A stretch of 64,000 bases of DNA from an uncultured virus (IMG/VR IMGVR_UViG_3300021376_000011) (Duplodnaviria > Heunggongvirae > Uroviricota > Caudoviricetes): the IMG/VR virus record IMGVR_UViG_3300021376_000011. One strand, given 5' to 3'. This document shows positions 1 to 64,000 of the stretch, in pieces. The translations under genes were made by a program, and so were the position numbers. A model generated the notes under the pieces. That model had not been told where the DNA came from and did not search any database. It worked only from the letters and a program-made list of their open reading frames with translations. The first letter of the stretch is position 1, and every line of letters starts with the position of its first letter.

Positions 1-3000
1 ATGGTGTAACACTTGGAGTTACTGAACTAGTAGGTGTAACACTTGGTGTTCTACTTGGTGTAACAGATGGTGTAACAGAACTTGTAGGTGTTACTGAAGG
101 TGTTACTGAAGGTGTAACACTTGGTGTAACAGAACTAGTAGGAGTTACTGATGGTGTAACTGAAGGGGTAACACTTGGTGTTCTACTTGGTGTAACAGAA
201 CTAGTAGGTGTGACGCTTGGTGTTACAGATGGTGTAACACTTGGAGTTACTGAACTAGTAGGTGTAACACTTGGTGTTCTACTTGGTGTAACAGATGGTG
301 TAACAGAACTTGTAGGTGTTACTGAAGGTGTTACTGAAGGTGTAACACTTGGTGTGACAGACGGAGTTACCGATGGTGTAACTGAAGGTGTTATGCTCGG
401 AGTTACGGAAGGTGTTACAGAACTTGTAGGTGTTACAGATGGTGTTCTACTTGGGGTAACGGATGGTGTAACAGATGGTGTAACAGATGGTGTGACACTT
501 GGTGTTACCGATGGTGTTACCGATGGTGTAACACTAGATGTTGGTGTAACACTTGGTGTTCTTGATGGTGTGATTGACGGTGTTACCGAACTAGTAGCAG
601 TAACTGAAGGTGTAACACTTGGAGTCACGGATGGGGTTACTGAACTAGTTGGTGTAACGGAAGGTGTTCTTGACGGTGTGATAGATGGGGTTACACTCGA
701 TGTTGGTGTGATAGATGGAGTAACAGATGGAGTAACAGATGGAGTTACTGAACTACTTGGTGTTACTGATGGTGTAACACTTGGTGTAACCGATGGAGTT
801 ACTGAACTAGTGGGGGTTACTGAAGGAGTTCTTGAAGGTGTAATAGAAGGTGTAACGCTTGATGTTGGTGTAACTGATGGGGTAACTGATGGGGTAACAC
901 TCGGAGTAATAGAACTAGTTGGTGTAACGGATGGGGTAACTGATGGAGTTACTGATGGAGTTACTGAACTACTCGGTGTTACCGACGGAGTAACTGAAGG
1001 AGTAACACTTGGTGTTCTTGATGGTGTTACCGACGGAGTGATTGATGGGGTTACCGACGGAGTGATTGATGGGGTTACAGAAGATGTTGGTGTAACTGAT
1101 GGTGTGACACTTGGCGTAACTGATGGTGTGACAGAACTTGTAGGAGTTACTGAAGGAGTTCTTGAAGGTGTAATAGAGGGTGTAACGCTTGATGTTATTG
1201 ATGGTGTTACTGATGATGTGACACTCGGAGTAACCGAAGGTGTAACTGAACTGGTTGGTGTCACCGATGGTGTAATAGATGGGGTAACTGATGGAGTTAC
1301 AGAAGGTGTAACTGATGGTGTAACACTCGGAGTTTTACTTGGTGTGATAGATGGTGTAACACTAGATGTTGGTGTAACTGATGGTGTAACAGATGGTGTA
1401 ACACTTGGAGTTACAGAAGATGTTGGTGTCACCGATGGTGTAACACTTGGTGTAACTGAACTTGTTGGGGTAACAGATGGTGTCACTGATGGAGTGACTG
1501 ACGGGGTTACCGAAGCGGTTACTGATGGTGTAACAGAAGGTGTTCTACTTGGTGTAATAGATGGTGTGACAGAACTAGTGGGTGTGATTGATGGTGTTAT
1601 AGAGGGTGTTACCGAACTTGTTGGAGTTACAGATGGTGTTACGGATGGTGTTATTGATGGTGTTACAGAAGATGTCGGTGTAATTGATGGTGTGACACTC
1701 GGAGTTACAGATGGTGTTATAGATGGAGTAACGCTTGGTGTAACTGAAGGTGTAACAGATGGAGTTACAGAACTAGTAGGTGTAATTGATGGTGTAACCG
1801 AAGGTGTAACCGAAGGTGTTACGGAACTTGTAGGTGTGACACTCGGAGTTACAGATGGTGTAACTGATGGTGTGACGCTCGGTGTAACAGATGGTGTTCT
1901 ACTTGGTGTTATAGATGGGGTAACTGAAGATGTCGGCGTAACTGATGGTGTGACACTTGGAGTCACGGATGGAGTAACGGAACTTGTTGGAGTAACGGAT
2001 GGTGTAACTGATGGTGTAACAGAACTAGTAGGGGTGATAGATGGTGTTACTGATGGAGTTACAGATGGGGTAACAGAACTGGTAGGTGTTACCGATGGTG
2101 TAACACTTGGCGTAACTGATGGTGTTTTACTTGGTGTAACAGATGGAGTTACAGATGGTGTGATACTCGGAGTGATTGACGGTGTTACCGAACTTGTTGG
2201 AGTAACAGATGGTGTTCTACTTGGTGTTACAGATGGTGTAACAGATGGTGTTACAGATGGGGTAACGGATGGGGTAAGTGAAGGCGTTACGCTCGGGGTT
2301 ACTGAACTTGTAGCGGTAACCGATGGTGTTATACTTGGAGTTACGGATGGGGTTACAGAACTTGTAGGTGTCACCGACGGAGTAACTGACGGTGTCACGC
2401 TTGGTGTAACTGATGGTGTAACACTTGGAGTCACTGATGGTGTTACAGATGGTGTAACACTTGGAGTTACTGAACTAGTAGGTGTAACCGATGGTGTTAT
2501 ACTTGGAGTTACGGATGGAGTTACAGAACTTGTTGGAGTTACAGACGGAGTAACTGACGGTGTTACAGATGGTGTGATAGATGGTGTAACACTTGCGGTA
2601 ACAGAAGGTGTTCTACTTGGTGTTATAGATGGTGTAACAGAACTAGTAGGTGTAACCGACGGAGTTACAGATGGTGTAACAGATGGTGTTACTGAACTAG
2701 TAGGTGTTATTGATGGTGTTATAGACGGTGTTACCGATGGAGTTACACTTGAAGTTGGAGTTACTGATGGCGTTACTGATGGTGTTACAGATGGTGTGAC
2801 TGATGATGTTGGAGTGACTGAGGGTGTAACAGATGGTGTAACACTAGATGTAACTGATGGTGTGACACTCGGAGTAACTGAAGGGGTAACAGATGGAGTA
2901 ATAGATGGAGTTACAGACGATGTTGGAGTAACACTCGGAGTTACAGACGGTGTTACCGATGGAGTAACTGAACTAGTGGGCGTTACCGATGGTGTGACAC

Positions 3001-6000
3001 TAGGTGTAATCGATGAAGTAACTGATGGGGTTACAGAAGGGGTTACAGAAGGGGTTACAGAAGGGGTTACGCTCGGTGTAACTGAAGATGTTGGCGTAAC
3101 CGATGGTGTGGTACTTGGGGTAACTGATGGTGTAACTGACGATGTAACACTAGGTGTAACTGATGGTGTGACACTCGGAGTAACTGAAGGGGTAACACTT
3201 GGGGTTACTGAACTTGTTGGAGTCACCGATGGTGTTATACTTGGAGTTACGGATGGGGTTACGGATGATGTCGGTGTTACTGATGGGGTGATAGAAGGTG
3301 TGACAGATGGGGTTACGGAACTAGTTGGTGTGACACTCGGAGTTACACTTGGGGTCACCGAGCTGGTTACTGACGGTGTTACAGAAGAAGTTACAGATGG
3401 TGTAACTGATGGTGTTATTGATGGTGTTACAGAACTAGTAGGTGTAACTGATGGGGTGATAGATGGGGTAACACTTGGCGTAACAGAACTAGTTGGTGTA
3501 ATTGAAGGAGTTACTGAAGGAGTTACTGAAGGAGTTACTGATGGAGTTACTGAACTAGTAGGAGTGACAGAGGGTGTTACTGATGGAGTTACAGATGGGG
3601 TAACACTTGGTGTAACAGAACTGGTGGGAGTGACAGAGGGCGTTACAGAGGGTGTTACTGATGGAGTTACTGATGGGGTAACACTTGGTGTAACAGAACT
3701 AGTAGGTGTAACGGAAGGTGTAACAGATGGTGTTACACTTGGTGTAACCGATGGTGTAACCGATGAAGTGGGAGTTACTGATGGTGTAACACTTGGTGTA
3801 ACAGAACTAGTAGGTGTAACGGAAGGTGTAACACTAGCAGTTACTGAAGGTGTAACAGAACTAGTTGGGGTCACTGACGGAGTAACACTTGGAGTCACCG
3901 AAGGTGTAACAGAACTAGTAGGAGTTACAGAGGGTGTTACTGATGGAGTTACGGATGGAGTTACAGATGAAGTAGGAGTTATTGATGGTGTAATAGATGG
4001 GGTAACACTTGGTGTAACAGAACTAGTGGGTGTAACGGAAGGTGTAACAGATGGTGTTACACTTGGTGTAATGGAACTAGTAGGAGTTACAGAGGGTGTT
4101 TCAGATGGTGTAACAGAAGGTGTAACAGATGGTGTAACACTTGATGTTGGTGTTACTGATGGTGTAACGCTTGGTGTAACGGACGGTGTAACTGATGATG
4201 TTGGTGTTACACTTGGTGTAACGGAAGGTGTAACGCTTGGTGTAATAGAACTCGTAGGAGTTACAGATGGGGTTATTGATGGTGTAACAGATGGGGTTAC
4301 AGACGATGTGGGTGTGATAGAAGGGGTAACGCTCGCGGTCACCGATGGTGTAACTGAACTAGTGGGGGTTACTGATGGTGTAACACTCGGAGTTACTGAG
4401 GGTGTGACAGATGGGGTAACACTTGATGTAGGTGTTAGTGATGGTGTAATAGAAGGTGTAACACTTGGTGTAACAGATGGTGTGGTAGATGGGGTGACAG
4501 AACTTGTCGGTGTAACACTTGGTGTAAGACTTGGGGTTACTGAAGGAGTAATCGATGATGTTGGTGTTACTGATGGAGTTACGGATGGTGTAACAGATGG
4601 TGTAACAGAACTTGTTGGGGTGATACTAGAAGTTACTGATGGTGTTACCGAGCTGGTTACTGACGGTGTTACAGATGGTGTCACGCTCGGTGTTACGGAA
4701 GGTGTCACAGAACTAGTTGGTGTAACACTTGGTGTAACAGAAGGTGTTACTGATGGCGTAACAGAGGATGTAGGGGTTACAGATGGTGTAACACTCGGAG
4801 TTACTGAAGGAGTAATCGATGATGTTGGTGTAACACTCGGTGTAACACTTGGTGTTTCAGATGGTGTAACACTCGGTGTAACACTTGGTGTTTCAGATGG
4901 TGTAACACTCGGTGTAACTGAACTTGTAGGTGTTACTGATGGTGTAACAGATGGTGTAATAGACGGTGTTACCGAACTAGTGGGGGTTACTGATGGAGTT
5001 ACGGATGGCGTAACAGATGGTGTAACTGATGATGTTGGTGTTATACTTGGTGTGACCGACGGTGTAACTGATGGAGTTACAGAACTAGTAGGTGTTATTG
5101 ATGGTGTTATAGACGGTGTTATTGAACTAGTAGGTGTTACTGATGGTGTAACAGACGGTGTAACAGACGGTGTTACGGAACTAGTAGGTGTAACAGATGG
5201 TGTAACGCTTGGTGTGACCGATGGTGTGACAGAACTAGTGGGAGTTACAGAAGGTGTAACTGACGGAGTGACCGATGGTGTAACAGAACTAGTAGGGGTC
5301 ACCGATGGTGTTTCAGATGGTGTGACTGAACTAGTTGGTGTCACACTAGGAGTTACTGAAGGTGTTATACTTGGTGTCACAGAAGACGTTGGTGTAACGG
5401 AAGGTGTGATGCTTGGTGTAACAGACGGTGTTACTGAACTAGTAGGTGTAACAGATGGTGTAACACTTGGTGTAACACTCGGAGTTACTGAAGGAGTAAT
5501 CGATGATGTTGGTGTAACACTCGGTGTAACACTTGGTGTTTCAGATGGTGTAACACTCGGTGTAACTGAACTTGTAGGTGTTACTGATGGTGTAACAGAT
5601 GGTGTGACTGAACTGGTTGGAGTTACTGATGGTGTAACAGACGGTGTAACAGACGGTGTAACAGAACTAGTTGGAGTCACAGAAGGTGTTACGCTAGGTG
5701 TTTCAGATGGGGTTACAGAACTAGTTGGTGTAACGGAAGGTGTAACACTTGGTGTAATAGATGGTGTAATAGAACTAGTGGGAGTCACAGAAGGTGTTAC
5801 GCTAGGTGTTTCAGATGGGGTTACAGAACTAGTGGGAGTTACTGATGGTGTAACAGAAGGTGTTACCGATGGTGTTACGGAACTAGTGGGAGTTACAGAT
5901 GGTGTTTCAGATGGTGTAACAGAAGGTGTAACGCTCGGAGTTATTGACGATGTTGGAGTAATTGAGGGTGTAACACTTGGAGTTATTGAAGGAGTTACCG

Positions 6001-6755
6001 ACGATGTTGGTGTTACAGATGGGGTAACACTTGGTGTTTCAGATGGTGTAACACTTGGTGTAACTGAACTAGTCGGGGTTACAGAAGGTGTTTCAGATGG
6101 GGTAATAGATGGTGTAGCACTTGGTGTAACAGAACTAGTTGGTGTAACAGATGGTGTTACACTCGGTGTAACCGAAGGTGTAACAGAAGATGTAGGAGTT
6201 ACAGAAGGTGTAACACTTGGTGTAACCGATGGTGTAACTGAACTAGTAGGTGTTACTGATGGTGTTTCAGATGGTGTAACACTTGGTGTAACTGAACTAG
6301 TTGGAGTTACAGAAGGTGTTTCAGACGGGGTAATAGACGGTGTAACACTTGGTGTAACAGAACTAGTAGGTGTTACTGATGGTGTAACAGAGGGTGTTAC
6401 ACTTGGTGTAATGGAACTAGTAGGTGTTACAGATGGTGTAACAGAGGGTGTTACTGATGGTGTAACACTTGGTGTAACCGATGATGTTGGTGTTACTGAT
6501 GGAGTTACTGATGGTGTAACACTTGGTGTTATTGAACTAGTAGGAGTTACAGAAGGTGTAAGTGATGGGGTGATGGAAGACGTGGGGGTTACTGATGGTG
6601 TTTTAGATGGTGTGATACTCGGAGTTACGGATGGTGTAACACTTGGTGTAACTGAACTAGTGGGTGTAACACTTGGTGTTCTACTTGGTGTAACAGAAGG
6701 TGTTACTGATGGTGTTTGTGTTAATGTTGGTGTAGGTGTGGGTGAAGGAGTGGGA
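1..6755 (-). repeat. Degenerate coding tandem repeat of 12-bp (TPSV/TPSI) and 18-bp (TPTSSV) units
   Basis: Continuous GGTGT(A/T)AC-type units with variation mostly at third codon positions of the minus-strand frame; exact internal duplication 1-127 = 229-355. Confidence 0.97.
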
Positions 6756-6949
6756 CAAGGAATTTCAGCCACACAGGTTTTATCCAGTGATGGAAAATAA
6801 ATTGAGTAAGTACCTAAATAATAGTTTGTTTCGTAATAATATGGCATTAGGACGGAACCTAAATTTATGGTACCGCCAGTACAAGGATAAAATGTAATGT
6901 CACCGATTTCCTCATTAAAATTACCCGCGTTTATTTTTATTAATGCCAT
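1..6949 (-). CDS. Giant Thr/Pro/Ser/Val-rich (mucin-like) repeat protein, >2316 aa, runs off the left edge; probable virion fibre or decoration protein
   Basis: ATG at 6949 gives [26 protein letters not shown]...[26 protein letters not shown]...; no stop in this frame down to position 1; same strand as neighbouring structural genes; absent from the ORF track, presumably because it has no stop in the window. Confidence 0.9.
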
Positions 6950-7039
6950 TTAAATCTAAAGTCTTATCTATATCTATTTTTACTATAAAAATATATTTAT
7001 TTATTTGGGTATTGTCAACGTCTATTTTTACAGTTTTTA

Positions 7040-10000
7040 TCATGGACAATCAAAAATGGAACTACTTAATTCCTCATTAGTTGGTTCTGTAGGACAATGG
7101 TTGGCATCGATATAATATTGACCGAGGTTGAATCCAATATTTGGATGTTTATCATATTTGTGTTTCATCAGAATTTTGTCACTGTTGTTTCCGTTAAAAA
7201 CAACAACAAATTCATCATCTATTGGTGTATTGTCTAATTCAAAGTTTAGATTGAAGTATAATCCTGTATCGCAATAATTTAAATCGACATCAATTACTTC
7301 TATGGTTTCACCATATTTGTTTATTAAATAATCTCCGTGATTGTATAATTCTTTCGGATGGTCGCAACAAGGTTCAATAAAATCTATTGGTTTTTTCTGT
7401 AATTCCTCAGGAAATCTGTCGTCAAAAAAGTAAACACTATTTGTTGGTGTCCCAAAATTTTCAATAATTCTATTTGTATAAACTCTTAGTTGTGTTGTTG
7501 GTAAAACTTCAAAAACTTCATAGGTGTTATTTTGGGTCAATCCCGTGATAATACTTTTCTTTATTGATGCTAAACATTCAATATCCGTGATTTCAAGTTT
7601 TTGATAGTTGTACGTAAATGAATATCCTGATACAGGACCATTAACAATTTGTTGGTGACTATATTCTGTACATTGTTTATATGAAGCGGATAAAACATAT
7701 TCCCCAACATTTAAATCACAAACACTTTTACCACTTATCGTACCACCACTAATATAACTTTCAATATTACTATCGGTTGTTTGGTCATCAATGGTTAACC
7801 CACTATTAACCACCAAAACAATAGAGTCACATTTTAGCCCATAGTTAAAGTTTGATTTGTATTGTACTTTTGGTTGTATAGTATAACCCGTGTAATTGTC
7901 ACAGTATGTTGCACCTGAAACAACTGAAATTGGTGAAGCGATTGTTCCTTGGTAACCAACAATACTGAATAACTCTACGTGACTCTTTCCTGATGGTGTT
8001 GGACATGGGTCATGTTCAATTTTGGGTTGTAGACCTTCTATTTTGAATTTTACTTCTTTATTCGCAGCATCTACAATATTGAAATCTATTACATCATTTT
8101 CTGAAACACCAGTTAATTTGTATACACAATCACTAACTTTTTGAATGTGAACATCCGCATTTTCATTTGTTCCACTCACACAGTTAGCATAAATGTTAAA
8201 TGGCCATGTTGAACCTTGTTGAATTCCTGTTTTATACCCAATTACCTCAAAAAATACATCACTTACTAAAGTGCACCCACTATTTGAGTCACAGTAAACG
8301 GTATTATCAGTATAAACTTTAACACTGATTCCATGTGTATTTTTTGTAATTTTATAATCAGCATCAAATCGATAATCAAAATAGTCAACCACCGAACATT
8401 CGTTTGGTCCTAATTTTACGGATGAAAACTTAACTTTTTCGACACCATTTTCATCAGTGTATGTTGTGTATTTTATTAATGGTATTGTTTCTGAAAAATA
8501 TGTTTGACCAGTGGTTCCCGTGAAAGCGGAATAGGGTTCATATCCCGCGCTATTTCTTGTAATAGTTACGTCATCAATCAATACAGATAATGCCGATAAC
8601 CATAATTCTTTAATTTTAGTAACATCAGGTTCAAGATAATCTTTATAATCACATATTAAGGAAAGATTTACAGTATCACCACTTGTTACACCACTCGTAC
8701 ATCCTGTAAATGGTTGTGCGTCAAATAATTTTGCACTATTTGAAGTGTTACTTGTTCCACTAACAATTACATACATGGAAGATGTTAGTCCTGTGTAATT
8801 AGCACCACCATAAACTGTTCCGTCAATTTCAATTACCGGATAATAAGTAACACCGGTAAGGTTTATTAAACCTCTGAAATTATTTTCTTCGCCTAAAATG
8901 TTTTCTAAATCTTCTTCGATTACGTTTTCAAAATCAGGGTATAATTCCTCGATAAATTCTAATGGTTGGCAATCATATCTATATTGATATTTTGGTCTAC
9001 CAAAAACGTTATTTTCAATTAAATTACCACCAGTCCATTGAGTGGTTGATGGTACTAATTGTTCTACTAATTGTGGCCAATATGGAGATAATTTATTTAC
9101 AAATTCAGTGACATTTATTTGGTTATATGGTGTGAAACCTGTGGTTTGTGAAATATAATCTCTATAAACATCCTCTAACTGTATATAATTTTTATTGTAA
9201 CGAATTTTGTTTGAATTAGTTACAAGACTATGAATAAATGTGTCTAAAAATTCAGCAAAAGTTTTACCTGTTTGAGGTAATAAAGTATTTGTACCAAAAC
9301 TTATTAATAATTCTCTACTTTGTCTAAATATATCATAATCTATACCTCGTGATGGTGAGATATAAATTCCAATATTTTTTCTATTTAAAATTAATAAATA
9401 ATCATCTTCAATTGGTTTTCCGTCTTTATTATCAACAGCAGACACCAATTCATAACCTGTATCTAAACCCGGTAATGTTCTATATAAATCAAAATATTCT
9501 TCTCCGTATGTATAGTTTTTATTCTTTGTTTTAATTGTTTTAGTGTTACCCGTCAATATTGAGTTACTACTATCTAAAACAAGTGGAGAACGATGTGATA
9601 ATGTAATATCGTACCATCCTGAACCTTTACCAAAGAAAATGTTTTCAGTTTCATTATATGCTCTTCTTGGTAGTCCAGTTTTTTCGTCTACGGGGTAACC
9701 CTCTCTATCAAATGTTGTTGATGCTGAGTAGTAAACTTTAGAGTATGTGTAACCTGTGCTGTCAAAAGTTGCATAGGAATATCTTTTACTACCTTGAATC
9801 GCGTCGTATATATCTTGTTGTAAATTAAAACTAGACGGTATCGATGTGACTTTATAAATATACTCATCGATTCTAATTAAAGGTTCTGGTGCTCCTAAAA
9901 ATTTCAAAAAGAAATCAATAGAAGATTTTGTTCCTTTTGATTTATAAATGTGTGCGAGATTTATTAATAATCTTCGATAAAACTCATATTCAGATTCAAT

Positions 10001-11284
10001 TAAATTAGTGCCGGTTGACACACCGTCATAGTTTGATTGTAACCTTGAATATAAAACATCATTTAAGCTATTCTCATCAAATAAATTTAATGTAGATAAA
10101 CCTAAATTTTCTGATAAATTCTTTAAAAGTACATCGGGTAGATTATTAATACCATCATAACTTACATTTCTCATTTGAGCTATGTTGTCTATATACTTCT
10201 TTACACTATCAAAACTTTGTCCGTATAGTTCAAATATACTTTCAGCCCTTTTATCTTCAGTATCAAATTCAAATAATTGTGGCGCAGCTAAAAATCTGAC
10301 CATCAAATTAGATTTGTATCCATCTATTTCATCAGCAATGTCTTTTAATTTACTAACGTATAAATCGAAATAAAACCCTGTTATTTCTATATTGTAACCA
10401 TCTTCAGATATTGGCCAAGTTATTACCACATCAACCAAAGATGTTTTTGAATTATCTTCAACATCTTTAGGTACTTTAAATGAAGAGGTATAAATTGGAT
10501 TTGTGTCTCTATTTAAAAGTGATTCTTCTAAATCATCTAATCCTTCAAAAAATTCTTCAACTAAACCATCATTTGGTCTTATTAATAAGTTTTCTGAATA
10601 TGTTGTACCAGTAAATGGTTGTCCATATACTTTTAAGTAAATTCTGTTGTTTATATTTGGTTCAATATAATCTAAAATTGGATATGATGTGTTATTGGTA
10701 ATAACAACATATTTTGTATATGACGAATAAAAATTTCTTAATTCGTTTTCAGTTTCTGGTTTAACCACAGAATTAGGTTCTATAAAAACTAAATTAAACG
10801 GATTAAATATTTTGCTTCTTTCAATGTAAAAAGTAGTGGTGTTGGTGCTATCATTATATGTTATTCCACTAGCACTAAAATTAGAAACACCAATAGGGGT
10901 GTCTGATAAAATCGAAATTGCACCCGGAAACTTATTAATAATTCGAGTTAGTGAAACTAAAATTCTATCTGTTAATGAACCAAATAAAGATTTATCGGCA
11001 TATTTTTTGTTACCCTTAAATCTTACTTCGTCAGTTCTTTTTTTTGAAGGTTTTACAGATGTTGTTTGAATACCTTCAACTTCCTTTAACGTATCTAATG
11101 TTAAAAATTGAGAGAATGGATTACTTGTAAAATTTTTAGAATCTTTATCAGGAATAGACTTATCAAGCGCAAATACGGTGTTAGTTAGTGCAGATGAACC
11201 ATCGGTTATCTGTCTACCAACTAAGAAATCATTAAATGTTTCAGCTCCGCTTGACGCTTGACTAGGTACTTTTCTCCTTGCCAT
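7040..11284 (-). CDS. Large baseplate/tail structural protein (baseplate wedge-like, 1414 aa)
   Basis: YKSKGTKSSIDFFLKFLG resembles the P2 gpI/T4 gp7-type wedge motif; lies in the baseplate operon; Cys- and Thr/Gly-rich C-terminal half. Confidence 0.6.
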   Translation of the reverse strand: MARRKVPSQASSGAETFNDFLVGRQITDGSSALTNTVFALDKSIPDKDSKNFTSNPFSQFLTLDTLKEVEGIQTTSVKPSKKRTDEVRFKGNKKYADKSLFGSLTDRILVSLTRIINKFPGAISILSDTPIGVSNFSASGITYNDSTNTTTFYIERSKIFNPFNLVFIEPNSVVKPETENELRNFYSSYTKYVVITNNTSYPILDYIEPNINNRIYLKVYGQPFTGTTYSENLLIRPNDGLVEEFFEGLDDLEESLLNRDTNPIYTSSFKVPKDVEDNSKTSLVDVVITWPISEDGYNIEITGFYFDLYVSKLKDIADEIDGYKSNLMVRFLAAPQLFEFDTEDKRAESIFELYGQSFDSVKKYIDNIAQMRNVSYDGINNLPDVLLKNLSENLGLSTLNLFDENSLNDVLYSRLQSNYDGVSTGTNLIESEYEFYRRLLINLAHIYKSKGTKSSIDFFLKFLGAPEPLIRIDEYIYKVTSIPSSFNLQQDIYDAIQGSKRYSYATFDSTGYTYSKVYYSASTTFDREGYPVDEKTGLPRRAYNETENIFFGKGSGWYDITLSHRSPLVLDSSNSILTGNTKTIKTKNKNYTYGEEYFDLYRTLPGLDTGYELVSAVDNKDGKPIEDDYLLILNRKNIGIYISPSRGIDYDIFRQSRELLISFGTNTLLPQTGKTFAEFLDTFIHSLVTNSNKIRYNKNYIQLEDVYRDYISQTTGFTPYNQINVTEFVNKLSPYWPQLVEQLVPSTTQWTGGNLIENNVFGRPKYQYRYDCQPLEFIEELYPDFENVIEEDLENILGEENNFRGLINLTGVTYYPVIEIDGTVYGGANYTGLTSSMYVIVSGTSNTSNSAKLFDAQPFTGCTSGVTSGDTVNLSLICDYKDYLEPDVTKIKELWLSALSVLIDDVTITRNSAGYEPYSAFTGTTGQTYFSETIPLIKYTTYTDENGVEKVKFSSVKLGPNECSVVDYFDYRFDADYKITKNTHGISVKVYTDNTVYCDSNSGCTLVSDVFFEVIGYKTGIQQGSTWPFNIYANCVSGTNENADVHIQKVSDCVYKLTGVSENDVIDFNIVDAANKEVKFKIEGLQPKIEHDPCPTPSGKSHVELFSIVGYQGTIASPISVVSGATYCDNYTGYTIQPKVQYKSNFNYGLKCDSIVLVVNSGLTIDDQTTDSNIESYISGGTISGKSVCDLNVGEYVLSASYKQCTEYSHQQIVNGPVSGYSFTYNYQKLEITDIECLASIKKSIITGLTQNNTYEVFEVLPTTQLRVYTNRIIENFGTPTNSVYFFDDRFPEELQKKPIDFIEPCCDHPKELYNHGDYLINKYGETIEVIDVDLNYCDTGLYFNLNFELDNTPIDDEFVVVFNGNNSDKILMKHKYDKHPNIGFNLGQYYIDANHCPTEPTNEELSSSIFDCP

Positions 11285-12201
11285 TATTCTGTGATAGTAT
11301 CAAAGTTTAAGGTTTCGTCTATATCACCCCTCTCCTCACGAATTTCATATAATGTCTCATTAAATTCGTCTTTAACCTCGTAAAGATTGTATTGTCTATA
11401 GATGTTATTATTATTATCATAAATGGTATAGATACCTTGTGAAACCGCTTTGCTTTGATTACCATAAAGGGCGTGTGCTATGGTTGAAGCGTCGTGTTCA
11501 ACCATTTCTACTTCAATTGTGGTAGGATTTAAAAATGTATTTGTTAATATAATTTTTTGTGATGGTAAACCAATAAATGGAACCGTGTTTGGTTTATTTG
11601 TTGGTGCTGAAGATGGTGTTACTGTTAAAAACATTAAATTAGTTGCTTGTTCACTATACTGATATCTAATAGCTTTTTGTGATGTACTTGTTAAATTTGA
11701 AACAATAGGTGAGCAATAGAACGAAGATGTTACAATTCTATAAAAATTTGGAATTTTTTTATTGTCAGATGAATTAATATACTCAATTCTATACCCAACA
11801 AGTCCTTGTGGTGTAAATTTATTTCTATCATCAGCGGGAACATTGGATAAGTCAATAATCAATCCTCTAACTGAAGGTAGAGATGCTAAAATTCCACAAT
11901 CGGTAATCGATGTTCTTATTTGTTTTGGTCTTATATGAAGTGTATACACGCCTAAATCCGCAAAATCATCCGCGGTTAATTTTAAATTGTATAATCCACC
12001 TAAGATTTCAACATTAGGTGCTGAAGTATCATCCGTAGTATTCGAATTGTGATAAACAGGGGTTAATACTTCCGCTGAACTTAATTTCTTAAGAGTAACA
12101 GTCGAAGTGCTATTTCTATCCGCAACATAATGAAAATAAATTTCAACGTCTTCGGGTGACACATCTGATGGTCTAATTATACCGTAACTACCTACTGCCA
12201 T
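11284..12201 (-). CDS. Putative virion structural protein (305 aa)
   Basis: Long ORF with a TATTTAT motif upstream and a TAATG overlap with the next gene. Confidence 0.6.
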   Translation of the reverse strand: MAVGSYGIIRPSDVSPEDVEIYFHYVADRNSTSTVTLKKLSSAEVLTPVYHNSNTTDDTSAPNVEILGGLYNLKLTADDFADLGVYTLHIRPKQIRTSITDCGILASLPSVRGLIIDLSNVPADDRNKFTPQGLVGYRIEYINSSDNKKIPNFYRIVTSSFYCSPIVSNLTSTSQKAIRYQYSEQATNLMFLTVTPSSAPTNKPNTVPFIGLPSQKIILTNTFLNPTTIEVEMVEHDASTIAHALYGNQSKAVSQGIYTIYDNNNNIYRQYNLYEVKDEFNETLYEIREERGDIDETLNFDTITE

Positions 12202-12212
12202 GTTTTTTTATA

Positions 12213-12219
12213 ATAAATA
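12213..12219 (-). promoter_or_regulatory. Putative late promoter core TATTTAT (representative of 14 sites)
   Basis: Sense-strand TATTTAT precedes starts at 12201, 20141, 22480, 32195, 43465, 45455, 46937, 50141, 52903, 60364, 62356 (minus) and 50279, 55891, 62413 (plus). Confidence 0.7.
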
Positions 12220-12225
12220 TGAAAA

Positions 12226-13392
12226 TTATTGTTTTCTAATATTAAAATATCCGTTTCCGTAAATTGATAATTCACCTGTGTTGTCAATTTCAGATAATCG
12301 TAATGTTTTTTCCATTACACCTTGTTTTCCTCTTTCAACAAAAATGTCAGAATAGATTACTGGTTCATCAATAAATCCTAAGAAATGTTCATTTCTTGTA
12401 ATAACCTTATTGATGACTTCTTCTTTTGTAAATCCTGATGTTGTACCGGTAATTGTGGTAATTCCATCTTCGAAATCTTGATAATATAAATTATCAATTG
12501 TGTATGCACTGTAAGTCACACCATTTGTTACTCCTGTAGTTACACCTGAGTATATATTTGAACCGTATAATTTTAATTCACTAATTTTACTTTTACCAAT
12601 TGCTGCGTATGTAAATGTGGTATAACCTGTGTTGGTTCCATTATAGTCTAAATCGTTTAGATAATTTTGACTTTGACCAGATATGTTGGTGTATGGTATT
12701 GTGAACCCGGAGAATGTCCCTAATGGGTTAGAGACAGTGGTATTTGAAGGTACTTGTACTTTCTTTTTAGTTTCAAACTGACTCCATGGTGTGTTGATTG
12801 AAATTGATATGGTTGTTTCGCCGGTGGATGAATATGTTTTTGTTGCGGTAATTCCAGTTGTTGATAGAATACTTGTAGTTCCATCTCCCCAACTGACAGT
12901 AAAATCGATATAATGTATTTCAGAAACTTTACTCGTGTCCACCGTATTGTAAACCTGAACTGTGTTACCGGTCTGAGTATAAGAAAAGTTACAAATTTGT
13001 TCAACTTGTTCAAGTTCCCCATCAAAACCAACCATTACACCCATTTCGTCAACGTGTGTTTCTAAAAATATCGGTAACATATGTTCACCATACGCCTCCC
13101 CTTTTGTAATATTGTTCCAACCATATAGTTCTAAAGTTAAATCACAACCATTGTCTCCGTAAGAGTTGGTTGGTATGGTGGTTCCTGTCCACATGTAGTA
13201 ACCATCACCGACGGTACCGCCGCTTACATTATATACTATTAAACCTTCTAACGGGTCAAGATATTTAGAATTTGACCAAGATATTAAACTACCCAAACTA
13301 TTGTACCAATATGGACCATCGATTGAATACAATTTGACATTAAGAATGTTTTTCCTTAGTATCTCAAATTTTGTTGGTGATTTAATATCCAT
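12226..13392 (-). CDS. Putative structural protein with a PKD-like domain (388 aa)
   Basis: FTVSWGDGTT...TKTYSSTGETTISISIN matches the PKD signature pattern. Confidence 0.55.
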   Translation of the reverse strand: MDIKSPTKFEILRKNILNVKLYSIDGPYWYNSLGSLISWSNSKYLDPLEGLIVYNVSGGTVGDGYYMWTGTTIPTNSYGDNGCDLTLELYGWNNITKGEAYGEHMLPIFLETHVDEMGVMVGFDGELEQVEQICNFSYTQTGNTVQVYNTVDTSKVSEIHYIDFTVSWGDGTTSILSTTGITATKTYSSTGETTISISINTPWSQFETKKKVQVPSNTTVSNPLGTFSGFTIPYTNISGQSQNYLNDLDYNGTNTGYTTFTYAAIGKSKISELKLYGSNIYSGVTTGVTNGVTYSAYTIDNLYYQDFEDGITTITGTTSGFTKEEVINKVITRNEHFLGFIDEPVIYSDIFVERGKQGVMEKTLRLSEIDNTGELSIYGNGYFNIRKQ

Positions 13393-14222
13393 TATTGTTT
13401 TCTTTCAAAAAAATTTATTGGTAAATTATAGGTACCTTTTCTTGAACCTAAAGAGCCATCGTATGCATATACTACAAATGAATAATTTGTTCTATCTACA
13501 ATTACTTTATAGTAAACATCTTGCTCTTCAATATAAGGTGTTGTTGCATTCACATTTTTTGATTTATTTACAAAATCTATTACACTTCCGTCTTTAGCGT
13601 TGTAATATTTTGCGGTCATATAAAAAGTGTTTCCTGTAATATTAGTTTCTTCGAATGGGGTGTCGTCGGAAAACCAAAAAAAGTACATATTTTCCGTGTT
13701 TCTATAATTAGACCCCGTAAAAACAGGCACGAAAACGTAATCATTTAATGGTAATGTAGCGCCTGATGGTGTGCCTGTATAAAATATTTTTTCACCAAGA
13801 GGTAATGATAAATTTTTTGCAAAAACCAATCTTCTATTTGTTTGATTTGGTGACGCGTCATGGTTGGTTTTGTAAAATTCTAACCTGAAGAAACTTTCTG
13901 TTGATTGTTTTAACATTTTTGAATTTTCTCTAAATGTTATTCCCACATCTTCATAGTTTTGTGAATAGTTACCCGAGGAATTTAGAAAATAAAAATTATA
14001 TAATATGTCGCTTTGAATGAACGTAATGTCCGAATCAGAAACTACACTATAGGGTTCATGAATATACCTTACGGTTTCATAATTTTCAGTTGGATTAATA
14101 ATTTCATATAAAATCTCTTGCTCCATTTGCTGAGCATTATCAGTCCAACCCAAATCTGTTTGAAACATTTGGTTTGGTTCAATTATAATTGATTGGTCAT
14201 TATTTTTAACAAGAATTTTCAT
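13392..14222 (-). CDS. Hypothetical structural protein (276 aa)
   Basis: Long ORF tightly coupled within the baseplate operon. Confidence 0.6.
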   Translation of the reverse strand: MKILVKNNDQSIIIEPNQMFQTDLGWTDNAQQMEQEILYEIINPTENYETVRYIHEPYSVVSDSDITFIQSDILYNFYFLNSSGNYSQNYEDVGITFRENSKMLKQSTESFFRLEFYKTNHDASPNQTNRRLVFAKNLSLPLGEKIFYTGTPSGATLPLNDYVFVPVFTGSNYRNTENMYFFWFSDDTPFEETNITGNTFYMTAKYYNAKDGSVIDFVNKSKNVNATTPYIEEQDVYYKVIVDRTNYSFVVYAYDGSLGSRKGTYNLPINFFERKQ

Positions 14223-14223
14223 A

Positions 14224-15984
14224 TTAACATTTAAATTTATCTACATTCTTAACTTCATCCTGTTTATTCCTGTGAATATTTTCATTTCGCAAATAAAAAT
14301 CAATGTCGCTTTTTACGTAATGTAAATTATTAATAAAAGGAAAGTTGGTACCAAAACCATCTGGGTCAATAAATCCATGGTCATATAAATCTCTCCATTT
14401 CCATAAGGACTCATCTTCAAAATATTTTGAATTCTGTGGTAATCCATACACTTGATTTGTTTTTGAAGTCTCAATGTATGGGGACAATTGTCTCAGTTTT
14501 ACTCTATGGTGTGGTTTATAATAAAGACCATACATATTTGTTACTGAACCACCTGAAAAAGCCACAGTTGTACCCGTTTGTCCATAATCAAACACAAATA
14601 AAGGATTAGAAAATCTATGATATGATTCACTTATAATTCTTTCATTTAATTCTGAATGATTGTATTCAACAAAGGCACCGTGTAAAACTGTACCAACAGG
14701 TAAATCTATACCTGTTGTAAAATTATAGGTTGTTGCACTAATCGTTCTTGAGAAACCACTTGTTAATATAGACGTTTCAGTAGTTCCTGTACCATTAAAA
14801 TGCTCGTCAACCCACGTGTCATGAAAATTAAACTTCCACCCAACTTTAGGTGGATATTCAAAATAACCATTTCTATTGGCTAAAATGGTACTGACATAAA
14901 CTTCAGTTGGTAAATAACCTAAGTTATTGGTTAATCCCGTGAGAACAAATGGTTCTTTAAAATCATAAATTAATGATTCCATCATATTTCTCTCAACTAA
15001 AACATCGGAAACACCAGCGCTATTTTCTAAAAGTAATTTTCTTTCGTTTTCCCAAATGGATGATTCAAATCCAATTTTGTCTAATATGTAATCTTCTCTC
15101 TCTGTTAATGTTTTGTGTTCGTGAACGTAATAAATTGAAGTGGAACCTGTAATATTATTTATATTAAGACATCTTTTACCAAAAACCACCGTGGATAGTG
15201 TTGAACCAGATGGTAATTCGGATTTAGATATTTCTAAAACATATTTTTCAGAATTATATATTGAATCACCGACACTTATAATTGTAAAAGTTTTACCTGT
15301 GACATTCACCGCACTGTTAAAACTTCCACCACTTAATATTATAAATTCACCTGATGACATTCCGTGTTCAACAGGGCTTGTTAACTTATATGTGTTACCA
15401 GTACTTTCAACTCGAAAAGGTATTCCATCACCTGATGTGAAACTAAAATAAGTTCCACCACTTAATGAATATTTCATTGGATAATCACTGTCTTGACCAT
15501 ATACATATGAAAGGTATATGTTCCAATTATGATATGGCGCGTCAATACTTGAAATTGTGGTATGTTCGGACGCTCCTGAATAGGTAAAAACAGGAGTAAT
15601 TGTTGTTAAAGATGAGATGGTTTGTATTGTATTTACTTGTCTTAAAACGTCTTTTCTTAAAAAAGCAAATTCTTGATAGGGTATAAATCCATCAAAATTA
15701 TTATCACTACCGTCACCGACTAAATACAATCTTTTTAATAATGGATTATATTCAGATGAACCACTATAAAGATTTCTAAAAACCATTTTAAGTTTACCAT
15801 GAATTTTATAGCTATTACTTTCGTTCCTTTCTTTATTAAAGAGCTCCGCGTTACTTAGAATAATTGTTCTGTCACCTTCTCTTAAAAGATTCTCAGTTTC
15901 CTCTAACCCAACACGAATTGTTTGGTCTTCATTGATTGAACCAAAAAATTTTTTAGATGGTAATATAATTCTTTTTTTATCCAT
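14224..15984 (-). CDS. Hypothetical structural protein (586 aa)
   Basis: Long ORF with a 1-bp overlap to the upstream gene; beta-rich Thr/Gly composition. Confidence 0.6.
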   Translation of the reverse strand: MDKKRIILPSKKFFGSINEDQTIRVGLEETENLLREGDRTIILSNAELFNKERNESNSYKIHGKLKMVFRNLYSGSSEYNPLLKRLYLVGDGSDNNFDGFIPYQEFAFLRKDVLRQVNTIQTISSLTTITPVFTYSGASEHTTISSIDAPYHNWNIYLSYVYGQDSDYPMKYSLSGGTYFSFTSGDGIPFRVESTGNTYKLTSPVEHGMSSGEFIILSGGSFNSAVNVTGKTFTIISVGDSIYNSEKYVLEISKSELPSGSTLSTVVFGKRCLNINNITGSTSIYYVHEHKTLTEREDYILDKIGFESSIWENERKLLLENSAGVSDVLVERNMMESLIYDFKEPFVLTGLTNNLGYLPTEVYVSTILANRNGYFEYPPKVGWKFNFHDTWVDEHFNGTGTTETSILTSGFSRTISATTYNFTTGIDLPVGTVLHGAFVEYNHSELNERIISESYHRFSNPLFVFDYGQTGTTVAFSGGSVTNMYGLYYKPHHRVKLRQLSPYIETSKTNQVYGLPQNSKYFEDESLWKWRDLYDHGFIDPDGFGTNFPFINNLHYVKSDIDFYLRNENIHRNKQDEVKNVDKFKC

Positions 15985-18900
15985 TATTCTTGAGATGGGA
16001 ACGCACCTTTTGGTCCAAATAATTTTATAAATTTATCAAGAGCGGTTGCCCCAGGTCTTAATCCAAAATAAAATAAGAATGGTGTTGATAATATTTGTTT
16101 ATTACCGTTGTAATTGACTTGTGTTGGTTTTAATATAAAATCAACATCAAAATTCCAAGGTTTGGATGTCCATCCACCTACTTCACCGACTCTAATCCAT
16201 AAAGTACCCGCGTATGCCGTTTCGGTATCTCCTGATGTAATATGTAAAAATGTAAACCCTTCTTCTTGATTATCAAAATTAAGATGATAGTCAGCCGTAT
16301 CTTCTTCATCAAAATCAGCAAGTGCAACGTTCGCGCCGGAAATTGTAAACGTATCACCTGAATATGTTTTAGTCATTGGAAATAAAACATAATTATATGT
16401 CGAATCTCCCGTAAATGCGTAATTATGGGACATACCCTGAAGATTTTGAGCAACAACACTTGTATAATCCCACGACTGATTAATACCTTCACCAAATCCG
16501 GGACCTTTTTTATCCCAATAAAAAAATGGTACCACCTGTGATGATTCTGTTAATCGTCCTGGCTCGTTCAAACAAACCCTAACTCTATAACCATCATCAT
16601 CATCTAAAACAAAATTTATAGGTAAAGGTCCGTTTGTAGTACCGCTTTGTGATTTGAAAATATTTGGATAATCTTCGGGGTCCAAAATTACTGGACTGTA
16701 TTGACCATAATACCTATTTTGTAAATCGAACTCATCGATACCGACTTCGTTATTAATTGAAATTAATTGTAGAACATCACCATTCATTATTTGGTTGTTT
16801 GTAAAATAAGGATAAGTAGTAAAACCATTGTTTTGGAAAAAACTTTTATACGTGTAATTTGGGTTAGTATCCATTCGATAATTAATGTATAGACCTAACA
16901 TTTCCTTAAAATTTTGAAATGACGTTGAACCAATACTTCTAACCACGGAACAATTAGGGTCTAAAGATGGGTCTACACAAATTTCTTTTATAAATTCATC
17001 TCTTGGACCTAAGTCCATGACCGTGGTTGGGTATCTTAGTGTTGTAAATTGAGTTCCAACATCTTTTGTTATTTGAAATTGTGATGTTGTATTATTCCAT
17101 TTTGTTGACCTATAATAAAACCTTTTTACAGCACTTTTTGATGATGCCTCATCAACTTTATAGTATACTAAGTCTTTACAATAATTTGTACCCCTAAAAT
17201 TTAAATCTAAAATTTCCTCATTATCCCATCTTACTTTAGCTTTGAATGGGAACATATATAAAGAACCTGCTAACCAATTTTCAAAAAAAGAATATTTAGC
17301 GAGTCCTTCACAAAATACTTTGTTAACCAATTTTCTTCTACAGTATTCATTAATTAATTTAAATTGTGTTTCCCTATTAAAATCGTTGGCTGCGGGAATT
17401 ATTGTATATATACCAAATCTGAATTCAGAAAAACCTGTTCGAGTGTCACATCTACCACAAGGATTTAAACCACTTTGGTTTACGTAAGCAACCTGACCTA
17501 CTATTATTTTATTTAAACTAATACAATTGGTACCTGGATTTAAAATAACTTGAGAGGGGTCACTATAATTGTCTGCAACATCTGTTGCACAATAAGTTGC
17601 CGGTACAGAAACCGTATTGTCGTAAATAGTATTATTAGATAAACAACCTTCGGGTAAAGACGTTGTATCCATCGCGGTTGCTGCTGTAACTCCTACTGGA
17701 TGTCCACTATCATAAATTTCGTAAGTAAATCCCGACCAAACAAAATCCTCAATAACCCCACTTGAATTATAACGATATGGTATATTAGTACTTTCTATTC
17801 CTTTATATCCTGTTGTTGCCCCCACAGAATATGTACCTAATGTGAATGAAGTTGTTATGCCTGTGGTGATATTGGCATTTAGATAATTAATATCGGATGT
17901 TTGAGCATTTCCATGCGGACTATATGAAATTATTTTAATGAAATAAGTTCTACCCGTGGCCAAACCATTTAAATAATTTATATATAATTGGGTTGGGGAT
18001 TGTCCATAGGTATATCCGGTGTAATTATATATCGTTAGACCTGAGGAAGGTGTTTCCGTTAAAATAAATTCATTTGTTCCATTTATTGGGTCGGCAATAA
18101 AAATATCTGTAACAGTTTGGTCACACGTACCCGTTACTACCGGTACACCGTCTCCGCCAGCATATGACATTGACCCGTCTCTTGCACAAATTCCTGTTAC
18201 CGATGACCCACCGGAGGGTATCGATTGAGATTGAATTGAGTTGTTAGTACAATCTCTCCAAGTGTAAGTGGTTGTACCAACACTTGGTGGCGGTAAATTG
18301 TATGTTGTACAGTTAACTAAAAATGTCAACTCATCCCTAACCGCGTAACCATCGACAACTTTTTCATAAAGAACGGAGGGGTCACTAGTGGTATCAACAG
18401 ATTGATTAAAAACTTCAATTTCATCGCACGACTGACATTCTGGATAAATCACTAAACTAAGGTGAACGGTGCCCAATTGTTGTAAAAATTCAATAATATC
18501 ATCGAGGAATTGAAATCTACCGAAGCCAAATACTGTACTACCAAACACCCTTATCCTAAAATACAATATATCATATAACCATTGAAAAGGTCTAATCAAT
18601 ATTTGCATTGCCCCAATAAACGCGGTGTATATTACTTTTTCAAAAGCATTTATAATAATTGCTAAAAGAATTGAAAAATTAAATTGTTTATATGCGTAAT
18701 TTGTGGGTGGGGTAAGAACACTTGATTCACAATCATCTTCTTCTTTAGGTGCAATATCCTTTATTCCAAGAAACGAAGACGGTGAAATAGTCCCTAATGG
18801 ACCTTCAATATGTGAACTTATATACGATGTTACCGCGTAAACTTTATTATATGTGAATCTATAAAAATAATCTTGGGGGTAATAACTACCATACGTTTGA

Positions 18901-20141
18901 TTGAATATTATCGATGTGTTTTTTGCACTAGTTGGATAATCGTTCCAATCAAGTGAAAACGCATAAGATTTATCCACATCATTTTGATATTCACGTATGT
19001 TTGGTACTAAGAAACTACCTACGGAGCGAACCCTACCTAATGTTTGATTTTTACCCGATATTCTAAATCTATAACAAGCTGATGTTGGAATACCTTTGTT
19101 TGGGTCGTTTGTTATTTCGTTTTCACCAAATTCATTTGTGAATATAAAATCCATATTCATTGGTAATGGGACAACGAAAGAACCATCTTCTTCAATATCT
19201 TCTTGTATTTCATATCTTTCGAGTATAGGGAAACCATTACCGTCTTTATTTGGTGTAAACCTTATCATTTCAATAACCGCGTCAAATGTGGTTAAATCAC
19301 ACTTTCTACCCATAGCGTTTTTAGGGGTGCAAGTTTTATTTAATGTGTTTTTACCTTTATCTGAGTAAATTGAACCTAAGAAATATGCCTTTGGTTCCAC
19401 TTTTACACCCTGACTAGATAAATCAAAATCAGTTCTGGTTAATCCAATTTCACATAAATCTTCATTACCCCAAAAAGGATAAACCTCCACGGTTTGATTA
19501 AATGAAACTATTTGTGGTAAAGAATCAATATCGTTTGATGCTTTGTATGTATAAGTGTTTTTAAACTTATCTACACCCGTACCTTGTCTGATAAAGTCAT
19601 CTGGTCTAAGTGAAAAACAACCAATATCAGATAAGTCGACATCTACGTGAATTGTTTGTGTACCAACAGGTACACCCCAAATCATAAAGTCACCAGCATC
19701 ATTTGTTTTTACTGTGTATTTGTAATATTTTTCATAAACCTCAAGGACCTCTTCCCTTGTTAGAATGTCTTTTTGGTCAGGGAATGTTCCGGTTGGTTCA
19801 TGTCCACCATGTTGTTTTCGACTTGGTAAAAGATTATATTTATAACCATCTTGATTTTTATCATCCACAGTTGTATATGGATATAAAACAGATATCACAG
19901 GGTCGTTTGTGTCTTCTTCTGATATTGGTATAAAAATTGAAACTCTAGCATTTGGAACACCAAAACCATTGTTTACAAATATTCTACCACAAACCACACC
20001 GTAGTCTGAACACATTGACGAGTAAACTTCGGTCTGTGTAAATTTTAGAGATAATATCTCCAATAAGTCAAAATCGTTTTTTAATTCGACAACGACTTTT
20101 TGGTCTTTACCTATATTTGTGGAAATTCTGTGTTTCTGCAT
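15984..20141 (-). CDS. Large virion protein (1385 aa) with an N-terminal carboxypeptidase-regulatory/prealbumin-like beta domain and an internal hydrophobic segment
   Basis: GVVCGRIFVNNGFGVPNARVSIF and TVKTNDAGDFMIWGVPVGTQTIHVD patterns; TATTTAT upstream. Confidence 0.55.
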   Translation of the reverse strand: MQKHRISTNIGKDQKVVVELKNDFDLLEILSLKFTQTEVYSSMCSDYGVVCGRIFVNNGFGVPNARVSIFIPISEEDTNDPVISVLYPYTTVDDKNQDGYKYNLLPSRKQHGGHEPTGTFPDQKDILTREEVLEVYEKYYKYTVKTNDAGDFMIWGVPVGTQTIHVDVDLSDIGCFSLRPDDFIRQGTGVDKFKNTYTYKASNDIDSLPQIVSFNQTVEVYPFWGNEDLCEIGLTRTDFDLSSQGVKVEPKAYFLGSIYSDKGKNTLNKTCTPKNAMGRKCDLTTFDAVIEMIRFTPNKDGNGFPILERYEIQEDIEEDGSFVVPLPMNMDFIFTNEFGENEITNDPNKGIPTSACYRFRISGKNQTLGRVRSVGSFLVPNIREYQNDVDKSYAFSLDWNDYPTSAKNTSIIFNQTYGSYYPQDYFYRFTYNKVYAVTSYISSHIEGPLGTISPSSFLGIKDIAPKEEDDCESSVLTPPTNYAYKQFNFSILLAIIINAFEKVIYTAFIGAMQILIRPFQWLYDILYFRIRVFGSTVFGFGRFQFLDDIIEFLQQLGTVHLSLVIYPECQSCDEIEVFNQSVDTTSDPSVLYEKVVDGYAVRDELTFLVNCTTYNLPPPSVGTTTYTWRDCTNNSIQSQSIPSGGSSVTGICARDGSMSYAGGDGVPVVTGTCDQTVTDIFIADPINGTNEFILTETPSSGLTIYNYTGYTYGQSPTQLYINYLNGLATGRTYFIKIISYSPHGNAQTSDINYLNANITTGITTSFTLGTYSVGATTGYKGIESTNIPYRYNSSGVIEDFVWSGFTYEIYDSGHPVGVTAATAMDTTSLPEGCLSNNTIYDNTVSVPATYCATDVADNYSDPSQVILNPGTNCISLNKIIVGQVAYVNQSGLNPCGRCDTRTGFSEFRFGIYTIIPAANDFNRETQFKLINEYCRRKLVNKVFCEGLAKYSFFENWLAGSLYMFPFKAKVRWDNEEILDLNFRGTNYCKDLVYYKVDEASSKSAVKRFYYRSTKWNNTTSQFQITKDVGTQFTTLRYPTTVMDLGPRDEFIKEICVDPSLDPNCSVVRSIGSTSFQNFKEMLGLYINYRMDTNPNYTYKSFFQNNGFTTYPYFTNNQIMNGDVLQLISINNEVGIDEFDLQNRYYGQYSPVILDPEDYPNIFKSQSGTTNGPLPINFVLDDDDGYRVRVCLNEPGRLTESSQVVPFFYWDKKGPGFGEGINQSWDYTSVVAQNLQGMSHNYAFTGDSTYNYVLFPMTKTYSGDTFTISGANVALADFDEEDTADYHLNFDNQEEGFTFLHITSGDTETAYAGTLWIRVGEVGGWTSKPWNFDVDFILKPTQVNYNGNKQILSTPFLFYFGLRPGATALDKFIKLFGPKGAFPSQE

Positions 20142-20193
20142 TATTCTATAAATAGAAAATTATGGATTTCCAGAAAAATAAATAAAAATTAAA

Positions 20194-22026
20194 TTAGAAT
20201 GTAGTCGTTCCTAATGTTTTTACTCTGACTTTTATGTCTTTCTGAGGAAATCTTATTTGATATATTTGGTTAGATTTCATATAGATAGTCATATCAGATT
20301 GAGCGATTTCTTTTGTGTTAGGGTCAATATATGACTGTAACACCTCAGAAGATGAATATACCCCACCTACGTTATTAAAAACTCTTATATCAACAGCGTT
20401 TACCACACCGTTTACTTCACCTATTGTTTTATATAAATCACCAACAAATAATGGGTCACCCATTTTTCTTTTTTCAATTGAAAAGTAACTAACAATATCC
20501 TCGATAATGGTTTTAACAATTTCTGTCTGATTACCATTTTTATCAATGACAACATCAATTTCCAATGTAAAATCAACCACTTCACCGCTCTGAACCTCTA
20601 AGAAATCATTTACCATCCTATATTCAGCTAAGTAAGATAAAATATTATTTTTTAATGTATTTGAAACTGTATCAATAAGATTACCATTTTCATCATACGA
20701 TAATAATTTAATTTTTATTTTATTGTCCTCTTCCATCACATTTACCTTAGCTGGTGCTCCATAGGTTGATGGCATTGTCTCAATTAAAGATTTGTAATCA
20801 TTAAGAGTTACCGCCCTATTTTGTGCCGAGAAGTTATATGCAATCATATTTCTAACTTCTTCAATTGTAGGTTGGTCCGCACCACCAACAGCTGGTGTTA
20901 CGTTTGTTACAATTAATGAATTCTGTACTTGAGTATTCGTTGATGAATTGGGTCCATTGATTGAAAATTCAACGTTATCCACACTTGTAATAATATCAAT
21001 ACCAAGATTACTGTCTTTACCACCACCAATTCTGTATTTTATGAATAATGTTGTATTTGATTTTGGTAAAGCACCTAATGATAAGTTATTTAAATAAGTT
21101 CCAAGACTTACTTTTAAATTGCCTTGATTATAGTTATCTAAATTATCTAATGGATTAACATTACCAGAGCCAAATGTTACCGAAAAATAATTTTCGGGAG
21201 TATATTCTGTAATAAATTTATTTGTAACTGGAACGTATGTTCCCGATATGAAATTATCACTATCAGATGCTGATGTTGGGTCGGGTACGAATACTTTATC
21301 TTGTATTAATGATTTTACTTCGTACCATTTATTTTCAGAACTTAAAAATTCAGAGTTAGTTGGATTATTTACAAAGTTTGTTCCCTCTTTGTGAATTACT
21401 CCACTCACCCCTAATATGTTTTGTTCAGGTAAGAATATTTTTAAGAAAGGTTTTTGGTCAACTTCTGTTATAACTTTTCTATATATTCTTGTTACACCAT
21501 TTACAACCGCTTCTCTTTTTACAATTGAGTATGATATGAGTCTATTATTACCATCGAAATTTGGAATTTTTAATCTGTTTGGTTCTCCCCTTTTATTAAA
21601 AGGATTTGAGAAATCAATATCTTCAATTGTTTCAAAAACTTGCCCCCCACCAGATACCTGAGCCCCTGATTTAATGTTTCCCAAATAACGTTCATCTTCC
21701 TTATCCCCCCTTACGGGTACTTGTATAGTAAAATCACACAAAGAAACAGATGGTCTATTTCCTGGTATTCTCATACCATATGTTTTAGCAATATGATACA
21801 ATGATTTCCTTTGTGTTGCGAAATCCAACATTGTTTCTTGCCAAACCCTATCAATATGAAAATGTAAATTATCTGTCACAGCGGCATTTAAATCTAATAA
21901 AACAGAATAAATTGACGCGTCATTTGTATTCTTAATTAAATCGGGATAATATTCCCTTGTAAGATTAACTAATTCCTGTCTTAAACCAGCAAAGTCTCTG
22001 ACGGCGTATGATATTTTTTTACTCAT
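20194..22026 (-). CDS. Baseplate wedge subunit (T4 gp6 / baseplate J-like)
   Basis: RDFAGLRQEL N-terminus, YRIGGG, GGADQPTIEEVR, AQNRAVTLNDY motifs; follows a gp25-like gene. Confidence 0.9.
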   Translation of the reverse strand: MSKKISYAVRDFAGLRQELVNLTREYYPDLIKNTNDASIYSVLLDLNAAVTDNLHFHIDRVWQETMLDFATQRKSLYHIAKTYGMRIPGNRPSVSLCDFTIQVPVRGDKEDERYLGNIKSGAQVSGGGQVFETIEDIDFSNPFNKRGEPNRLKIPNFDGNNRLISYSIVKREAVVNGVTRIYRKVITEVDQKPFLKIFLPEQNILGVSGVIHKEGTNFVNNPTNSEFLSSENKWYEVKSLIQDKVFVPDPTSASDSDNFISGTYVPVTNKFITEYTPENYFSVTFGSGNVNPLDNLDNYNQGNLKVSLGTYLNNLSLGALPKSNTTLFIKYRIGGGKDSNLGIDIITSVDNVEFSINGPNSSTNTQVQNSLIVTNVTPAVGGADQPTIEEVRNMIAYNFSAQNRAVTLNDYKSLIETMPSTYGAPAKVNVMEEDNKIKIKLLSYDENGNLIDTVSNTLKNNILSYLAEYRMVNDFLEVQSGEVVDFTLEIDVVIDKNGNQTEIVKTIIEDIVSYFSIEKRKMGDPLFVGDLYKTIGEVNGVVNAVDIRVFNNVGGVYSSSEVLQSYIDPNTKEIAQSDMTIYMKSNQIYQIRFPQKDIKVRVKTLGTTTF

Positions 22027-22027
22027 A

Positions 22028-22480
22028 TTATATATTAATAATTACAAAATCGGACGAAACAAAAGGTTCATTATTTATGTCATAGTCAATTCGAACTTTT
22101 GCAGTATAGGGTTTTGTTGAAAAATCAGAGACTCTAAACAATCTTGAATCCTCATCTTCTTGTGGACTAATAGGTTCTTCAGGTTCTTGGTCAGCCGGGG
22201 TTACTCTGATAGATTTTATTTCTAAATTTGGGATATATTTTTTTACTGATGTTCTAATTTCATCCTCTATTTGTCCCCACGTAACAGCGTCGTTTGGTTC
22301 AAAAATAAATTCAATTAATTTAGTTCCAAAATCGGGTAAATAATATCTCGTACCCTTTCTTGTTAATAATAAGTGAATTAAGTTTGCACGAATCTCCCTT
22401 TCAGGGGTTTCGGTCATAACCAAAAAATCACCCTTAGGACTAATTCTGAATGGAAAATCTATACCATATGTAATCGCCAT
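22028..22480 (-). CDS. Baseplate wedge subunit, T4 gp25-like (150 aa; start corrected to ATG at 22480)
   Basis: IRANLIHLLLTRKGTRYYLPDFGTKLIEFIFEP is a gp25/GPW signature; TATTTAT sits just upstream of the ATG and a terminator lies within the track's N-terminal extension. Confidence 0.9.
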   Translation of the reverse strand: MAITYGIDFPFRISPKGDFLVMTETPEREIRANLIHLLLTRKGTRYYLPDFGTKLIEFIFEPNDAVTWGQIEDEIRTSVKKYIPNLEIKSIRVTPADQEPEEPISPQEDEDSRLFRVSDFSTKPYTAKVRIDYDINNEPFVSSDFVIINI

Positions 22481-22521
22481 ACTAATAAATATAACTAAAC
22501 AACAAATACTAATAAATAAAA

Positions 22522-22543
22522 AATCCCAACCTAAGTTGGGATT
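22522..22543 (-). terminator. Rho-independent terminator after nrdA
   Basis: AATCCCAAC-TTAG-GTTGGGATT followed by TTTTATTT on the minus strand. Confidence 0.8.
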
Positions 22544-22629
22544 ATATATTGTTTGATTTTTTTGCTCTTGTATAATCAAACAAAGTAGATGTATTGTTAA
22601 TTATAAAATGTCAATGGAGCCACCTACAG

Positions 22630-25062
22630 TTACGAGCCACAACCTTCACATTCAAAAGGAGAGTCTGTTGGTCTTGATGATATGGACACCTCCACGACTT
22701 CTTCTTCTTTTTGATTATTTTGGTTATATGAAGTATTTTGTACTTCTTTAGCTTCAACTGTGGGTTTTGATGTTGAGGTGTCAATTCCTAAACCCTTTAA
22801 TGGGTCAACAGCGGCTCTGGTTCGTAAATAATACATACCCGTTTTTAAACCAAGTTTCCATCCATAAATATGTGCGGCTAAAACTTTGGCTTTGTTTGCG
22901 TTGTCAATAAATAAATTTAAAGACTGTGATTGGTCGATATAAATTGACCTGTTAGATGCCATGGTTAAGATTCTTTTTTGAGACATTTCCCAAACTGTTT
23001 TGTAAACTTCTTTTATATCGACAGGTATTTCGGGAATATTTTGAACAGAACCATTCTCTATGATTAATTTTTTCTTTAATTCATCTGACCATAATCCTCT
23101 TTCTAATAATTCATTTACAAGGTGTTTGTTTATTACTATAAACTCACCACCTAATGTTCTTCTTGAATATAAATTAGAGGTAAATGGTTCAAACGCTTCG
23201 TTGTTACCAAGAATTTGAGCTGTGGACGCTGTCGGCATGGGTGCAACTAACAAAGAGTTTCTTACACCGTGTTTAACAACATCTTTTCTTAATGATTTCC
23301 AATTCCATCTTCCACTTGTGTCCTTGTCTGTTTTACCCCATAATTCGTATTGAAATTTACCCTCAGATAAGGGGGAACCCTCGAATGAAGAATATGCACC
23401 ATTTTTAATCGCTAAATCTTTAGATGATGTAATCGCCGCGAAATAAATTGTTTCAAATATTTCCACTTGTAATTTATCCGCCTCCTCACTTTCAAAAGGT
23501 AATTTTAACATACAAAACACATCTGCCAATCCTTGTACCCCTAAACCAACTGGTCTATGTTTCATGTTTGAAAGTTTTGTTTCCTCGGTGGGATAAAAAT
23601 TTAAATCAATAACGTTGTTTAGGTTTTTTACAACTTGATACACATTATCATAAAGTAATTCATGATTAAATTCTTTATCAATAATGTATTTTGGTAATGC
23701 AATTGATGCTAAATTACAAACCGCTTGTTCTGTTGGACTTGAGTATTCAATAATCTCAGTACACAAATTAGATGATTTAATCGTGCCTAAGTTCTTTTGA
23801 TTTGACTTGTAATTAGCGGCGTCCTTATACAACATATATGGGGTTCCGGTCTCAATTTGTGCCGTTAAAATTGCGTCCATTAATTTTCTCGCTTTAACAA
23901 CTTTTCTCGCTCGACCTTCTTTCTCATATCTTTCGTACAATTGAGTGAATTCTTGAGTAAAAGAAAATGGGTCATCATAAGCGTCTGACAAACCAGGAGC
24001 TTCGTCAGGTGAAAATAGTGACCAATCTCCGTCTTCCTCAACTCTTTTCATAAAAAGATTGGGTGTCCACATTGCTAAGAATAAATCACGAGCCCTTAAT
24101 TCTTCTTTACCGTGATTTTTTCTCAAATCAATAAATTCAAAAACGTCTGCGTGCCATGGCTCGAGATAAATCGCGAAAGAGCCTTTTCTTTTACCGCCCT
24201 GATTAATCCAACGAGCAACTTCATTGTATGTTTTCATCATTGGGAGTAGACCGTCTGATTCACCACCTGTTCCTTTAATATATGAACCCTTAGCTCTAAC
24301 ATCATGAACATGTAGTCCAATACCACCAGCCCATTTTGAAATTTTAGCAACATCTTTAATTGTGTCAAATAAACCATCAATGTCATCACCTTTATTACCA
24401 ATTAAGAAACAAGAAGACATTTGTGGTCTACGAGTACCAGCATTAAAGAGTGTTGGGGTTGCGTGAGTGTAGAAATGTTGTGATAAATCATTATAAATTC
24501 TCAAAGCCATTTCTAAGTCACCATTACAAATACCAACAGCAACTCTCATGTACATATATTGAGGTCTTTCAACAATTCTTCTACCGATTTTCAAAAAGTA
24601 AGAACGTTCAAGGGTTTTAAATCCAAAATAATCAAAATCAAAATCTCTTTCTTGGATTATCGCCCCATCTAAAGATTCTTTGTTCTGAATTACAAATTGA
24701 TAAACCTCATCTGAAATTAAAGATGATTCTTTTCCTGTTCTTGGTTCAATAAAACAATAAAGTTCTTTAATACATTGAGAAAACTTTTTAGGTGTTGTTT
24801 TATGTAAGTTTGACACCGCTAATCTTCCGGCTAATTTAGCGTAATCTGAGTGTGTTGTTACCATAGACGCCGCTGTCTCAGCGGCTAATGTGTCTAGCTC
24901 GATTGTAGAGATACCATCGTAAATGCCCTGAGTAACTTTAAGAGTTACTAATGTTGGGTCAATGTATTCTAAATTTAAATCACCACAGAAATATTGTATT
25001 CTTCTGGTGATTTTGTCATATCTCATTTCTTCTAATGAGCCATCTCTCTTTTTTACTTTCAT
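22630..25062 (-). CDS. nrdA: Ribonucleotide reductase class Ia alpha subunit with ATP cone
   Basis: VKKRDG ATP cone, ATPTLFNAG, SSCFL, SNLCTEI, APMPTASTAQ, KTGMYYLR and C-terminal CEGC. Confidence 0.98.
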   Translation of the reverse strand: MKVKKRDGSLEEMRYDKITRRIQYFCGDLNLEYIDPTLVTLKVTQGIYDGISTIELDTLAAETAASMVTTHSDYAKLAGRLAVSNLHKTTPKKFSQCIKELYCFIEPRTGKESSLISDEVYQFVIQNKESLDGAIIQERDFDFDYFGFKTLERSYFLKIGRRIVERPQYMYMRVAVGICNGDLEMALRIYNDLSQHFYTHATPTLFNAGTRRPQMSSCFLIGNKGDDIDGLFDTIKDVAKISKWAGGIGLHVHDVRAKGSYIKGTGGESDGLLPMMKTYNEVARWINQGGKRKGSFAIYLEPWHADVFEFIDLRKNHGKEELRARDLFLAMWTPNLFMKRVEEDGDWSLFSPDEAPGLSDAYDDPFSFTQEFTQLYERYEKEGRARKVVKARKLMDAILTAQIETGTPYMLYKDAANYKSNQKNLGTIKSSNLCTEIIEYSSPTEQAVCNLASIALPKYIIDKEFNHELLYDNVYQVVKNLNNVIDLNFYPTEETKLSNMKHRPVGLGVQGLADVFCMLKLPFESEEADKLQVEIFETIYFAAITSSKDLAIKNGAYSSFEGSPLSEGKFQYELWGKTDKDTSGRWNWKSLRKDVVKHGVRNSLLVAPMPTASTAQILGNNEAFEPFTSNLYSRRTLGGEFIVINKHLVNELLERGLWSDELKKKLIIENGSVQNIPEIPVDIKEVYKTVWEMSQKRILTMASNRSIYIDQSQSLNLFIDNANKAKVLAAHIYGWKLGLKTGMYYLRTRAAVDPLKGLGIDTSTSKPTVEAKEVQNTSYNQNNQKEEEVVEVSISSRPTDSPFECEGCGS

Positions 25063-25069
25063 ACTCTAA

Positions 25070-26047
25070 TTAAAAATCTATATCTTCAAACGCTGTGTGC
25101 ATATCTTCAATTGACACGTTACTATTTACACCGGCTTTTTGATATTCAGCAACTCTTTTTTCAAAAAAATTAGTTTTACCTTGAAGAGCAATATTTTGCA
25201 TGAAATCAAATGGGTTTTCAACATTATAAACCTTTGAACAATTTAATGACATTAATAATCTATCGGTTACAAATTCCAAATATTGGCTCATCAAATCTGA
25301 ATTCATACCAATTAATTTTACGGGTAACGCCTCTAAAATAAATTCTTTTTCAATCTTCAACGCGCCACATATAATATCTTTAATTCTCTTCTCGCTTAAT
25401 TTATTTTCAACGTGGTGATTAAACAAATGACAAGCAAAGTCACAGTGCATTCCTTCATCTCTAGAAATAAGTTCATTTGAAAAGGTTAAACCCGGCATTA
25501 ATCCACGTTTTTTGAGCCAAAAAATAGAACAGAATGAGCCAGAAAAGAAAATACCCTCGACAGCGGCGAAAGCGATAAGTCTTTCAACAAAAGTACCCTT
25601 TTCAATGTACTTTAACGCCCATTCAGCCTTTTTCTTAACAGCGGGAATTGTGTCAATTGCATTAAATAATCTACTTTGTTCTTGTTTGTCCTTAATGTAT
25701 GTATCAATCAATAAAGAATAAGTTTCACTGTGAATATTTTCCATCATTATTTGAAATCCGTAAAACATTTTAGCTTCTGTATATTGCACCACGTTGACAA
25801 AATTCATCGCGATGTTTTCATTAACAATACCATCCGAGGCGGCGAAAAACGCTAATACATTTTTAACAAAATGTTGTTCGTCTTCGTTTAGTTTGTTTTC
25901 CCAATCATAAATGTCTTGGGCTAAATCAATCTCTTCGGCGGTCCAAAAACAAGATTCTTGTTGTTTGTAAAGTTTCCAAATATCGTGATGTTCGATAGGA
26001 AAAAGGACAAAACGTCCCGGATTTTGTTTCAAAATCTTCTCTGTCAT
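25070..26047 (-). CDS. nrdB: Ribonucleotide reductase class Ia beta subunit
   Basis: [31 protein letters not shown] and SRDEGMH di-iron/tyrosyl motifs. Confidence 0.98.
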
Positions 26048-26061
26048 AGTAATAATAATTA

Positions 26062-27438
26062 TTAATTTCTGTTTAAGGTTTCCTGTCTTTGCATAAAGGC
26101 CTCTTTCATTCTTTCGGAAACATTTTTTTGTTTGTCTTCCTTGTGTCCAAGGAGTGTTGTTTGAGACTCGGTATTAATAACTAACAGTCTATTGTCAAAC
26201 TTACAATTCTGCCATATAATTCCGTCACGACCAATTCTTGACTTCAGTAAAGTCATAGTTGCTAAGTTGTGTTCTTTTTGTTCTATAGTTTTACCTATTG
26301 ATAAAATTACGTGAGCAATTTGCGCTTTTTTAATTGAACCACCCATTTGGTCACTATTTACAACTTCAGATGAAATAGATTCCCTGTTACCCTGAGTCGC
26401 GGTCCAAATAACGATTCCAAATTCACTTGTCATAGCTTCCAAACTTCTCATTACGGAGCCCTCACCTTTCCACTCTTCTCCGAAATTTAATTTTTCAGGA
26501 CTGATACAATCTACGTAATCAATAACTAAAAGGTCAATTTTTTTACCTTCTGAAATTCTTTTTCTCAATCGAGATTTAATTTCGGATATTGAAACCGAAT
26601 CACTTGGTAATTTTAAAATATCCAATGTCCCTTTACTTTGAGTTTGAACTACGTTTATCTTTTCTTTAACAAAATCTTTATTTTCAGATTGTTCGTCAGG
26701 TGCGATTCCTGACCAAATTGTATAATGTTTCTTTTTGATATTATCGGGATTGTCTTCAAAAAATATTTGAAGGACATTGTACCCATATAGGTATGCAGTA
26801 TTTGCGAATAGTGATAATATAGTCGTTTTACCCGTACCGGTTGGAGCTAATACAACACCAAGCTCCCCAATACCCAATCCACCCTTTAAAGCGGTATCAA
26901 GACCCTCTATACCTGTTGGTATTGCTTGTCTATTATCTTTTTCTAAAGCGGCATCGATATTGTGAAAAACATCCATACATTCTTCAGGTGGTAATCCTAC
27001 TTGTAGTGCCTTTTGAATAATACCTTCAATCTTATGGTATTCTTGAAATTTACCATTCTCAATAATAGTGGTTACCATTTTAAGTTCCTTCTTTAAATTT
27101 TGTTGTTTACAAAAATTAAGAGCTTCTTCTCTCACCATCGGGTCATCTACTGTATTTTCTTTAATATCGTGAATTGTATCTAAATGTATTCTCGCATTTT
27201 CTTGTGAACCTATTTCAAGAATTATAGTTTGACACAAGCTCTGATAATCGGGAATTTTCCCATATTTATGATAGTATTCTTTGATATGCGAGGTGATAAA
27301 TCTAAAAGAACTATTATCAAAATATTTGCTCTCAATTACATCAATAATCTGTTCACCATACTTTTTATCCTCTACGATAGATTTAATCAACGTTTGTTGA
27401 AATGACGCTCCGAGAAAACCAAAATTTTTTTCTGACAT
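26062..27438 (-). CDS. dnaB: Replicative DNA helicase (DnaB / T4 gp41-like)
   Basis: IPTGIEGLD, Walker A APTGTGKT, Walker [23 protein letters not shown]. Confidence 0.93.
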
Positions 27439-27452
27439 AGTTTTTTATTTTT

Positions 27453-27896
27453 TTATAATTTATAGTTTAAATAAGTTGTTTCCAAATTTTTAGATGATAA
27501 AATGTTGGTTAAATCTGACAAATATCTTTTTAAATATGGACGAATGTCTACCGTATATCTAACCTTTGGATGATATAATTTAGCGGAAAACATTCTTTGA
27601 ATAAATACATCGTCACCCATCTTAATCTCGAGCAAAAAATACTCTTTTTCATTTTGTTCATCGGTTTCTACATTGTCCAAACCACAAAAATAATCACGAT
27701 TTTCATGTAAATAATCCAATGTTTTTGTTTTCAAATCTACACCAATATTGTCACAAATATTTTTAACATAATAGTGTAAATCCATGGAACGTCTAGACTT
27801 TGGGTTATGTTCTCTTACATTGAAAAATCTCTGACAGATAATGTTTCCTTCTAATGTTAAAAGAAACTCAAACTTTGTTACTTCTTGATTACTCAT
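27453..27896 (-). CDS. Hypothetical protein in the replication operon (147 aa)
   Basis: Clean ORF overlapping the exonuclease stop. Confidence 0.7.
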   Translation of the reverse strand: MSNQEVTKFEFLLTLEGNIICQRFFNVREHNPKSRRSMDLHYYVKNICDNIGVDLKTKTLDYLHENRDYFCGLDNVETDEQNEKEYFLLEIKMGDDVFIQRMFSAKLYHPKVRYTVDIRPYLKRYLSDLTNILSSKNLETTYLNYKL

Positions 27897-28911
27897 TGTT
27901 TTTAATTTTAATTAATTTTTTATTCTTTTCTTTTCTTGTTAATCTTAAAAATGGATTTAGAAAATTTATCCATGCGTCATCCGATTTTGGAAGTAATAAA
28001 AATATACCATCTTCCATCATCATCTTCATGGTGTTTTTATATGACCGACCTTCTGGGTCAATCAAATCGTTTATTAATGAAGTTATAGATTCCTTTGCTT
28101 CATCGGTTAAAAAAGGATTATCAAGACTTACAATACGACTATTTACATCAAAAAATTCTTCACCCAATATCCCATATTTGGTAACGCCTGTCAAAAAATT
28201 CTTTACAATATGATTATCATTGTCTTCCTCAAATAAATTATTAAATCTTTCAAGAATAAATTCAACGGTAATTTCTTCAGTTTTAATCTCGGGAACTAAT
28301 GATATTAATCTCCTGACACCTAAATTTTTAATACCCGCAATGTTATCCGATGGGTCTCCACAAATTATTTTAACCAATTTTATATTCTGTATAAGAATTT
28401 GTTCATGGTCATAAACGAACATATCATTAGGTTGATATATTTTACTGTGTGATGGATTAAAAAGTTTGGTGTTTTCGGAAACTAATTGGGTCAAATCACC
28501 GTCTGAAGAAAAAATTATTTTATTTTCTTTTGGTGAGTTATGAACATAATAAGCGATTGAATCATCTGACTCACAGAATTCATATTCACCTTGCCTAACA
28601 AAAAGTTCTTCAAGGTATTGTTTTATCCTGTTTCTTTGTTTTCCATAAGAATGTAATTCTTCCTCGGACCTTATTCGGGATTTTCTATTCTCTTTGTATT
28701 GATGATAGAATCTTTTTCTCGTTATAGAACCATCTTGCCCATCCCAAAAAATAACAATCTTATCTAAGTGGTGGATTTCAATTGCTCGTCTTAAAGTGTT
28801 TATAAAATGATATATCCCACCAATATGCTCCCCCTTATAAAAGTGATTTTTTAATCCAAAAAAACCAATAGTAAGTAAATTGTCACCATCTACTAATAAT
28901 ACATTAGACAT
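27889..28911 (-). CDS. 5'-3' exonuclease / flap endonuclease (PolI N-terminal, T4 RNase H-like)
   Basis: LLVDGDNL, FWDG, YKENR, ESDDSIA, SSDGDLTQL and GDPSDNIAGIKNLG motifs. Confidence 0.93.
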   Translation of the reverse strand: MSNVLLVDGDNLLTIGFFGLKNHFYKGEHIGGIYHFINTLRRAIEIHHLDKIVIFWDGQDGSITRKRFYHQYKENRKSRIRSEEELHSYGKQRNRIKQYLEELFVRQGEYEFCESDDSIAYYVHNSPKENKIIFSSDGDLTQLVSENTKLFNPSHSKIYQPNDMFVYDHEQILIQNIKLVKIICGDPSDNIAGIKNLGVRRLISLVPEIKTEEITVEFILERFNNLFEEDNDNHIVKNFLTGVTKYGILGEEFFDVNSRIVSLDNPFLTDEAKESITSLINDLIDPEGRSYKNTMKMMMEDGIFLLLPKSDDAWINFLNPFLRLTRKEKNKKLIKIKNNE

Positions 28912-28942
28912 TAATTATCACTCTTATGGTATTAAACAAAAA

Positions 28943-29944
28943 TTAATCTTCCTCTTCTTCGTAATCGTAAGTTATTGATTCCTCTAAATTAAAGTCAATA
29001 GACCCTAATTTTTCTCTCCAAAAACTCGAATATTCTTTTTTATACAATTCTAACGCTTCTTTAGTATCAGCAATATATCCGTTATGAACAACGATAACTT
29101 TACCATCTTTGTATCCTAATCCGTTAACGTGGTTTTTAAGGATTGAAATTTTGGTTCTAACAGCATAAACAATTTTTCTACCATCTTTAGTTGCGTCGAT
29201 TTGATTAATACCTGATTTTTTCTGATTACCAAATAAAAAAATAAGTGTAGAAGCTAATTTTATGGCTTCACCACCTTTTGGTTTGATTTCAGGTTGACCC
29301 ATCGGACTGTCGGGTAATTCTACCCACGGCTGATTTACTATAACCATTGTTAGATAATATGACGAGTCTTTTGATGGATAATCTTCTTTTTTTGATTTGG
29401 TAATTCTTGAATGAATACCCATACCAATTTTATCAGATAATGCACTTGCGTTGTGTTGTTTACCACCTTTACCATCAAAGGTCATCTTACATGGTATTGA
29501 ACCAATTGAATCCCAGCAAAATAAAACGTGTCTTGGAATTTCACCCTTTTCGTGAGCATCAATGATATCGTTTATAAAATCGGTTGCTTGTTCAATGTAG
29601 TCAAATGAATCATTGAAGATAAAGTCACCCGTCCATTCACCATTCGCGTCTTTTTCAGCTTGAAAACCCAACTCAATAGCGTGTTCCCATTTCCATTTTC
29701 TTTCGGTGATAATAAGAACGGGTAAATGACCTTTCTTTTGTGCGTCAACCGCAGCTAAAATCATAGCGGTTGTTTTTGATGAGTTTGTATGTCCTAAGAA
29801 CATATTAATACCTCCCATCACGGGTCCAGGTAAACCACAAGCACTATTAAAAGCTTCACCACAATAATAAAAATTTTCATCCTTATATTTTGTTTTCGAT
29901 GAGAATTTGGATATATAATCGAATTCTTTTTTCTTAATTGCCAT
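28943..29944 (-). CDS. uvsX: RecA/UvsX-like recombinase
   Basis: P-loop-like GHTNSSKTT, WDSIGS, IVNQ, KGGEA and KNHV motifs; adjacent to SSB. Confidence 0.85.
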   Translation of the reverse strand: MAIKKKEFDYISKFSSKTKYKDENFYYCGEAFNSACGLPGPVMGGINMFLGHTNSSKTTAMILAAVDAQKKGHLPVLIITERKWKWEHAIELGFQAEKDANGEWTGDFIFNDSFDYIEQATDFINDIIDAHEKGEIPRHVLFCWDSIGSIPCKMTFDGKGGKQHNASALSDKIGMGIHSRITKSKKEDYPSKDSSYYLTMVIVNQPWVELPDSPMGQPEIKPKGGEAIKLASTLIFLFGNQKKSGINQIDATKDGRKIVYAVRTKISILKNHVNGLGYKDGKVIVVHNGYIADTKEALELYKKEYSSFWREKLGSIDFNLEESITYDYEEEED

Positions 29945-29979
29945 TGTATGTTTTGTATTATTTTTAATTAAAAAAAGAA

Positions 29980-30016
29980 GAACTTGGACACGTGATTACA
30001 ACTAGTGTCCAAGTTC
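29980..30016 (-). terminator. Stem-loop/terminator between SSB and recombinase
   Basis: 12-bp inverted repeat GAACTTGGACAC / GTGTCCAAGTTC followed by TTCTTTTTTT on the minus strand. Confidence 0.75.
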
Positions 30017-30023
30017 GTTTTAA

Positions 30024-30881
30024 TTAGAATGGTAAATCGTCATCCCCATCCATGTCTTCTTGTGGGTCAATTTGAGGAATTGATGTATTTGTTGGTGAAG
30101 ATGGTTTAGACATTTCAATTTCTTGAGTAGAATTTGAAACGTATTTACCTGTAGTGGTGTCCCATCTTGGCACTTCACCTTTAGCAATCATTTCTAAATA
30201 TTCTTCAGGTTTTTTAGAATACACATCAGACCAAATCAATTCATCATTAATCCAAGAGTCCGCAATAACTGAATCACTATGTAGTGGAGATTGGTCCTCA
30301 GGGATGATAGATGTTATGGTGGTATATTCTCTACCGTTACCCGCCTTAGTTAGGTTTAGATTAATAATTAAATCCCTTCCCGTCTGTGAGTCAGTAATGT
30401 CGCCTTTATTTCTAAAAAGTGGTGCAATTTTATCTAAAACGCCTTCACTTTTAGTGTTTCTTTTGAATCTCCAAAATTTAACACCATCTTGTTCTCTATC
30501 TCTATCAATAACTTTTACAATATAGAACATTTTAGACCTGTATTGACGAGCTAAAATTGCGTCTTGTTCGTCACCTGTCATTTTTAATCCTTCGTGTACT
30601 TCGTTCAGTGGTGAGCGTTTACCCTCTTGGTTTGGGTCATAAAGTTTAACCCAATTACCATCAACCTGTACCTCATGGAAATACACGGGAACAAATGGAC
30701 TACTACCGTCTTTGATAGGTAGGATTCTAATTCTTCTTTCACCGCTTCTTTCACCTTTTGGGAGGAGGGTGGTAAAATACTTTTTCATTCTATCCTCTTG
30801 GGATACCTTGTTTGCGTTGCCGCTTGCGACTTGTTTGTCTTTTTCGTACTGCGCCAGTACTGATTCTGTTGTTGACATCAT
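30024..30881 (-). CDS. Single-stranded DNA-binding protein (T4 gp32-like)
   Basis: RIRILP, GVKFWRF and ITDSQTGRDL motifs; acidic tail ending DDDLPF. Confidence 0.88.
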   Translation of the reverse strand: MMSTTESVLAQYEKDKQVASGNANKVSQEDRMKKYFTTLLPKGERSGERRIRILPIKDGSSPFVPVYFHEVQVDGNWVKLYDPNQEGKRSPLNEVHEGLKMTGDEQDAILARQYRSKMFYIVKVIDRDREQDGVKFWRFKRNTKSEGVLDKIAPLFRNKGDITDSQTGRDLIINLNLTKAGNGREYTTITSIIPEDQSPLHSDSVIADSWINDELIWSDVYSKKPEEYLEMIAKGEVPRWDTTTGKYVSNSTQEIEMSKPSSPTNTSIPQIDPQEDMDGDDDLPF

Positions 30882-30935
30882 ATTTTTGTTTTTTAAAAGT
30901 TAGAAAATATTTCTATGTAAAGTATAAACAAAAAA

Positions 30936-30957
30936 AGTCAGATTACAAAATCTGACT
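30936..30957. terminator. Probably bidirectional terminator ending the upstream late operon
   Basis: AGTCAGATT-ACAA-AATCTGACT flanked by an A-run on the left and a T-run on the right. Confidence 0.8.
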
Positions 30958-30989
30958 CTCTTTTTTTAAAATTTATTTTTAATGGTTAA

Positions 30990-31364
30990 TTACTCAAGAG
31001 TTAAAAGATACAGCAATTTATTCAATAAACCAAGTATCTCATCTCTTAAATTTAACAAATCTGTGTCTAACCTATCATCTAAGTCATATGAAAACTCAAT
31101 AAGGGCTTCAATACAAACTTTGACCATATCAACGGGATTAATCTCTGAAATATTTACTAAATTAATAGTTTTAGTATCCTCGTCAAGTGTAAACCTACCA
31201 TATTTACCCATAGCAATCTCAACAAATTCGTCAATAGGCTCTGTTAAAGCATCATAAGTTTTACCAAAAGCTTCGTGTCTAGCAATACCTTTTGTTTGAA
31301 AATGGTTTATTTTCATCTGTAATTGTAAACCTAACAATAAGTTTACTTTAGAACTCAAATTCAT
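30990..31364 (-). CDS. Dps/ferritin-like four-helix protein (124 aa)
   Basis: NHFQT...RHEAFGKTYDAL...IDEFVE reproduces the Dps H...H...D..E spacing. Confidence 0.7.
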   Translation of the reverse strand: MNLSSKVNLLLGLQLQMKINHFQTKGIARHEAFGKTYDALTEPIDEFVEIAMGKYGRFTLDEDTKTINLVNISEINPVDMVKVCIEALIEFSYDLDDRLDTDLLNLRDEILGLLNKLLYLLTLE

Positions 31365-31986
31365 CTTCCTCTGTTTCTGGATTAAAACTATCTCTTATTG
31401 TATCGTTTGAATAATCCTCAATATCTTGTTTTGTAAGTATGTATTCATTTTTACCTGTTTGTCGCATCTCGCCTTGTTTTTGTGCAAAAAACTCCTGAGG
31501 ATTTAAATTAAAGGGGTATGAATCCAAAGAACGTAACTCCAATTTTTCTTGGGGTGTTCTTTCTTTCATCGTTTCAACTTTACTTCCTAATTCATCAATT
31601 TTGTTTATTACGGCATCCATCTGAGATAGTTTTTGTTCTAAATCTGTTAGTTTGGTAAATACCGTTTCCATTTTATCAACAACATTTGTGTTATTAGACT
31701 TACTGTCATCCAAATCCTTTTTAATTGATTTAGTCATGTTAACTAAATCCGTAATATCTATTTCTTCAGTATCATCAGCGGGTGCTGTAGGTGCTGTAGG
31801 TGCTGTAGGTGCTGTTGGAGCTCCGGCCGGCATAGGTGCCTCTGGTGGGACATCACCAGGTGGTGGAATTGGTGAGTCCGTGGCGGGAGGTGGTACTTCA
31901 CCCTGTTCCATTAAGTTTTTTGTATATTTATTAATCGCGTTATATCTCGCGAGTTCTTCCATAAGTGATTTTTCTAATCTTTTCAT
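31348..31986 (-). CDS. Hypothetical protein with a Pro/Ala linker and coiled coil (212 aa)
   Basis: Clean ORF; heptad-like segment VVDKMETVFTKLTDLEQKLSQMDAVINKIDEL. Confidence 0.7.
   Translation of the reverse strand: MKRLEKSLMEELARYNAINKYTKNLMEQGEVPPPATDSPIPPPGDVPPEAPMPAGAPTAPTAPTAPTAPADDTEEIDITDLVNMTKSIKKDLDDSKSNNTNVVDKMETVFTKLTDLEQKLSQMDAVINKIDELGSKVETMKERTPQEKLELRSLDSYPFNLNPQEFFAQKQGEMRQTGKNEYILTKQDIEDYSNDTIRDSFNPETEEDEFEF
31781..31816. repeat. 9-bp tandem repeat GGTGCTGTA x4 (last copy imperfect) encoding (TAP)4
   Basis: Directly visible in the sequence. Confidence 0.9.
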
Positions 31987-31988
31987 AG

Positions 31989-32195
31989 TTAGTCTTGTAA
32001 AAGTTGTCTACCGTCTTCGGTTATAAATTTTTTATTTATCCTTTCTACTATACCATCTTTAGACCTGATTACATAACATTCACCGGTGTTAAGGTCACAT
32101 TCTTCTTTTTCCATTCCATCGTTTGAAATGTACTTAATTTGTTTTGGATTATCTATAAAGTTGTCCAATGTTTTATTTAATTTTTCGTTATTCAT
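31989..32195 (-). CDS. Small hypothetical protein (68 aa)
   Basis: ORF with a TATTTAT motif upstream; ECDLNTGEC motif. Confidence 0.7.
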   Translation of the reverse strand: MNNEKLNKTLDNFIDNPKQIKYISNDGMEKEECDLNTGECYVIRSKDGIVERINKKFITEDGRQLLQD

Positions 32196-32239
32196 GGTAT
32201 TTTATTTAATAAATATCTAAAAAAATTAAAAACTTTAAA

Positions 32240-35200
32240 TTAATCCATTTTAAAATATACTACATCCCCATCATATAACCCCAAATCGGACATAAGTTTC
32301 GATGACATACCCATACCAATTTGGGTAGATTTCGGTCCTCTGCTAATTGGTCCTTCAACTATTATTGAACCAACGGTTTTGTCTAATTGGTAATTAGGAT
32401 TTACCGTTAATTGCACATTGTTTTTTGGGTTTTTAAATGTTGTTTTAGCTGTTTTTATAACATCATTAGTGATTGTTCTTGACAATTGAAAATCCACATT
32501 AAAAAATCTGTAATTTGAATCCTTAACATCAGACCATTGAATTCCATTTGTGAGATTGAATCCCTGTGTATCTTCTATTGGGTACTTTGCTCCACCCATT
32601 CTATATACAATAGTTCTAAACCATTCCTCATTACCGTTTCTAACTTTTTGTATTAGACGAGTTTCATTATATCCATTATATGGTACGCCGAATCTGTTAA
32701 TACCAACTTCTTGGATAACCGTTTCACCTTGTATATTTTTACCTTGTCTGTCCGTAACATATGGTATTCCTTGGTATATAACTGTTTGGTCGGTATCGGT
32801 ATCGTTAGCGGCTCTCTGTTTGATTTTAGCAATTGCTTTTGATTGAATCTTATCAAACAAAACTCTATAACTCGCAACAAATGAATCCCTCGGGTCGGGT
32901 AATGAGGAGTATGGTATTCGTGTTCCTGAAAAACTTGTTGAAATACTATTACCCTTTATCTGATGAGAAACCTCGGTAATCCAATACGAGCCCCTAAACA
33001 TAGGTATGTTTTTTAAATAAAAATACATAGTTGGTTGAATCATAACATTACCCATAGCTGTAACACCACATTTATATGATGCTTGTTTGTAATAATCAAA
33101 CAAACTAACATCAACATTGTGCACACCGGCGCCAGAAGCGGACCTTGACAAATTTTCTAAAACCTCAAAGGATTCTGATGTATTTTTTAATGTGCTTTGG
33201 TCCAGTGTAACTCCTTTGAATATACCTTGATTTTGGTCACCGAAGCTTACCTCAAACGCAACTACTCTATTAGATTTAGATAAATCGTTTTGTGAAAAAC
33301 TTTCTAAAGATGTTATCAATAATGGATTCGGTGTTTGCCCGCCAATGTAAAAACTATCATCAACAAACTTATATGGTTTACTATTGGACATATCAATTCT
33401 TTTCGATGTTTGTCCGGCTAATTGTATGATAACTTTTGGTGTCGCCTCTTGATAATCAACCTCTAAGAATGTACCAAATAAATTTGAGGCAACCTTTTTT
33501 GATGGTGTTATTTTGTTCTTATTTGTCAAATTATTACCGTAAAAATTTATATAAGCGGGTAAAGCCCTCATATCTAATCCGGTACCTTGAATTATCATGG
33601 AAATAGCGTTGTATAAAGGAAGTTTAGAGTTGTTTGGGTTCAATAAAGGTGTAAACTTATCTATGTTTAAATAAAATTTATCACCAATGTCTCTATTAGC
33701 TTTGTCTAAGAATAAAAATTCCTCTAGTAATAAACGTTGACCAATTGAATTACCGGCGGTCCATTTATCGTTAAATGATTTGAAAGTGTTATACAATTCT
33801 AACTTTGTTTGAGTTGAATTGTAACCTCTAAACATATCAATACTAGCAGCAGGATTACCCGTGGCATTACTCGTTAAACCACCTAATAATGGTAAAAGTG
33901 TATTCAAATACAAAGCAAGTCTAGCTTCGGCCCCTTTTGGGGTATTTGTTTCACCTGTACTTTTAAGTATTATCGAATCTTGTAAATAAGTTAAAAAAGC
34001 GGCTTTGGTGTTGGTTCCTCCCGCTTCTCGATATCCACCATATATCTGAGCTAATGGTCTATGTTTTTTTATATTATCTTCAGTTAATTTTATATCTAAT
34101 AAACTAAAGAAATTAACATAGTAACTATCGATATCTTCACCAATGTATAATTTGATAAAATTAAGATTTGGTGTTGTTAAATCCGCAGCACTGAAAGGTT
34201 GTGGTTTATACGTTGTAAGAGCACGATAAGGGTCTACCGCGGTTAAACCATATAAAGAATTTGCGTCAATTTCTTTTGGATTAGCTAAGGTAAATTTTAT
34301 TAAATTAGTGGTGTTTAATATATCTGTGGTAATTGATTGTGCATTTTTCTTTTGTCTTTCTTTCAGAGTGTTACCAATTAATAAATCAATATCGTTGCTA
34401 TCATCATCTTTTTTTTCAACAACAGATAATTTTTTTAAAATGTCTTGAAATTTAGAGTAATTTAAATTTCTAAAAATTGCATATGGTATTTCTTCATTCA
34501 TTTTTTCACTAGCAAAATCAATAAAAAAACTTTCGAAGTACTCAAGTATCTGAGGACTAAATGTACCAATTAAGTCTAATGCTTTTTTGTAATTGGTTGA
34601 TATCGAATACGTGTTACCTGTTGTCCTAAAATAATCATATGGACTTGGGAAGGTTTGTCCACTAAAACTAGTTGATAGGTTATCGTTTAGATACCAAAGT
34701 GTTTTGAATGTTAATTCTTCGGCTAATGTAAATGTGTTACTATCGGATATTTCACTATTTTTATGACCACCAAGAGATGGTAATAAGGTGTAATTTTTAT
34801 CTGATGAGACGTATTTGGAATTATCCATTACCACGTCCCAATAATTCATACCACTTTTTTGTGTAACCCTGTGTAGTAATTTATCTGAAGTACTTGTGGA
34901 AGAATATGAAACATTTCCTAACGTTATGTCGTAAGTGGCATAATCATTTACTATTTGACTGTAAACAGTTTGATAAAATGGTCTTATGCCCACATTTGTG
35001 AAACCGGTATATGTGACACCTGATGTGGAGCCAGATGATGTTGATATTTTTGGTATTACATCAAAAGTTACATACTCATCAGAAACCGCTAATACTGTTG
35101 CACCTGTTAGTCCCGTAAGTGGTGTTTGTGAAATTGTAAATCCTGTAGTGCTTGTAATATTTGTAATATATGTGTTTGGCGCCGTTTGTCCTGTACCAGC

Positions 35201-38200
35201 AATAACTGTTACGGTCATTCCTGTTTGTAAATTCACCGTGCTTGTTACATTAATCGTTGTACCACTACTACTTGCGTTCGTTAATGTTTCTGATATTAAC
35301 ACTCCGTTATTATCAAAAAGAGTTTTACCCGATAACGGTCTGGTTAAATAACTCGAGTTTATACACCCATTTAAAATATCATAACCATCTATTAGGTGTG
35401 TTTTATATCTATGATAAATTGAACCCCATTTCAATATCAAATGATATGGAATAAAATGAGTGGACGATACCTCTCTAAATAAAGATGATGTTAATATTTT
35501 TTTATTCTCGAAGGTTATTTCCTCGTCTAAATCAATAAATGGTAATGAATTTAATAACAAATACGAAGAACCAACATACTTACCTTGTGGGGTTGATTTA
35601 TTGAAATCATTAAATAATTGATTGTGAAAATAAGGGGTGTTTAATATTGAGGTTGTGTTTCCTGATACAGATAATGTGTTAGTAAACATGTCAACTTCAC
35701 CCGATAATAATTTTGATACGTCATTATAACCTGTTTTCAACCAACTGTTTATCTCTATCGGCGAACAAATAAATCCTTGTGAACTATTAACCTTTAGAAT
35801 TCCATTGAATTTAAAATTGTCTCTCGTAAAGTTTGTCTTACCTAAATAATTCAAATATGTTGTTGAATTAAAAGGATATATGTCTGTTCTATATGCTTCA
35901 GGTTCGTAATCAATTAAAATCTTATTTAAATCGTCTTCTTTTAAATCACCCGTAGGATTAGTGGCGGATTCGTCATATTTTTCAAATTTGAATGGTTCTT
36001 CGATTACGTTTGATATGTAATTTGTTGTTGGTAAATGGTCTTTAAAATAATTAAACCTTTCAAATGGTGACAGACCTGGTAAGTATCCATTATATACGGT
36101 AGTGGTTTTGGGTGTCCCATCTTCATTTTTTTGAATAACACCATTTTCTAATAAATTTGTTTTTGTAACAGGAGCAATCAATTTATTTTTATTAGTTATT
36201 GTTTTTGCTAACTCAATAATGTCATTATCGTCTTTTATTAATTCTTGAATATTTTTAAACTCTTCGTTGGCTAATTGTATAATCATTTGGTCATTAAAAG
36301 AATCAAACAGTGTTGTATAAAGAGCCCTTTCGTAAAGTTCATAAACAAATGCCGCGTAACTTTTATCAATAAATGGTATTGATTCATTTATAACGTCAAT
36401 ACCTGATAAGTCTTCAATTTTTTGATTTTCAGTGTTCGAATCAAAAACATAGTTTACGTCATTTCTTGTGGGTTCGTTATTTACATTTGTTTCTACCCTA
36501 TTAGTAACAATTTTAATATATTCTTCAATAAAATCAACTTCAGGCCAAAGGGTTTTGTCATAAGATTTTAATTTGTGAACTAATTCTTCATCACCAGGAT
36601 ATGCAATTACATTTTGTTTACCACCACCTTGGGGTTTTTTTACTTCAGGCCATGGATATATATTTTCACCCTTAGATTCTTTTGATAAGTTTGTGAGTGT
36701 TTTTTTTCTATTGTTCGCGGCTTCAAACGCTTTATTATGAACGTCCTTCATTAATCTTATGAAAACTTCGGCATTGGCCAATAGGACCGCGAACATGTTT
36801 CTAACGGTAGGTTCAAACCCAAATCCATATTCATTACTTTTAATGACCTTGTTCATTTCTCTTTCAACATCGTCTTCAACTTTTTTTCTTTGTTCCTCAA
36901 ATGATTTTCTGATTTGAAATATGTCTTCAAAAATTCCATCAATATAAACGACAACTTTTTTGTCATTGAGAACCTTATAATATGAACTAATATTTTTTAC
37001 GTTTCTAATTGAGATTCTTTTAAAATCCCCACTTGTTTTATTTATTAAGACATTATTATTGTATAATTCTTGGGTTAAAAGCTTGGTTTTACCCATCGCG
37101 GTATTGAAACTGGTTAAAAGAAGTTCAAGAGCTCCCGCACCATTACCTAATATGTGTTTTGTTTCTGTTTTATCTTTTGCATTCAAATAAAACCACAAAT
37201 CACTAACAGTCTCGTTGTTTGTTGAGGTTTTAGTAAATGATGTATATTCTTGTGATAGATACTGTTTACCCCAAGCTTTTATTGAATTTTCAAAATCATT
37301 GAGAAGGGTGTCCATTTCTTTTATACCAGAAAACACATCCATACTGACTTTACTAAAAATTTGTTGTTCTAGTATTTTATCAAGACTTTCCGCGATGTAC
37401 CCAATTTCTTTTAGTGTACGAACAGGAAAACCTTTCGGGATTAAACCTTTTTGTTCATACTGCCTATATACTGATTTTAATATCGAATAACCTCTTGATG
37501 ATTGTTTTACTGTCGTTTCGTATAATCCAGTGTTTTGATTAAATTTTGTATTGTCTTTTTCTTCAACCAAAAACATATAAGGACAGTTAATAATCGCTGA
37601 TAGAGGAATGTCATTCAACCACGCAAAAGTGGAACCCACAAATTTTGTTGTGATTTCAAAATTACCATTAGAATCATTAAATCTAGATTTGAAATCAATC
37701 ATATGTAATCTGTATCGAATAGCTTTACCATAATAACCTTTAACAGTTAAATAAAAGATTGGCCATGGTAAATGGAAAAAAGCCCTGTATGGTGAATTTT
37801 CTGAGGATTCAAAAAGTGTTTTTCCTCTTACGTCAACAAAGTTTATAGTAATTTGTGGAACAAAGTTAGCCCCTTTTACATCGATGTTTATTGAATCAAT
37901 ACCAAATGTTTGTGCGGTTGGGTCTTTAAATTGGTCTTCACCAAATGTTACATCATATCCGTCTTTATATGTGGATTCTTGTCCTTGAATTGGTTTTGGA
38001 ACAAAGGCATCCGTCCATGTTGTGTCAAAGTTACCGTCTCCACTAGCGTTTCTTAAGAAATTAAGATTACCCTTAGCAATTTGTGTTAAGGTATTTCCTA
38101 AATTATCATCAGCAATGAGAGTCGTTCTTGGAATTAAATCAGCTTCCAAGTTCGCATACATGACTAAGTTTTCTTGTTTATGTCCTCTTGGTTGAACTTC

Positions 38201-38305
38201 TCCGTTTGAATCGACAACACTATTTGGGTCAACATAAATAAGATTGTTTTGGTCAACTTTTACAAGTATGTTTTCATTATTTGGGTAATCATTATTGCTC
38301 GCCAT
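32240..38305 (-). CDS. Very large tail/baseplate hub-associated protein (2021 aa)
   Basis: Follows a gp53/LysM-like gene; C-terminal MGNVMIQPTMYFYL...GSYWITEVSHQI...STSFSG resembles the end of gp27/gpD-type hub domains. Confidence 0.55.
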   Translation of the reverse strand: MASNNDYPNNENILVKVDQNNLIYVDPNSVVDSNGEVQPRGHKQENLVMYANLEADLIPRTTLIADDNLGNTLTQIAKGNLNFLRNASGDGNFDTTWTDAFVPKPIQGQESTYKDGYDVTFGEDQFKDPTAQTFGIDSINIDVKGANFVPQITINFVDVRGKTLFESSENSPYRAFFHLPWPIFYLTVKGYYGKAIRYRLHMIDFKSRFNDSNGNFEITTKFVGSTFAWLNDIPLSAIINCPYMFLVEEKDNTKFNQNTGLYETTVKQSSRGYSILKSVYRQYEQKGLIPKGFPVRTLKEIGYIAESLDKILEQQIFSKVSMDVFSGIKEMDTLLNDFENSIKAWGKQYLSQEYTSFTKTSTNNETVSDLWFYLNAKDKTETKHILGNGAGALELLLTSFNTAMGKTKLLTQELYNNNVLINKTSGDFKRISIRNVKNISSYYKVLNDKKVVVYIDGIFEDIFQIRKSFEEQRKKVEDDVEREMNKVIKSNEYGFGFEPTVRNMFAVLLANAEVFIRLMKDVHNKAFEAANNRKKTLTNLSKESKGENIYPWPEVKKPQGGGKQNVIAYPGDEELVHKLKSYDKTLWPEVDFIEEYIKIVTNRVETNVNNEPTRNDVNYVFDSNTENQKIEDLSGIDVINESIPFIDKSYAAFVYELYERALYTTLFDSFNDQMIIQLANEEFKNIQELIKDDNDIIELAKTITNKNKLIAPVTKTNLLENGVIQKNEDGTPKTTTVYNGYLPGLSPFERFNYFKDHLPTTNYISNVIEEPFKFEKYDESATNPTGDLKEDDLNKILIDYEPEAYRTDIYPFNSTTYLNYLGKTNFTRDNFKFNGILKVNSSQGFICSPIEINSWLKTGYNDVSKLLSGEVDMFTNTLSVSGNTTSILNTPYFHNQLFNDFNKSTPQGKYVGSSYLLLNSLPFIDLDEEITFENKKILTSSLFREVSSTHFIPYHLILKWGSIYHRYKTHLIDGYDILNGCINSSYLTRPLSGKTLFDNNGVLISETLTNASSSGTTINVTSTVNLQTGMTVTVIAGTGQTAPNTYITNITSTTGFTISQTPLTGLTGATVLAVSDEYVTFDVIPKISTSSGSTSGVTYTGFTNVGIRPFYQTVYSQIVNDYATYDITLGNVSYSSTSTSDKLLHRVTQKSGMNYWDVVMDNSKYVSSDKNYTLLPSLGGHKNSEISDSNTFTLAEELTFKTLWYLNDNLSTSFSGQTFPSPYDYFRTTGNTYSISTNYKKALDLIGTFSPQILEYFESFFIDFASEKMNEEIPYAIFRNLNYSKFQDILKKLSVVEKKDDDSNDIDLLIGNTLKERQKKNAQSITTDILNTTNLIKFTLANPKEIDANSLYGLTAVDPYRALTTYKPQPFSAADLTTPNLNFIKLYIGEDIDSYYVNFFSLLDIKLTEDNIKKHRPLAQIYGGYREAGGTNTKAAFLTYLQDSIILKSTGETNTPKGAEARLALYLNTLLPLLGGLTSNATGNPAASIDMFRGYNSTQTKLELYNTFKSFNDKWTAGNSIGQRLLLEEFLFLDKANRDIGDKFYLNIDKFTPLLNPNNSKLPLYNAISMIIQGTGLDMRALPAYINFYGNNLTNKNKITPSKKVASNLFGTFLEVDYQEATPKVIIQLAGQTSKRIDMSNSKPYKFVDDSFYIGGQTPNPLLITSLESFSQNDLSKSNRVVAFEVSFGDQNQGIFKGVTLDQSTLKNTSESFEVLENLSRSASGAGVHNVDVSLFDYYKQASYKCGVTAMGNVMIQPTMYFYLKNIPMFRGSYWITEVSHQIKGNSISTSFSGTRIPYSSLPDPRDSFVASYRVLFDKIQSKAIAKIKQRAANDTDTDQTVIYQGIPYVTDRQGKNIQGETVIQEVGINRFGVPYNGYNETRLIQKVRNGNEEWFRTIVYRMGGAKYPIEDTQGFNLTNGIQWSDVKDSNYRFFNVDFQLSRTITNDVIKTAKTTFKNPKNNVQLTVNPNYQLDKTVGSIIVEGPISRGPKSTQIGMGMSSKLMSDLGLYDGDVVYFKMD

Positions 38306-38618
38306 AATATAGATTATATAATTCTATACTTCTTTTATAATCTTGTAAAGACGTTGTAAGAGGAAAGGGTACTCTAATAACAGTATTATCAGGTATTTCA
38401 AATTCAATACTTCCCGCCGTTGGATTTGCCTGTAATATTAACCATCCAAACACTGGTGAACCATAATAATCTTGCGATATTTTATCAAACCTATCTCTAC
38501 CCTTTTTATAAAACATATATCTATCCGAAGATTTTATTGGGATTTCAATCCCTGGTACAATCCTAAATTTACCGTCTTCAATAAAAAACTGATATCTATC
38601 AAAATACTGTCTACTCAT
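38292..38618 (-). CDS. Baseplate protein, T4 gp53 / tail-X / LysM-like (108 aa)
   Basis: GRDRFDKISQDYYGSPVFGWLILQANP...VIRVP pattern. Confidence 0.8.
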   Translation of the reverse strand: MSRQYFDRYQFFIEDGKFRIVPGIEIPIKSSDRYMFYKKGRDRFDKISQDYYGSPVFGWLILQANPTAGSIEFEIPDNTVIRVPFPLTTSLQDYKRSIELYNLYYGEQ

Positions 38619-41600
38619 TATTGTGGTCTATAATAATTTAATTTATCTGTAACTTCGTTTGATGTTGAAAAGATTTGGTTCGCTTCATCTATTATTGTTT
38701 GGTTTGTTTCATCTGTTGTGGATGAAATTCCAAACTTAATTTCTTTATCGCTTTTCCTTTTTTTGAATTTTGTTAATTTAAATTTCTGTTCTTCTGGTTT
38801 TTCAACAAATTTATTTAATCTTTTTTTCAATTGATTTTTTAAATGGTCTTTATATAACAAAGGGTCTTTTAGCTCTGATATAAATGCTTCTACTTTATCG
38901 AATAACAATTGTTTCATCATAAATTCAAAATCCGCCGATTGTATTGTTGGATTTAAAAATGTAATATTGGTAGATAAACCATCAACTAATTTCGGTGCGT
39001 TTGTCTCAATATAATCAACACATGTACTGTATTCGTTATATAACAAATCCGAAGTAAAACCACTTATTGCAACAGATTTAACAATACTATCTTGTACTGT
39101 TGAATCTTTACCATTTTTAATAACAAAATTAACCCTATCTAAATCAGATATTAATTGATTTCTTGATTTTTCCAATTCATCCAATATTTGAGTAGAATCG
39201 GTGAGTTCATTTATTTTATTTTCAATTATCTCTTTAGTTATAAAATCTTTTAATTTGACATTTGTATCTGTAAGTATTGAGCCGGTCATTTCTTTATCAA
39301 ACTCAACCATATTAACTAAATAAGTTGAAGACGAGTCATTAAGAAAATTAGCCAACCCTGTTTTTAATCCTGATGTATAAACGGTTAATTCTTGTGTCTT
39401 TTTATATAAACCAAGTAATGATAATGTTTTACCCGGTGTTGGTGATGTTGAGGTGTAAATGTCGTATTGATTTATTGGTCTATATTCACCCTTAAATAAA
39501 AGAGCAGTAATATCTTTACCGTATTTTGTATAAACTTTGTTATACGTGTCTTGATACTTATCAAAATAACTTTCTGTTGAGGTGAAGACGGATTTAATTA
39601 TGTCCGTATATTTTATACTGTTACCATCAAGGGTACCCATATAATTTCCATCTTTTACATTTTTAGTATTTTGAGATTGATTGTTTTTGTTAATGGCGTT
39701 TGTATAAGTTTTGTTCAAATCTGCTAAAAATTCACGAGTAAATTCTTCAGCATTTCTACCTCCAATAGTTTCGTTTGTTGCGATTGACCTCTCATCGTAC
39801 ATTTCTGTGTTTGCAAAGAAATTAGATGATAAGGCGTTTTGTAATCTTTCAACAGGTTTAGATAATCCTTGTCCACCAATAAAATTTATAGATAATGTTA
39901 CCGACGCAATCATAGGTTGAACTCCAATGCCTTCGGGGTTCAAATCAAATAGTATTTGCCCACCGTCATCATAAGAAATGTTTACATCTCTAATTACTAT
40001 TTTTGAGTGATAAAAATCACCAATTCTTAAGACACAAACAGGCGGTGGTCCAAACGCGGTGTTTCTTGCTCTAACATCTGATTCTTCCGAAATACCTTTA
40101 ATTGGGATGGTGTCTCCCGGTCTAATACATTGTTGTAAAAATGTAAGTCTAGCATTTAAACCTTCAGGTGTTGTTGAATGAAATGCTGGATGAAAATATT
40201 TTAATTTTTCTTTAAGTGATGAGAAAACAATCGGGTCAGTTTCTTCTAATTTTTTAAAGTAAAAACATTCGGATAGTGTTTTTGCGATAATTCTTTTTAG
40301 TGGGTCAATGGCGGGTTTTCTTGTTGGTGGGTTCACAACAACCTGTCCATTTTCTTCTATTTTTGTTATAGGTGGTTGTGGTGTTGGTGTATCGGGTTGT
40401 TTCTTCTCTGATTTATTATTGTACTTTAAAGACATTGCCGTTTGTCTACAATAGAACGCAATTGGTGAGTATTGTTTTAATTTTGGTACTCTAACGAAAT
40501 CTTTATTAACACAATCTTTATCAGGTTGGGTCCCAGTTAATGTTTCACCATAATTGACCGATTCTACAATAATTTTAGTATCATGTTCAAATCCAAAATC
40601 TTTTGTATTATACTCTTTTAATATAACAATCGGTTGTCCTTGTTGAATTATTTCTTTATCGTTTTCAGAGTTATCTTTGTTTACTAAATTTAAATTTTCT
40701 GGCCATTTTATTTGCCATTCTTTTTTTCCTCCGACAGCCGATAATCTATCAAAAATATCTTGAATTACGGAGTGACTTCTTCTTAGTGATAATCTTTCGT
40801 TGTAATCATTAGTCGCAACTGATGAACATGAAGATAAAATTTGAAATCTAATTGTTTCCGCCGTTTTACCAGATATGTCTGATATTAAACTATTTAAACT
40901 AGATACGTATTTATTAAATGACACATCAGCTTGGTCAAAATAATCACCGATTTTTGTTTTTTGAGCATCAATGTCGGATTGTGTTATAACGTGATTAGCA
41001 TCACCAAAAATAAAAGATTTTTCTGTTTTTACTTGAGTGTCTGTTTGAGACAAACCAGTTAAAGTATTTAACGCGGCACCTAATTCATCAATATAAGCTT
41101 GTTTTTGGCCTTTGTAATCGTCGTATAATTCTGTATAATTTTTTGTGGTATCAAGGTCTAAACTTGGTCCCGGTCTATCATTTTCATACTTTAATTTAAT
41201 TATAACCTCATCAACAGGTTTAGAATCTGCTTCGTTACCTTGTGTTGTCGTGTTTGTTGGTGTTGTCTCTGTTGGGTACTCAGTGGTTACCTTATATTGT
41301 TTGATAGTTTCAGGGTCTTGTCCTTGATTTAATAAACTTTGAATCAGTTTTATATCGTTTGTATCTAATTGAGTAAATCTTCTAATTAATTCGTAGAAAT
41401 CCAATTCCTTACAACCAGCAAAAAAAGCGTTGATATAATTTTCAGATTCTTCCTCTGACATTCCTTTGAAAAGTTCTCTCACTAATAAATTTAAGATACT
41501 CGGGTGGTCAACAACAACCTTAAATGATAATTGCCCACTTCTTGATGTGTCTTGATATGTATATATTGGTTCGGGTCTACCCAAAAAAGTATTGTCTTGC

Positions 41601-43465
41601 CATCTCGCTTGGTTGTTTTCACTAATCTTTAAATCGTATGGTGGAAACCACATAACCCTACCCCCATTGTTACCTCTTTCACAAAATGGTAAATCATTGT
41701 ATGTAAATCCTGGTGTATTTGATGTTCTCCATGCTAAGTTTTCAATTGAAAACATATATTTTTTAGCATAAAATCCATCACCCGTTCCGACACCGTTTGG
41801 TGTTTCAAATATATTTGTTGAGTTTTTAGACCCAAATGAATTTTTAAAACTATTTTTTGCATCATAGTTTCCGCTTGATATAGGTGCAATATTAATATTA
41901 TACGGTCTACTATCACCACCCATTACACTATCATCGAACTTTCTAATATTAGCGGTTCTTTTCATTGTATCTGAATAGTTCATATAGGACCTATCTTTAG
42001 TCCAAACACGACAATATTCAGCTCCTGTTTCTTGTTTATACTTATCAACAAACTTAATTGCGGAACCTCGTGACAACATACTATCACCCTCTTTAAAGAT
42101 TCTACTGGTTTGGTCAATAACGTTACCAACATGTGTTCTTGTTGCTTGACCATCTTTAGGCATTGAATCCAATATTTCTTGAGTTTTACCTAAAATTGAA
42201 TCTTCTCTAAATCCGTATTTTGTTGAAATTGAATTGTTATAATCGTTACTTTCTCTTGATTGGAATTCCTCGTTCCATAATCCAATCTTATTCTTTGAGT
42301 TTTTACTAATCCACGTAAGTTTACCACTAATTGGTCCACCTTGGGAAATATTTCTTTGTCTCTCAAATAAAGCGGCTTGTACCGGGTCAAACATTAAACT
42401 TAAGAAGTAACTACTTTTAACCATGTTGTCATTAAAATCTGACATAGTATATTTTACGTCTTCCGCTCTATCGTCTCCAATATAAGCAACACCTTTTGGT
42501 GCTTCAAGTCCTAAAAAGTTTTTAATTCCACCGGCAACATTGTTTGCAAAATTAAAAAGTTTTGATGATTGTTGTGACCTTGCTGTTGTTGTGTAATTTG
42601 GTGCGTATGTTGAATATGATAATTGGTCAAACAAAATTTGTTTCTGACCCTCACCTAAGTATTCAACCATTAAGTCAGATGGTTTTCTACCTAATTTTGG
42701 TCTTCTTTGAATACCAACTAAACTACCTAAAACACCTGTTACATCTTGTAATATCGCACCCGCTTCGGTTTTTGGTGTCGGTCTATTTACAATAGGGTTT
42801 CTTGGGTTGCTTAAATAATCTCCTGGTATTTCACTAAATGGAAATTCAATACCCGCAACCGTTTGGAGAAAATCTACACCTTTACCTAATAAACTTTTAG
42901 CAACAGTAATTTTATAGTTTTTTTCAATTAGAGGTTCTCTTCCTGTAACTATGTTTATCGCTGTTGCGATGTTACCATCCAATGCGTCAAGTATTCTAGC
43001 CCTACCTAAAGTTGCTGATTCTAAATTTTGTTGTAGTCTGGCTAATACAGGACCTTGTTTGTTTTCTCTAATATTTTGTGTAGCAAATTTCATTAACCTC
43101 GAATCGTCATCGAAGTTTTGACCCGCCATAATACTAACTAAATTAGTTGTTTGGGGTTCAAACGAATTAATATAACCCGCAGATAAAATACCACCATTTA
43201 GTTGTGATAAAGTTGGTAAAGACGTGTTTGTGTATTCCTCAATAGTGCTATTTGGTGGAATATATAGGTTAATAAAATTTTGACCAAAGTATACCGACCA
43301 ATTTGTTTTAACATCACCAGGGTCAACATTAGCAAAATTGTTTAGATTTTGAACAACGTAATTTGTATCAGTAAACGTTTGAGGTCCATTGGGTCTGTTT
43401 AGGGTTTTTGAAATTAAAAAATCTCTAAACGCTTTGGTAGTATTAAAATCTAAATATGTTGGCAT
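38618..43465 (-). CDS. Large tail/baseplate protein (1615 aa) with an OmpA-C-like segment
   Basis: WQDNTFLGRPEPIYTYQDTSRSGQLSF resembles tube-initiator domains; YNERLSLRRSHSV resembles the OmpA-C motif. Confidence 0.55.
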   Translation of the reverse strand: MPTYLDFNTTKAFRDFLISKTLNRPNGPQTFTDTNYVVQNLNNFANVDPGDVKTNWSVYFGQNFINLYIPPNSTIEEYTNTSLPTLSQLNGGILSAGYINSFEPQTTNLVSIMAGQNFDDDSRLMKFATQNIRENKQGPVLARLQQNLESATLGRARILDALDGNIATAINIVTGREPLIEKNYKITVAKSLLGKGVDFLQTVAGIEFPFSEIPGDYLSNPRNPIVNRPTPKTEAGAILQDVTGVLGSLVGIQRRPKLGRKPSDLMVEYLGEGQKQILFDQLSYSTYAPNYTTTARSQQSSKLFNFANNVAGGIKNFLGLEAPKGVAYIGDDRAEDVKYTMSDFNDNMVKSSYFLSLMFDPVQAALFERQRNISQGGPISGKLTWISKNSKNKIGLWNEEFQSRESNDYNNSISTKYGFREDSILGKTQEILDSMPKDGQATRTHVGNVIDQTSRIFKEGDSMLSRGSAIKFVDKYKQETGAEYCRVWTKDRSYMNYSDTMKRTANIRKFDDSVMGGDSRPYNINIAPISSGNYDAKNSFKNSFGSKNSTNIFETPNGVGTGDGFYAKKYMFSIENLAWRTSNTPGFTYNDLPFCERGNNGGRVMWFPPYDLKISENNQARWQDNTFLGRPEPIYTYQDTSRSGQLSFKVVVDHPSILNLLVRELFKGMSEEESENYINAFFAGCKELDFYELIRRFTQLDTNDIKLIQSLLNQGQDPETIKQYKVTTEYPTETTPTNTTTQGNEADSKPVDEVIIKLKYENDRPGPSLDLDTTKNYTELYDDYKGQKQAYIDELGAALNTLTGLSQTDTQVKTEKSFIFGDANHVITQSDIDAQKTKIGDYFDQADVSFNKYVSSLNSLISDISGKTAETIRFQILSSCSSVATNDYNERLSLRRSHSVIQDIFDRLSAVGGKKEWQIKWPENLNLVNKDNSENDKEIIQQGQPIVILKEYNTKDFGFEHDTKIIVESVNYGETLTGTQPDKDCVNKDFVRVPKLKQYSPIAFYCRQTAMSLKYNNKSEKKQPDTPTPQPPITKIEENGQVVVNPPTRKPAIDPLKRIIAKTLSECFYFKKLEETDPIVFSSLKEKLKYFHPAFHSTTPEGLNARLTFLQQCIRPGDTIPIKGISEESDVRARNTAFGPPPVCVLRIGDFYHSKIVIRDVNISYDDGGQILFDLNPEGIGVQPMIASVTLSINFIGGQGLSKPVERLQNALSSNFFANTEMYDERSIATNETIGGRNAEEFTREFLADLNKTYTNAINKNNQSQNTKNVKDGNYMGTLDGNSIKYTDIIKSVFTSTESYFDKYQDTYNKVYTKYGKDITALLFKGEYRPINQYDIYTSTSPTPGKTLSLLGLYKKTQELTVYTSGLKTGLANFLNDSSSTYLVNMVEFDKEMTGSILTDTNVKLKDFITKEIIENKINELTDSTQILDELEKSRNQLISDLDRVNFVIKNGKDSTVQDSIVKSVAISGFTSDLLYNEYSTCVDYIETNAPKLVDGLSTNITFLNPTIQSADFEFMMKQLLFDKVEAFISELKDPLLYKDHLKNQLKKRLNKFVEKPEEQKFKLTKFKKRKSDKEIKFGISSTTDETNQTIIDEANQIFSTSNEVTDKLNYYRPQ

Positions 43466-43493
43466 TTACATTATAAATAGAAACTTTTTAATT

Positions 43494-45455
43494 TTAATTA
43501 AATTGAGGTGGCAAGGTAAAAGATGTGTAATCTAATTGTGAAGGTGTAACCGTTTGACGCATTTCATTTACCACTGATGGACTTTTATACATTTCCCGAA
43601 CAACCGCATCCAAAACAGGACCATTTGTTTTAAAGTTATGTTCGTGTTTATAATTAACCACTGCGGCCGTTTGATTTGAGTTTTGATTATTGGTATTACC
43701 TTTTAATTTATTTTCCAAATCAGATTCACTTACACCCATACTTTTAGCAACCAAAGCTTTAGCGGGTGCAACTGCTTCACTAACCATCTTAGAAAATAAC
43801 TCTTCGTCCGTTTTTTGTAACCCACCTAAACTTGTTTTTTCTTTTAAATTTTCAGATAACTCTAACCCTTCAATGTATTTGTCAAATTCAGCTAAAGGTT
43901 GTCTTATTGTCGCGGCCGCTTGTACCTTAGCAACTGTTAATAATGCACTTATGTCTTTTTGCATATTTTGGGTTGCGGTATATTGGTCTCTTGCAATATC
44001 TTCAACAGACATATCTTCAAAAGCTTTTTGGTTCTCTAATAAACCTTTTGCAATTGTTGGACTTAATTCATCTAATGCAACTTTAGTATCCTGCAATCCT
44101 AATTCTTTTGCCAAGGATTGAGGGATGTCAATAACCATTCTACCACCCTCCATTTTAGAGATGTTGGTTAAGAACTCTTTTTCTTTTTCGTCAATTTGTA
44201 GACCTGATGATAACAACGCGGTTGCTGCTGACGACCTTTCCGCAGCTTTGATTGCGGTTTTAGACATCTCTTCCATACTCATACCCATTTGGTCCGCTAA
44301 TGCTTTAGATTTTCTAAGATTAGCTCCTGTGATTTCAAACCTACCTAATTCAGTATTATATGTGGCTAATGAACCTGCAACACCTATCATAGCATCTTGT
44401 AATCCACCAGCATCGTTGGTCGCCATATACATTAATTTTAATGGGTCATTAAAGTCACCAATAGCGCCTCCTATAGCTTGTAATTCAGCAGATAACGCAA
44501 TTGCTTGGTCCGGGTCAAAAAGTTTTTCCGCCATTGTTTTAACCTTTTCAATATTCATATTAAATTCAATAGACTTCTGAACCATTCTGGTTAATCCCTC
44601 AACACCATTTTTAAATCCAATGGTATTTAATTTGTCCATATTAGCACCAACATCCGCCACTACTTTTCTTGCATTTAAACCAAGAGTTAATGAACTTTTA
44701 CCCGCTTTGTCAATTTCTTTGATTGCATCTTTTGCACCAATACCTATTTTGTCAAAACTATCTAACGCGGCACCCAATCTATATAAATCACCATAAAATG
44801 CTCTTGCTGTTTTTTGAGATTCTTGTAAAACATCTTTACCGAATGTTGTCATCTTACCAGTTTGTTCAACCATTTGTACTGAATAATCTTTCACATCCTC
44901 AAAACTAAATCCCATGGCGGTTGCGGCTGGTAATGTTTCAAATATATTGTTTCTAAATTGTCTCGATAATTCACCGGTTAAACCAAGTTCAGAATTAATT
45001 TTATTTCTTAATTCCACTTCTTGTTTTTGTATTTTTTCCAATTCTTTACCGAGAAAAGACACCATTTCACTAGTTCCTTTAACACCTAATTGAACCATAA
45101 AATCAGGTAGATTTTTTGATTCTCTCGCTATTTTACCTATTGTTTCAGATATGGTGCTAAATTGAAATACAGTATCTTTTTGTAATGATAATGATGAAAC
45201 AGGATTTGAATACCCTAAGTCCGCAATGTCTTGTGTTTTTAGTAAGTCGGTTGCATAAGACGCTGTTTTACTACCCGCACCTCCTGTGTTCCCTCCGCTT
45301 GATGGTTCTTTTTGGTTATAAAATGACCAATAATCATCTACTTTACCCATTAAAGAACTATTATTCTGTACTGATTGCAATTTTAAGAACTCGTTTTTGA
45401 ATTGAGTATAATTTAAACCTGCTCTTAGTTTGGATACCTCTTCATTAATTGTCAT
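43494..45455 (-). CDS. Tape-measure-like protein (653 aa)
   Basis: Ala/Leu/Met-rich helical composition; canonical position after tube and chaperone genes. Confidence 0.6.
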   Translation of the reverse strand: MTINEEVSKLRAGLNYTQFKNEFLKLQSVQNNSSLMGKVDDYWSFYNQKEPSSGGNTGGAGSKTASYATDLLKTQDIADLGYSNPVSSLSLQKDTVFQFSTISETIGKIARESKNLPDFMVQLGVKGTSEMVSFLGKELEKIQKQEVELRNKINSELGLTGELSRQFRNNIFETLPAATAMGFSFEDVKDYSVQMVEQTGKMTTFGKDVLQESQKTARAFYGDLYRLGAALDSFDKIGIGAKDAIKEIDKAGKSSLTLGLNARKVVADVGANMDKLNTIGFKNGVEGLTRMVQKSIEFNMNIEKVKTMAEKLFDPDQAIALSAELQAIGGAIGDFNDPLKLMYMATNDAGGLQDAMIGVAGSLATYNTELGRFEITGANLRKSKALADQMGMSMEEMSKTAIKAAERSSAATALLSSGLQIDEKEKEFLTNISKMEGGRMVIDIPQSLAKELGLQDTKVALDELSPTIAKGLLENQKAFEDMSVEDIARDQYTATQNMQKDISALLTVAKVQAAATIRQPLAEFDKYIEGLELSENLKEKTSLGGLQKTDEELFSKMVSEAVAPAKALVAKSMGVSESDLENKLKGNTNNQNSNQTAAVVNYKHEHNFKTNGPVLDAVVREMYKSPSVVNEMRQTVTPSQLDYTSFTLPPQFN

Positions 45456-45466
45456 ATCTATAAATA

Positions 45467-45610
45467 TTATTTAGGAGCGTTTTCTAATTCAATAATATAC
45501 TCCACGTAATATCTACGTATGAAAACGGGCATGGTGATAATATCACCATAACTAAAACCTCTTTTGATTAAAAATAAAATTTCATCTAACTGTCCTTTCT
45601 TATAAGCCAT
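45467..45610 (-). CDS. Small tail/hub assembly protein (T4 gp51-like, 47 aa from the ATG at 45610, or a frameshift extension of the upstream gene)
   Basis: GFSYGDIITMPVFIRRYYVEY resembles the gp51/GT-type motif; overlaps the end of the upstream gene in the +1 frame. Confidence 0.65.
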   Translation of the reverse strand: MAYKKGQLDEILFLIKRGFSYGDIITMPVFIRRYYVEYIIELENAPK

Positions 45611-46349
45611 AGAAAGGGCGAAAAAACTCAACCCCGAACCCAATTTCAACTTGGGTGTCTTCTCCTGACGGGGTTTTTACTGTTTTTGTTAAATCTAATC
45701 CTGGTTTATTTTCTTTTACAAATTTTTTGAAATCTTGGGAATCTTTGATTGGTAATCTTTCCACAAAATTGTGAATATTCATCATATCCTTGTTTCCTGC
45801 AACAGATTTAATCATCATTTCTAATTGTTTTGTCACGATAGGTGCAACACCTTGACCGTTCCAACTTCTTTTTAAATCATCAAGTTCTTTTTCTTGTTTT
45901 GGTGTTAAAAATTTAAATGTAATTTGAACTTTTGATTTTTCCATAAAATATGGGTATTCACCATTCGAATCGCATTCTAAATTAAAATCTTTGAATTTTA
46001 ATTCACTCATATCAACAGATACTTCAAATTCCTTTTCGGTTTTAGGGTCTGTTAAATAGAATTTATATTCAGGACCGAAAGCGGTGTTTCTTAAAAATAT
46101 TAATACCGCTTGTCTATCTTCTTCAACAATATCTTCAATTTGAATATCTCTATCCAAAATTTTTCTTTTTAATAATTCATCTATTACACCATTCGAGGCA
46201 ATAAGATTTTGAGCTGATAATATATTTTCATCGGCGGCTGTTAAATACGCAACCTTGAGTGATTTCTTTTTATTTTGATAGTGTATACCTCTTGAGGGTA
46301 GTTCAACAACATCATATGCAATTGTTGGGTCAACTCTAAATTCTTCCAT
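45600..46349 (-). CDS. Tail/baseplate hub assembly chaperone (T4 gp26-like)
   Basis: VELPSRG...VAYLTAADENIL...DRQAVLIFLRNTAFGPEY...EFFRP; lies between tube and tape-measure-like genes. Confidence 0.75.
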   Translation of the reverse strand: MEEFRVDPTIAYDVVELPSRGIHYQNKKKSLKVAYLTAADENILSAQNLIASNGVIDELLKRKILDRDIQIEDIVEEDRQAVLIFLRNTAFGPEYKFYLTDPKTEKEFEVSVDMSELKFKDFNLECDSNGEYPYFMEKSKVQITFKFLTPKQEKELDDLKRSWNGQGVAPIVTKQLEMMIKSVAGNKDMMNIHNFVERLPIKDSQDFKKFVKENKPGLDLTKTVKTPSGEDTQVEIGFGVEFFRPFYGL

Positions 46350-46398
46350 ATTTTTTATTTTATAACTAGTATAGTTTACGAAAACTTTTAAAAAAAGT

Positions 46399-46423
46399 AA
46401 AGGTCTCCTTTTGAGAGACCTTT
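46399..46423 (-). terminator. Rho-independent terminator after tail tube
   Basis: AAAGGTCTC-N7-GAGACCTTT followed by ACTTTTTTT on the minus strand. Confidence 0.8.
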
Positions 46424-46448
46424 TATTGACAGATTTTTTATTATTTGA

Positions 46449-46937
46449 TTAGTAAACTAAAATACATCTATCCATTCTTAACGAACATGTGATAGATGCA
46501 ATATCATCTCTTGAATAATCAAGTTCGTTAAAGTTTAAGTCGGTTATGAAAGAACCTTGAAGTATCCATTTTTCAACCACAACCCCCGTTGGGTCTAACA
46601 TCTCTAATTCAATATCCTTTTTATAACCAGCTGCGTAACCCATACGACCTGTTACTGATTCGGCGTGTAGACGGAACCATTCCATCAACGCTTGTGACGC
46701 TGAAGGACCAATTGGGTCTTTGAAGGTTACTCTTATTTCACTCCATTCAAATCTACCAGCAACATATGTTGAGGTGTTTATAAAAGGAATTGCAACTGAA
46801 TTTATTTTTGCGCTTGGTCTTGCACTTGATGTTACATACCATTCATTTATTCCTAATGATGAAGGAAATCTAAGTATGAATCGGTTAACTCTTTTCGGTT
46901 CGTAAGGAACCGGCATTTTCATTAATAAATCTGCCAT
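46449..46937 (-). CDS. Tail tube protein (T4 gp19-like)
   Basis: EPKRVNRF, YVAGRFEW, YKKDIELEMLDPTG and LDYS motifs; directly downstream of the sheath gene. Confidence 0.92.
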   Translation of the reverse strand: MADLLMKMPVPYEPKRVNRFILRFPSSLGINEWYVTSSARPSAKINSVAIPFINTSTYVAGRFEWSEIRVTFKDPIGPSASQALMEWFRLHAESVTGRMGYAAGYKKDIELEMLDPTGVVVEKWILQGSFITDLNFNELDYSRDDIASITCSLRMDRCILVY

Positions 46938-47031
46938 GTCAATATTTGTTTTTTATTTTTTTTATTTTTAATCTTTCTTATAAATATGTTGTATATGAAA
47001 AAACAAAAAAAATCTTCTCAATACTTGATTT

Positions 47032-47054
47032 TGTGAAAATTATTTCGTATTTTT
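47032..47054 (+). promoter_or_regulatory. Promoter-like box TGTGA-N6-TTTCGTAT pointing into the CTAG array
   Basis: The same bipartite motif with the same spacing lies upstream of the DNA polymerase gene (59975-59993, minus strand). Confidence 0.5.
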
Positions 47055-47059
47055 TCCAT

Positions 47060-47177
47060 ACTAGTACTAGATGCTAGTAAATTAAGAACTAGATTAAAGA
47101 AACTAGAATAACTAGAAAGAAATAAACTAGATAAAAATAAACTAGAACTAGAACTAGAATACTGGTGCATATACTGG
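47060..47177. repeat. Non-coding array of (A)CTAG motifs, candidate origin iterons
   Basis: CTAG at 47061, 47067, 47074, 47089, 47103, 47112, 47127, 47142, 47148 and 47154, then CTGG at 47162 and 47174, in A-rich spacers. Confidence 0.85.
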
Positions 47178-47237
47178 GTAATTTATAATTTTATTTTTTT
47201 TATATTTAGTAGTTCCGTAGGTCACACTATATTATAA

Positions 47238-47253
47238 TGTTCCACGTGGAACA
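47238..47253. promoter_or_regulatory. parS: parS-type centromere palindrome TGTTCCACGTGGAACA
   Basis: Perfect 16-bp palindrome (18 bp with flanks, 47237-47254); one base from the chromosomal Spo0J/ParB consensus TGTTNCACGTGAAACA; intergenic. Confidence 0.8.
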
Positions 47254-47260
47254 TAAAATA

Positions 47261-47278
47261 GGGAGGGTTTCCCCTCCC
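47261..47278. terminator. Terminator after tail sheath, plausibly bidirectional
   Basis: GGGAGGG-GAAA-CCCTCCC on the minus strand with T-rich tails in both orientations. Confidence 0.85.
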
Positions 47279-47285
47279 CTTTTTA

Positions 47286-50141
47286 TTAGATATCATCAAA
47301 TGATGCTCCTGTTGGTGTAATTATGAACTCAACATCTATGAATTCTAGAGCTCTTGTTGGTTTGATATAAATCTTACCTCTCAAAGTATTAGAGTCAATG
47401 TCTTCTGGGTCGTTGGAAACCGTAACACGGAATTCATATAAACCCCTTTCCCTTTTAATTGCATCTAATATTGGGTTAACCAATCTCAAGAATTCATTAC
47501 GAACTTGTTCGTCATTTTGTTCGAATAACAATCTTACCGCTACTGCCGAAATTAATTTTCTAGCCCTTAACAATAATCTTCTTACGTTAATTCTATCCAA
47601 CGCCGATTCACGAATTTGAAGGGTTTTGTTACCCCATATAATTGTGCCGGTATCTGCGTATGTTGCTATTGGGTTAATTCTAGCTTTGTATAGGTCATCT
47701 CTTTCATCTAAAGTTAATTTCTTAACCGCTTTAATTGAATTTACTAATCCTCTTGAATAACCCGCTACCGCAAACCAAGGGAAAGATACGTTATCGGTTA
47801 ACGCAATATTTCTTAAAACTTCACCAGTTGGTGGTAGATATATTTGTACGGCGTTGTCTACGTCTCTAACTTGAATCCAAGGCCAATAAACAGCTGAATA
47901 ATTACTATCAATCGACACACCGTCCAAAGCGTCTATTACTTCATCCGCAGTACTGTAGTTTGGTGGTGAAATTACGTAAAGAGAATCCGCTCTATCGTCT
48001 TCAATCATATCAATTGCATATGACGTTAAAGAACTATTGTCATAGAAGTTAATACCCGGTGTTGCAAAAATGTTTATATCAACTGATTCAGGATTTGAGA
48101 AGGTGTCAATACCTTGGGCGTAAGCGTAGTAATCAGAGTTTCCCGATACCGTGCTAAACACGCCTCCATTATTGGTATTACCACTTGTGTAAGTGTTTTT
48201 ACCAAAGATGAATCCATCACCGTAGGTTCTCACATTTCTATAGATATCCCAACCATCAAATCCTCCAGCAGCGGTAAAAGTGAACTTACGATAATTGATG
48301 TTTGTCAATACGTTACTAACTCCACCTGTTTGACCCTCTAAATCATACGATGTAGTTAAGAAAGTTGTTCCTGTGATTGTAGACGCGTTTGTTGATAAGT
48401 GGAAACCCTTAGTCGTACCAGCCGCTGAAGTTCCTTTGAATTTAAATAAGTCCCTATCGTATGTTACTTTATTGGTTGGACTTGATAAACCAAAGTATGT
48501 TTTTCTCACTTTATCACCTGAAGATAAAACCGGTGTTCCATCTGCGAGATAAGATTCGGTATCACCAGCATTAAAGAATGTAGTTTTGTAAATCACAGAA
48601 CCCAAAGTGTCTGAACCGAAAGTACTGTTATTCGGGAATCCTTTAAATCCGGCGGGATATGCGTCAACGGGGTGATTATCAGACATTAACAGCATAATGT
48701 ATTTTGAACGTATTTCATATTCACCATCGGATGTACCAACCTTTTTAGCCACATAATTAGGTAAATCTGGATTCATACTACATCTACTAAATTTTTCAAG
48801 TACGACAATATTATTGTCTGTATCGTTAAAATCTCTAACAATTAAGTCAAAGTCACCCGTGTCTATATTGATATTAATAATAGAAATTTTTACCTCAAAG
48901 TTCGCTGCGTCCCCGTCTGATATTGTAATTACATCAAATAAATCATTGACTTCACCACCTCTTACTTCAGAAACAACAGTTGGTGATATTGGAGTATCAT
49001 AAGACGTTTTAAAGTCATTACCAACAGTTTCATAAGATTCTGTTAAGCTTAAACCTCTAATATATCCTTCTTCATAAGCTCTTAACAAATAATTTGGATA
49101 AGCTTCAAATACATAAATAGGAACGTCACCTTTTAATTTGTCATAAACATCTGTACCAAATACTTTTGTTACATATTTTGATGACGACGCATCCATACTA
49201 CAAGTAAATGATTTTGCTCCGCTCGTTGAACCTGTAATATTCACTGTAAATTCAGCTAAAGGATTTGTAGTAATTCCTGAACCTGTCACAATGAAATTAG
49301 CATTCCCCGTGGACTCTAAGTTTAAAGTTTGTTGGCTGTAAGAGCCTCTTGGTCTGAACGCTAAAACAACCTGATTATTATATGCCGTATTGAGTGTTGC
49401 GTTGTAGGTGAACTTAGTCACATCAAATCTACTTGCACCACTGTTGTATACAAATAAGTAAGAATACACTTCAGAACCCGCGGAATTTACTAAAACATTA
49501 TACCATTCCTTATTGTTATTATTATTTGCGTTATTTAAACCTGTTAGAGGAGAAAGTTCTTCAAGTGATGCGGTTTGACCAGAGGTTTGTGAAGTTGGTA
49601 CTTCACCCATAACAAACCACTCTCCATGATTAGATGATGTGTTACCACTAAAGTTTGCCACAATATAATCTGTAATATAATTTCCATCTACAGATATTTT
49701 ATCTGATAGTTCACTATAAATCGTACTTGCCGTGATTGTTGTGGTCTGTGCTGACATTGTTAAACCCGTGGTTGTACCACTAAGCGATTCCAATATAACA
49801 CCAGCAATTGTCTTAACCCCGTAAGTTTTAACAGGTAAGTAACCCGTTAAACCCAATATTTTTGTTACAAATAATTGGTTTGATTCTTCTAAATAAGATT
49901 TTGCAAAATAAGGTAATTCATATTTTGGGTTATTGTTGTTGTCTTTTAAGGGACTTGTTCCTCCAAAATATGACTTGAATTCGTCAAAATTAGTTATTAA
50001 TAAAGGTTCAAAAGCGGGACCCTTTAAGGTTTCACCCACCAAACCTAATGTGCTGACACCAACACTTTGTGCCACGAATGTTAAGTCTTTTTCGGATGTG
50101 TATACACCCGGAGATACAAAAACTCTATTTGAATTTGCCAT
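47286..50141 (-). CDS. Tail sheath protein (T4 gp18-like, 951 aa)
   Basis: FVSPGVYTSEKD, GETLKGPAFEP, PWFAVAGYSRG, WGNKTLQ, DRINVRRLL and IKPTRALEFI motifs. Confidence 0.97.
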   Translation of the reverse strand: MANSNRVFVSPGVYTSEKDLTFVAQSVGVSTLGLVGETLKGPAFEPLLITNFDEFKSYFGGTSPLKDNNNNPKYELPYFAKSYLEESNQLFVTKILGLTGYLPVKTYGVKTIAGVILESLSGTTTGLTMSAQTTTITASTIYSELSDKISVDGNYITDYIVANFSGNTSSNHGEWFVMGEVPTSQTSGQTASLEELSPLTGLNNANNNNNKEWYNVLVNSAGSEVYSYLFVYNSGASRFDVTKFTYNATLNTAYNNQVVLAFRPRGSYSQQTLNLESTGNANFIVTGSGITTNPLAEFTVNITGSTSGAKSFTCSMDASSSKYVTKVFGTDVYDKLKGDVPIYVFEAYPNYLLRAYEEGYIRGLSLTESYETVGNDFKTSYDTPISPTVVSEVRGGEVNDLFDVITISDGDAANFEVKISIININIDTGDFDLIVRDFNDTDNNIVVLEKFSRCSMNPDLPNYVAKKVGTSDGEYEIRSKYIMLLMSDNHPVDAYPAGFKGFPNNSTFGSDTLGSVIYKTTFFNAGDTESYLADGTPVLSSGDKVRKTYFGLSSPTNKVTYDRDLFKFKGTSAAGTTKGFHLSTNASTITGTTFLTTSYDLEGQTGGVSNVLTNINYRKFTFTAAGGFDGWDIYRNVRTYGDGFIFGKNTYTSGNTNNGGVFSTVSGNSDYYAYAQGIDTFSNPESVDINIFATPGINFYDNSSLTSYAIDMIEDDRADSLYVISPPNYSTADEVIDALDGVSIDSNYSAVYWPWIQVRDVDNAVQIYLPPTGEVLRNIALTDNVSFPWFAVAGYSRGLVNSIKAVKKLTLDERDDLYKARINPIATYADTGTIIWGNKTLQIRESALDRINVRRLLLRARKLISAVAVRLLFEQNDEQVRNEFLRLVNPILDAIKRERGLYEFRVTVSNDPEDIDSNTLRGKIYIKPTRALEFIDVEFIITPTGASFDDI

Positions 50142-50278
50142 TTTTAAATTGTTTGGTTAATTAATTTTATTTCTTTATCAATAAATATCTTTGTTTTTAG
50201 CAAAGATTCCCTTGATTTTTTTAAAAATGGTACTTATGGATACTAATTTATACTTTAATATCTATATTTATCTTTATC

Positions 50279-50455
50279 ATGAAAAACTCCTCGAAAAATA
50301 TAAAGGTTAGTGAAAATCATCATAAAATGTTAAAAGAACATTGCGATAAAAATGGATTAAAAATTTACAAGGTTGTTCAAAAATGGATTGATGAGTTTTG
50401 TAAAACAGGAAAGGTGAATGATTCACCTAAGAAAAAAGACCTATACGGGGATTAA
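50279..50455 (+). CDS. Small ribbon-helix-helix-like DNA-binding protein (58 aa; not in the ORF track)
   Basis: MKNSSKNIKVSENHHKMLKEHCDKNGLKIYKVVQKWIDEFCK...: strand-helix-Gly-helix pattern; TATTTAT at 50265-50271 upstream. Confidence 0.65.
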   Translation: MKNSSKNIKVSENHHKMLKEHCDKNGLKIYKVVQKWIDEFCKTGKVNDSPKKKDLYGD

Positions 50456-50465
50456 TTGAATATTA

Positions 50466-52388
50466 TTAAGCACCATTTGTTGAAGACGGTGTTGGAGTAA
50501 CAGATGGTGTAGGAGTAACACTTGGAGTAACAGATGGTGTTATCGATGCACTTACTGATGGGGTAAGAGAACTTGTTGGGGTCACAGATGGCGTTGGGGA
50601 TGGTGGGGTGACTAAATCAATTTGCAACGTATCATTATCACCGATACTTTGAGTTAAAATATATGTTTCAGTGTTCGGTGCATTACCGGTATATCCACTT
50701 ATTAGGTGACCATTTTCATAAACACGTAGAACATATCCGGTTCCACCAGTAATCGAGACAAACAAAAAATCACCAGCAACGCTTGAATTAATAAACGCGT
50801 TTTGACTTACCCCATATAAAATAGGAAATTCAAAGTTCCACATAGCCGAAAAACTACTACCAAAAGATGATATTACAGAACCATTAGTATTAGTATTTGT
50901 AAACAATAAATTTCTGAAAGGCGTGGGTGTTGGTGTTAATGTTGGAGTTGGGGTTGGGGTTAATGATGGAGTTAATGATGGTGTTGGTGTTATTGATGGT
51001 GTAATAGAAGGGGTAATTGTTGGTGTAACAGATGGTGTCATGGATGGTGTGGTAGATGGCGTTATCGACGGTGTGACTGAACTAGTTTGAGTTACAGAAG
51101 GTGTAATTGATGGTGTTGGTGTTATCGACGAACTTACTGATGGGGTAATAGAACTTGTTGGGGTTACTGACGGAGTTAATGATGGTGTTGGTGTTATCGA
51201 CGAACTTACTGATGGGGTAATAGAACTTGTTGGGGTTACTGACGGAGTTAATGATGGTGTTGGTGTCGGTGTTGGAGGTATCGTAAAAGTTGATTGGGTG
51301 ATTACATCGTACCTATATTTTGTTTTTCCAATTGTATCGACTTCAATGGAACCAAAAGTGTTTGTTTGTGTTAAATTACTAAATGTACCATCAATAGTAT
51401 ATTGAGTGGTTCCACTATATTGATTTGATTCAATAAAAATTTTCACTGGTATACTTATAGAACTACCAGTAACCGTCGATAACGTATCTGTAAAAGATAT
51501 TTCAACGGTTTTATCCACTTTTTTAGTTGATGTTGCAGTGTATTGTGCAATGATTGAACCACTTGAGTAATTTGATGATATAGTTATTATATTTTCAGAT
51601 TTATCGATTGATGGTATACTTCTTAAATCAGGTTCAATCATCGTTATACTTCTATTTACCGCTGGTGAAACTTCGAACTCCTCATCATCAATTAGAAACC
51701 CTAACATTGTAAATCCATAATTTTGAACGTAGAATCTTCTACCATCCAAGGTGTCCATTGGGGTATTATCTTCAATTCTATCTAACACGATTGGAATGTA
51801 GTGTCCTTTCACTCGGGTGTATCCCTGACGAGACGAAAACTTTTGTAAAACCTTTTGATTGAATTTATTTATGTCTCTAAATTTTGTACAGACAATTGTT
51901 ACATCAAAACTAATGTCAACCGCAATTGGTTGAGGGATTTTATAGATATCAGCACCCATTTGGTTTCCATCCCAAGTTGGAACCGAAGCGTAAAAGAAAT
52001 CTCTTCTATCAGGGATGGTTCTTTGAATTGATGGATTAGTACCTAATTGAACTTCAGGTTTTCTTACAACCGCGATAAACGGTAATTTAATATTTCCATC
52101 TTCATCACTAAAAGACCAATTATTGGTGTATTCACCCCACCTTTGAATTGTTAAAATTTTTGGAATCATAGGTATTTGGTCACCATCGGAAATTACTTTG
52201 AAATTTTCTTTCACAAATTCCAACATACCTAAATCAAGGTCGTCATGTAATATTGAATCAGGAAGGAATGTGTCAGATTTTATAATTTCTTCTAACAATT
52301 CTTTTCTTCTACCCATTATTGCAGGACCATCGGCGTTTTGGTTTGCGCCATATACTTTAATATCTTTTTTTCTTTTTGGTAATCCCAT
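50466..52388 (-). CDS. Tail completion / sheath terminator-like protein (T4 gp15-like) with TPS-repeat extensions
   Basis: [22 protein letters not shown] and [14 protein letters not shown] motifs; lies between head-completion and sheath genes. Confidence 0.65.
51109..51266. repeat. Exact 72-bp tandem duplication (24 aa) within the TPS tract
   Basis: 51109-51180 is identical to 51181-51252, followed by a partial third copy. Confidence 0.9.
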
Positions 52389-52390
52389 AA

Positions 52391-52903
52391 TTAAATTCCT
52401 CTAAATTCAGATTCTTGGGCTATCGCACAAGTGATGGTTCTATAATGAGGTCTGAAACCAAACATATTATGTTTATTATCTGAAGTAACCTTTCCATCGT
52501 TTACTACCGTATAGTATCTAATTCTTTCTTCTGATTCGGGATATCCAATAAAGTCACCATATCTAATATCAATATCCATTTCTTCAAGATGTTTGATGTA
52601 TACGGATACTGTCATATTACCAGGTTCCAAATATCTATTTACACCTTTAGTGTATGAATTATTTTTAGGTTCTTCAATTTTAACCAATCCAAAAAATTCA
52701 GTAGGTGGTAAAAATTTAATTTGGTCTTTACCCACCTCACCATAAACATCATCTGTGTCGGTTTTTTGTCTATCTACCCTAAATAGAACTAATTTCATAC
52801 CCAAATCACCATGCAAATATTCTTCACCTAACTGAACATTTAAATCAAAATCAGTTTCAGAAAAGAACTTACTTAGCCTGGTTATTGGTAGTTTATTTTT
52901 CAT
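52391..52903 (-). CDS. Head completion / neck protein (T4 gp14-like)
   Basis: DDVYGE motif and GDFIGY; position next to the tail completion gene. Confidence 0.6.
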
Positions 52904-52956
52904 TTCTTATAAATAGTTCATTTATTGATTCTATTTTAGTATATTTAATTTATTGT

Positions 52957-54711
52957 ATGCAGAGTCAGATTCCTGAGATAGAAGCGAGAAAAATTTTATC
53001 AACTTATCAAGGTTTTAATAACCAACTAATTGAGTGGAAAAGAAAATTATCCGAAGTGAGAGGTTTTCAGTTAACAAGACCTCAAGCCGATTATGTTTTA
53101 AAATACCATGATGTGGTCCCCCGAGTTGCAAAAAAATATATTAGTATTGTTGATGGGTTTGCGGACAAGTTGATGGAATCTAAATATCTAACAAAACCAC
53201 CCGAAAAAATATGGTGTGAAAAGTTATTATGTGAAAGTGATATGGCGTATCACATATGGGGTAAAATTTTTGAAAGTGAAAAAAATTCAGCTATGTGGGT
53301 TCCCAAATCTGCTATTATACAAGAAGAAAAAAAATTAAATAGAGTAGTTGATTATTCCCCTTACGATAATAGACCTCCATTATCACATCAAAAAACGGCG
53401 ATTGAAAAATTATTAGCCAACGACAAATATATTCTCGCTGATGATATGGGATTAGGTAAAACGACTTCAGCGATTATTGCTTCGTTAGAAAGCGGCGCAA
53501 AAAAGATTTTAATAATATGTCCAGCGTCTCTAAAGATTAATTGGCAAAGAGAAATTGAAAATTACTCAGACAAGAAAACTTTAATTGTTGAGGGTCGTAA
53601 GTGGGGTTCAACATTTAATTACTACATTATTAATTATGATATTATAAAGAACTATCATTCAACTGATACACATGAAATTGGTCAAGAAAATACCAATTTA
53701 ATAACTAATGAAAAATTTGATTTAGTAATAGTAGATGAGGCTCACTATATATCAAATACAAGTGCTCAGAGAACTAAATTAATAAATGACATGTTAAAAA
53801 ATATACCAAAAGTTTGGTTACTAACAGGCACACCCATAACCTCTAAACCAATCAATTATTATAATCTATTAAGAATTGTAAATTCAAATGTTACATTAAA
53901 TTGGCAAGGTTATGTTAAGAGATATTGTGGTGGTTACCAATTTACAGTAAACAAAAAAAAAATATGGAACACTAACGGTGCAACAAATTTAGATGAACTT
54001 AGGATGAGAACAAAAAATCTTGTTCTGAGAAGGATGAAAACAGACATTTTGGATTTACCTGATAAAATTATTACACCAATTTTCTTAGATTTAAAAAGCA
54101 CTTATTACGATGAAGAACTTGAAGACTTTTTAAGAATTACAAGTGAGGCTAAAAACAAAGAATCATTATCGGTGACAATTAATCGTTTAATGAAAGTTAG
54201 ACAGATAATTTCACAAGAAAAAATTAATTACACGTGTGAGATTATTGATAAGTGTTTAGAACAGGGTAAAAAAGTAATCGTGTTTACTAATTTTACAATG
54301 TCATTGAATACGATACACGAAAAATACAAAAAGAACTCGGTAGTTTTAGATGGTAAAATGTCCAAAGATAAAAGACAACAATCAGTTGACCGTTTTCAAA
54401 GTGAGGATAAAGTTAAGGTATTTATTTCAAATATAGTTGCGGGAGGAGTTGGTATTACCTTAACATCTGCGGAGGTTGTAATTATGAATGACCTATCATT
54501 TGTGCCCGCACATCATAGCCAAGCGGAAGACAGAGCTTTTAGGTACGGACAGAAAAAAAATGTGTTAGTATACTATCCAATTTTTGAAAACACCATAGAA
54601 AAAATAGTTTATAATATGCTTCAAAAGAAAAAGAACATTATTGACCAAGTGATGGGTGATGGTGATTATTCTGAAAGTTTTGCCCAATCAATTCTTAAAG
54701 AGATTCTTTAA
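52957..54711 (+). CDS. SNF2-family (SF2) helicase/translocase; start corrected to the ATG at 52957
   Basis: LADDMGLGKT, IICPASLKINW, VDEAHYI, LLTGTP, LRRMK, GVGITLT and QAEDRAFRYGQ motifs. Confidence 0.95.
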   Translation: MQSQIPEIEARKILSTYQGFNNQLIEWKRKLSEVRGFQLTRPQADYVLKYHDVVPRVAKKYISIVDGFADKLMESKYLTKPPEKIWCEKLLCESDMAYHIWGKIFESEKNSAMWVPKSAIIQEEKKLNRVVDYSPYDNRPPLSHQKTAIEKLLANDKYILADDMGLGKTTSAIIASLESGAKKILIICPASLKINWQREIENYSDKKTLIVEGRKWGSTFNYYIINYDIIKNYHSTDTHEIGQENTNLITNEKFDLVIVDEAHYISNTSAQRTKLINDMLKNIPKVWLLTGTPITSKPINYYNLLRIVNSNVTLNWQGYVKRYCGGYQFTVNKKKIWNTNGATNLDELRMRTKNLVLRRMKTDILDLPDKIITPIFLDLKSTYYDEELEDFLRITSEAKNKESLSVTINRLMKVRQIISQEKINYTCEIIDKCLEQGKKVIVFTNFTMSLNTIHEKYKKNSVVLDGKMSKDKRQQSVDRFQSEDKVKVFISNIVAGGVGITLTSAEVVIMNDLSFVPAHHSQAEDRAFRYGQKKNVLVYYPIFENTIEKIVYNMLQKKKNIIDQVMGDGDYSESFAQSILKEIL

Positions 54712-55836
54712 GGTATTTGTCATAAAGTCAATATCTTCTTTTTTCTGAGAAATACTATTAATTATTTCAATCCATGTATCGTGAATTTTATTGATATCAA
54801 AATTTTCGACACTTGAAGGTAAACTCACACAAACTTTTCTTTCTTCTTCTATAAAATTTAAGTTTGTGTTTTCAGAAACTTCAAGAGAAAACTCTACATC
54901 GTTTTTTGAACAATACATAAAAAACTCAAAGAAAATTTTTGAGTTAAAAACATCATCAATTTTTTCTTCCATAAGTACATTATTTTTGTTATATGTATAC
55001 CAACCATTTAATTCGGGTATAATTGTATCTTCTTTAAGATGTAAAAAAACCATTCTCGTTGGGCTCACAGTATGAAATCTAAAATCATAGTTCAATGATA
55101 CCAAAACCAAAAAATCAATGTTTTTACCAATGTAGTCCTTTACATCTATTATGTTTTTAAAACTATCACCTTGAAATTTAACAACCTTACTTTGAATCCT
55201 TTTTACTTTTGTGTCATCCTTATTATTCACCGTGAACAAATCACAACCATTAATCATATCTATCAAAGAACCTCTATATAAAGATGTCCTGTAAATATTC
55301 ACCGATTTTACATTTTTTTTAAAATAGTACTCAATACATAATTCTGCAAACGTACCTATTCCCATAGTTTTCGATGCGATGTTAAAAAGTTCATATAAAA
55401 AATCATTTATCCCAATAATTTTATGGTCAATTAATATACGGTCTTTGTATTCTCTAAACCATTTAAAATAGTTAATTATTTCTTCTTCAACTGATAAACT
55501 ATCATCAAAAGTGATATCCCTTAATGGTTTTCCATTTAGGTTATTAATTCCTTTAAAAAAATAATCCTGAAAAATCCATTCATTTAATTTTTCAATTATT
55601 TTTATATTGATAAGATAGTTTGTGTTAAACTGATTCACGGGTGACCAAGAACCTTTAGGGGTTAATACACCATAAGTTCCATTTTTTTGACAAAAACCAT
55701 ATTGATTTTTATTAAAATAACATTCTTTAAAAACCTCTCTCCACTCACTCAAAAAAAGGTCCTTAGTGGGTCCCTTTATTGTGCAAATCTTTTTTATATG
55801 ATTTTCAATGTTTTTTGAGATTTCAGCAGAATACAT
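54688..55836 (-). CDS. Hypothetical protein, possible PD-(D/E)xK nuclease (382 aa)
   Basis: GTFAELCIEYYF...GCDLF...RIQSK resembles the E..D..QxK catalytic pattern. Confidence 0.45.
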   Translation of the reverse strand: MYSAEISKNIENHIKKICTIKGPTKDLFLSEWREVFKECYFNKNQYGFCQKNGTYGVLTPKGSWSPVNQFNTNYLINIKIIEKLNEWIFQDYFFKGINNLNGKPLRDITFDDSLSVEEEIINYFKWFREYKDRILIDHKIIGINDFLYELFNIASKTMGIGTFAELCIEYYFKKNVKSVNIYRTSLYRGSLIDMINGCDLFTVNNKDDTKVKRIQSKVVKFQGDSFKNIIDVKDYIGKNIDFLVLVSLNYDFRFHTVSPTRMVFLHLKEDTIIPELNGWYTYNKNNVLMEEKIDDVFNSKIFFEFFMYCSKNDVEFSLEVSENTNLNFIEEERKVCVSLPSSVENFDINKIHDTWIEIINSISQKKEDIDFMTNTLKNLFKN

Positions 55837-55855
55837 GTCATTTAAAATATTAAAA

Positions 55856-55863
55856 CAAATATA
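55856..55863 (-). promoter_or_regulatory. Bacteroidota-type -7 box TATATTTG
   Basis: Matches TAnnTTTG about 20 nt upstream of the ATG at 55836. Confidence 0.55.
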
Positions 55864-55890
55864 AAGATATTTATTGATAAATAAAAATCA

Positions 55891-57009
55891 ATGTCAACCA
55901 CTGTAATTTCAAATACTGAAAAACAAAAATTGTACTCGCAAGTCTTTCACTTGTTAGGTCTACCAGTTAGAGGTGTGGAACTAACGGAGGAACAGATGGA
56001 CACTTTTTTGGAATTATCCGTGTCTGAGTATGAACAATACGTAAGTGATTGGTTAATTGAATCACAATGGTCAGCGCTTGCGGGTCTTAACGTTGATACA
56101 CAATCATTGTCGCGAGCGTTTACAACAAGAAGTTTAGATTATGAAACACAATACACCCATTCTTATTCCAAGATTGTTGGATTACAGACGGGAGGTAATA
56201 GTGAATTAAAAAAAGATTACATTTCATTGTCCGCAAATACACAAACTTATGTAGTACCGGCCGGTAGAGAAATTAACGAGTTGCTATGGTTCTCAAGGGC
56301 AGAATTGACCGACTCTATTGTTGACCCGTTTTTAGGTGGTTTTGGTGGTCTTGGAGGTGTGGCTTTTGGTGGTGTTGGTGGATTTGCACAACAAGGCGCG
56401 TCTGGCTCATATTTCTTATTACCCGCTTATGATTTACTTTTAAGAATGGGTGATAGAAATATTAAAAATCGTTTAATAGGTGGCGACTTAACATATAGAA
56501 TTACAGCAGGACCTAACGGAACGAAAATAGTTCACTTATATAACGTACCGGGTGGCAGATTTGATTTTGGTTCAATTCAAAATAATAGACAAAAAGTTTG
56601 GTATTGGTATTATGACACTACAGACCCTGATACGTGTTTAGATAAAAATAGTGGTATAGTAAAATTACCATCAGATGTAGAAACCGAAGAACTAACTTGG
56701 GATATGTTAAATAAACCTGCACAAAACTGGGTTAGAAAATACTTGATTGCATATTCTAAAGAGGGTTTAGGTAGGATATATGGTAAATTTTCAGGTGATT
56801 TACAAGTGCCCGATAGCTCGGTAAAATTAGATTATTCAAGTCTGCTCCAAGAAGGTAAAGACGAAAAATTAAAACTGATAGAGGAATTAATGAATCGTTT
56901 AGAAAGACTAAGACCCGACAAATTATTGGAAAGAAAAGGTATGGAAGCTGAAAACATAAACAAAGCTCTTAAATACAGACCTTTCCAATCACCATTTAAC
57001 GTTATATAA
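55891..57009 (+). CDS. Neck / head-tail adaptor protein (T4 gp13-like)
   Basis: LGLPVRGVELTEEQMD N-terminus and WVRKYLIAYSKEGLGRIYGKF...EGKDEKLKLIEEL C-terminus. Confidence 0.8.
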   Translation: MSTTVISNTEKQKLYSQVFHLLGLPVRGVELTEEQMDTFLELSVSEYEQYVSDWLIESQWSALAGLNVDTQSLSRAFTTRSLDYETQYTHSYSKIVGLQTGGNSELKKDYISLSANTQTYVVPAGREINELLWFSRAELTDSIVDPFLGGFGGLGGVAFGGVGGFAQQGASGSYFLLPAYDLLLRMGDRNIKNRLIGGDLTYRITAGPNGTKIVHLYNVPGGRFDFGSIQNNRQKVWYWYYDTTDPDTCLDKNSGIVKLPSDVETEELTWDMLNKPAQNWVRKYLIAYSKEGLGRIYGKFSGDLQVPDSSVKLDYSSLLQEGKDEKLKLIEELMNRLERLRPDKLLERKGMEAENINKALKYRPFQSPFNVI

Positions 57010-57010
57010 T

Positions 57011-59908
57011 TCAGATATTAGTTGCGTGGTAAGCGAAATCGTTACCATTTGTTTGTATTATTTCGTCTTCATTACTCCTAATACTTTCGGCTTGAAGAGA
57101 AACTACCTTTCTATTTAAATCAACCCAATATGGGTCAGCAAGATTTAAACTATCTTCTACATACATAAAAAATGGGTCCTTATTTACTCTATTCCAAAAC
57201 AAAACTTCACTGTCAGAAAGAGTCATGACATCATCGTATTTGTCTTGGCCATCTTCTTTTAATGGGAATCCACCCACTAATTCACATTGTGTTCTGGTAA
57301 AATACTGTCTATCCTCAGGTTTTTCAACCAAAATATCGTGACGTATTTCAGGTTTAAAGACAACTAAAAGTGTTTCGATTCTTTTGTTAAAATTGGTCAA
57401 ATATCTAGACACATTATAATTTCCCGTCATATCTGGATTGTCAGATAATTCTTTTTCAGAAATCATATAACAATTGATTTGAATGTAATTATCTGGCATT
57501 GGTTTACCATTTTGTTGAGTAAACTCTTCCTGTTGTTTTTTACTTGGTTTAGTTATCTTTTGCACATCGCCATCAGATTTATTCTGACCATTATTAATAT
57601 AATAAATTGTCTCACCAAGAGTTGCGGGGTAGTTATTTTTAATAACCAATTCCATATGTGCTTGACGAGACATTAATGACCCCGCTTTTGTTGTTTTCTT
57701 GATGTGTTTCTTATAATCCTCTACCGATTGTTTAACACGAGATTTGTTAGCCATTTTAGACAATGGTATTTTTTTATCATAAATTTCTTGAACATATTTG
57801 TAATAAAGTTCAACAAAAGACAATCCATCACCATTTAATAAATGTTTTAAACCCTCATCCAAAAATTCAACAACATACTGTTGTAGTTTTTTTGATTTAA
57901 TCGTATTTCCGGTTAATTTAATCTTCTCTTTTCCCTTCTTAATAATTTTGATGATGTAGTTTTTTCTTGATACATTAATACAAGCCGGTGCGGTGTAATC
58001 AATATCAAGACCCATTTCATTTCTCATAAATGTATCATTAAATTCTGCGGTGTCGGCTTCAATACCCACATATTCTATACCATCTTGTACTAATTCATTT
58101 AAACCTTTACCAACGTAAATGTGGGTATCAACATCATCAGGAGTAGAAAAATTTACTCCGTCCGTATCCATAACCAATGGAACATAACCTTTTTTCTCAA
58201 AAAACATAATCATCATACGGAGACATTGACGGCCAGTACAAGTAATTGTTTCACCCATATTCATATCGCCCCACGGAAATACTTGAGGAGCCGATAATGA
58301 ACCAAAATATGCATTAATGAAAATTTTAATTGGTAATTGTTTACGGTCATACATTTCGGCCTCATCTGGATTTGATTTTGATAATTGACTTGCGAGTCTT
58401 TTGTATTTGATACGAATGTTTCGGAAATACTTTAACATTGATTTCTGAACACCCATAACATCACACTCAGGAAAAACATCATAAACCAATTGAATTGATG
58501 GATAAAGTGAAGCATAGTCAAACTTCACAATATTCTTAGAGTATCCAACATTCAATAGTCTTGAAAGACCCCCTGTGATTGCTCTTTTCTCATCTTTAGT
58601 AGGAATTGCTAACCCATTTTCATACGACCACGCTAACATGATAATTTTCCAAAGAGTCGCTGTACCCATGGTTGCAATTCTTTCATAAGTGGTTGGTACC
58701 AATTTAGATAGTAAAAATGTTGATTGTGAAAATGAATCATCAACAATCATTGTTTCATATAAGTCATCGTCAAGATATTGTTCCACAATTCTTTGACCGG
58801 GCCATATTTCATACTTATTTGGGTACTTGTCCAATAAGTTTTCGGTACCAAGTTCACCAATTCTTTTATATTTACCTGTTTTAGGATTAACGTAATAACT
58901 ATGGTTTTCTAAATATATTTTGGAAATGAACGCACCATCAACATACACTCTATTAGGTTTTTCTTTCTCTAAATACTGAGTGATATATTTCAATCCCCAA
59001 GATTTAATTTCTGAATTGATTGCTTGGGCTCTTCTAACCGCGTGTGAGATGTCTACAATATTGTGACCCCAAATCACGTGTTGTGTATAAGGTTCAATTT
59101 CGTTTGCTAATTTAAGTAGACCCTCTTTTTGTTTAATACCATCAGATGTCAATATTGAAGTACACTCAACAATGTCAACACCTAAAATTTCCGCTCTTTT
59201 AAGTATAAATGGAAAGTCAAATGATGCTGAGTTATAACCACCAATAATTGTTGGTTTCAATTCTTTTATGATTTCAAAAAACTCCTCAATACATTTCTTT
59301 TCACCATCAGGACCAAAAGCGGAGATTGTTTTTTGTAAACCACGATTGTCTTTAACTCCAATAAGAATTATCTCATTAGTTATTGGTTCAAGACCAGTGG
59401 TCTCAATATCAAATACAAATCTGTGTACACCCGAGTAATCATCAATACCCTTGAAAAGTCTTTTTTTCTTTTGAATTAGATATTGTTCAACAGGAGACAA
59501 TATAGTAAATAGATGTTTAAACTTATCACCCCATGGGTCAACTCCACCCTGTTTGAAAAAATTGATTAGTTCTCGGTATCCTTTTAAACTCTTTATCAAA
59601 TAGTTTTGACCATTTTCGAGCCTTTCGTTACCGTAAGTCTTAAGTTTATCAATAATAATCCCATATTCACCCATTTTTTTCTTTTGAGTGGATTTACTAC
59701 CTTGATAAAAATTACAAGAACTTAAATCGCCAACCCAAAGGAATGGCGTGAAAGAATCTGGTTTAACCAATTTACCCCTTTCAGGGTCTTGAATAATTTT
59801 GTAAATTTTGTTGTTTTGATAATCGTATTCAACCCCAACAATAAATTCTTCAGGGTCCCACCCGTTTAAAAAGTTCTCGATTACCTCTTGAGAAATAACT
59901 TCTGACAT
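57011..59908 (-). CDS. polB: Family B DNA polymerase with 3'-5' exonuclease
   Basis: FDIETTG, GYNSASFDFPFI, DYASLYPSI, KIFINAYFG and DTDG motifs. Confidence 0.97.
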   Translation of the reverse strand: MSEVISQEVIENFLNGWDPEEFIVGVEYDYQNNKIYKIIQDPERGKLVKPDSFTPFLWVGDLSSCNFYQGSKSTQKKKMGEYGIIIDKLKTYGNERLENGQNYLIKSLKGYRELINFFKQGGVDPWGDKFKHLFTILSPVEQYLIQKKKRLFKGIDDYSGVHRFVFDIETTGLEPITNEIILIGVKDNRGLQKTISAFGPDGEKKCIEEFFEIIKELKPTIIGGYNSASFDFPFILKRAEILGVDIVECTSILTSDGIKQKEGLLKLANEIEPYTQHVIWGHNIVDISHAVRRAQAINSEIKSWGLKYITQYLEKEKPNRVYVDGAFISKIYLENHSYYVNPKTGKYKRIGELGTENLLDKYPNKYEIWPGQRIVEQYLDDDLYETMIVDDSFSQSTFLLSKLVPTTYERIATMGTATLWKIIMLAWSYENGLAIPTKDEKRAITGGLSRLLNVGYSKNIVKFDYASLYPSIQLVYDVFPECDVMGVQKSMLKYFRNIRIKYKRLASQLSKSNPDEAEMYDRKQLPIKIFINAYFGSLSAPQVFPWGDMNMGETITCTGRQCLRMMIMFFEKKGYVPLVMDTDGVNFSTPDDVDTHIYVGKGLNELVQDGIEYVGIEADTAEFNDTFMRNEMGLDIDYTAPACINVSRKNYIIKIIKKGKEKIKLTGNTIKSKKLQQYVVEFLDEGLKHLLNGDGLSFVELYYKYVQEIYDKKIPLSKMANKSRVKQSVEDYKKHIKKTTKAGSLMSRQAHMELVIKNNYPATLGETIYYINNGQNKSDGDVQKITKPSKKQQEEFTQQNGKPMPDNYIQINCYMISEKELSDNPDMTGNYNVSRYLTNFNKRIETLLVVFKPEIRHDILVEKPEDRQYFTRTQCELVGGFPLKEDGQDKYDDVMTLSDSEVLFWNRVNKDPFFMYVEDSLNLADPYWVDLNRKVVSLQAESIRSNEDEIIQTNGNDFAYHATNI

Positions 59909-59926
59909 ATCATATAAATTTGTTTT

Positions 59927-59962
59927 GACACATTTGCTTACAACAAAATGTTGTAGTTTGTC
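59927..59962 (-). promoter_or_regulatory. 5'-leader stem-loop of the DNA polymerase mRNA
   Basis: TACAACA-TTT-TGTTGTA (59939-59955) plus an outer GACA/TGTC pair, between the promoter box and the ATG. Confidence 0.5.
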
Positions 59963-59969
59963 TTACTAA

Positions 59970-59993
59970 CAAATATACGAAACTTTTCTCACA
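59970..59993 (-). promoter_or_regulatory. Putative early/middle promoter of the DNA polymerase gene
   Basis: TGTGAGAAAAGTTTCGTATATTTG contains the Bacteroidota -7 consensus TAnnTTTG. Confidence 0.6.
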
Positions 59994-59995
59994 TC

Positions 59996-60364
59996 TTAAA
60001 AAATGGTAATAAATAGTTTTTCTTTAACGGGAAGTATCAGTTTTGTGGTTGGATTTAAACTTGTATTTAAAAATTGAACGGTTATTTTACCTTCGTATTT
60101 ACCAACTATAGCGGTTTGAGATTCGGTAAATTGATGAGTGATATAATATTCGTCGGTCGTTTGATTGTATTTTTTATCTCTTGTTGTAATCAAACATGTG
60201 GAGTTCAATATCTCGGGTTCACCCGTTTCCACATCGTACATATCAAAAGTAATGTCACAACTTTCTAACATGTCATTAAATCCTGACTTATCATTTTTTC
60301 CATCATCAATAAGTCTCATTTTTAAAATTGGTTGCGACGCTCCCTGTCTTATAAAAAATTCCAT
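59996..60364 (-). CDS. Small structural protein, possibly BppU-N-like (122 aa)
   Basis: FFIRQGASQPILKMRL...GKYEGKITVQF pattern; TATTTAT upstream. Confidence 0.5.
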   Translation of the reverse strand: MEFFIRQGASQPILKMRLIDDGKNDKSGFNDMLESCDITFDMYDVETGEPEILNSTCLITTRDKKYNQTTDEYYITHQFTESQTAIVGKYEGKITVQFLNTSLNPTTKLILPVKEKLFITIF

Positions 60365-60448
60365 ATTTTATAAATATTTTAAAATTAGTAAATTATTATT
60401 ATTTAACAGATTCAACTTCAGAACAACAAAATGCACTAATAGGGCCGA

Positions 60449-60631
60449 TTACTTATAGTGGTTGTATAATGTACTACTAGCTCTTCTGTTTGAAATTGGT
60501 GTGGGATATCTACCTGAAACAGGTTTGTTCGCACCACTATAAGTCTTACTTGGTCGTGGCATGTTAATCTGAGCCTTCATTTGTTTTTGAAGGTACTCAG
60601 CAATATCCAACATCATTCCATCAACCGCCAT
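60449..60631 (-). CDS. Short hypothetical protein, possibly a truncated remnant (60 aa)
   Basis: ATG 3 nt after the upstream stop on the same strand. Confidence 0.4.
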   Translation of the reverse strand: MAVDGMMLDIAEYLQKQMKAQINMPRPSKTYSGANKPVSGRYPTPISNRRASSTLYNHYK

Positions 60632-60634
60632 AGA

Positions 60635-62356
60635 TTAGTAAATTACAATATAGTTAGGGCATGGGTCAAACACAGAGTTAATTGTTACTGATACAAGATT
60701 TTCACCAGGTATTAACGAATTGATATTAACTTGTTTGTGATGCTGGTTTGTTGACATAACTGTCGTAGCGTTTGCTGTCCCACCTAAACTACCCAAAACA
60801 CTAAAGTTTATTGTGACATTACATAACGCTTGTGCTGGTATTGTATGACCGCTGTCTTCCCATAAATGGAAATCTGCGTTATTATTATTCAATCTAACCC
60901 CCGTTAAGTATTGGGTTGTTATAGAAGTAGATGTCGGGGTTGGAGTGGGAGTAGGAGTCGCAGTTGGTGTAATTGAAGGAGTCGGTGTAGAGGTTGTTGT
61001 TAAAGAGGTCATACTATCAATACAATCTGTGACACACTCAGTTATATTATAATATGGTTTAGTGGATACTAAATAATTGTGACTAACTCTAACAAAATTT
61101 AATGGTTCTTCATAGTATCTAATTCTTTTATAATTAAAACATGAAATTCCCATATTATGTATTCCTCCCGAATATTGGGTACCACCCGCCCACGATTGAA
61201 TCATAGGTTGATACCCCCTTGTTGAGGGTATAACTTCCTCCCACCCTTTTAATTTATATATTGTTCTACCATTTAAGTAAATTTTCAAAGTACCCACTCT
61301 TCTTCCTCTTTCTAAAGCCCATTTTTTATTTAAAACTTCAATGTCTTCAAATGTTGGGGTGGCTCCGGTTAACCAATCACTAATTGCGGTTGTAAGTGTT
61401 CGTCCAGTAATTAAATCGTTCCAACCACCATCATTTTCTATTCTACAATCTGTATAATATTTGTCTCTTTCAAAAGAAATTGTGATATTAAAATCATTTG
61501 ACGTTCCGTCTGTACATAAAACAGGTGTTTGTCCTGAGGAAGTATAAAAGGTTTCGGTGAATCCGCTATTTGTTACACATATTCCCGAATATCTAATTGA
61601 CCTCCATTGTATTCTACCATCATTTGTAAATGAAAATGATAAATTATTATCGGCATAATCTAATAAATCGTTCTCACCACGAACACCTAAATAATAAATA
61701 GTTCTACCGCTTATCCAATCTAAACCATTTCTATTTAGTACTAGGTCAATAGTCCAACCTTTTTCTGTTCTTCTATGTACTTTATATGAACAGTTATCAG
61801 CGCCGGCACCGTGGTTAATTTGATAAGCCCATGGTTTCGCTTCGGGTATGGAATCTTGAGGGCAACAATTATCTGTATCGGCTAATTTAGCGACACAAGC
61901 GTAAGACGCTCCCGTTATTCCTGTTGTGAAACCTGAAGTGTTGAGTGAAAATGGGTTTGAAATTGAATTATTGTATCCGTTATTCCTCAAATAGTGAGTA
62001 TTACTATAAAGTTTGTAAGAGTATACGTCGTTTTGTAAAATAATATCTGAATTTCCTAATGTGTTGGTAAACGCCGAGTAACTTAAAGTCCAAGTTAATG
62101 CAGAATACGTGTAACCACTGTCATTCACACTATTGTTATACTCAATTAAAGATATCGTATCTCTAACGCAATCAGTGTTTTGTAGCGATGTTGTATTAAT
62201 TGTTAGTGCGGTATAAGTTATGGCGGTATTTAAATCTAAAACTAATTCATCATAGTCGTCTTGAGTTTTTGATATTTCATAATCATAGTACTCCGATGAA
62301 TCTAATTGTAAATCTAACCTACTACCATAATATTTGAGTATGTTTTGACTATTCAT
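60635..62356 (-). CDS. Putative virion protein with a LamG/concanavalin-like region and TP linker (573 aa)
   Basis: GTLKIYLNG...RIRYYEEPL pattern; [18 protein letters not shown] linker before a distinct C-terminal domain. Confidence 0.55.
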   Translation of the reverse strand: MNSQNILKYYGSRLDLQLDSSEYYDYEISKTQDDYDELVLDLNTAITYTALTINTTSLQNTDCVRDTISLIEYNNSVNDSGYTYSALTWTLSYSAFTNTLGNSDIILQNDVYSYKLYSNTHYLRNNGYNNSISNPFSLNTSGFTTGITGASYACVAKLADTDNCCPQDSIPEAKPWAYQINHGAGADNCSYKVHRRTEKGWTIDLVLNRNGLDWISGRTIYYLGVRGENDLLDYADNNLSFSFTNDGRIQWRSIRYSGICVTNSGFTETFYTSSGQTPVLCTDGTSNDFNITISFERDKYYTDCRIENDGGWNDLITGRTLTTAISDWLTGATPTFEDIEVLNKKWALERGRRVGTLKIYLNGRTIYKLKGWEEVIPSTRGYQPMIQSWAGGTQYSGGIHNMGISCFNYKRIRYYEEPLNFVRVSHNYLVSTKPYYNITECVTDCIDSMTSLTTTSTPTPSITPTATPTPTPTPTSTSITTQYLTGVRLNNNNADFHLWEDSGHTIPAQALCNVTINFSVLGSLGGTANATTVMSTNQHHKQVNINSLIPGENLVSVTINSVFDPCPNYIVIY

Positions 62357-62412
62357 GCTATTCTATAAATATCTTTCCTTTCTTTTGATATTTATTATAA
62401 AAAGATTATTGC

Positions 62413-63171
62413 ATGGATAAATACATTAAAAATATTATTGAGGAAACATTTGCATCAAAAAAACAACAAAGATTCTTCTACGCAAAAGCCAATGACAAGT
62501 CAACATCAAAGAAGGAAAGAAATAAATGGTCAAAATGGGCTAAAGAATATTCTGACGATACTGACTTTAAAAAAATACCAGAAAAGGTTGAAACCGAGGT
62601 AGATGAAATTGTGGACGAAAAGGGTAATGTGGCCAGAAAAAAAATTCCTCTTACCAAAGCAACTAAAGGGGGTTCTCGTTCAATAACCGACAAAGTTGTT
62701 AAAACCAGTGCCGGTAGTATGGGTACTCACGGGGTTCACGGTACTCACACATCCTTAAGATATTGGGCCGAATCAGACTTAAGTAAGGCTTTAGGATTTG
62801 AAAAAACTTTAGGTCAAGACGAGAATATTGAAGGGGCTTATGAATACTTTGAAGATGATTTAGGTATGAGTGATGATGAAACCGAGGAAAGATTATCTTC
62901 TTATGGTTACGATAAAAAATTAAAAGGAGATAAAGTAAGACTTATTGAAAACCCCAAAAAATTTGTAAATGACTATGTTGAAAGTGTTTTGAATAAAAAA
63001 TCAACTCATAGTGATTTAGTAAAAAAAGACCAAACAGAAGATATTGAAGTTGAATTAAGTCCAATCATAAAAAGACAAGTAATGTCTTTAAAAAATACCA
63101 TGTCAAAAAACAATATATCTGTTGAAGATGTGATAAATATTCTTAAAAAAGAAGAAAATACCGGTGAATAA
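62413..63171 (+). CDS. Hypothetical charged protein (252 aa)
   Basis: Clean ORF with TATTTAT upstream; FASKKQQRFFYAKA N-terminal motif. Confidence 0.75.
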   Translation: MDKYIKNIIEETFASKKQQRFFYAKANDKSTSKKERNKWSKWAKEYSDDTDFKKIPEKVETEVDEIVDEKGNVARKKIPLTKATKGGSRSITDKVVKTSAGSMGTHGVHGTHTSLRYWAESDLSKALGFEKTLGQDENIEGAYEYFEDDLGMSDDETEERLSSYGYDKKLKGDKVRLIENPKKFVNDYVESVLNKKSTHSDLVKKDQTEDIEVELSPIIKRQVMSLKNTMSKNNISVEDVINILKKEENTGE

Positions 63172-63661
63172 AGAATTAAAAGATAGAATTTTTGATATTC
63201 CACAAGATATTTTAGACAAGATAAACCATACAGTAATCGGTTTAAATGGTGAAAATACGCGAGGTATCGAAAGAGCTAAAAAACTTTTAATCGATAAAAA
63301 AGTAAAATATGGTCAACTGAAAAGAATTATTCACGATATCCAAAATATGGATAAAACAAAAGATAAAACCAAGTATGACTTATGTGGTGGAGACCTAATG
63401 GAAAAATGGGCTAAACAATTTTTACAAGGAGAACGAGATTTAATAAGTGGTAGAAAAGATTCAAGAAAAAAAGCCGATGAAATCACATCAATAACAGGAG
63501 AAAGAAAAAATAGTCATCTCAAAACTCATAAAAAAAGATTTGGTTTTAAAATTCCAACCAATTTAGTTAAAAGTAATTCTCATAAAACAAGTGTATCTCC
63601 ACTCACATCAATGAAATTATTTGAAGAAATAGACAAAATAAAAAAATTAATTAGTTATTAA
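63164..63661 (+). CDS. Hypothetical basic protein (165 aa)
   Basis: Clean ORF overlapping the upstream stop. Confidence 0.7.
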   Translation: MNKELKDRIFDIPQDILDKINHTVIGLNGENTRGIERAKKLLIDKKVKYGQLKRIIHDIQNMDKTKDKTKYDLCGGDLMEKWAKQFLQGERDLISGRKDSRKKADEITSITGERKNSHLKTHKKRFGFKIPTNLVKSNSHKTSVSPLTSMKLFEEIDKIKKLISY

Positions 63662-63662
63662 T

Positions 63663-64000
63663 ATGCCAACACAATTAGAAATAATCGGAGATAGAGAAAG
63701 AAATATTCTCATGTCTAAAAATGAGTACAATCTTGGAGATTTGTATAGTTCAAATAATACTGGAGCGCTGTCAGATGGCGATGAAAGAGGTAAAGGAGAA
63801 TTAAATAATAGTATTGGTTCTAAAACAGATATTGTAGAAAGAACTTCTTTAGTTGCAAAAAATCTTTACGGCCCAACAAATGAATACAGTTCAAATAATG
63901 CCGGCGCGTTATCAGATGGCGATGAAAGAGGTAAAGGAGAGTTAAATAATAGTGTTGGTTCTAAAACAGATATTGTAGAAAGAACTTCTTTAGTTGCAAA
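63663..64000 (+). CDS. Partial protein with a 47-aa tandem repeat, runs off the right edge
   Basis: ATG at 63663 gives MPTQLEIIGDRERNILMSKNEYNLGDLYSSNNTGALSDGDERGKGELNNSIGSKTDIVERTSLVAK...; open to the window end. Confidence 0.85.
   Translation, partial: MPTQLEIIGDRERNILMSKNEYNLGDLYSSNNTGALSDGDERGKGELNNSIGSKTDIVERTSLVAKNLYGPTNEYSSNNAGALSDGDERGKGELNNSVGSKTDIVERTSLVA
63744..64000 (+). repeat. 141-bp coding tandem repeat (two copies visible, second incomplete)
   Basis: Units start at 63744 and 63885 and are near-identical. Confidence 0.9.

Follow-up and report, generated by a model that had tools for sequence, protein, structure and literature searches.

Chromosomal ParB proteins and the sites to which they bind have been described in detail for Pseudomonas aeruginosa. 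According to the available part of one article (PMC4368675), the sites best bound by ParB of this bacterium are parS2 and parS3, which both read TGTTCCACGTGGAACA; sites with one mismatch (ending in GGAACC) are bound slightly more weakly and sites with two mismatches, for example TGTTCCACGAGGAACG, more weakly again. The heptamers bound in vivo by the same protein are GTTCCAC, GTTTCAC, GCTCCAC, GTTCCAT, GATCCAC as well as GTTTCAT in the available text of a second article (PMC5961200), and, as far as the accessible portions of the two papers go, half-sites in P. aeruginosa do not support ParB spreading (PMC4368675, PMC5961200). Two other systems are of importance here. Phi29, a lytic phage, carries five host-type parS sites and uses Spo0J of its host (PMC2731898, available part). 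KorB on RK2 slides up to 1.5 kb and represses together with KorA (PMC11790492, available part).

We analysed a stretch of 64,000 nucleotides from an uncultured freshwater virus of the Caudoviricetes (hereafter the window), in which an earlier note had pointed out a perfect palindrome in the non-coding DNA that separates the genes for tail sheath and tail tube. This was confirmed: ATGTTCCACGTGGAACAT is an 18-bp perfect palindrome at positions 47237–47254, in a gap of 348 bp. Its core matches the 16-bp inverted repeat TGTTNCACGTGNAACA with 0 mismatches, as a chromosomal parS does. The description of the site as being one base from the consensus was right for the consensus as it had been written, and the site is moreover identical to an experimentally bound parS. 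The features of the region are as follows, in the order of the gene strand.

47286–50141, minus strand: tail sheath gene, 951 aa (phrog_23, 3.9e-59; PF04984 and PF17482)
46938–47285, no strand: sheath–tube intergenic region, 348 bp, with the terminator, the parS word, the CCAGTAT words and the CTAG array
47260–47279, minus strand: intrinsic terminator of the sheath gene, a G+C-rich hairpin of 8 pairs, 6 of them G-C, with the tail ATTTTATGTT
47238–47253, no strand: parS word, 16-bp core TGTTCCACGTGGAACA, 0 mismatches to chromosomal-type parS
47159–47178, minus strand: two CCAGTAT words (CCCAGTAT ... CCAGTAT on the gene strand), of which CCCAGTAT is unique in the virus record G001 (see below)
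47061–47157, no strand: array of 10 or more short repeats centred on CTAG (TCTAGTT / AACTAG), the sole non-coding CTAG cluster in G001
46449–46937, minus strand: tail tube gene, 162 aa (phrog_4542, 2.5e-24; PF06841 below the cut-off)

On the gene strand, the gap runs from the sheath stop through the terminator, the palindrome, an A+T-rich part, the CCAGTAT words and the CTAG array to the tube start. The fold of the terminator hairpin has a z-score of -5.1 and its T-rich tail runs into the palindrome, which begins 5 nt past the terminator stem. The start codon of the tube gene is without a Shine-Dalgarno word. Baseplate genes are found in the vicinity of the gap, as are a family-B DNA polymerase and an SNF2 helicase.

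The exact 16-mer was found in at least 138 bacterial stretches of a collection with one genome per prokaryote species, and these belonged to many phyla, including Bacteroidota. Two or more exact copies were present inside a few hundred bases in 28 of the 80 bacterial loci listed; multiple copies within a short span are the usual appearance of parS clusters. In Bacteroidota, the word directly adjoined mnmG (gidA), the classic origin-proximal gene, in 10 of 12 loci (11 genomes; NCBIfam assignments for 28 of the 47 flanking ORFs). As far as a sequence can tell, the 16-mer is a bona fide chromosomal parS word, of the variant used by Bacteroidota. The claim that it is a genuine chromosomal-type word is borne out by its identity with P. 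aeruginosa parS2 and parS3 and, in the comparison with Bacteroidota that had also been proposed, with the site next to mnmG in many members of that phylum.

Given the base composition, the exact 16-mer is expected 5e-6 times in the 64-kb window and 1.4e-5 times in G001, a virus record of 170,860 bp (55% complete) in which 100% of the window's sampled words are present; 0.025 copies are expected of the degenerate parS consensus with at most one mismatch. Despite this complete sharing of sampled words, the window was not placed within G001 by exact string search. The sole further match with up to three mismatches in the window (positions 7907–7922, three mismatches) lies within an ORF of 1414 aa. 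The exact 16-mer is present as a single copy in G001 and in each of three other genomes, G002 (288 kb, 92% complete), G003 (310 kb, with terminal repeats) and G004, the related genomes of 288–310 kb carrying it once each. A word with three mismatches at position 267813 of G002 falls within a 421-aa ORF and was taken as a chance match. CTAG is depleted genome-wide in G001 (156 observed vs 517 expected), and in G003, a complete relative, the sole CTAG cluster likewise adjoins the palindrome. Because the only non-coding CTAG cluster and the only CCCAGTAT of G001 lie in the gap, and because of this adjacency in G003, the whole sheath–tube gap appears to be a special composite cis-acting region, more than a spacer. 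A blastn search of the region against GenBank phages gave no match, and relatives were reached via the tail tube protein.

Through the tube protein, related stretches numbering at least 597 were retrieved from IMG/VR; of these, the 80 best (85–99% identity, contigs up to 333 kb) were analysed. Because of this number of tube relatives and the length of their contigs, the window's phage can be taken to belong to a large family of uncultured jumbo phages. In 51 of the 80 related loci, a match to the 16-mer with at most three mismatches follows the sheath terminator at the corresponding position; 7 of the non-matching loci have no upstream DNA in the record. Counted over 70 gaps (69 loci and the window), the element is present by pattern in 51 and missing from 19. 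Among 35 distinct variants, 3 show no mismatch to TGTTNCACGTGNAACA, 7 show one, 17 show two and 8 show three. Thus, the conservation in relatives that the earlier note had asked for applies to the place of the element and to its single-copy state, whereas only 10 of the 35 variants are within one mismatch of the perfect word. Since most sites have two or three mismatches and some gaps have no element, strong ParB loading would not be required throughout the family.

The core of the element is far better conserved than its flanks, and its left arm better than its right. The centres of the variants are CACGTG, CACGAG, CACATG, CACGCG, CACGGG and CACAAG; C is frequent as the last base, and in some variants one base is inserted (GGAAAC). 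At least one arm belongs to the P. aeruginosa ParB heptamer set in all 35 variants, and both arms do in 14, though the left arm is in part dictated by the search pattern, of which these counts are therefore not independent. The word is perfectly retained throughout the window's clade (in 8 of 8 rows, at most with the variant of L129) and also in the separate clades L134, L181, L016 and L080; in L016 and L080, with tube identities of 85% and 82%, the exact word lies within the same gap. In a tree of sheath plus tube proteins, the CACGTG centre is spread over at least five clades, because of which the perfect palindrome was probably ancestral in the family, and the element was lost in several clades. 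Extra single TGTTCCAC half-sites adjoin the element in L129, L152, L171, L178, L181 and L199. To judge from their arrangement, they would fit the recognition unit of a protein better than a stem.

As the earlier note had observed, the window holds no parA or parB gene: a six-frame search with ParB_N gave no match in the window or in G001, of which 55% is present, and a six-frame search of G001 with AAA_31 gave none either. In G002 and G004, the six-frame ParB_N search returned matches below the cut-off (15 bits) and led to a ParB-like ORF of 251 aa with the motif DGQHR. This protein aligned over its full length with PHROG 12305, annotated as 'ParB-like partition protein' (6e-22), and weakly with two Pfam families, GmrSD_N (22.6 bits) and ParB_N (13.3 bits). 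The gene is present in G002, G004 and G010, which are near-identical, as well as in G003, G009 and G011; the G002 and G004 proteins are 100% identical and that of G003 is 45% identical. In the near-identical genomes, it lies about 150 kb from the parS site (in G002 at 220903–221655), outside the window, and it was attributed to the window's phage via genomes with 99% tube identity. The scan of the genome and its relatives proposed earlier found the 16-mer once in each of G001 to G004 and a distant ParB-like gene, with no ParA. Homologues of the protein number at least 190 in the protein collection, and a gene for one is carried by 258 or more stretches of IMG/VR.

An AlphaFold model built with 27 sequences had a pLDDT of 89.7. 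In this model, a ParB/Srx N-terminal domain aligned with known structures with an rmsd of 1.9–2.1. Residues 5–202, comprising two domains, aligned with KorB (8qa9_A; 163 residues, rmsd 3.7), Noc (7nfu_B; 167 residues, rmsd 4.9) and the Caulobacter ParB–parS complex (6t1f_B; 154 residues, rmsd 4.8), which at the level of the predicted fold places a helical DNA-binding domain after the N-domain. The identity in the structural alignments with ParB-family structures was 11–25%, and the link to solved ParBs was not significant at the sequence level (profile-to-PDB E = 0.14). DGQHR occupies the place of the GERRxR motif of ParB CTPases, which the protein does not have; D58, G59, H61 and R62 are invariant in the 27 ParB-like sequences. 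Because of the remote similarity and of DGQHR replacing GERRxR, we regard the parS specificity and the CTP clamping of this protein as putative.

Within 1.5 kb of the gene, no parS-like word was found in 77 of the 80 best ParB-like loci (out of at least 258). G009 (310 kb, 93% complete) has a ParB-like gene, 44% identical, and only a degenerate gap element, TGTTCCACGAGGAACC. In four partial genomes without the element (G005 to G008, 24–59% complete), we found no parS with up to one mismatch and no ParB-like gene; words with two mismatches were the only ones present there, at about the control level. At this completeness, the four records carry no weight on a turnover of the site.

A different arrangement was found in G011 (162 kb, 52% complete), a family member whose tube protein is 84% identical. 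Its sheath–tube gap has a terminator and no palindrome, and about 10 tandem 15-nt copies of ACTAGAACTAGATAT where the window has the CTAG array. Four parS words with at most one mismatch are present elsewhere in this genome, at positions 484, 1614, 3097 and 4208, and the first two flank the ParB-like gene.

634–1398 of G011, minus strand: ParB-like gene, 62% identical, between the parS words at 484 and 1614

Each of these words is centred in a larger inverted repeat, GTTTTGGCAGTA … TACTGCCAAAAC, whose spacers are variable, unlike the conserved outer arms and parS word. The contig L517 is arranged as G011. The composite repeat GGCAGTA..parS..TACTGCC was also tried as a wider element and rejected, the 11 hits beyond G011 and L517 being unrelated sequences. 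The loss of the palindrome from the gap together with the gain of four copies beside the ParB-like gene is the strongest sign found here of a selection of the word as a site of the ParB type, and this arrangement suggests that the phage's own ParB-like protein may read it.

Our best explanation, to which we assign a probability somewhat below 40%, is that the palindrome is a working docking site for the ParB family (parS), the favoured reader being the orphan 251-aa ParB-like protein of the phage. The site is probably real and not simply a means of hijacking the host. We consider a phage-encoded reader at least as likely as host ParB, and slightly favour it, because near-identical genomes encode a ParB-fold protein and because the parS copies of G011 flank its gene. 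A dimer of the ParB-like protein would read both TGTTCCAC arms via its helical DNA-binding domain; the ParB/Srx N-domain would bind a nucleotide and then close. The closed protein might act locally, or as a sliding clamp over the adjoining late structural genes and the gap, rich in repeats, that precedes the tube gene. The outcome could be a regulation in the style of KorB, or a marking or organising of the phage DNA. Given that the word is a chromosomal parS of the host type, ParB of the host might bind too, and phage and host readers are not exclusive.

The best surviving alternative, which was also the proposal of the earlier note, is that host ParB binds the site, loads there as a clamp with CTP and connects the phage DNA with ParA or SMC of the host, allowing positioning or segregation, a carrier state or the titration of ParB, while the ParB-like protein of the phage is otherwise employed. 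We consider this unlikely, but it has several points in its favour. The word is exactly the chromosomal variant of many bacteria, of the Bacteroidota mnmG sites and of P. aeruginosa, and the arms GTTCCAC, GTTTCAC, GCTCCAC and GTTCCAT of the relatives are inside the set bound by a chromosomal ParB. There are also precedents, phi29 for a phage (PMC2731898, available part) and SGI1, which hijacks a plasmid parABS (PMC10954446, in the part available).

Host-type parS words are, moreover, a frequent find in viral DNA. The exact 16-mer of the window was present in at least 121 IMG/VR stretches and the other perfect parS palindrome, TGTTTCACGTGAAACA, in at least 137, where it was often clustered. As controls, the 16-mer read backwards was found in 3 stretches and the 16-mer with its two arms swapped in 12, so that the perfect parS palindromes are at least 10- to 40-fold in excess. 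We then surveyed 142 ORFs around viral parS words (up to the 4 longest per locus, 1.5 kb on each side). Of the 42 loci, all on contigs no shorter than 20 kb, 41 had no ParB_N among these up to 4 longest ORFs, L018 being the only one with a ParB_N protein beside the site. The neighbours were phage genes, for terminase, capsid, DNA polymerase A and lysins. Judged from these counts, host-type parS words are common in viral contigs and mostly come without a ParB gene inside 1.5 kb, as recruitment of host ParB would have it. The ParB-like protein of the phage is also too remote for an equal specificity to be assumed. A Shine-Dalgarno-like word precedes only 2 of 34 window genes. Scarcity of such words fits Bacteroidota-type or cyanobacterial translation signals, and it agrees, weakly, with a host of the Bacteroidota type.

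Against the proposal, there is no close cultured relative: the best cultured sheath match is that of Microcystis phage Mel-JY01, with 33% identity over 77% of the protein, and the DNA polymerase is nearest those of Salinibacter and Nostoc phages (about 24–28%). Mel-JY01 itself was uninformative as a comparison, its 94-bp sheath–tube gap containing a terminator only and its genome one word with two mismatches elsewhere. In addition, the site is single and in most relatives has two or three mismatches, and such sites are weaker in P. aeruginosa. In G011, the four parS copies surround the phage's own ParB-like gene. Of the recruitment idea, the parS-type nature of the word stands, while the lineage encodes a ParB-fold protein of its own and in G011 the parS copies flank the gene for it.

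The idea of plasmid-like segregation or of a carrier state, also put forward in the earlier note, fared less well. No ParA was found, AAA_31 being without a match in G001, G002, G003, G009 and G011 and CbiA without a match in G002, G003 and G009, while the controls matched in 14 of 14 genomes. Because no ParA was found, we do not class the locus as a ParABS system; the same lack would be expected of a phage that relies on the host. No integrase was detected in G002, the closest near-complete genome, or in G009, and a tyrosine recombinase was present in G003 only (1 of 3 genomes). With neither integrase in G002 and G009 nor a plasmid-type partition ATPase, nothing else speaks for a stable episomal state. 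In G003, the site is located about 4 kb inside the start of a block of 170 kb of co-oriented genes, at the turn of the GC skew. A replication origin at the gap gained no support from this, as the skew in G003 tracks the orientation of the genes and is not an independent signal.

A bolder version of the phage-read site was also considered. A minimal, ParA-less ParB-fold protein reading the near-universal parS would mark the phage genome and also reach the origin-proximal parS of the host, where it would compete with or replace host ParB at the loading point of SMC and ParA, as a takeover or carrier device. The excess of parS words in viral contigs would then mean that many phages plug into the ParB–parS biology of their hosts. 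We hold this to be rather improbable.

We also consider it rather improbable that the palindrome is an operator or promoter of the tube gene whose reader is RNA polymerase or a regulator from outside the ParB family, with a match to parS that arose by convergence on a common palindrome. The composition of the gap invites this reading. The element is upstream of a highly expressed late gene and after the sheath terminator, which relatives keep at the same place with a different sequence, and it is surrounded by conserved words, among them the CTAG array. The CCAGTAT words are found in nearly all gaps of the relatives, including those without parS, and in many of them they form the palindrome CCAGTATACTGG. 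Visual reading of the sequences further indicated a TATAA[ATC] box 16–18 nt after ATGTTC in many relatives, and the better conservation of the left arm would also suit an operator. However, a sigma-70-type scan called no promoter at the site, and in L080 a mere 5 nt, without a TATAAT, separate the palindrome from CCCAGTATACTGG. A late-promoter motif should recur, whereas the word is present once in genomes of 170–310 kb, and in G011 it occurs at four places unrelated to the tube gene. A convergent match to parS at 16 of 16 positions is itself improbable.

The palindrome might also act as a nucleic-acid hairpin, in RNA or single-stranded DNA, forming a second stem-loop after the terminator with a role in termination, RNA stability or processing. 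We regard this as very unlikely, though the distance of 5 nt from the terminator stem is suggestive, and so is the conservation of the inner 5 bp (GTTCC/GGAAC) around four central bases that vary (ACGT, ACGA, ACAT, ACGC, ACGG, ACAA). A double change, GTTTC/GAAAC, is also found, and the one-base insertions would give a bulge. However, covariation over the 35 variants, with a 7-bp stem imposed, did not exceed that of shuffles (0.060 compared with 0.048 ± 0.008, with 46 of 500 shuffles at this score or above). In 22–23 of the 35 variants, the two outer pairs are not formed, and the clade with GCTCC...GGAAC breaks a pair without compensation. The simple stem is absent from the minimum-energy fold of the region, the terminator scan lists the neighbouring G+C-rich hairpin alone, and the extra single half-sites beside the element are left unexplained. 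Equally slim are the chances of a relic of an ancestral or host-acquired site drifting without function, or of a pure chance match, because although decayed versions are found in many relatives and the element has disappeared from several clades, the perfect word is kept in the window's clade and in the separate clades L134, L181, L016 and L080, its chance expectation is about 1e-5 and its flanks are far more variable than its core.

If the site works as a ParB-type docking site, a lytic-looking phage of 300 kb shares the centromere word of bacterial chromosomes while having an orphan ParB-fold protein and no ParA. It would then permit a direct test of whether phage and host ParBs read each other's sites, and a test of ParB-type clamps as regulators or organisers of phage DNA. 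It would also allow testing why both perfect parS palindromes are over-represented in viral contigs. Full-text searches among openly available papers found no published jumbo phage with a single host-consensus parS and a ParB-like protein of its own.

Compared with the known systems, the site is like chromosomal parS, such as parS2 and parS3 of P. aeruginosa and the mnmG-proximal sites of Bacteroidota, in that the 16 bp are identical, palindromic and non-coding. It differs from them in being single, in lying on a phage genome, between late structural genes and with no mapped origin nearby, and in the lack of a ParA on the replicon. KorB on RK2 has an operator word of its own (OB), many sites and KorA as a partner (PMC11790492, available part), whereas the phage has the chromosomal parS word, one site and DGQHR in place of GERR, and no KorA-like partner was identified in it. 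SGI1, which hijacks the parABS of IncC plasmids via parS copies of its own, offers a likeness in that the docking sites on a mobile element serve a partition protein whose gene lies elsewhere; in contrast to what host recruitment would mean here, the partner system of SGI1 is that of the plasmid and not of the chromosome, and SGI1 is an integrative element and not a phage (PMC10954446, as far as the available text goes). The resemblance to phi29 and Nf, in which host Spo0J serves in spore entrapment, is that of a lytic-type phage with host-consensus parS words and without a ParA of its own (PMC2731898, available part). However, the available part of that article describes five sites, no ParB of the phage's own and a tie to sporulation, while the present phage has one site, a genome of 300 kb and a ParB-fold protein. 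Thus, in place of the several host-consensus sites of phi29-type exploitation, there is here one site per genome, and four in G011.

The sheath-tube gap holds other sequence words besides the parS palindrome, a putative docking site for a ParB-family protein. It is listed here with the other features discussed below.

Window 46938-47285, sheath-tube gap with the palindrome and two further family-wide words, also found in the gaps of phage relatives (L124-L203)
L596:1220-1390 (G011:C1 about 124960-125130), tandem 15-nt array in the sheath-tube gap of the relative G011, unit ACTAGAACTAGATAT
L592:440-4270 (G011:C1), composite inverted repeat in four copies, located in intergenic gaps near the gene for the ParB-like protein
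G003:C1:187797-188246, tyrosine recombinase of 273 aa (PF00589, 4.9e-36)
Window 1-6900, very large repeat-rich stretch

The two words are CCCAGTAT, frequently extended to the palindrome CCAGTATACTGG, and a CTAG-centred repeat array. Both were family-wide, occurred at no other place in the genome, and were retained also by relatives devoid of the parS palindrome in this gap. In its sheath-tube gap, G011 carries about 10 perfect tandem copies of its 15-nt unit, forming an iteron-like array. Its composite repeats (about 60 bp) read GTTTTGGCAGTA, spacer, parS, spacer, TACTGCCAAAAC; the arms and the parS word were conserved among the copies, while the spacers were variable.

In IMG/VR viral contigs (scans covering L003-L123 and L374-L453), both perfect chromosomal parS palindromes outnumbered a reversed or an arm-swapped control word at least 10- to 40-fold. 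In L015, L032, L070 and L074-L076, which form one group of contigs, the parS word fell within a conserved ORF some 348 aa long.

The stretch at the window start has a GC content of 45%, versus about 32% in the rest, and a GC skew of +0.48. Its 12-nt sub-units, GGTGTAACAGAT-like and encoding Gly-Val-Thr-Asp/Glu, are arranged as higher-order repeats of 54-168 nt. It is open in both strands (minus, 2316 aa; plus, 2265 aa), both frames continuing past the window edge.

A Shine-Dalgarno-like word preceded only 2 of the 34 window genes, and the leaders were rich in A and T. This hints that the host initiates translation in the manner of Bacteroidota or cyanobacteria. The tyrosine recombinase was found in the complete relative G003 and was absent from G002 and G009.

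Among bacterial genomes, exact TGTTCCACGTGGAACA directly adjoined mnmG (gidA) in 10 of the 12 Bacteroidota loci examined (from L216-L295), and Chitinophaga solisilvae contained four copies inside 400 bp. The location of this parS appears to be conserved across Bacteroidota.
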